A DNA stretch of 32,000 nucleotides from an uncultured Opitutales bacterium (GTDB lineage Bacteria; Verrucomicrobiota; Verrucomicrobiia; Opitutales; Intestinicryptomonadaceae): the NCBI GenBank assembly GCA_934613415.1, contig CAKTSY010000006.1, positions 1-32,000 on the forward strand, written 5' to 3'. Below, piece by piece: positions 1-32,000 of the stretch. The notes below the pieces were generated by a model. It was not told where the DNA came from and did no database searches. It saw nothing but the letters and a program-made list of their open reading frames with translations. Numbering within the stretch: the first letter of the stretch is position 1; every line of letters begins with the position of its first letter. Both the position numbers and the translations under genes were made by a program.

Positions 1-992
1 GCGCTTGTAATTGTAGCGTTGCCTGTTCCGTTTACGGTTGTAGCTCCGCTTACTGTCGCCGCGCTGAGGTTGCCTCCGTTGAGCGTGGCGTCGAGCGCAC
101 CGAGTGTACCTGTCGCCGTTACGTCGGCTTGTGCGTCGCCAAAAGTCGCCGTTCCGGACACGTCGCCGATGTTTACCGCGCCGCTGTTCGAGGCTACGTT
201 AAGGTCTCCGGTAAGTGTTGTGGAAGATACGGTGTTCGCGCTCGCGATTGTAGCGTTGCCTGTCAGATTGTCGAGGCTTAGGTTGCCTGATATGTCATCT
301 GCGCTGAAATCGCCCGTAGTATTCGATACGCTAACATCGCCGACAGTATTTTTCGTCGAAATTTTACCTGTTGAATTTGTTATGGCAATGTTGCCGGTAA
401 TGTCGTCAGACTTGAACGCGAATGCCGACGGGTTGGAATCTCCCGTTGTCGCTGTCGCGTTGTCGACGGTTATGTTTCCGTTGCGGTTTCCTATTTCGAC
501 CGCAATCGCCGTACCCGATGCCGACTCGGCGGAAATATTTTTCGCGCTGAAATCGGCGGCGGCGGTTCCCGCCTTTACCCCCGTCGCGTTTCCGGCAGTC
601 GATGCGACTTTTATGCTTCCCTCGTTTTCAAGAACGTCTACTCCGACAACCCCGACTACGTCGCCGGTGCCGCTTTCAACGTTAAGTGCCGCCCCCGAGT
701 CGACGGTCAGCTTGTTTGTAGAACCGTCGAAGACGACCCCCTGGGTGGTGTCTTTTATTTCGGCTGTTCCCTGAACCTGCGCAGTGTCAACCGTGCCCAT
801 CGCTAGAGATGGTGTTTGGTCGTCCTGCTCGCCGTTAGCAATCGGAGCCGTGCGTGTCGACGTTCCGATGTGGGATACCCCTGATGTACTTGGATCATAT
901 GTCCAACCGTCCGCATAGACATTCGCCGCAAGAGCGAAGAGCAATGGAACGGAAAACGATATTCCTCGTTTCTTGTTCTTGGTCTTTTTCAT
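1..992 (-). CDS. Secreted beta-strand-repeat surface protein (autotransporter-associated / PATR-like repeats), N-terminal part. The gene runs off the left edge of the window.
   Basis: My own reverse-strand translation from the ATG at 992 gives MKKTKNKKRGISFSVPLLFALAANVYA|DGWTYDPSTSG..., a classic signal peptide. It is followed by G/T/S/N/A/V-rich degenerate repeats (TGDxxV, NxTGN, SGNLSL). There is no stop before position 1. It is absent from the ORF track because it is open-ended. It resembles the 21749-24133 protein. Confidence 0.6.
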   Translation of the reverse strand, partial: MKKTKNKKRGISFSVPLLFALAANVYADGWTYDPSTSGVSHIGTSTRTAPIANGEQDDQTPSLAMGTVDTAQVQGTAEIKDTTQGVVFDGSTNKLTVDSGAALNVESGTGDVVGVVGVDVLENEGSIKVASTAGNATGVKAGTAAADFSAKNISAESASGTAIAVEIGNRNGNITVDNATATTGDSNPSAFAFKSDDITGNIAITNSTGKISTKNTVGDVSVSNTTGDFSADDISGNLSLDNLTGNATIASANTVSSTTLTGDLNVASNSGAVNIGDVSGTATFGDAQADVTATGTLGALDATLNGGNLSAATVSGATTVNGTGNATITS

Positions 993-1047
993 ATTCTTGT
1001 CTTAGTTTGGTTTATACGTTAATAACAATCGCATCTGCAGTTCGATA

Positions 1048-1075
1048 TTCATAGTATTCAGAATACGACTGTCAA
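1048..1075 (-). promoter_or_regulatory. Sigma70-like promoter reading toward the repeat-protein gene: TTGACA (1075-1070), 16-nt spacer, TATGAA (1053-1048).
   Basis: The -35 hexamer spans the junction between the spacer (TT) and the IR arm (GACA). The equivalent junction facing the recombinase gene reads TAGACA. An A/T-rich tract lies upstream on the minus strand. Confidence 0.35.
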
Positions 1076-1226
1076 GTCAAAATAATTCAAAACCTTTGTA
1101 ATCTATTCTGTTGGGTATTTTTCCGTTTTGGAGACTGCGCCTGCCGCGCTGCGCCGTTTTTTATATATTCTGATTTTTACGGCGTTACGCTTTTGGTTTA
1201 GACAGTCGTATTCTGAATACTATGAA
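1048..1226. repeat. Perfect 26-bp inverted-repeat pair (1048-1073 ttcatagtattcagaatacgactgtc; 1201-1226 exact reverse complement) bracketing a 127-bp AT-rich spacer. Candidate invertible DNA switch.
   Basis: Read directly from the sequence; all 26 positions pair. Each arm contains the near-palindrome GTATTC-A-GAATAC. The pair lies between divergent gene starts at 992 (-) and 1222 (+). Confidence 0.85.
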
Positions 1227-2316
1227 CACTATACTTAATTCGGCTAAGGAAGTTTTGGGCGGGGCGGGAATTTCGGTTCTCGATTCCGCAAGATATATCA
1301 GAAACATTTTGGACTCGAAGCCTGCCGGCGGCAAATTGACCGACGCGCAGTTCGTTTTGAAGGTAATTGACGTAGGGTTGCGGCATATCCGCACAAAAGA
1401 AATGTCCCTTGCCGACGGATTTGCTATATATTTAAAGAGCAAGCAGCATTTGCGCCCAGATTCCATAAGGGATATTCGCTATTTGGGCAATCGGCTACTA
1501 AAAGCAAAGTCCGAATTTGGCAAACGCAATTTTTCGGAGCTAAGCGTTTCTGAATGCGAAGAATGGCTGAATGCGGCGTTTCATACGGATAATCAATTCA
1601 AGCGAAGCGCGAATGAGATTTCGCCACAGGCGAAAGACCCGAAGGGCGAGACGGCTCACGAAGTGAGTGCGAGTCAATTCAACAAGGGGCGGACAATGCT
1701 GCACGGATTGTTTGAATTCGCCATTCGGCGCGAGTGGTGCGACAAAAACCCGATAAAGCGAATCGAACGCAAGAAAGTAATCGAAAAGGAAATCCTGCCT
1801 CTGAAACTATCCGAAACAAAGCGGTTAATCACAACCGCCCAACGCGAAAGCCCGAATTGCGCAGTAGCCGCCGCGCTATTGGTATACACGGGAATCCGCC
1901 CGCGCGAAGTTAGGCGGCTTACTTGGCGCGACATCGACACCGAAGAAAAGACAATCACAGTCCGCTCGCAATGCTCCAAGACAGGCGGTGTCCGACAAGT
2001 GGAAATTCCGCCCGTCTTGAACAGACTTTTGATAGCGCATTCAAGCGAATTAAAAGAGGGAAAAATCTGCCCGACAGACTGGCAGCGCCGATGGCGCAAA
2101 ATTAGGGACAACTCTGGCTTTCGCGGACGCTGGGTTCAGGACGTTCTTCGCCACACATACGCGAGTTTCCACGCAAAACGCTACACCGATTTGCCTAGAC
2201 TGCAGCTAAATATGGGGCACCGCGATTTGTCTCTTTTGCGCAGCCGCTACATCAATATGCACGGTATTTCCCGCGCCGACGCAAAAAGCTTCTTCGAACC
2301 GAAGAATGTAAAATAA
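1222..2316 (+). CDS. Tyrosine site-specific recombinase (phage-integrase family).
   Basis: Catalytic-domain motifs are present: LLVYTGIRPREVRRLTWRDID (Arg box I) and LRHTYASFHAKR...LQLNMGHRDLSLLRSRYINM (HxxR ... H ... Y). The ATG at 1222 lies inside the right IR arm. An alternative start at Met61 (1402), MSLADGFAIYLKSK, looks like the natural start of a core-binding domain. Confidence 0.85.
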   Translation: MNTILNSAKEVLGGAGISVLDSARYIRNILDSKPAGGKLTDAQFVLKVIDVGLRHIRTKEMSLADGFAIYLKSKQHLRPDSIRDIRYLGNRLLKAKSEFGKRNFSELSVSECEEWLNAAFHTDNQFKRSANEISPQAKDPKGETAHEVSASQFNKGRTMLHGLFEFAIRREWCDKNPIKRIERKKVIEKEILPLKLSETKRLITTAQRESPNCAVAAALLVYTGIRPREVRRLTWRDIDTEEKTITVRSQCSKTGGVRQVEIPPVLNRLLIAHSSELKEGKICPTDWQRRWRKIRDNSGFRGRWVQDVLRHTYASFHAKRYTDLPRLQLNMGHRDLSLLRSRYINMHGISRADAKSFFEPKNVK

Positions 2317-2375
2317 CACTTCTATAACGTCGCCGATTTGCACAGGGCAAGGTCTTGTAGACGGCGGCGGACAAG

Positions 2376-2414
2376 TTTCGGCTAATCGGGAATTGTATTC
2401 CGTTTTAGCCGAAA
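2376..2414. terminator. Extended stem-loop between the convergent recombinase and relaxase genes. A 10-bp perfect outer stem (tttcggctaa / ttagccgaaa) encloses an inner ggaat/attcc stem.
   Basis: Seen in sequence. There is no flanking U-tract, so its role as an intrinsic terminator is uncertain; it could instead be a protein-binding site. Confidence 0.35.
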
Positions 2415-2477
2415 ATGCTTGGTTATGCTTGTAGGGACTTGGGACATAATGTGTGCCCGTATCGGGTATTTTTCCGC

Positions 2478-4715
2478 TTACAAATCGATCTCACAGCTGA
2501 TTGTTTGGTGGGGTGGTTCTTTTTGTGGTTCTGGGGTGGTTGGAGGTATGGACTTGGTCGGAGCGGGATTGTCTGTAGGGCGAGTATTCTGTTGCGGCTT
2601 GGGTGAGTTCGTTGCGGGCGGTTTGGTAATTTTTGGTCGCGGGTTAAGTGTCGGGCGGACGTATTGGGGATGTGGTTGAAGAGGCTGTTTTTGTTGTGGG
2701 GTTCGGTGTGCGGGTATTGCGGAGGCTGTTTTGCGGGGTTGCGCTCTATTATATATAGAGGGGCTGGTGGAAATTGGTCTTGGTATTTGGGGATTGTTTT
2801 GCGTGGGCGATGAACTTTTATTCATTTCCGCGGGACGGTTTACAATCTGCCGTGCTCGCGTGGAGGGTAGTTGCGAACGTTGTGGCTGAGTATGGAGTTG
2901 GGACGACGGTGGTTGTTGCTTTGACGGTGCATCAGGTTGCGATGGGGGTGTATGATTGAGGCTCGATGTTGGTATTACTACCTTTCTTAGTTGAGATTGT
3001 GCCTCAATCGGTATAAGAGTCGTCTTTGTCTGGATTGGTGTTTTTGTCTTATCGGAGTAGGAGAAATACGGTAACGGATGATGTTGCGATTGTGTCCGTT
3101 GGGGTATCGGGATTGTCTGGTCGGATTGCGTTCTTGCCGAAGTTTGCGGGAGGGTATTTGTGATTTGGTTTTTTACTACAATTTTCTTCAACCCGAACGA
3201 GCGTAGTAGTGGCATCGCGTAGTCTTCTTTGTGGGGCAATGTTGTTTGATCGTTCGAAATTAAAACAAGTTTTGAGCGTGTCGCGTTTACGGCTTTTATG
3301 AGTTTAAGGAAGTAGTCACAGCCGATAAAATCTGCGTTATCTAATATAAAGATTGAAGGAGGTCTGACTTTGCCAATTCCCGCAAAGGGTGTCGGATTAA
3401 CATTAAAATTCTTGCGAATACGCTTGCGACTGGCGTTTAAATACACAATCGGTGCCTTGTTGGCACCTACGAAGTTGTTCAAGTTTTTAGTGAACGAGGC
3501 TCCGCCGTCATCGTTAACTTCAAAGACGACACTCTGTTCGGAATACATATTTTGGTATCGGGCATCGGGGATTTCAATATCGGAAGAAAACGAGTCAAAC
3601 GTGCGCGCTGAGGCTTTGGCAAATTCTTTTCGTAATTCTGCGTGCACAGGCGGTTGATTGTCCTCCACCCCGCATAATCGGGCAGCCCAGTTTGCGATTT
3701 TGCCAAAAAGGTTTTGGGGCGTTTGTGGGACTTTCTGTTTGGTATTAATACCCTTCGGCGATGGATTCTTTTGCGGAGTTTTACCAATCATTCCTCGGGC
3801 AACCTTTGTTATCTGTTTGCCGCAGGCAATTTTTATCTCTTTACGAATGCACCTTAACGTCGCTTTTGTCATACTGTCTAGACGTTTGGGTTCTTTAAAG
3901 AGATTGGCGATTCTTGCGATTGCCCGTTTACCGTATTTCTTATTCGGATTTTTTGCCTGTAATTCTTTTGCTTTGCTTTTTATCTGCTTGCTCCGCTTGC
4001 TGAACCTATCGCACAACGACTGTGGAATTCCCGCGATGAACACTTCACCTTTGGCGTCCAACGACGCTTTTATTCCCTTGTCTTTCAGGCGTTCAACAAG
4101 CTTTTGGCGGTAAATCAATGTTGCTACTTGCGACTCTTTGTAGATTTCCAGCGGATCCAAGGCTTTGTATTTTTGCTCGTTTTGGTCGTAAGTTAGATTG
4201 AAAATTTCGTAATGGCTGTGCAGTTGCGGGTCGTCCGCTCTGCTTAAAAGGTGCGTGATTTTCACGCCAAGAAAACTTCCTGTAAAGACTGAATATTTTG
4301 CCCCGTTCTTCCGAATTCTCACCTTTGCCTTTTCCTCAATCCAGCGCATGGCTTCATCCGCCGCCTCTTCGTGGATTGCCATAAAATCATTGTCTTTGCC
4401 GAGCATGTAAACGGCAAGGATGGAAAACGCTTTCGGTGCTGACATGCATGCGCTGAAAATTTGGCGTTTGCATTCCCGCGGTCTTAGCTTTGCTTTCGTG
4501 AGTGGGTGTTTGTTGTCTAAAACTGACTTGAAAATATCCGAGGGAGCAAGTTTCTCTATGCCCAGCTTCCACGCAAGTCTGCCGAAAAGCTTCGCGTTTG
4601 TATTACTATTTTTGTCGTAGCAAAAGTAGCCCAGCAGGTCGTTTTCAAAATATTGAAGTACCTGTGCTTTATTCATGAACTTGGAAATTGTTAACATGCC
4701 TGCCAGTTTAGGCAT
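2478..4715 (-). CDS. TrwC/TraI (MobF-family) conjugative relaxase with a degenerate helicase-like middle region and a Pro/Gln/Thr/Ser-rich C-terminal tail.
   Basis: The N-terminal domain has a Tyr-containing start (QYFENDLLGYFCY) and the MobF histidine triad context HLLSRADDPQLHSHYEIFN. The middle has Walker-B-like IFILDNADFIG and KLVLISND, but no P-loop is visible. The last ~230 aa are low complexity. An alternative start is Met7 at 4697 (MLTISKF...). Confidence 0.8.
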   Translation of the reverse strand: MPKLAGMLTISKFMNKAQVLQYFENDLLGYFCYDKNSNTNAKLFGRLAWKLGIEKLAPSDIFKSVLDNKHPLTKAKLRPRECKRQIFSACMSAPKAFSILAVYMLGKDNDFMAIHEEAADEAMRWIEEKAKVRIRKNGAKYSVFTGSFLGVKITHLLSRADDPQLHSHYEIFNLTYDQNEQKYKALDPLEIYKESQVATLIYRQKLVERLKDKGIKASLDAKGEVFIAGIPQSLCDRFSKRSKQIKSKAKELQAKNPNKKYGKRAIARIANLFKEPKRLDSMTKATLRCIRKEIKIACGKQITKVARGMIGKTPQKNPSPKGINTKQKVPQTPQNLFGKIANWAARLCGVEDNQPPVHAELRKEFAKASARTFDSFSSDIEIPDARYQNMYSEQSVVFEVNDDGGASFTKNLNNFVGANKAPIVYLNASRKRIRKNFNVNPTPFAGIGKVRPPSIFILDNADFIGCDYFLKLIKAVNATRSKLVLISNDQTTLPHKEDYAMPLLRSFGLKKIVVKNQITNTLPQTSARTQSDQTIPIPQRTQSQHHPLPYFSYSDKTKTPIQTKTTLIPIEAQSQLRKVVIPTSSLNHTPPSQPDAPSKQQPPSSQLHTQPQRSQLPSTRARQIVNRPAEMNKSSSPTQNNPQIPRPISTSPSIYNRAQPRKTASAIPAHRTPQQKQPLQPHPQYVRPTLNPRPKITKPPATNSPKPQQNTRPTDNPAPTKSIPPTTPEPQKEPPHQTISCEIDL

Positions 4716-4742
4716 TTCATTTCAAAACAAACTTTGCGGCAC

Positions 4743-4886
4743 AGACGGCTACGCCGTCTTAAATATCATGGGGTTTTTCTCGCGGGATATGCGTTGCATT
4801 TCCCGCTCGATGGGGACGCTACGCGTCTATAAATTATCTGCTTGTTTCGGAGCGCTACACTAACCCTTCCGACTTCCGTCGGAGGG
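4743..4886. promoter_or_regulatory. Cluster of short GC-rich hairpins and palindromes in the relaxase-proximal divergent intergenic region. Candidate oriT or operator sites.
   Basis: Four elements seen in sequence: AGACGGC-TAC-GCCGTCT (4743-4759); GACGC-TAC-GCGTC (4815-4827); GCGGGA-N13-TCCCGC (4782-4806); and a 9-bp stem CCTTCCGAC-ttcc-GTCGGAGGG (4865-4886). Confidence 0.3.
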
Positions 4887-5046
4887 ACAACCCCACAGTT
4901 CATTGCCGATTCAGCTCGGCTAAATCAGGGCGAAATCCTCATCTCCTGAACCCTTCATGCCCTTCCGTTTCACCGTCCACGCTCTGCCGATTTTACCGAG
5001 CGATTGTTCCACTAACTACCCCCCCCTGAAACTTTTTTTGGGAATT

Positions 5047-5076
5047 TTCGCAAAGCCGAAGCATTTTTCCTATACT
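5047..5076 (+). promoter_or_regulatory. Putative promoter of the 355-aa gene: TTCGCA, 18-nt spacer, TATACT.
   Basis: The -10-like TATACT ends 7 nt before the ATG at 5084 and there is no Shine-Dalgarno sequence. This suggests a leaderless or near-leaderless transcript. Confidence 0.3.
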
Positions 5077-5083
5077 GTAGCCT

Positions 5084-6151
5084 ATGAATAAAAAAACAAA
5101 TACCCGAAAAGGTATCCCGCAACAAATTGCGGGAAAAGTTGAAAACATAAAACACGTGATTAAGGAAACCCGCAATCACGTCTTAAACGCGGAGAAATTC
5201 GTAGAGAAAGGGAAAAGTTACATCTTTGACTTGTGCGTAGACCTTGTCTTGCTTGCCCGTTCGGTGAAGCAAAATCCCACATATGGGTGGTTGTGCGATG
5301 AGGTGTTTTGTCTTGATCAGAAAGAGGGCTGTCCCGTTAAGCCGGACATATACAAAATCGCAAAGTCGCTCGGAGAAGTCTGTGTTAAGTTCCAATCGCC
5401 GCAAAAGGAAAACTTGCGCAAAGTTGGATGTTCGCGTTGGCAGACAATACGAAAGGCATTGGCTCGCTATCCAAAAGACAAGCGCGATGAGATTTTGAAT
5501 TCGTTGGCATCAGCCTCTTTTGACGAATGCGGGGAGGCATTGACACAAAAAGTCAACGCTACCGCAGCCGCTGCAAATATACAACCCGTGCAAAAGGAGA
5601 AAAGTGAACGGCAAAAGGTGAGGGATTCTTTTTACGCAACTCTAAAAAATATAACGGACGATACCCAGTTAAAGGCTTTGGAGCTGTATTTAGCTAACTT
5701 CAATGCCCCAAAGGTTGCGATGCAAAACGATACTGCCGAGGAGGCGGAAGAAGCCCTCGTTGCGCAACCGCAAAAATCGTCGCCCGAAAAATCGGCTACG
5801 CCGAATCAAATGCCAACGGAGGAAGACTTGGGTATTTCAATACCAAACCCCCAGGGCGAAACCTCTACCGCAAATACCACCGCCGCTAATACCATTCAGC
5901 TGCAGGGAAACCCAACGAACCCTTTCCCTATTCTTGACGGGCTTAGCAACAGTGAAAAGGCGAAAAAGATTCGGGTGTGGCTAACGAAACTTGAAGGGCG
6001 CGAAGCATACAAGCGAGATGCAAACAGCTACGAAATGAAAATCGCGTGGGTCGTCGTCAAAGGCAGGATACCAGCGCAAGAAGTTGCCGCTCTTAAAACC
6101 CACGAAGATCTTCGCAAATTGGCGGAAAATTTTTATCCTGAAAAACTTTAG
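5084..6151 (+). CDS. Hypothetical protein of the mobile module (355 aa) with a central acidic/Pro/Thr-rich linker.
   Basis: Long ORF with a clean ATG. I recognise no family motif. Its position next to the relaxase is compatible with a relaxosome accessory or maintenance role, which is speculation. Confidence 0.6.
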   Translation: MNKKTNTRKGIPQQIAGKVENIKHVIKETRNHVLNAEKFVEKGKSYIFDLCVDLVLLARSVKQNPTYGWLCDEVFCLDQKEGCPVKPDIYKIAKSLGEVCVKFQSPQKENLRKVGCSRWQTIRKALARYPKDKRDEILNSLASASFDECGEALTQKVNATAAAANIQPVQKEKSERQKVRDSFYATLKNITDDTQLKALELYLANFNAPKVAMQNDTAEEAEEALVAQPQKSSPEKSATPNQMPTEEDLGISIPNPQGETSTANTTAANTIQLQGNPTNPFPILDGLSNSEKAKKIRVWLTKLEGREAYKRDANSYEMKIAWVVVKGRIPAQEVAALKTHEDLRKLAENFYPEKL

Positions 6152-6153
6152 AC

Positions 6154-6411
6154 GTGAGTTTTTCAAAATTACATTGCAATTCGGCTGACTCGGATAAAGT
6201 CCGAGTTGTTGCCGAATTGTTCGCGCGAGCCGCCCGCAGAGTGGACGGACGCAAAATATTAACAGCCACAAAGCAAATAGAGCAGAAAGTACAATATCGC
6301 GGACAGACAACGGAAATTGCAAAATCGTTGAGAGGTTCGCGTTCAACGCGGTACAGAAACGCCCGAAAGATAATTAACGGCGTATCGCAAGGAGGAATTG
6401 CAAATGGGTGA
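6154..6411 (+). CDS. Small putative helix-turn-helix protein (85 aa, GTG start), possibly a recombination directionality or regulatory factor.
   Basis: The C-terminal half, GQTTEIAKSLRGSRSTRYRNARKI, resembles a resolvase-type HTH. Its stop overlaps the recombinase start (ATGGGTGA at 6404-6411), which implies translational coupling. The start codon is uncertain. Confidence 0.4.
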   Translation: MSFSKLHCNSADSDKVRVVAELFARAARRVDGRKILTATKQIEQKVQYRGQTTEIAKSLRGSRSTRYRNARKIINGVSQGGIANG

Positions 6412-8425
6412 TTTTCTCCGAAAAATGATTCTGCAAGAGCGCAAGAATAAAGATACGAACGCACAAATAAATGCGCTTGTGTATTTGCGCGTGTCTACCA
6501 ACAGGCAGGCGGCAAAAGAATTTTCATCCATTGACGCCCAACGCAAGATGGTTGACGAATATGCTTCGCGGAATCCGAAAATATGCATTGTTGGCGAATA
6601 TTCTGACGCAAAATCGGCAAAAGACACCAACCGGCGAGGCTTTCGCGAAATGCTTGCGCGCATCGAACGGGGAGGAATTGACGCTGTAATTAGCTATAAA
6701 AATGACAGAGTTTGCCGCAACAAGGCTAATTTTGCGGAACTAAAACAGTTTCTAAACGAACACAATGTCAGACTTATTTACAGCAATGATTTTTCCTCCG
6801 ACGGTAGCCCGACGGGTGATTTTGCCGAAGACATTACGGTAAATCTTTCCGAAATGGAGCGGCGGAAAATTTCTGAGCGTACCGCGCACAAATATTTGCA
6901 GAATCTAAAACGCGGGTTCCGTTCTGGTGGGGTTGCTCCGTTTGGTTACAAAACGGGGCGAACGGCTTGCTCGATAGAAATAGACAGTGCGAATGCGGAG
7001 ATTGTCCGTAAAATTTACTCAGAATTCCTATCCGGCGAAAAGCCGTCGGAAATTTCCGCACACCTTACAAAACGCTACGGGCAAATACCGTTGCGGAAAA
7101 CGCGTTCGGGACGACAACTTGGCGGCAAGCCGTTCAACGAAAACTTTGTCCGCAAGGTGTTGGCAAATCCGATGTATTCGGGCTATAACTACATCGGCCT
7201 CGGGGCGGAAAATTCGCGGCCAAAATACGAATTGTTCAAAGGTGTTCATTCGCCGATTGTCAAAAAGTCGGAATGGGACAAAGTTCAGGAAAGCCTCTAT
7301 TGTGTTCCCAAACAAAGAAAGAGCGTGCCCATAATTTCGAGCGACGAATATTTGCTGAAAGGCTATCTGCGATGCGTGTGCGGCAGTATGATGACGACGG
7401 CGTATACTCTTCGTAAAGGGCGAAAATACCCGTATTACATTTGCTCGCGCCGCAACAAGGAACATTCGGCGTGCGAATGCAATGAAGGTGGAATTGCTCT
7501 TTCCGTGCTAGAGGGGGTTGTCTTTTCGGCGATAGGTTATTTTATGCGAGAGAAACTCTCTGCGATTTCCCGCAACGGAGAATATCGCGAAGAACTGGAA
7601 CGTAAAATAGCGGCATTGAGGACAGCCCGCGAGCGGTTGCGCAAAAAAGTTGCCTGTGCCAACGACGAATATTTATCCTGTTCGGACGAACTGATGAAAG
7701 CTCATTTTAAGGAATCGCTTCGGATGCTTGTTGAAGAGGAACGAAATTTGGAGCGAAAGTTGGGCGATACCGTAGAAGAGCAAAAGTTGCTCTCCGCGGT
7801 AGACACTGCAAACCAATCGCGGACTGTATCGGCAAATATTCGCGATATGGATTTGCTGCAAAACAATCTTACTCCCGAAGAAAAGAGAACCATTCTTGAA
7901 AACGCGATAGAACGTCTTGTCATTTCGTCCGTGTCGCATAAAAGCCGTTTTTGCCGCGAAATGTCTTTGAAGGTTTTTCCTACACACGAGCTTAACGGGG
8001 TAATTCCCAAGTGTGATTTGCGTTTTATCGTGGATACATCAAGAGGCAAGTCGCTTTGGAAAATAATTAGCCCTTTTGAAATGCCGTGCAGTGCATTGAT
8101 GGAAATGGAGAAAGTTCCGAAGTCCAAAACCGCCCGCCATTTTATTTGCGATGTTTTGGATTGGCGGCGCGAAATTGAAACGCGGAAGATTACCGCAACG
8201 CAGTTTTGTGCCGAGCATGGTATTAAAAAGTCGTTGTTTAGCCTAAAATACGGATTGCTCAAAAAGCTTTCGCCCGAAGTTGTGGAATTTTTAGCTAAAA
8301 TGATTCTTCCCGCGATACCCCAAAGAATGAGCTATCGCAAAACATCGGAGCTTGCAAAATTGCCGCAAAACGAGCAGATGGCAGAACTTCGCAGGGTTTG
8401 TGGAAATTTGAATGTGTCAGTATAG
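6404..8425 (+). CDS. Large serine recombinase: resolvase catalytic domain, recombinase domain and zinc ribbon, with a C-terminal ParB-like HTH extension.
   Basis: Motifs: YLRVSTNRQ (catalytic Ser), GIDAVISYKNDRVCRN, GGVAPFGYK, and Cys-rich CVCGSMMT...YYICSRR...HSACEC. The AAGGAGG RBS at 6389-6395 favours the ATG at 6404 over the TTG at 6398 given in the ORF track. Confidence 0.9.
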   Translation: MGDFLRKMILQERKNKDTNAQINALVYLRVSTNRQAAKEFSSIDAQRKMVDEYASRNPKICIVGEYSDAKSAKDTNRRGFREMLARIERGGIDAVISYKNDRVCRNKANFAELKQFLNEHNVRLIYSNDFSSDGSPTGDFAEDITVNLSEMERRKISERTAHKYLQNLKRGFRSGGVAPFGYKTGRTACSIEIDSANAEIVRKIYSEFLSGEKPSEISAHLTKRYGQIPLRKTRSGRQLGGKPFNENFVRKVLANPMYSGYNYIGLGAENSRPKYELFKGVHSPIVKKSEWDKVQESLYCVPKQRKSVPIISSDEYLLKGYLRCVCGSMMTTAYTLRKGRKYPYYICSRRNKEHSACECNEGGIALSVLEGVVFSAIGYFMREKLSAISRNGEYREELERKIAALRTARERLRKKVACANDEYLSCSDELMKAHFKESLRMLVEEERNLERKLGDTVEEQKLLSAVDTANQSRTVSANIRDMDLLQNNLTPEEKRTILENAIERLVISSVSHKSRFCREMSLKVFPTHELNGVIPKCDLRFIVDTSRGKSLWKIISPFEMPCSALMEMEKVPKSKTARHFICDVLDWRREIETRKITATQFCAEHGIKKSLFSLKYGLLKKLSPEVVEFLAKMILPAIPQRMSYRKTSELAKLPQNEQMAELRRVCGNLNVSV

Positions 8426-8728
8426 CAAACGAGAAGTTTAACACTTTGTCTCATTTTGGCGATTATGGCGTTTGAAGATTTCCCCGATTTTGCCAAAAAA
8501 AAAGCGTTTTGGATTCGAACCCCGTTAAACTATCGCAAGTCAGATTTTGGAGTTGGATTTGGCGGAAACGGGGCAACTGGTTTGTGCGATGAATTTAAGT
8601 TGTATTTTGTTCTGAGCCAATGTGTTACCCACAGTGGCGTAGCTACGTGCGGACACAAAAAAACCGCTCAACCTTTCAGGGCTAGCGGCTTCTTTGTTTG
8701 CCGTGTTTAACACGGTTCGCTTTTCAAC

Positions 8729-8760
8729 AACCCTCTGGCGAAGTCGTGGAATTGAACGGC
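8729..8760 (-). pseudogene. Degenerate tRNA 3'-end-like fragment, possibly an att or integration scar.
   Basis: The 12-mer aaccctctggcg (8729-8740) is identical to 8863-8874, which is the trailer plus CCA end of tRNA-Glu. It is followed by gtggaattgaac, compared with gtggggattcgaac in the real T-arm. I could not fold a complete cloverleaf. Confidence 0.3.
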
Positions 8761-8828
8761 GCTGCGCTTGCCCTGCGGGTTTTTGCTATCGCAAAAATTC
8801 CATCCCCAAGCGAACGCCAATCGGGCAC

Positions 8829-8857
8829 AAAAAAAGACAGGCTTTGCAACCTGTCTT
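8829..8857 (-). terminator. Rho-independent terminator downstream of tRNA-Glu.
   Basis: Stem aagacagg/cctgtctt (8834-8841 / 8850-8857), followed on the minus strand by a 7-nt U-tract (8829-8835). Confidence 0.7.
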
Positions 8858-8869
8858 AATAAAACCCTC

Positions 8870-8946
8870 TGGCGTCCCTGTGGGGATTCGAACCCCAGTC
8901 GTAAGAATGAAAATCTTATGTCCTAACCGGGCTAGACGACAGGGAC
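8870..8946 (-). tRNA. tRNA-Glu (anticodon UUC), with CCA encoded.
   Basis: Manual cloverleaf: GTCCCTG TC GTCT-AGCCCGGTTA-GGAC A TAAGA-TTTTCAT-TCTTA CGAC TGGGG-TTCGAAT-CCCCA CAGGGAC G CCA. Length 77 nt; all stems pair. Confidence 0.9.
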
Positions 8947-9111
8947 ATACCAGATTGTTAAAGTCTTTAATGCTGCATAAAAAATTTAGCTTTGCAAGCT
9001 TTTTTTGCAAAAAATTTAAAAATTTTTTATTTATCCTAAAAAAGCTCTTTTGCTGCCGAGATTGGGCTGCAAAATTTATGTAGATTTTTTGCGGAATTTA
9101 GAGGTTAAGGC

Positions 9112-9145
9112 AAAAAAATAAAGCCCAAACTTTGGGCTTTATTTT
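9112..9145 (-). terminator. Rho-independent terminator of the DUF481-like gene; usable in both directions.
   Basis: Stem aaagccca/tgggcttt, flanked by an A-run and a T-run. Confidence 0.7.
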
Positions 9146-9169
9146 GTGTGCAAAATATTTGCTTTAGGT

Positions 9170-10213
9170 TTAGTCCCAACCAAAGGGAACTTCTAGCGCG
9201 ATTATAAAGCGTTGTTCCGTTTTAACCGAGCTGCCAGCATTGATGCCGTCGTACTGGAATGTATATCTTGCCGCCAAGTCGAATACGGGAGTTGGCGATA
9301 CAACCAAGCCCAACATAAAGTTGAATGTATATTCGCCGCCGTTTGCAAGGTTAATTTCGCCCGCCATTTTGTTTTCGATTCGCATCCATTCGTGGAATTT
9401 CCAAACAAGGTCTTCGCCCGCGGTCATCATTGCAACGTAGTGGTCGGAATAGTTGTTTGCCTGAATATACTTTAAACCGGGACCGCCATATACGTTAATT
9501 ATAAGGCTGTCGTCTAACATCTTGAATGTATAACCTACGCCAACAATTTCGTTTATTTCGTGGTCTATACCCTTAACCATATCTTTGCGGTAGGAAAGTG
9601 TATTTGTAAAGAACCAGCCTTCGTCGGTGTTCAAGTCGCGTCTGTAAACTGCGCTTGCGCCGTATTTGTCGGTAGAAGTATATTCGGGACCGGTTACGGG
9701 GCTTTCTCTTGTGTAGTCGTAGTAGGCTGCAAGGGCAACCGAGTCTTTATCCCACTTTCGGTCGGCGTTAAGACCAAGCGTATATGCCGTATAGCTTGAA
9801 TTCGTTTTCTTATAATCCATACCGGCTCTAAATTTAACTTTCCAGCCGGCAAGGTAGGGATTTACGGCTTCTACATACTGTTCGCGCCAAGATTTTTCAA
9901 CCGCGCTCATATGTTCGTCTACTTTAGATTCTTCGGCCGCCAACGACTGCGAAGCACTTGCCGTGCCGCCGCTGCCCATAAGGCTTATTGCCTTGCTTTC
10001 AACGCTCTTTGCGGTTTGCGGTTCAATTCGTTCGGCAATCATTTCGCGCGGAACGCTTAAAACGCCGAATGCCGTTTTTACCACAACAGTGTTTGTATCC
10101 GATTCCTGAACTGCGCCGGTTATCTTGTCGCCGTTAGACAAAACAAGAGTTGTTGCCGAAAGAATATTCGCCAAAAACAACGCAGCAATAGTCAACAATA
10201 TTTTTCTAAACAT
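9170..10213 (-). CDS. DUF481-like (YdiY-type) outer membrane beta-barrel protein.
   Basis: Signal peptide MFRKILLTIAALFLANILSA. N-terminal LSNGDKITG motif. Alternating aromatic and hydrophilic beta-strand pattern, ending in a terminal aromatic-rich strand (PFGWD). Confidence 0.5.
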   Translation of the reverse strand: MFRKILLTIAALFLANILSATTLVLSNGDKITGAVQESDTNTVVVKTAFGVLSVPREMIAERIEPQTAKSVESKAISLMGSGGTASASQSLAAEESKVDEHMSAVEKSWREQYVEAVNPYLAGWKVKFRAGMDYKKTNSSYTAYTLGLNADRKWDKDSVALAAYYDYTRESPVTGPEYTSTDKYGASAVYRRDLNTDEGWFFTNTLSYRKDMVKGIDHEINEIVGVGYTFKMLDDSLIINVYGGPGLKYIQANNYSDHYVAMMTAGEDLVWKFHEWMRIENKMAGEINLANGGEYTFNFMLGLVVSPTPVFDLAARYTFQYDGINAGSSVKTEQRFIIALEVPFGWD

Positions 10214-10287
10214 AATGCTTTAAATATTTTTAAAAACGTGGAAGAATCTAACAATTACGTTCACTGCTAGTCAATATATTTCCGCAA

Positions 10288-10875
10288 ATGATAGACGAAC
10301 TTTTAAAAAACTTTAGTCGCAAAGGCTTTAAGGCAAGCTACTTTAAAGACGCTAAAAGTGCAACCAACTGGCTTTGCCAAAACATAAAAAACACAAGCGT
10401 GGGCTTTGGAGGGTCTACAACCGTTGGCCAGCTAAACTTAATAGAGCTTCTTGGCGAAAACAACCAAGTGTTTGCCCACGCAAAAGACGGCCCTAGCGCA
10501 TACCAAGGGGCAAGGAATGCCGAAACTTACATTTGCAGCGCAAACGCAATAACCAAAACGGGCGAAATTGTGAACATAGACGGCCGCGGCAACAGGGTAT
10601 CGGCAACGTCGTACGGGGCAAAGCGCGTGTTTTTTGTTTGCGGCACAAATAAGATTACCCAAGACCTACAAAGTGCCCTTTACAGGGCAAAAAATGTCGC
10701 AGCCCCGCTGAATGCAAAAAGGCTAAAGCGCAAAACCCCGTGTGCTATAAAGAGCGACAAGTGCTACAACTGCCAAAGCCCCGAAAGAATTTGCAACATA
10801 ACAACAATTATAACAAACCCGCCCTTTGATATGCAGGTATTCCTTGTGCTAATAGAAGGAAACTTCGGGTTTTAG
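10288..10875 (+). CDS. LUD-domain (lactate utilization protein C / YkgG-like) protein.
   Basis: Motifs typical of the ~200-aa LUD family: VGFGGSTT, CSANAITKTGEIVNIDGRGNRV, NVAAPLNAKRL and a Cys cluster (CYNCQSPERIC). Confidence 0.6.
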   Translation: MIDELLKNFSRKGFKASYFKDAKSATNWLCQNIKNTSVGFGGSTTVGQLNLIELLGENNQVFAHAKDGPSAYQGARNAETYICSANAITKTGEIVNIDGRGNRVSATSYGAKRVFFVCGTNKITQDLQSALYRAKNVAAPLNAKRLKRKTPCAIKSDKCYNCQSPERICNITTIITNPPFDMQVFLVLIEGNFGF

Positions 10876-10903
10876 TGCGCAAAAACCTAAATCTACACAA
10901 ACG

Positions 10904-10933
10904 AAAAAGGCGGGGGAAAACCCCCGCCTTTTT
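10904..10933. terminator. Bidirectional rho-independent terminator.
   Basis: aaaaa-ggcggggg-aaaa-cccccgcc-ttttt, between convergent genes. Confidence 0.85.
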
Positions 10934-10951
10934 GCAAAACTTACCGAACAC

Positions 10952-11572
10952 TTAAAGCGTTTTTAAAAATTCTAAAAGCTTGCGCAAGGCTTTGCCGCGG
11001 TGGCTAATTTCGTTCTTCTTTTCGGCGGGCATTTCGGCCGTTGTGCAGCCAAACTCGTCGCAAAAAAACAAAGGGTCGTAGCCAAAGCCGCCGTTGCCCT
11101 TTTCGCCGTGGTTTATGCGGCCTTCAACCTTGCCAGAAAACGAATGCACGGTGCCGTCGGGGCAAATAAACGCCAATTCGCAAACAAAGCGCGCCGTTCT
11201 TTTATGGTCGGGCACGTTTGCCAAGTTTGCCAAAAGTTTTTTGTTGTTTTCGGCGTCGGCATTTGGGCCTTTTACGCCCGCATATCTTGCCGAATGCACG
11301 CCCGGAGCCCCGTTTAATGCGTCAACAACAATGCCGCTGTCGTCGGCCAAAACAAAGGCGTCTTTAGGCGCAATTTTCTTTAGTGCCGAAGCTTTTAAAA
11401 AGGCGTTGCCTGTAAATGTTTCGGAATTTTCGTCTACATCGGGCATTCCGCCCAAGTCGGTTGCCGATTTTAAAACCCATCCCGAGCCTTCCAGCATCTG
11501 CGAAAATTCCGAAAGCTTATGGGCGTTACCCGTAGCCAAATATATAACCTTATTCATCTGCTTTTTTAACAT
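10952..11572 (-). CDS. rdgB: Non-canonical purine NTP pyrophosphatase (RdgB/HAM1 family).
   Basis: Motifs ATGNAHKLSEF, FGYDPLF, EKNEISHRGKAL. The likely true start is the ATG at 11557 ([11 protein letters not shown]). Confidence 0.85.
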   Translation of the reverse strand: MLKKQMNKVIYLATGNAHKLSEFSQMLEGSGWVLKSATDLGGMPDVDENSETFTGNAFLKASALKKIAPKDAFVLADDSGIVVDALNGAPGVHSARYAGVKGPNADAENNKKLLANLANVPDHKRTARFVCELAFICPDGTVHSFSGKVEGRINHGEKGNGGFGYDPLFFCDEFGCTTAEMPAEKKNEISHRGKALRKLLEFLKTL

Positions 11573-12527
11573 CGCGTTTTTTTGTTAGAAGTCTGGCCTT
11601 AGACAGCGCAAAATTCGGTTCCGAAAATTCGCTTTTGCCCTCGTTTTTCAAAATACCGTAAACGGCACCCATTTTCGCATCTAAATAGTCTACGCACGAA
11701 ACAAAAACGGCTTCGGGTGTTGCAGGCAAAACAACCGCGCCCCACTCTATTTCACCGTGATGGCTAAGCATAATGTGCTCTAACCTTTCGCGAGAATCGT
11801 CGTCTAAGCCGCATTTTATGGCGGCTTTGCGCACAAACCTATACGACAGAACCAAGTGCCCCTCTAAAAGCCCCGAGCGGGTTTTGTTGAAAGTTAAATC
11901 CTGCGCATATTCTATAACCTTGCCAGTATCGTGCAAAATCACGCCGGCCAACGCCATATTGCGATCTATAAACGGATATAAATCGAACAGTGCATTCGCC
12001 GTTTTTGCGCACGAAAGGGTATGCTCTAAAAGCCCGTGAATGTAGGCGTGGTGCATACTTTTTGCCGCCGTGCTTGTGAAGAAATTTTCGGCAACAACGG
12101 GTTCGGCAAACACGCTTAACACTGTATTTCTTAAGGGCTCTTCGCTTATGGTGTCGATAAGCGCAAAAAGCTCGGCCTTCATTTGCTCGGGATCTTTGTC
12201 GGAAACGGGACACAAGTCTTTTGCGTAGGGCTTTGCCTCGTCTTTGTCGAGCTTTTCTACATATTCAAGGCGGGGGCTGAATTTGTCGTTATAAAAATCG
12301 GCGCGCCCCGAAATCCTGAAAATATCGCCCGCTTTCGACACTTTTACCACGCCAAAAAACGCATTGTCGCCGAACACCATAAAGGTTATCGAGCCAGATT
12401 TGTCGCCGAAGTCGGCAACCAAAAATTCTCCGCCGTTTTTTGCGGTTTTCGACTGAACCTCTTTTAAAATGGCAACGGTTTCGAACGAGTCGCCCCTGCC
12501 TAAATTTTTTGCGTCTGAAATTTTCAT
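11550..12527 (-). CDS. YhaM-like 3'-5' exoribonuclease / HD-domain phosphohydrolase with an N-terminal OB fold.
   Basis: The N-terminal OB-like region ([15 protein letters not shown]) precedes an HD domain ([13 protein letters not shown] ... ILHDTGKV ... MLSHHGE). Its start overlaps the coaD stop (ATGA). Confidence 0.65.
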
Positions 12528-13012
12528 AAAGTGTTTTTCCTTTTTTCCACCAAAGCCTTTACAACGTTTTCGGGGGCAAACGCCCTTATTTTTTCGGGCT
12601 TAAAATTTGCAACTTCCTTTATAAGGGTAGAGCTTGTAAAGAAATATGCGTTTGATGGCATAAGCAAAATTGTTTCTATAGAATCGTTCAAATGCCTGTT
12701 CATTTGCGCAAGCTGAAACTCGAACTCGAAGTCCGAAACAACCCTAAGACCGCGAATAAGCGCGCATGCGTTGTTTTTTTCGGCAAAGTCTATGGTTAGC
12801 CCGTCTAAAACCGCAACTTCAACATTGGGCATATCGGCAATATTTTCCTCTATTAGGCGCACTCTTTCGGGAATGTCGAACAATGGCTTTTTGCCTGAAT
12901 TTTTGGCGACGGCAATAATCACCTTGTCGAAAATTTCCAAGGCGCGTTTAAGAATGTCGAGATGCCCTAATGTTATAGGGTCGAAAGACCCCGGGTACAC
13001 TGCGGTTTTCAT
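12524..13012 (-). CDS. coaD: Phosphopantetheine adenylyltransferase.
   Basis: [20 protein letters not shown] is the canonical CoaD N-terminus. The ORF-track start at 13051 adds 13 residues unlikely to be real. Confidence 0.9.
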
Positions 13013-13088
13013 ACGAGTATTTTTTTGTTGTAAAGAGTATTGTGTGTGCAATAATGTGCCAAAATATTTTTAGTACAAACCTTTTTTA

Positions 13089-13670
13089 ATGAATTTGCCC
13101 AATATATTAACGCTCGCAAGAGTTGCGGCAAGCTTCGCGGTGTGCGTGGCTTTGTGTGTCAATGTCGAATGGTTTGCCCTTTCGGCGTTCGTGCTTTTTT
13201 TGGCTGGGGCTGTTACCGACTGGTTCGACGGCTACTTTGCAAGAAAATACTCGCTTATTACAAACTTCGGCAAGTTTATGGACGCTTTGTGCGACAAGAT
13301 TATGATTTTGGGCATTGCCGTTGTAATGATCGCCCTTAATATTTTCGGCGAATACAACCTTATTGCGGCGTTTTGCGTTATGCTTACTGTAACGCGCGAA
13401 TTTTTTGTTAGCGGCATAAGAATGATGGCGGCAAAAGAGGGCGTTGTTATTGCTGCCGAAAAAATGGGCAAATACAAAACGGCGTTTCAGATGGTTTCGC
13501 TAGGAGCCTTTATTTTGGCGAACTCGGTTGTAAAAGATTTTGGCGCCGCCGACACCTTTTTTTGGACGCTTTGCCACGATGTGGGCGTTGTAATGCTTTT
13601 GTTGTCGACATTTTTGGCGGGGCTTTCGGGAATAAACTACGCAGTAAAATACAGAAAACTTTATTTGTAG
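13089..13670 (+). CDS. pgsA: CDP-diacylglycerol--glycerol-3-phosphate 3-phosphatidyltransferase.
   Basis: CDP-alcohol phosphatidyltransferase motif DWFDGYFARKYSLITNFGKFMDALCDKI. Multiple TM segments. Confidence 0.85.
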   Translation: MNLPNILTLARVAASFAVCVALCVNVEWFALSAFVLFLAGAVTDWFDGYFARKYSLITNFGKFMDALCDKIMILGIAVVMIALNIFGEYNLIAAFCVMLTVTREFFVSGIRMMAAKEGVVIAAEKMGKYKTAFQMVSLGAFILANSVVKDFGAADTFFWTLCHDVGVVMLLLSTFLAGLSGINYAVKYRKLYL

Positions 13671-13674
13671 AAAA

Positions 13675-14175
13675 ATGTTTAAGCTAAACAAATTTTTGGC
13701 GTTGCTGGGCAAAGAGAACATTGTTGCTTTTGCCACCCTCGGCAAGATAGGCTCGTTAAAAGCTCCCGGAACTTTCGGCAGCCTTGCGGGAATTTTGTTT
13801 TTTACGGTTGCGCTTTTCTATGCAAGCTTGCCCGTTTTGGTTTTATATTCGCTTGTTTCGGCATATGTTGCCGTTGGCATTTGCGACTTGGCGGAAAGCT
13901 ATATAGGGGTAAAAGATCCTCACGAAGTTATATTGGACGAATTTGTTGCCATACCCTTTTGCTTTTGGGGAATTAACCTTAATTTTGGAAGCGGCAATTT
14001 TATAATTGTTGCGCTGGCTTTTGGATTATTCAGACTTTTCGACATAACAAAGCCGCTTTTTATAAACAAGTTGCAAGAGCTTAAAGGCGGCCTAGGCTGC
14101 GTTGCCGACGACATTGCGGCAGCCCTTACAACTTGTGTTTGCCTACACGTTATAATAAAGCTTTTTATGCAATAA
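13675..14175 (+). CDS. pgpA: Phosphatidylglycerophosphatase A.
   Basis: Motifs GTFGSLAG, DEFVAIP, RLFDITKP, GGLGCVADDIAAAL. Located 4 nt downstream of pgsA. Confidence 0.8.
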   Translation: MFKLNKFLALLGKENIVAFATLGKIGSLKAPGTFGSLAGILFFTVALFYASLPVLVLYSLVSAYVAVGICDLAESYIGVKDPHEVILDEFVAIPFCFWGINLNFGSGNFIIVALAFGLFRLFDITKPLFINKLQELKGGLGCVADDIAAALTTCVCLHVIIKLFMQ

Positions 14176-14194
14176 ACGGCAAAATTTTTTGCGC

Positions 14195-14234
14195 AAAAAA
14201 AATGCGGAGCATACCAATTGCCCCGCATTTTTTT
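14195..14234. terminator. Bidirectional terminator between pgpA and the LacI-family gene.
   Basis: A-run, stem aatgcgg/ccgcatt, T-run. Confidence 0.6.
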
Positions 14235-14249
14235 GTTTTATGTAAATGG

Positions 14250-15260
14250 CTATTGCAAGCTAGATTCCCTATACTCTATTTTTGTGTCGAGCAGCTTAAA
14301 AAATACGTCGCCTTCGGGATTGTTTATTCGCGCCAAAATCGCATCGGCGCCCATTTCTCCCATCTTGTGCGTATCGGTTACAGCCGTAGACAATGTGGGG
14401 CTTGTAATCTTGCTCATTTGAATCGAGTCGTAGCCGAAAAACGAAATTTGCGCGGGAATATTGTAGCCCAACTTTTTGGCGTGGTTCATAAGGGCTATTG
14501 CCAAATTATCGTTGCACGAAAATATTGCGCCGTTTTGTATGTCTTTTGAAAAATTTTGGTCGAAAATTTCAATGGCTTCGGCTTCGGTATCGAATTTGTC
14601 GAAAACCTTTGCGTTTTGTACCGCAAATTTAGAAACGGCATTTTTAAAGCCGCCAAGACGCTCTTTTGTGTTGTAGTCGTCGTGGTCGAAGGCAAAGTAG
14701 GTTAAGTTTTTTGCGCCTTTTAAAAGGGCTGTTTGCACCATTCTTTGAGTTGCTTCAAAACCGTTTGTAGTTATCGAATCTATGCCGCTTATATAGGTAT
14801 CTAGCGCAACGCACTTTATTTCGGAGGTCTTTATAATGTCGGCAGCAGCTTCGGGGAAGCCGCCCAAAAGAACAACACCGTCTACCTTGCCGTATTTTAT
14901 GCAGTTTGGCGGAGTCTTAGTTTCCACATTTTCGGGCGTAAATTCGGAAATCAAGAGCTCGTAATTATATTCCGACAACCTTTTTTGCAGGTTGTGCATT
15001 AAGTTAAGGTAATATTCGTTTTTGAATATGTCGGTATTAGAGCGGTAAAACACAACGCCTATTGTTTGCGTTTTGCCCGTGCGCAACATTCTAGCCTTAA
15101 AGTTTACCGAATAACCAAGCTCTTTTATTATCTTTTGTATTTCGGTTTCCGTTTCGGTAGAGTAGTTGCCTTTTTTATTTAAAACATTCGACACCGTAGC
15201 CGTCGAGCAATGCGCCCTTTCGGCTATGGTTTTAAGAGACAATTTTTTGGTATTGGCCAT
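14250..15260 (-). CDS. LacI-family transcriptional regulator.
   Basis: N-terminal HTH LKTIAERAHCSTATVSNVLNKKG, followed by a periplasmic-binding-protein-like sugar-binding fold. Confidence 0.85.
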   Translation of the reverse strand: MANTKKLSLKTIAERAHCSTATVSNVLNKKGNYSTETETEIQKIIKELGYSVNFKARMLRTGKTQTIGVVFYRSNTDIFKNEYYLNLMHNLQKRLSEYNYELLISEFTPENVETKTPPNCIKYGKVDGVVLLGGFPEAAADIIKTSEIKCVALDTYISGIDSITTNGFEATQRMVQTALLKGAKNLTYFAFDHDDYNTKERLGGFKNAVSKFAVQNAKVFDKFDTEAEAIEIFDQNFSKDIQNGAIFSCNDNLAIALMNHAKKLGYNIPAQISFFGYDSIQMSKITSPTLSTAVTDTHKMGEMGADAILARINNPEGDVFFKLLDTKIEYRESSLQ

Positions 15261-15360
15261 TCTTTTTTTTCGTTATCACAATAAGTTATCTTAATTATCG
15301 TTAACTAAGGCAAGTAAAAAGTTTTTGACAAGCCGCGCGAAAAACAAAAAACTTTTATTT

Positions 15361-17289
15361 ATGAGAAACATTGCATATATATTGGGGATTTTCTCTTCGC
15401 TTTTAATTTCGTGCACATGCGCGACAGTAGAAAACGACAAAAACACCTGCGCGAAATTTGCAGAGATAGAGCAACCCGCCGAAACGAAAACCGCAACGCT
15501 GGCACTAAACGACGGCGACTTCGACTTTTCGAAGATTAAAGGCCACCCCAGAATTTTCTTTAAAGACAGCGAAATAGATTTCATTAAAAATTCGATAAAA
15601 ACAAACAACGTTGCAAACCGCTACCACAACCAAATAATTAAATCGGCAAAAGAGCACCTAAACGCCCCCAAGCTGGAATACAAGCTGGACGCTTCGGGCA
15701 GGCGTATTTTAGGCATATCCCGCGAATTTTTAAGGCGCATTGCATTGCATGCCTACGCCTATAAGTTCACAAAAGACCCAATATTTTTGGCGGCGGCCGA
15801 AAGGGAAATGCTTAACAGCGCATCGTTTAAGGATTTTAACGACCGCCACTTTTTAGACACAGCCGAAATGGCTCTTGCCCTTAGTATTGGCTACGACGCC
15901 CTTTACAACGAACTTAAACCCGAAACAAGGCAGGCGGTAGAAACCGCCCTTATAGAAAAGGCATTAAAAAGAGCCATTGTGCGCAAATATGTGTACAAGC
16001 TAAGAGATAACTGGAATCAGGTTTGCAGCGCTGCAATGATTACAACCGCCATTTGCGTATTCGAAAAAGACGAAGCTTTAACAAAAGAAATATTAAGAAA
16101 ATGCTCTAACGCCCCGATGCTAACTTTAGACAACTACGCCCCCAACGGAGTATATCCCGAAGGTCTGGCCTATTGGGATTTCGGCACGAGCTTTCAGGTT
16201 TTACACATTAAGGCACTCGAACGCGTTTTCGGCAAAGATTTCGGGCTTTCAAAAGCGCAAGGATTTTTGGAATCGGCAGAATACGAAACTTTGGGAATGT
16301 CGCACACGGGCAAAATCTTTAATTTTAGCGACGCTACCGAAAACTGCCAAATTTCAAGCGCAATTTTTTGGTTTGCAAACAGGTCAAACAACTTGGGCCT
16401 GTTGTCGCCTATAAAGGAAGCAGTTAAAGACCCCAAAAGCGTTGGCGAACACGGCATTACAGTAAAAACTTCGTTTGCAAGGTTGCTGCCTCTTTTTATG
16501 GACGACATAGCCGCAGTTGATTTCGATAAAATCCCAGAAAAATCTACGCCCTTTAAAATAGGCTTGGGGCCCTGCTCTATCGCGCTAATTAGAGGCTCTA
16601 TTAACGGCCAACCCGTATTTATTGGCGTAAAGGCGGGCATGGACGCCAACAACCACGGCCACGCCGACACAGGCTCTTTTGTTTTGGATATAGGCGAAAC
16701 CCGCTTTGTAAGCGACATTGCAATTTTGCCCTACCAGATGATGGAAAAAAACAAGATTAACCTTTGGGACAAAAAACAAGATTCCGAAAGATGGCGTCTT
16801 ATTAGGTACACAAATTCTTCGCACTCTACCCTTACGGTAAACGGCAAAGTGCACAATGTTTATGCAAAAGCCCCCATTGTAGGCAAGATAGACAATGCCG
16901 CTTGCCGCGGAGTTTTAATAGACCTAACAGCCCCCCTTGCGCCCGAAGTAGAAAAAGCAACGCGCGCAATAAAGCTAATCGACAATAAAAAAATAGAAAT
17001 TGTAGACACTATAAAAGCCCCCGAGCAAAAAGACGCCGAAGTTGTATTTTGCATACCAACCCAAGCCGAAGTTAAAATGGAAAAAGATTCTATTTTTTTG
17101 AAAAGGGACAATAAAACGCTGAAAATTTCGGCAACTTCTAACGCAAATACAAAGCCCGAAATGTTCGACCGAAAACCGACAAACCCGAAAGACTACTTTT
17201 TGGACAACTACTTTTTAACAGGCTTTAAAAGCACGGTAAAGAAAGGCCAAACAGCCGTAATTAAAACCGAAATCACGCTTTTAAACTAG
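15361..17289 (+). CDS. Heparinase II/III-like (alginate-lyase-fold) polysaccharide lyase family lipoprotein.
   Basis: The start at 15361 gives MRNIAYILGIFSSLLISC, a lipobox. The C-terminal motif NNHGHADTGSFVLDIGETRFV is typical of the heparinase II/III domain. The N-terminal half looks like an alpha/alpha toroid. Confidence 0.6.
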   Translation: MRNIAYILGIFSSLLISCTCATVENDKNTCAKFAEIEQPAETKTATLALNDGDFDFSKIKGHPRIFFKDSEIDFIKNSIKTNNVANRYHNQIIKSAKEHLNAPKLEYKLDASGRRILGISREFLRRIALHAYAYKFTKDPIFLAAAEREMLNSASFKDFNDRHFLDTAEMALALSIGYDALYNELKPETRQAVETALIEKALKRAIVRKYVYKLRDNWNQVCSAAMITTAICVFEKDEALTKEILRKCSNAPMLTLDNYAPNGVYPEGLAYWDFGTSFQVLHIKALERVFGKDFGLSKAQGFLESAEYETLGMSHTGKIFNFSDATENCQISSAIFWFANRSNNLGLLSPIKEAVKDPKSVGEHGITVKTSFARLLPLFMDDIAAVDFDKIPEKSTPFKIGLGPCSIALIRGSINGQPVFIGVKAGMDANNHGHADTGSFVLDIGETRFVSDIAILPYQMMEKNKINLWDKKQDSERWRLIRYTNSSHSTLTVNGKVHNVYAKAPIVGKIDNAACRGVLIDLTAPLAPEVEKATRAIKLIDNKKIEIVDTIKAPEQKDAEVVFCIPTQAEVKMEKDSIFLKRDNKTLKISATSNANTKPEMFDRKPTNPKDYFLDNYFLTGFKSTVKKGQTAVIKTEITLLN

Positions 17290-17316
17290 TTTTTGTCTTA
17301 AATTTAAAATAATTAA

Positions 17317-17349
17317 AATGCGCAAGACCTTTGGGTTTTGCGCATTTTT
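17317..17349 (+). terminator. Rho-independent terminator after the lyase-like gene.
   Basis: 9-bp stem aatgcgcaa/ttgcgcatt followed by a T-run. It overlaps the ORF-track start at 17318, which argues against that start. Confidence 0.7.
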
Positions 17350-17360
17350 ATTGAATTTTT

Positions 17361-17389
17361 TTGACAACTATTTGCCTGCCCATTTTAAT
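17361..17389 (+). promoter_or_regulatory. Sigma70-like promoter: TTGACA, 17-nt spacer, TTTAAT.
   Basis: Perfect -35 hexamer, 5/6 match at -10, ending 9 nt upstream of the ATG at 17399. Confidence 0.45.
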
Positions 17390-17398
17390 TTTCAGCGT

Positions 17399-19804
17399 AT
17401 GAATATGAAAAGACGTATATTTACTTTTGCCGCAGCTTTGTTTGCGGCCGCAATGGGGGCAACTTCGCTTTACGCAAATCCGAAAGTACAACCCGAAACG
17501 GAGGAAACTTTTGCGCACATTCCGCAGGCGCTAAAACAGGCACGCTGGCTGTGGCCCTATCCCGCAAGCTGGTACGACATTCACAACAGCTACGCCCTTT
17601 TTAGGCATGCCTTCGAATTGGGCAAATTGCCCGAAAAGGCAATTTTATACATCAGTGCCGACCAGCAATATATGCTGTATATAAACGGCAAATATGTAAA
17701 CCGCGGCCCCGCCCGAGCCATGCACGAGCACTATAGCTACGACGAAATCGATGTTTTGCCGTATTTAAAAACGGGCAAAAACCTTATTGCCATACGCGCC
17801 TACAATTCGGGCAAAAGCACGTTTTCGTATGTGCATCAGGCAAATGCGGGCGTGATTTTTGCGCTGGAAACCGACGGCAAAACCAAAACCGTTTCGTGTG
17901 TGCCAAAAACAAAATGCATACGCGAAAACGCAAATTATAGGGACAGCGTAACGCAGTCTCTGCAGCTAAACTATCAAGAACATTTTGATATGAACAAGGC
18001 CCAAATTGGCTGGCAAAGTCTGGATTTTGACGATTCAAAGTGGGGCAGGGCCGAAGGCGACCGCGCCTACAACGCAATGCCCTACTACAACCTTCAGGCG
18101 CGCGGAACGCCTATGTGCGACACAAACATAATTACAAGCTTTGCCATTTTGGCAAAGGCAAACGGCAAAACGCTAACCGAAAGCGACACATTCCGCAACA
18201 TTTGCGAGCTTTACGACTTGGAAAAAGCAAACGGCTTTAAAAAGACCGAAAACGCCCCAAAAATAAACGTTGCAAAAAATCCCCAGGGCGAATTTAGCTC
18301 GTACATTATCGACTTCGGCAAAACCGTTGTAGGCACGCCTATTCTGAAAATAGAAAATGCAGAGGGCTGCGAAATTGTAGATATGGTTTTAAGCGAAAAA
18401 ATCGACGAAAATTTCAACATAGACAACCGCTATAAAACCCACAGCAAGCCCGCGGTTTCGAACAGGCTTATATGCAAAAAGGGCTTAAACGAGCACGAGT
18501 TTTTCTCGATTTGCGGCTTTAGGTATATGGAAATTAGGGTGCGCAAAAACAACAATTCAAACATTTCGATTACGCCGTCGCTTAGGTGGTCTAACTACCC
18601 CTTGGGCAGCGAGGGCGTTTTTGAATGTTCCGACAAGCTTGCAAACGAAATTTGGAAAGCTTCGGTGCACACCCAGCGTTGCTGCGCAATGGACGGTTAT
18701 GTAGACACCCCCTACCGCGAACAGGCGCAATGGTGGGGCGACGCCCGCGTGCAGGCGTGGAACACATTCTTTATTTCGGGCGATGCGCGCCTTTTAAGAA
18801 GGGGCATAAACATATTGTCGCAACAGACTTTACCCAACGGGCTAACCTACGGGCACGCCCCCACAATGGCGCACACCTGCATTTTGCCAGACTTTTCGCT
18901 AATATGGATTTTAACGCTGTACGACCACTATTGGCAGACGGGCAACGCCGAAGCATATATAGCACACCGCGACACCGTCATGGGCATTTTAAACTACTTT
19001 AACGGGCAGTTCGGCACAAACGGCCTTTTAAAATTCGATAAACGCTACTGGCTGTTTTTGGATTGGTCGCCCATACAAAAAAACGGCAGCCCCGCCGTAT
19101 ACAATTTGCTTTATTTGTATGCAATGCAAAAAATGCAGCAGCTTTGCGAAGAAAATGGCTTTAAAGACGACGCCAAAATGTTTGCCGAGCGCGCCATAAA
19201 ACACGAAACGGCAATTATAGCAAACCTGCTGGACAAAAACGGACTTATACACGATGGTATTTTGCCCGACAAAACTCTAAACGAAAAGTGCGGCATACAC
19301 GCGCAAACCTTGGCAAAAATGTGCAACATAAAGGGCTTTAATTTCGAAAAAGCCTTAAACGAAATTCTGCTGCCCTTTGTAAGAGAAAAAACTCCCGTAA
19401 GGGAATACAACGCAAAGCGCGACAAGCCGGTGCCATCGTCTTTTTGGGTTGTATACCTTTTGCAGGTGCTGGACGAGCAGGGCAAATACGCCAAAGACAT
19501 ATACGACTTTTATATGCGAAATTGGGACATTATGGCAGAATACGGCGGAACTTTTGAAGGGTACCCAATAACTTCTAGCTCGCGCTCGCACGCATGGACT
19601 GCGCACCCTGCCTTTATGCTGCCGAGAATTATTGGCGGCGTACGCCAAACGTCGGCAGGCTGGAAAAGCGTAAGCTTTAAACCCGCAACGTTTATAGACA
19701 ATGCAAAAATTGTGTATCCAACCCCCAACGGCAAAATTAGCGTAGATATACAAAACGGAAAGGCAAAGTTGTCTTTGCCCGATTCCATAACGCTAAGCAA
19801 ATAA
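17399..19804 (+). CDS. GH78-like alpha-L-rhamnosidase family glycoside hydrolase, secreted.
   Basis: Signal peptide MNMKRRIFTFAAALFAAAMGATSLYA. N-terminal domain pattern ARWLWPY ... AILYISADQQYMLYINGKYVNRGPAR ... NLIAIRAYN. Six-hairpin motif DTPYREQAQWWGD. Confidence 0.6.
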   Translation: MNMKRRIFTFAAALFAAAMGATSLYANPKVQPETEETFAHIPQALKQARWLWPYPASWYDIHNSYALFRHAFELGKLPEKAILYISADQQYMLYINGKYVNRGPARAMHEHYSYDEIDVLPYLKTGKNLIAIRAYNSGKSTFSYVHQANAGVIFALETDGKTKTVSCVPKTKCIRENANYRDSVTQSLQLNYQEHFDMNKAQIGWQSLDFDDSKWGRAEGDRAYNAMPYYNLQARGTPMCDTNIITSFAILAKANGKTLTESDTFRNICELYDLEKANGFKKTENAPKINVAKNPQGEFSSYIIDFGKTVVGTPILKIENAEGCEIVDMVLSEKIDENFNIDNRYKTHSKPAVSNRLICKKGLNEHEFFSICGFRYMEIRVRKNNNSNISITPSLRWSNYPLGSEGVFECSDKLANEIWKASVHTQRCCAMDGYVDTPYREQAQWWGDARVQAWNTFFISGDARLLRRGINILSQQTLPNGLTYGHAPTMAHTCILPDFSLIWILTLYDHYWQTGNAEAYIAHRDTVMGILNYFNGQFGTNGLLKFDKRYWLFLDWSPIQKNGSPAVYNLLYLYAMQKMQQLCEENGFKDDAKMFAERAIKHETAIIANLLDKNGLIHDGILPDKTLNEKCGIHAQTLAKMCNIKGFNFEKALNEILLPFVREKTPVREYNAKRDKPVPSSFWVVYLLQVLDEQGKYAKDIYDFYMRNWDIMAEYGGTFEGYPITSSSRSHAWTAHPAFMLPRIIGGVRQTSAGWKSVSFKPATFIDNAKIVYPTPNGKISVDIQNGKAKLSLPDSITLSK

Positions 19805-19825
19805 AAAAGCTTTGCAACAAAGGCA

Positions 19826-19866
19826 CAAAAAAACCGCAGTTCAAAAAAACTGCGGTTTATTTTTTT
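19826..19866. terminator. Bidirectional terminator shared by the glycosidase gene and tRNA-Pro.
   Basis: 10-bp stem aaaccgcagt/actgcggttt, with an A-run before and a long T-run after. Confidence 0.8.
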
Positions 19867-19872
19867 AAAAAG

Positions 19873-19946
19873 TCGAGGCGAGTGGATTCGAACCACCGGC
19901 CTCTACGTCCCGAACGTAGCGCTCTACCAGGCTAAGCTACGCCTCG
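19873..19946 (-). tRNA. tRNA-Pro (anticodon CGG); CCA not encoded.
   Basis: Manual cloverleaf: CGAGGCG TA GCTT-AGCCTGGTA-GAGC G CTACG-TTCGGGA-CGTAG AGGCC GGTGG-TTCGAAT-CCACT CGCCTCG A. Length 74 nt. Confidence 0.9.
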
Positions 19947-20016
19947 AATTTTTAAATGTGAAGTTATATTTATGCTGTAATGCAAAAAATATTCAAGCAA
20001 AATTTTCTACTTATAG

Positions 20017-20346
20017 CTAGTGTTGCGAAATAAGGCTAATGCCCACAATGCCTATAATTATTAGCGAAAGGAAAAATATCTGCAAAAAATTTGAAGGCTC
20101 GTTAAAAAGCAAAATGCCCGCAATTACCGCCCCCGCTGCGCCCATACCCGTCCATATCGCATACGAAACCCCAACGGGCAAATAGCGTATCGCCAAATTC
20201 AAAAGCAAAAAGCTCGAAACAATACTAACAACCATTCCCGCCGAAGGACAAAGCTTTGTAAAGTTTTCGGAGTATTTTAGGCAAACAACCCAAGATACTT
20301 CCAAAAAGCCCGCAATAAATAAAAATATCCAGGACAACAATATCAT
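20017..20346 (-). CDS. sugE: SMR-family small multidrug/guanidinium exporter (SugE/Gdx-like).
   Basis: 109 aa with four TM segments. Conserved membrane Glu (GFLEVSW) and the YAIWTGMGAAG motif. Confidence 0.8.
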   Translation of the reverse strand: MILLSWIFLFIAGFLEVSWVVCLKYSENFTKLCPSAGMVVSIVSSFLLLNLAIRYLPVGVSYAIWTGMGAAGAVIAGILLFNEPSNFLQIFFLSLIIIGIVGISLISQH

Positions 20347-20589
20347 AATAAAAGCCGAAATTCTTTTACTTTATGCCGAAATTTGCAAGGTTTGATTTCT
20401 CCGAAAAATTTTTTAAATTTATACTTGACAAATTTGGTAGAGAATAAAATTATAGGCTCATAAAAATTAAACCTTGGGCTAAATTTACGATTTTGCAAAC
20501 GTTTTGGCATATATAAAACAAGACAAAAACGCAAATTGACAGCCTTAAATTTAAAATATAAACACTACCAAATAAGGAGATATTAAAAA

Positions 20590-21510
20590 ATGAAAATAGC
20601 TAACAACATTCTCGAACTTGTAGGCAAAACCCCGCTTGTTAGAATTAACAAGCTAAACAATTCAACCGCCGAAGTTTTGGCAAAGCTTGAATTCTTTAAC
20701 CCGTCGGGCTCGGTAAAAGATCGGGCAGCCCTTGCAATGATTGAAGATGCCGAAAAAAAGGGTATCTTAAAAAAGGGTGCGCTTATCATAGAACCTACCA
20801 GCGGCAACACCGGCATTGGCTTGGCTTTGGTTTCGGCGGTAAAGGGCTATAGGCTTATTCTTACAATGCCCGAAACCATGAGTGTTGAACGCCGCAAGTT
20901 CCTGCTAAGCTTGGGGGCAGAACTTGTTTTAACCGACGGCGCAAAAGGCATGAAAGGCGCAATAGAAAAAGCTTTGGAATTAAAAGAGCAAAACTCAAAC
21001 GCATTTATTCCCCAGCAGTTCGAAAACCCCGCAAACTCTGCAATTCATAGGCTTACCACCGGCAGAGAAATTTGGGAAGATACCGACGGCACTGTAGACA
21101 TTGTAGTTGCAGGCGTTGGCACCGGCGGCACAATTAGCGGCATAGGCGAAGTCCTTAAGCCCTTAAAACCCTCGGTAAAAATCTATGCTGTAGAACCCTT
21201 TACTTCTCCCGTTCTTTCGGGCGGTAAACCCGGCCCGCACAAGATTCAGGGCATAGGAGCAGGCTTTGTTCCCAAAATTTACGAAAGCTCGGTTGTAGAC
21301 GGCGTAATTAGGGTAAAAGATGCCGATGCCGGCGACACCGCCCGCAGGCTTGCAAAAGAAGAAGGCATACACTCGGGCATCTCGGCGGGAGCCGCAGTTT
21401 TTGCCGCGCTTGAATTGGCAAAACAACCCGAAAACGCGGGCAAAAAGATTGTAGCCATTGTTCCCGACACGGGCACACGCTACTTGTCTACCTGGCTTTA
21501 TAGCGATTAA
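20590..21510 (+). CDS. cysK: Cysteine synthase A (O-acetylserine sulfhydrylase).
   Basis: Motifs NPSGSVKDR (PLP lysine), [31 protein letters not shown] at 20573-20579. Confidence 0.9.
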
Positions 21511-21558
21511 AAATTAATACCCTATCTTTAGGCACATATTTGTGTTGGTGCATAAACA

Positions 21559-21596
21559 AGCCGCTTGTAATTTTTATTGCAAGCGGCTCTCTTTTT
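21559..21596 (+). terminator. cysK terminator.
   Basis: 9-bp stem agccgcttg/caagcggct followed by a T-rich tract. Confidence 0.65.
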
Positions 21597-21692
21597 GCCT
21601 CCATAGGCATAAAAAACCTCCGTATTTACGAATAAAGTCCATTAAAAAATGTATTTGCACAAAGCCAATACTCTCTACAATTAGCGGCGCAC

Positions 21693-21719
21693 AAAAAAAC
21701 GAGCCATAAAAGTGGCTCG
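21693..21719 (-). terminator. Terminator of the PEP-CTERM protein gene.
   Basis: Stem cgagcca/tggctcg, followed on the minus strand by a 7-nt U-tract. Confidence 0.6.
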
Positions 21720-21748
21720 TTTCGATTTTCACATTCTTATTTATAAAA

Positions 21749-24133
21749 TTATTTTCTTCTGCGATAGATTGCAAACGCCAGAGCCAAAGCTCCGAATATT
21801 GCCGCCCATGTAGACGGTTCTGGAACTTCGAATGTGGCGGTAAAGGTGTTGTCGCCGCCGCCGAATGTTACTTTGTAGCCGTTATAGTCTATAAAAGTAC
21901 CTTTTATGGTCTCCAACGAAGCATTGTATTTTGAAGGATCGTCGAAGAATATCAATTCGTAGGTTTGACCGTCTTCGTAATTGGCAAAGGCAAAATCGCT
22001 TGCCAAAATGTCGCCCATAAGCGATGCGCTGTCGGAGAAAATCAAGCTAGAACCCGAAGCCAAATCAAATTCTAATTTGCCGCTTGCAAAGTCTACAACC
22101 GAATATCCTCCAAAAGTCGCGGCACCTTTAATGGCAAAAACGCCGCCCGATATATTAACTTTGCTTGCAAATGATTCTGCTGTAGATTTGTTGAACGTCA
22201 TATTGCCGTCTATCTGCAGGCGGCCTGCAACGTTCACGGCAAGCTCTTTTGTAGCCCCAGCATTCAGCGCGTCTTGCAAATTGCCTTTTATAACAAGTGC
22301 GCCGCCACTGTTTACATTTAGCACACCGCCTGTCGAAAGCGTTATTGTACCCGTAGCGGTTGTGGAATTATTGATATTAAGCGTGCCCGCAGAACCTACG
22401 TTTAAATAGCTGCTTGAATTAAAAGTTGAGCCTTCATTTAAGGTAAGCGAACCCGTGTTGATGGAAATTTGGGATTTTTGATTCCAAGTTGCGCCGCTTT
22501 CCAAAACAACATTGCCGCCGTTTAAGTGGTCTATGGCATTTTGGTTAAAGGTGCCGTATATTGTGTGGTTGCCCGCATTAAAGCGCACTGTTGTCCCGCC
22601 ATTTTGCGTCATTGTGCCGCGCACTGTAAGCGACGAGCCCGAACCGAACAAAACTGTGCCCGCGCTCTTTATGCCGTCTACAGTTTCGGTTCCAACCAAA
22701 AAGTTTGCGCCCTCTTCTATATTAACCGCCGTTTTATCGAATGTTACGCCGCCTGTTACATTAAGATTGCCGCCGTTTTTAACGTTCAGCGTGGAATTGT
22801 TCGAAAACTTTATTGTGTTAAAGTCTTTGTCTTGGTCGGTGGTTACACCGTCTCTGTCTTGAACCGCCTTTTCTTTGCCGCCGCTCTTTAAAGCAAGTGT
22901 GCCATACACGTCTACAGTGCCGCCGCTTGAAGCAAACGAGCTTTTTGCCGTGGCTTTTCCGTCGGCAATAGTTTCGTCTACAATGGCAGTGCCCTTAACG
23001 GTAAAGTTGCCCTGCCCAATAGAAAGCAAACCTTTGCTTTCAAAAAGCGCGTCTTCTTCTACCGTATAATTAAATGTTGTAGAAACTGCCCCAAAAGAAA
23101 ATGTGCCGTTGTTTGTAAACGAGCCAAACTGGCTGTGGTTGTCGCCGCCCGCAAATTTAATAGTGCCGTTATTTATAAAGCTGCCGCTTTTTGTTAAAAT
23201 AAAGTTGGCGGCTTTTTCAACAACGGTTGTTCCGTCATTTTCGAAAGTGCCCACCAAATTTTGGTTGTAGCCGTTTAGGTTTACGGTAGCCCCGGCCTCG
23301 TTAACAATGTCGCCAATATATACATTGGGCATATCGTACGACGCCGAATTGTAGTTTGCGCTGCCCAAAGTTAAAGTGCTTTTATTTTGCGACTTTTTGC
23401 CTTCGGTTACCGAATATGTGCCGTCTTCGTTTTTGGTTACGCCAAGCCTTGTTTCCTGTATATAGTTGTAGATACGGAAAGCGTTTGCATTTATAACAAC
23501 TTGGCCAATATCTACCAAAGCCCTGGTGCCGTATTTAAGCGAGCCGTTTGTAACGGCATCGGCCATCCCGATAATTTCAAGATTTTTTGCGCCGTTAAGG
23601 GTTACCGTGTCGCTTACGGTAAAGTTGTTTCTGGTAATATCTTCCGACCTATTGTCTGCCGTAGTAAGCGTAAAGGTTGCGCTGGTAAACATTGCATCGG
23701 TGAAATTCTGCGTAAGGTTTGCAACCGAAAACGAGTTGCCGCCATTGTGCATAGAATTTACCATTTTCCTAACGCCGCGGCCTTCCTCCATTTGCTCTAA
23801 CTGCAAGAAGTCGTAGTTATTGTTGCCAGCCTTTTCCTGCCAAACGGTTTCGCTTGTGTAATAGTCGTTAAAAAATACGTTTGCAGTAGAATCTGTTCTT
23901 GGAGATTTGCTTGCCCTAACTGCGGTTGCAACATCGCTTGTGGTATACCAGTTGTTTGCGTCAGCCGCGTAGTTGCTATTGTTGCCCGAAGCCCTGTCGC
24001 CCGTTTTTTCCGAAGCAGGCAGGTTGTCCCAAGCCGGAGTCGTAAGCCCGAACATTAAATAATAGTCAGTGCCGAACGCCATAGAGGCGGCTCCTATAAA
24101 CAAACTTGCCAAAAATGCTTTTGTAGAATTCAT
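21749..24133 (-). CDS. PEP-CTERM-anchored secreted protein with autotransporter-associated beta-strand repeats.
   Basis: The ATG at 24133 has an AGGAG RBS 8 nt upstream and gives the signal peptide MNSTKAFLASLFIGAASMAFG. Many repeats of the form G..T/N..G.L.V / FxNNGT. C-terminal VPEPSTWAAIFGALALAFAIYRRRK is a PEP-CTERM sorting signal. Confidence 0.8.
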   Translation of the reverse strand: MNSTKAFLASLFIGAASMAFGTDYYLMFGLTTPAWDNLPASEKTGDRASGNNSNYAADANNWYTTSDVATAVRASKSPRTDSTANVFFNDYYTSETVWQEKAGNNNYDFLQLEQMEEGRGVRKMVNSMHNGGNSFSVANLTQNFTDAMFTSATFTLTTADNRSEDITRNNFTVSDTVTLNGAKNLEIIGMADAVTNGSLKYGTRALVDIGQVVINANAFRIYNYIQETRLGVTKNEDGTYSVTEGKKSQNKSTLTLGSANYNSASYDMPNVYIGDIVNEAGATVNLNGYNQNLVGTFENDGTTVVEKAANFILTKSGSFINNGTIKFAGGDNHSQFGSFTNNGTFSFGAVSTTFNYTVEEDALFESKGLLSIGQGNFTVKGTAIVDETIADGKATAKSSFASSGGTVDVYGTLALKSGGKEKAVQDRDGVTTDQDKDFNTIKFSNNSTLNVKNGGNLNVTGGVTFDKTAVNIEEGANFLVGTETVDGIKSAGTVLFGSGSSLTVRGTMTQNGGTTVRFNAGNHTIYGTFNQNAIDHLNGGNVVLESGATWNQKSQISINTGSLTLNEGSTFNSSSYLNVGSAGTLNINNSTTATGTITLSTGGVLNVNSGGALVIKGNLQDALNAGATKELAVNVAGRLQIDGNMTFNKSTAESFASKVNISGGVFAIKGAATFGGYSVVDFASGKLEFDLASGSSLIFSDSASLMGDILASDFAFANYEDGQTYELIFFDDPSKYNASLETIKGTFIDYNGYKVTFGGGDNTFTATFEVPEPSTWAAIFGALALAFAIYRRRK

Positions 24134-24228
24134 ATAAAACACTCCTTTTATTTTTGTATTGCGCGGGCAGACTAACTTAGCAACACTCAACTAGTCAATA
24201 CTATTTTTAAGAAAACCTTCAACTTACA

Positions 24229-24263
24229 CAAAAAAACTCCGCAAAAAAATTGCGGAGTTTTTT
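24229..24263 (-). terminator. guaA terminator; bidirectional hairpin.
   Basis: aactccgca/tgcggagtt stem flanked by an A-run and a T-run. Confidence 0.75.
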
Positions 24264-24272
24264 GTAAAAAGC

Positions 24273-25811
24273 CTATTCCCATTCTATTGTAGACGGCGGT
24301 TTCGACGAAATATCCAAAACCACTCGATTTACACCCTTAACTTCGTTAATTATGCGGCTAGATATTTTTGCGAGAACATCGTAGGGAATGTGCGCCCAGT
24401 CCGCCGTCATTGCATCTACCGATTCCACAATCCTAAGCGCAATAACGTTGTCGTAGGTGCGTTCGTCGCCCATAACACCAACGGTTTTTACCGGCAAGAA
24501 TACGCAAAATGCCTGCCACACGCTGTAGTACAAGCCCGAAGCTTTCATTTCTTCTATAAGAATTGCGTCGGCTTCGCGCAAGATATCCAAACGCTTTTTG
24601 GTAATGTCGCCAACAACCCTAACGCCCAATCCCGGCCCGGGGAAGGGATGACGCCACAAAACTTCTTTCGACAGGCCCAACTCTTTGCCCAGAGCGCGAA
24701 CTTCGTCTTTAAACAATTCGCGCAAAGGCTCTAGGAGTTTTAGCTTCATCTTTTTGGGCAGACCGCCAACATTGTGGTGGCTTTTTATCAAAGCCGCAGG
24801 GTTGCCGGCAATCGGCACGCTTTCTATAACGTCGGGGTACAAAGTGCCCTGCGCTAAAAAGTCTACATTGCCAAGCTTTTTAACCTCTCTGTCGAAAATG
24901 GTTATAAACGTTTTGCCTATAATCTTGCGCTTGCGTTCGGGGTCTTTTACGCCCTTTAGTTTTTTAAGGAAAACACCTTCGGCCTTGGCGGTAACCATCT
25001 TCATTTTAAAGTTATTTTTAAAGAGGTCTTCAACCGCCTTTCGTTCGTTTTTGCGCAAAAGCCCGTTGTCTACAAAAACGCAAGTAAGCTGTTTGCCTAT
25101 TGCCTTGTGTATAAGGGCTGCCGCCACCGACGAGTCTACCCCGCCACTAAGCCCTAAAATAACCTTTTTGTCGCCAACTTTTTCGCGAATGTCGGCAACC
25201 GCTTTGTCGATATAATTCGACATAGTCCAATCGCCCTTACATTTGCAGATGTTGAACAAAAAGTTCTTTATAATTTCCATACCCTTTGGCGTATGCGCAA
25301 CTTCGGGGTGGAATTGCATTCCGTAAAACTTGCGCTTGCCATCTTCTATAAGAGCAAATTCCGAATTTTCGGTAACGCCTATAGATTTAAAACCTTCGGG
25401 CAGCTGAACAATTCTGTCGCCGTGCGAATTCCAAACTTTCATGGGCGACTTAATGCCCTTTAAAAGCTCGCCTTGAGCCTTAAACGAAAGCCGACCGTGG
25501 CCGTATTCGCGCTGCGCGCTGGAAACTACCTTGCCTCCGAGCATTTTGCCCATAAGCTGAAGCCCGTAGCAAATGCCCATAACGGGAACGCCAAGTTTAA
25601 ATATGCCCGCATCGGGACGCGGCGAACCTTTTGCCAAAACGCTTGCGGGCCCGCCCGACAGTATAATGCCGACTACCCCCTGTTTTTTAAGTTCGCTTGC
25701 CTTTGTGCCAAAGGGCATAATTTCGGAAAACACGTTGCATTCCCTTATTCTGCGGGCAATAACCTGCGTATATTGGGAACCGAAATCTAGTACGGCTATT
25801 TTTTGATTCAT
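24273..25811 (-). CDS. guaA: GMP synthase (glutamine-hydrolysing).
   Basis: [24 protein letters not shown] is the canonical N-terminus. Also SGGVDSS (ATP-PPase motif) and the C-terminal PPSTIEWE. The ORF-track start at 25994 adds 61 implausible residues. Confidence 0.92.
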
Positions 25812-25822
25812 ATAAATTTTTG

Positions 25823-26053
25823 TTAAAACTTTAGGCTTGAATTTATGTGGTTGCAAGTTGGGCAAGGCGCCTTGCCGTTTTTTGGATAGGCTGCATAAAC
25901 GGCGTTGCACTTGCGGCAATGGAAAATCACAATATGGGTAAGCTTTTCGTAATTTGCAAGCTCTTTGCGCTCGCGACGCCACGAAATAACGCAAACGGCT
26001 ATAAGAACCACCAATATAACCGCCGCTATATACGCTGCCAAAGAAATTGCCAT
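25823..26053 (-). CDS. Small membrane-anchored zinc-ribbon protein (hypothetical, 76 aa).
   Basis: N-terminal TM helix [24 protein letters not shown], then RRERK, then CRKC-X14-CPTC. It ends 11 nt upstream of the guaA start. ATG at 26053; the ORF track uses the TTG at 26059. Confidence 0.45.
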
Positions 26054-26080
26054 TGCCAAATTGCGCTTGTTTAAAAATAC

Positions 26081-26115
26081 AAAAAGGCTTAATTCAAAAA
26101 GAATTAAGCCTTTTT
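26081..26115 (-). terminator. rplQ terminator.
   Basis: 11-bp stem aggcttaattc/gaattaagcct with flanking A-run and T-run. Confidence 0.8.
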
Positions 26116-26128
26116 AGAAAAGTTTTGG

Positions 26129-26656
26129 CTATGCCTTAACTTCTTCGGCTTTTTCTTCGGCGGGTTTTTCGTCCGCTTTTTTGGCCGTCTTTTTAGCTGC
26201 GGTTTTCTTTGTTGCAGCCTTCTTGGCGGTTTTCTTAGCGGCGGGCTTTTTAGCTTCTTTCGAATAACCCTTGTCGTCGGCTTCAATAAGCTCTATCAAA
26301 GCCATGGGCGAAGCATCGCCTACTCTTTCAACCAACTTGTAGATGCGGGTATAGCCGCCCTTGCGTTCAGCAAATTTGGCAACCTTTTCCGAGAAAAGCA
26401 TCTTTACCGCGCTTTCGTCTCTTACCTGGGCAAGAGCCAAGCGGTAGTAATGAAGCTTTACGGCTTTGTCTTCGGCCAACGAGGCCTTCTTTGCCAAAGT
26501 GATAATCTTTTCGGCAAAGGGACGAAGCGCTTTCGCATAAGTTAATGTTGTTTCAATTCTGTCGTGGCGGAAAAGAGCCGCCGAAAGCGAAGCCATTATC
26601 GAGGCTCTATGCTCTTTAGTTACGCCAAGTTGATATCTGTGTGTGTTGTGACGCAT
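26129..26656 (-). CDS. rplQ: 50S ribosomal protein L17 with a Lys/Ala-rich C-terminal extension.
   Basis: MRHNTHRYQLGVTKEHRASIMASLSAAL ... is the L17 core. The tail is KKPAAKKTAKKAATKKTAAKKTAKKADEKPAEEKAEEVKA. Confidence 0.92.
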   Translation of the reverse strand: MRHNTHRYQLGVTKEHRASIMASLSAALFRHDRIETTLTYAKALRPFAEKIITLAKKASLAEDKAVKLHYYRLALAQVRDESAVKMLFSEKVAKFAERKGGYTRIYKLVERVGDASPMALIELIEADDKGYSKEAKKPAAKKTAKKAATKKTAAKKTAKKADEKPAEEKAEEVKA

Positions 26657-26680
26657 TGTCTAAATCCAATTCTATTTTAA

Positions 26681-27673
26681 TTACGGCTGGTCGATTAAAC
26701 GTTCGTCTATCTTCATACCCAAAGAAAGACCTATTTGTTCGAGCTTTGCCTTTATTTCGTTGAGAGATTTCTTGCCGAAATTGCGGTATTTCAACATTTC
26801 CTGCTCGCTCTTCATTGCCAATTCGCCCACTGTGGTGATGTTGGCGTTGTTCAAGCAGTTTGCAGCGCGAACCGAAAGTTCTATTTCGTTTACGCTCATG
26901 TTCAAAAGCTTGCGAAGCCTGTTTTGTTCTTCGCTTACTTCCTTGCCCTTCGCTTCAAATTCGATAGATTCGTCGTTTACCTTGTCGAATACGTCGATGT
27001 GCAATTTCAAAATTACCGCAGCTTCTTTCAAAGCTTCGTCGGGAGTGATTCTTCCGTCTGTCCAAATTTCAAGGGTAAGTTTGTCGAAGTCGGTCATATG
27101 GCCAACGCGTGTCGACGACACCGTGTACCTTACCAAATCGATGGGACTAAAAAGAGAATCTACGGCTATTACACCGATGGGCTGGTCTTCGTATTTATTT
27201 TCGTCGGCGGGTTTCCAACCTCTGCCTGTCGAAATTTCCACTTCGGCCTGAAATCTTTTTTTCGTGTCGAGAGTGCAAATAACCTGTTCGGGGTTGATTA
27301 TCGTTATGTCCGAATCAAGCTGAATGTCGGCGGCCGTAACGGGCCCTTCCTTTTCGACGTCGATTAAGAGACGCTTGGCTTCGCGGCCAGTGCTCTTAAT
27401 CTTAATCTTTTTCAAATTCAGCACAATGTCGGTAACGTCTTCTACAACTCCGTCTATGCTCTGAAACTCGTGGTCTACACCCTCGATTTTTATCGAGCTA
27501 ATAGCCGCGCCTTCAATCGAGCTTAGTAGTACCCTGCGAAGAGAATTGCCTATCGTGTGCCCAAAACCCGTTTCAAATGGGTCAGCCACATACTTTGCGT
27601 AAGTCGGCGTCGCCGAAGCTTCGTCTTTTACAAGACGATTTGGAAGTTCAAATTTTCCGAGTCTTTTGGCCAT
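26681..27673 (-). CDS. rpoA: DNA-directed RNA polymerase subunit alpha.
   Basis: GFGHTIGNSLRRVLLSSIEGAAI in the N-terminal domain. C-terminal domain ELSVRAANCLNNANITTVGEL. Confidence 0.95.
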   Translation of the reverse strand: MAKRLGKFELPNRLVKDEASATPTYAKYVADPFETGFGHTIGNSLRRVLLSSIEGAAISSIKIEGVDHEFQSIDGVVEDVTDIVLNLKKIKIKSTGREAKRLLIDVEKEGPVTAADIQLDSDITIINPEQVICTLDTKKRFQAEVEISTGRGWKPADENKYEDQPIGVIAVDSLFSPIDLVRYTVSSTRVGHMTDFDKLTLEIWTDGRITPDEALKEAAVILKLHIDVFDKVNDESIEFEAKGKEVSEEQNRLRKLLNMSVNEIELSVRAANCLNNANITTVGELAMKSEQEMLKYRNFGKKSLNEIKAKLEQIGLSLGMKIDERLIDQP

Positions 27674-27696
27674 TTTGGAATCCTTCTTTTTAGTTA

Positions 27697-28305
27697 TTAA
27701 CGGGAGTAAAATTCAACGATTAGCTGTTCGTTGATGGACTTGTCCATTTCGTCGCGGATAGGCAGTCTGCTTATCGTGCCTTTGAATGCTCCCTCAACCC
27801 TTTCGAGCCATGCCGGAGGTGTGCGCAAAGCTGTGTCGTCGAGACCCCTTTGTGCCATCTGGCGCGAGTTGCTCTTTTCGGAAACTTCAATGGTGTCGCC
27901 GGGCTTGCATGCAAAGCTGGGAATGTCGGTTTTCTTACCGTTTACCAAAACGTGGCCGTGTGTTACCATCTGGCGCGATGCCTTGCGTGTGCGGGCATAT
28001 CCCAAAAGATATACAATGTTGTCGAGACGGCATTCGAGAAGTTGCATAAATACTTCGCCTGTTACGCCGTGCTGTTTCTTTGCGCGTTCGAAAGTAAGGC
28101 GGAACTGTTTTTCCGTCAAACCGTACATATAGCGCAACTTTTGTTTTTCGTTCAAACCCTGAGAATAGTCGGTTACCTTGCGGCGAAGAGTTTTGCCGTG
28201 TATGCCGGGTAAATAGGGTTTCTTTTCGTTAGCCTTCTTGCTCTGGAAAATGGGTTGTCCAAAGCGGCGGTTAATTCTGCTTGTCGGTCCTGTATAACGA
28301 GCCAT
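27697..28305 (-). CDS. rpsD: 30S ribosomal protein S4.
   Basis: MARYTGPTSRINRRFG ..., with an S4 RNA-binding domain (RLDNIVYLLGYARTRKASRQMVTHGHVLVNG). Confidence 0.95.
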   Translation of the reverse strand: MARYTGPTSRINRRFGQPIFQSKKANEKKPYLPGIHGKTLRRKVTDYSQGLNEKQKLRYMYGLTEKQFRLTFERAKKQHGVTGEVFMQLLECRLDNIVYLLGYARTRKASRQMVTHGHVLVNGKKTDIPSFACKPGDTIEVSEKSNSRQMAQRGLDDTALRTPPAWLERVEGAFKGTISRLPIRDEMDKSINEQLIVEFYSR

Positions 28306-28338
28306 ATTAAAATACCTCTTATCTTTAAAAAGTTAGTG

Positions 28339-28848
28339 TTATACTCTTCTTGCTTTGCGCGGACGGCAGCCGTTGTGGGGAACGGGGGTTGCGTCTACTA
28401 TGCTTGTAACAACAAAGCCGAGTGTTTGAAGAGAACGTATTGCAGCGTCTCTGCCCATACCGGGGCCGCGAACCTTAATGGCAACTTCTTTCATACCATG
28501 GCTCATTGCAACCTTGCCGGCGTCTTGGGTAACCATTTGGGCTGCATAGGCTGTGCTTTTTCTGGAACCTCTAAAGTTCATTTTGCCTGCGCTCGACCAG
28601 CTGATTACATTGCCTTGTTGGTCTGTAAATGTAACTTTCGTGTTATTGAAAGTGGCGTTAATGTGGCATACGCCCGATACAACGTTCTTGCTGCCCTTTG
28701 CCTTGCGAACCTTGATTTCGCCGATTTCGTCGGCAAGAATGTCCTTAGCCGAAGGCTGTGCGTTTTCGGGAGCAGCAGGAGCTGCTGCAGCTTGTTCTAC
28801 CACCTGTTCGGGAGCTACGCTTGTTTTTTGTTCTTTATCTTCGCTCAT
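28339..28848 (-). CDS. rpsK: 30S ribosomal protein S11 with an acidic/Ala/Pro-rich N-terminal extension of ~40 aa.
   Basis: Core [31 protein letters not shown] ... [14 protein letters not shown] saw no in-frame alternative start codon (ATG, or the GTT Val codon I checked) before the conserved core. Confidence 0.92.
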
Positions 28849-28864
28849 TGTATTTTACCTGCGG

Positions 28865-29239
28865 TTATTTCTTGGTAACTACACCCACTGTTTTGCGGGC
28901 GCCCTTACGGGTACGGGCATTTGTGCTTGTGCGCTGGCCCCTTACGGGAAGACCCTTTGCATGACGCAAGCCTCTGTAGCTCTTAATTGCAGTCAACCTC
29001 TTAAGGTTGGCACCAATTTCGCGGCGCAAATCGCCTTCAACTTTAAATTGCTTTTCAGTAATTACCTGAACAACTCTGTTAAGCTGCTCTTCGGACAATT
29101 CCTGCGCGCGCGTTTTCGGATCGATACCCGCTTCTTCGCAAATAATCTTTGCTCTGGTCGGACCGATGCCGTATATGTATCTGAGTGCAAATTCCGTGCA
29201 CTTATTGTTTGGTATGTCTACACCGAGTAATCTTGGCAT
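28865..29239 (-). CDS. rpsM: 30S ribosomal protein S13.
   Basis: [26 protein letters not shown] ... [14 protein letters not shown]. Confidence 0.95.
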
Positions 29240-29334
29240 ATTATTTTCTAGTGTTAAAAGGTTCTAGTTTGCTGATTTTTTTCGTTTTGAAAAGACTTTT
29301 TTTAAAATATCGCAAAATTTACGGCTTTTTTTGC

Positions 29335-30102
29335 CTAAATATCTGCAATAGTCAGAATTTCGGGGCCCGAATCGGTAACTAAAATCGTGTGTTCGGAGTG
29401 GCTGCTTGCCTTTCCGTCTACAGTTTTAATTGTCCAACCGTCTTCAAGCTCGAAAATTTCGGGTGAACCAAGGGTTATCATAGGCTCTATGGCCAAACAC
29501 ATACCGCTTTTCAATACGGGGCCGGTTCCGGCCTTGCCGTAGTTGGGAATAGCGGGTTCTTCGTGCATCTTTTTGCCTACGCCGTGGCCTGTAAATTCCT
29601 CTACAATGCCGTAGCCTGCAATTTCAACACGCCTTTGTATTGCGGCCGATATGTCGCCCACGCGGTTTCCGGGCAAAGCCGCCGCTATTCCCTCCATCAA
29701 AGCCTCTTGCGAGGTCTTTACCAAATCGAGAACTTCGGGCTTAACATTGCCTACCGCAACCGTGCGGGTGTTGTCGCCAACAAACCCCTGATAGACCACG
29801 CTTACGTCCATACTGACGATATCGCCCGACTTGAGTATCCGCGAGGGAGAACCTATGCCGTGTATCACTTCGTCGTTTACGGACGTACATATATAAGAGG
29901 GAAAACGTAGGCTGCCCGATTTGTACTTGTAGCAAGCACTTCTCGCAGAATATTCTGCCATAAATTCTTTGGCCGCCTGATCGATTTCCCAGGTGGATAT
30001 GCCCTCACGCACTACTCGGCAGAGCTTTTCGAGTACGTTTGCGGCAATCACGCATGCTTTACGCATGATTCTTAAATCACGTTCAGATTTTATTGGAATC
30101 AT
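29335..30102 (-). CDS. map: Type I methionine aminopeptidase.
   Basis: Metal-ligand context VIHGIG, DIVSMDV, GDNTRT, FTGHGVG, LAIEPM, SEHT. Confidence 0.92.
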   Translation of the reverse strand: MIPIKSERDLRIMRKACVIAANVLEKLCRVVREGISTWEIDQAAKEFMAEYSARSACYKYKSGSLRFPSYICTSVNDEVIHGIGSPSRILKSGDIVSMDVSVVYQGFVGDNTRTVAVGNVKPEVLDLVKTSQEALMEGIAAALPGNRVGDISAAIQRRVEIAGYGIVEEFTGHGVGKKMHEEPAIPNYGKAGTGPVLKSGMCLAIEPMITLGSPEIFELEDGWTIKTVDGKASSHSEHTILVTDSGPEILTIADI

Positions 30103-30172
30103 ACTTACGCGCCGTCTATATTATGTTGTTATTGTTTATGTGAAAGAACAAAGCCGAGGTTGCTCTAACGAA

Positions 30173-31636
30173 TTAGAGCAAGCCCCACTTTCTGATTACC
30201 CATGCCGCAATGCCGACAACCGTAATTATAATTAGCGGAGTCCACAACGCCCACAGGTTTTTAAGTTGTTTCGAATCGAGAAGCTGACGCCTTTCGCCAA
30301 CGCTTTTACCCTTAATGCGCCCCTTTTGAAGGAAGCCGTCGTAGTGGCGTTGAAGAAGGTATGTCTCGATTTGACGCATCGTATCCAAAGCAACACCAAC
30401 TGCGATTAGCGCACCTGTGCCGCCGAAGAAACGTGAAACATTTTGGGGAACGCCCCATGCGTCTGTCAAAATATTCGGGAATACCGCGATTGCAGTTAGG
30501 AATATTGCACCTACCAAAGTCAAGCGCGTCATGATAAAGTCTAAGAACTTTGCGGTGGGTTCGCCGGGGCGCACGCCGGGGATATACCCGCCATAACGCT
30601 TTAAGTCGTCGGCAATCTGCAAAGGTTTAAACATTATCGAAACCCAGAAATACGAGAAAAGGAATATCAATACGCCAAAGCAAATGTTGTGCGTAGTTAA
30701 TCCGAAATAGCCGAAAATTTGTTGGGGCAAAAGCAATATTGCACTTGCAAAGATTATAGGCATAACGCCTGCATAGTTTACCTTTAAGGGCAAATACGAG
30801 CTTTGACCGCCCATAACCTTATTGCCTACAACCCTCTTTGCATACTGTACGGGAATTTTTCTTACGCCCTGTATCATTGCAATAATGGCGGCGGTTACCA
30901 AAAGCAATATGGCAAACAAAGCAATAGCCTTGTGGTAGCCAAATGCTGCACCGTCGGCGCCAATGGGCCTGTCGACAACCAATGTGTACATTTGCGAAAC
31001 AGCCCCCGGCAAGTCGGCAACAATGCCCACGGTAATCAAAATCGAAATACCGTTGCCTATGCCCCTTTGGGTAATTTGTTCGCCAAGCCACATCAATATT
31101 GCCGAACCCGTTACCAAGAATACTATGCCCATTGCCATAAACAGCGGAGTGCTGCCGGCAACAACCAAAGAACCGTATACGTTTTTATCGAAGCCCCTAA
31201 AGAGAGTTTCGGGAGTATACGCAATGGCGTAAAGCATCATTATGCCCTGTATGAACGCTATCAACAAGGTCAAATAACGGGTATATTGGGTAATTTTCTG
31301 CCTGCCAATTTCGCCTTCCTGCATTAAGCGGGCAATGCTGGGCATTACCGCACCCATAAGCTGAAGAATAATAGAAGCCGAAATGTAGGGCATAATGCCC
31401 AAGGCGAACAATGCTCCGTTAAGCATTGCGCCACCTGTGAACATATTGTACAAGCCTATAAGCCCGTCGCCCGAATTGCCGCCGCTTTCGGCATAGAACC
31501 TAATAAGAGGGCTCATGTCGATTCCGGGCAGGGGTATAGAAGCCCCAACCCTGGCGACAAATACAAGACCTAGCATCAGCAATAAACGCTGGCGCAACTC
31601 TTGTATTTTGAAGCAATTTGTGAATGCGCTTAACAT
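30173..31636 (-). CDS. secY: Preprotein translocase subunit SecY, with a C-terminal extension of ~40 aa containing an extra hydrophobic helix.
   Basis: Typical SecY N-terminus (ELRQRLLLMLGLVFVARVGASIPLPGI) and the canonical C-terminal end, YDGFLQKGRIKGK. This is followed by SVGERRQLLDSKQLKNLWALWTPLIIITVVGIAAWVIRKWGLL. Confidence 0.93.
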   Translation of the reverse strand: MLSAFTNCFKIQELRQRLLLMLGLVFVARVGASIPLPGIDMSPLIRFYAESGGNSGDGLIGLYNMFTGGAMLNGALFALGIMPYISASIILQLMGAVMPSIARLMQEGEIGRQKITQYTRYLTLLIAFIQGIMMLYAIAYTPETLFRGFDKNVYGSLVVAGSTPLFMAMGIVFLVTGSAILMWLGEQITQRGIGNGISILITVGIVADLPGAVSQMYTLVVDRPIGADGAAFGYHKAIALFAILLLVTAAIIAMIQGVRKIPVQYAKRVVGNKVMGGQSSYLPLKVNYAGVMPIIFASAILLLPQQIFGYFGLTTHNICFGVLIFLFSYFWVSIMFKPLQIADDLKRYGGYIPGVRPGEPTAKFLDFIMTRLTLVGAIFLTAIAVFPNILTDAWGVPQNVSRFFGGTGALIAVGVALDTMRQIETYLLQRHYDGFLQKGRIKGKSVGERRQLLDSKQLKNLWALWTPLIIITVVGIAAWVIRKWGLL

Positions 31637-31644
31637 GGCAAGCC

Positions 31645-32000
31645 CTATTTATTTTCGGAGGTCAAAACGGCCTTGCCGCCTGCAGCTTCGATAGCCGCTT
31701 TGGCAGACGCCGAGAATTTGTCGGCTGTTACGTTTAATTTCTTTGTAAGTTTTCCGTTGCCCAAAACTTTAACCAAGCAGGCATTTGCGCGAACCAAACC
31801 GGCTTTAACCAATTCGTCGCGGTTTACGTCGGCAACGTCAAGCTTTTCAAGGTCGTCGAGCTTTACAATTGCGTAGTCTACCGTAAAGTTGTAGTTGTTA
31901 AAACCTCTGTGGGGAAGTTTTCTGTACAAAGGCATCTGACCGCCTTCAAAACCCGGACGAACGTGGCCGCCCGAACGCGCTTTTGCGCCCTTATGACCCC
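31645..32000 (-). CDS. rplO: 50S ribosomal protein L15; the 5' end lies beyond the window edge.
   Basis: My translation upstream of the track ORF reads ...[33 protein letters not shown], the conserved L15 core. The frame is open to position 32000. Confidence 0.9.

Follow-up and report, generated by a model that had tools for sequence, protein, structure and literature searches.

A probable site-specific inversion switch beside a giant autotransporter gene in gut Opitutales, and the family of recombinase-paired sites around it

Introduction

The kind of switch considered here is already known from E. coli, Bacteroides and Akkermansia. The E. coli fimS switch is a segment of 314 bp with 9-bp repeats, with the whole promoter inside the segment; two recombinases, FimB and FimE, invert it, helped by IHF and Lrp. 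In Bacteroides fragilis, work attributed to Weinacht et al. in 2004 reportedly found invertible promoters that are flipped by adjacent tyrosine recombinases of the Tsr family.

Nearer in phylogeny are the invertons of Akkermansia. Dozens of them share one motif ('group 138' in PMC11892184), and PMC13343947, citing Jiang et al. 2019, gives the inverton repeat motif of Akkermansia muciniphila as CGGATT..AATCCG. Genes for PEP-CTERM and autotransporter proteins are over-represented among the neighbours of this group, one member of which has repeats of 17 bp around ~157 bp and two autotransporter genes close by (PMC11892184). Group 138 is not among the inverton groups tied to a nearby invertase gene (PMC11892184), and neither that paper nor PMC13343947 names the invertase of the Akkermansia invertons. 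Invertase genes that lie near invertons are generally oriented beyond regulation by the switch promoter (PMC11892184). In the dataset of PMC10028968, the Verrucomicrobia, represented by Akkermansia only, have the most intergenic invertons per genome.

We describe here a locus of an uncultured gut Opitutales bacterium, at positions 1048-1226 of the window, which is the whole stretch of 32,000 nucleotides that was analysed. The locus is very likely a site-specific inversion switch (inverton), and from its setting it probably turns a giant autotransporter surface protein on or off. With the Akkermansia invertons it shares the phylum Verrucomicrobiota, the gut habitat, short repeats with a palindromic xxATT..AATxx core, the size class of ~150-160 bp, PEP-CTERM/autotransporter targets and a promoter motif inside the segment. 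It differs from them in its site, GTATTnnnAATAC, which was found in the window and in 91/91 scored loci and is unlike the Akkermansia motif of PMC13343947; a further difference is that every switch is abutted by a recombinase gene of its own and that the centres vary by locus. The invertons of PMC11892184 differ further, since here the 5' end of the recombinase gene touches the switch, in an orientation open to regulation by its promoter.

The Bacteroides Tsr switches are alike in having a local tyrosine recombinase, short inverted repeats and a promoter segment for outer-surface proteins of a gut commensal, but the phylum, the repeat motif and the promoter type (-33/-7 in Bacteroides) are different. 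The fimS switch, whose target is an adhesin operon, is alike in placing a tyrosine recombinase beside a small invertible promoter segment. Unlike fimS, the loci described here measure 127-165 bp and have one recombinase, and their -35 element lies 3 nt from the crossover dyad with a -10 element inferred in the arm or flank. The initial annotation of this DNA had likened the overall logic to fimS and Bacteroides, and the comparison holds for the layout, namely a local tyrosine recombinase and a small promoter-bearing segment. Its other remark, that it was aware of no described example for a PEP-CTERM/PATR-type protein, is outdated in view of the published Akkermansia invertons beside PEP-CTERM and autotransporter genes (PMC11892184, PMC13343947). 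A literature search combining phase variation and Opitutales found no paper, and no description of this switch family was found in searchable papers. Judged by its different site and its strictly cis-paired recombinase, it is a new family within the known inverton kind.

Results and Discussion

The repeat, its core and its flanks

The features of the locus are collected in Table 1. The two arms, TTCATAGTATTCAGAATACGACTGTC and GACAGTCGTATTCTGAATACTATGAA, are perfect 26-bp reverse complements of each other with 127 bp between them, as had been noted from the letters alone, and when mismatches are allowed the repeat reaches 35 nt at 89%. In the 32 kb the 26-bp arm has only these two copies, even at 3 mismatches, and 100 shuffles returned 0. 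The inner dyad GTATTNNNAATAC, which reads GTATTC-A/T-GAATAC in each arm, occurs in the window only at its two positions within the arms, where 0.05 occurrences were expected. The open reading frames agree with the earlier placement of the repeat between the ATG of a surface protein (992, minus strand) and the recombinase frame that opens at 1222.

Table 1. Features of the switch region, in window coordinates.
Feature	Position or sequence	Strand	Basis or remark
Target gene, 5' part, 330 codons	3..992	-	translation; the window edge truncates the gene
Outer flank, probable 5' leader of the autotransporter mRNA	993..1047	-	ATG 61 nt past the dyad
Left arm, far from the recombinase	1048..1073		dyad GTATTCAGAATAC at 1054-1066, presumed recombinase core site
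Candidate -10 hexamers in the left arm	TATGAA 1053->1048, TACTAT 1056->1051	-	read from the sequence
Invertible core, 127 bp	1074..1200		reversed in L046-L048
Core, left end	TTGACT/TTGACA 1080->1070 and A/T-rich tract	-	points to the autotransporter gene
Core, right end	TAGACA 1199-1204 only	+	points to the recombinase gene
Right arm	1201..1226		dyad GTATTCTGAATAC at 1208-1220
Recombinase start codon	1222-1224	+	within the right arm, one nt past the dyad
Tyrosine recombinase, 364 aa, presumed invertase of the switch	1222..2316	+	PF00589, E = 2e-14

Searches for RNA features gave nothing of note. The fold of the leader RNA (993..1047) is unremarkable (z = -2.0), a terminator scan of 900-1400 found none, the GC-rich tract of the core being no recognisable intrinsic terminator, and an Rfam search returned no RNA family in the switch region and just two tRNAs elsewhere.

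A family of loci with matched centres

Loci of the same type were drawn from species-representative genomes, metagenomes and exact-protein look-ups. We examined 95 loci; both arms lay on the contig in 91, and 65 were left after redundancy had been removed. Close relatives of the recombinase gene were found only in gut Opitutales genomes, and the identical gene is present in metagenome assemblies of the ENA, of which three derive from Hadza gut samples. Two cultured strains also have family switches, Intestinicryptomonas porci Cla-KB-P66 at L014 and L025 and Puniceicoccaceae Marseille-Q1082 at L019 and L027. The recombinases of the family loci are 53-96% identical, and a genome has two or three paralogues.

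The dyad GTATTnnnAATAC stands 1-2 nt ahead of the recombinase ATG in all of the 91 gut Opitutales loci scored (at most one mismatch permitted), a position that was itself required by the locus selection rule. A second, inverted copy lies 153-189 bp upstream of the recombinase-proximal one in these loci. In 64 of the 65 non-redundant loci the central trinucleotides of the two arms are reverse complements of each other; 15 different ones occur, never in direct orientation. The earlier suggestion that the dyad is of the kind found in recombinase core sites holds up, as it is this dyad that all family members conserve, with centres that co-vary between the arms. Crossover regions of tyrosine recombinases require homology, and inverted centres that co-vary are what this requirement predicts. 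From the same requirement, locus-specific centres would also insulate the paralogues from one another.

The single exception to the matched centres is the P0044 locus, with one mismatch in most of its assemblies. At this locus the centre is GCA in place of the expected ACA in L029, L031-L037 and L053, L030 and L038 have the matched ACA, and all P0044 assemblies are in the majority orientation. A mutation of the crossover region may have locked this switch.

The distance from centre to centre falls into classes of 153-154, 162-169, 172-180 and 189 bp (65 loci). Steps of ~11 bp are expected if the two sites must share helical faces in order to synapse across a short loop, and the spacing suggests such helical phasing and a looped synapse. 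The core between the dyads is 140-176 bp long across the family. Cores cannot be aligned beyond close relatives, and the alignment of the window core to distant loci fails.

Both orientations occur between collinear flanks

The evidence for both orientations is a comparison between assemblies. The orthologous locus of a sister strain is represented by three assemblies (L046, L047 and L048), with the same autotransporter gene on the left, DUF481/LUD/Ham1 on the right and a recombinase (P0005) that is 96% identical. Against the window, the 179 bp of arms plus core match in reverse at 99.4% over 1048-1226 (BLAST of L046), and both flanks of L046 match forward at 96-97%. The core of L046-L048 agrees with that of the window at 140/141 positions as the reverse complement, and the 25-nt flanks at 25/25.

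Three other family loci repeat this picture. The core of L044 is the reverse complement of that of L039 at 154/154 positions, the recombinase protein and the flanks being identical, and it is also reversed relative to L040-L043 and L045, with identical 25-nt flanks. For L096 the figures are 160/162 against L084 (flanks 22/25 on the left and 25/25 on the right) and 158/162 against L089, and for L117 against L111 they are 162/165 with identical 25-nt flanks. An assembler would not collapse arms of 13-26 bp, which fall below its k-mer length, and so the flips have to come from the reads themselves. The initial annotation had suggested that the segment can invert and had proposed a comparison of orthologous loci in related genomes; the flipped orientation found in the sister strain, together with the opposite orientations between collinear flanks at the three other loci, bears this out.

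These flips also bear on the reading that the repeat is a pair of operators, for a dimeric regulator or for autoregulation of the recombinase, and that the flips are evolutionary accidents. Each arm is itself palindromic, as operators are, one of the sites overlaps the recombinase start, and the window allele occurs in a single orientation in 10/10 assemblies. However, clean flips are seen at four independent loci, including one of 154/154 positions with an identical recombinase protein, strictly inverted co-varying centres (64/65 loci) are not required of operators, and the neighbouring gene encodes a tyrosine recombinase and not a repressor. We consider the operator reading highly improbable, and its form without inversion was rejected, since it accounts for neither the flips nor the co-varying inverted centres.

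The inversion reading is preferred for the family, and the window allele itself could be fixed or locked in one orientation, because the 10 assemblies with the identical recombinase (L001-L010) are all in the window's orientation, with no orientation heterogeneity among these 10 contigs. It was also observed that contigs L022, L044, L051, L065 and L123 end inside the switch or a few tens of bases away from it. Such contig ends are the expected behaviour of an assembler if both orientations coexist in a sample.

Promoter elements and the direction of the switch

Core orientation was assigned from the position of TTGACA. The 65 loci share the consensus ...ATTTTnGAAATTTTnnnTTGACAnTn at one core end, immediately ahead of the dyad. 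The six positions of TTGACA are kept in 65, 63, 63, 62, 62 and 54 of the 65 loci, at a constant 3 nt from the dyad and with an A/T-rich tract ahead. This end adjoins the recombinase in 85/91 assemblies and the far arm in 6/91, the window included. In the majority orientation, therefore, TTGACA faces the recombinase gene, whose ATG is too near for a normal mRNA from that promoter.

With the -35 element 3 nt away from a dyad of 13 bp, a spacer of 16-18 nt would bring the -10 element to the first bases of the outer flank. On the target side the consensus of this flank is TATAnnC (T 38, A 48, T 47 and A 48 of 65), and A2 and T6 stand together in 42/65 loci in one of three registers; on the recombinase side it reads nATGGAC, and A2 and T6 are never together. 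Since nAT(A/G) is common to three of the four dyad flanks, the signal is partly ambiguous, and part of it may reflect binding of the recombinase instead of a -10 element.

In the window there are three options for the -10 element: TATGAA at 16 nt from TTGACA, a spacing at which it is without the final T; TACTAT at 18 nt from TTGACT (minus strand); and TATTCT inside the dyad. The first of these, TTGACA 1075->1070 (minus strand), 16 nt and TATGAA 1053->1048, is present as the initial annotation had read it, and so is TAGACA on the recombinase side. The core end that would direct transcription faces the autotransporter gene in the window, the inferred ON state, and faces away from it in L046-L048, the inferred OFF state. 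The ON reading of the window orientation fits the family pattern.

The mechanism that we propose is conventional in kind and has testable specifics, and the element looks functional. The adjacent tyrosine recombinase would bind the dyad GTATT-NNN-AATAC in each arm and a few flanking bases, and strand exchange within or around the asymmetric centre would invert the 127-bp core. One end of the core would supply an A/T-rich UP-like tract and the TTGACA -35 element, 3 nt from the dyad, and the matching -10 element would be in the arm or the outer flank, so that the crossover site would fall within the promoter spacer. When the TTGACA end faces left, as in the window, the autotransporter gene would have an outward promoter and would be ON. 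When it faces right, the gene would lose the -35 element and the UP-like tract and would be OFF.

The same outward promoter might alternately drive a leaderless recombinase mRNA or the surface-protein gene. The supply of recombinase would then depend on orientation, and the recombinase may be the main regulated gene. This reading draws on the recombinase ATG, which is always 1-2 nt past the dyad, where a promoter of the inverton could regulate it, and on a second register, in which TTGnAA ~13 nt upstream of TTGACA is followed after 17-18 nt by TATTnT inside the dyad; in a matrix reading this register would place the transcription start at the A of the recombinase ATG. Read outward, the middle base of the centre is T in 52/65 loci, which completes TATTnT. 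Many target ORFs, too, begin 15-18 nt from the arm without a Shine-Dalgarno sequence, from which leaderless or near-leaderless target mRNAs seem to be in use. Against it, TTGnAA is much less conserved than TTGACA, and, were the recombinase made in the majority orientation alone, that orientation should be depleted, yet it is the one of those 85 assemblies. We regard alternate driving of the two genes as a tentative idea that is unlikely to be correct, and retain the simple ON/OFF mechanism above as the working model.

The recombinase

The recombinase frame matches the Phage_integrase model of Pfam (Table 1). In an alignment of 19 family members, R226, K253, R310, H333 and Y343 are invariant, and with this Arg/Lys/Arg/His/Tyr catalytic set kept, the enzyme looks catalytically competent. 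Where XerA has its second-box His, the aligned residue here is Asp307, invariant in the family (QDVLRHT, not HxLRHT), and such an Asp is uncommon in active tyrosine recombinases. Conservation in the family alignment begins at residue 1, so the ATG that abuts the dyad is the true start. A 27-aa insertion, residues 125-151 in the window, is found in a patchy subset of the family.

The nearest solved relative is XerA (5hxy, E = 1.4e-8), to which the protein is only distantly similar, and its scores against the NCBIfam Xer equivalogs are far under the cut-offs. A Xer/dif site was rejected as an explanation on account of these scores and of the two inverted sites. The strict 1:1 pairing of recombinase and site across the 91 loci scored favours a cognate relation, and we infer that the adjacent recombinase catalyses the inversion.

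The target gene and the cargo of other loci

The target ORF, read from the ATG at 992 on the minus strand, begins with MKKTKNKKRGISFSVPLLFALAANVYA followed by DG, which looks like a Sec signal peptide. Its full-length orthologues have 2436-2515 aa and carry PF03797, and its DNA is 97% identical to that of L046. By these orthologues the target is a very large autotransporter. It had been annotated as a surface repeat protein, adhesin-like and of the PEP-CTERM/PATR type. The signal peptide and the surface location stand, and the protein is an autotransporter by its PF03797 orthologues; the PEP-CTERM/PATR part falls away. No Pfam or NCBIfam model for PATR, PEP-CTERM or adhesin matched in the N-terminal 330 aa of the target or in 1257 aa of an orthologue.

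Across the family, an outward ORF of at least 100 aa lies past the far arm in 59/63 loci, with its start at a median of 39 nt. Many of these targets are surface proteins, among them autotransporters, PEP-CTERM proteins and lipoproteins. Genes of other kinds were also seen to face the switch. TIR-domain targets of the CAP12/Pycsar type occur at L039, L061, L069, L109, L110 and L128 (one above the Pfam cut-off, the rest weak), Mrr-type restriction endonucleases at L112 and L113, and family-25 LPS glycosyltransferases (GT25) at L054 and L111; small P-loop proteins are found among the switch-facing genes of other family loci. With this non-surface cargo, defence and LPS genes of gut Opitutales may be phase-variable too.

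Elsewhere in the window, at 21749-24190 (minus strand), a separate protein of 813 aa matches PEP-CTERM weakly, with a score under the Pfam cut-off. Neither a recombinase nor a GTATTnnnAATAC dyad was found near it, and its gene is therefore not under such a switch.

The neighbouring mobilisable element and the tRNA locus

Past the recombinase gene, the window contains a TrwC relaxase (2478-4715, minus strand), a 355-aa gene of no assigned function and a large serine recombinase (6398-8425), and farther downstream housekeeping genes and tRNA-Glu. We observed that a mobilisable element of ~6.1 kb (2298-8425) directly follows the tyrosine recombinase gene and replaces its last codons, with a junction near 2296-2300, at the 3' end of that gene and not at the repeats. 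The element is also present at L029-L038, L053, L073, L077 and L082, with a remnant in L012. Four other recombinase paralogues are followed by this relaxase module too, at 84-89% identity, and the junction is identical each time (...AAGCTTCTTCGA/AC). L046 is an empty site, with 89 bp that are missing from the window. Since the junction is the same at each paralogue, the conserved 3' end of the recombinase genes looks like the attachment site of the element.

The insertion alters the C-terminus of the recombinase and adds a convergent relaxase gene. The window allele, which has the element downstream of it, shows the minority, inferred-ON orientation in all 10 independent assemblies, and the three assemblies of the sister allele, without the inserted element, are all in the opposite orientation to the window.

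The tyrosine recombinase could on this arrangement be the integrase of the element at 2298-8425, and the repeat an element end, an att/oriT feature or a MITE. The relaxase gene after the recombinase gene, in the window and at four other paralogue loci, is in its favour. But L046-L048 keep the switch, the recombinase, the autotransporter and DUF481 without a relaxase or serine recombinase, and the relaxase is present in only 15/118 fetched loci outside the window's own allele (L011-L128). The repeat unit has no further copy in the window, cores vary from locus to locus, and repeats inverted around a gene-free 127-165 bp are unlike what att sites show. We give this reading next to no credence. 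An integrase of the adjacent element was rejected, since the switch and the recombinase occur without the element in L046-L048, and so was a MITE or insertion sequence, the unit being unique in the window and always recombinase-linked, with cores unrelated between loci. The scatter of such a unit through unrelated contexts, which the initial annotation had named as the sign of a MITE, was not found, the unit always being attached to a recombinase gene. The inversion switch is thus kept as the explanation of the repeat.

A further observation concerns a 122-bp segment (8741-8862) by tRNA-Glu (8870-8946, minus strand). L046 lacks it; in the window a ~12-bp direct repeat, CAACCCTCTGGCG, brackets it where the tRNA-Glu gene has its 3' end, and it may be the remnant of a tRNA-integrated element.

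The family as a whole can be read as a self-referential toggle with four linked properties. First, one strong promoter with the crossover in its spacer may drive by turns a leaderless recombinase mRNA and the cargo gene, and so wire the switching rate to orientation. Second, its own central trinucleotide may insulate each paralogue. Third, the cargo may include putative anti-phage genes (CAP12-type TIR, Mrr) and LPS glycosyltransferase genes. Fourth, a mobilisable element may have adopted the 3' end of the recombinase gene as its landing site. Taken jointly, the four make a conjecture that we hold to be doubtful.

Significance

Gut Opitutales are common in non-industrialised human guts and, to our knowledge, almost uncultured; the window allele was found in Hadza samples. 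Our analysis suggests that these bacteria would vary giant autotransporters, PEP-CTERM proteins and lipoproteins by DNA inversion, and that LPS glycosyltransferases and some defence-like genes would vary likewise. If the joint toggle reading is true, gut Opitutales would phase-vary their immunity as well as their surface. Contigs break or differ in orientation at these switches, and an inference of expression from the orientation in one assembly can mislead.

The family also provides a set of rules, namely that each switch has one recombinase, that the 13-bp dyad has a centre particular to its locus, that the two sites seem to be spaced in helical phase and that the -35 element lies 3 nt from the site of crossover. 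The assignment of recombinase to site is unambiguous here, which is apparently not established for the Akkermansia invertons, and the family would therefore be a good model for site specificity and the coding of orientation in the Verrucomicrobiota.
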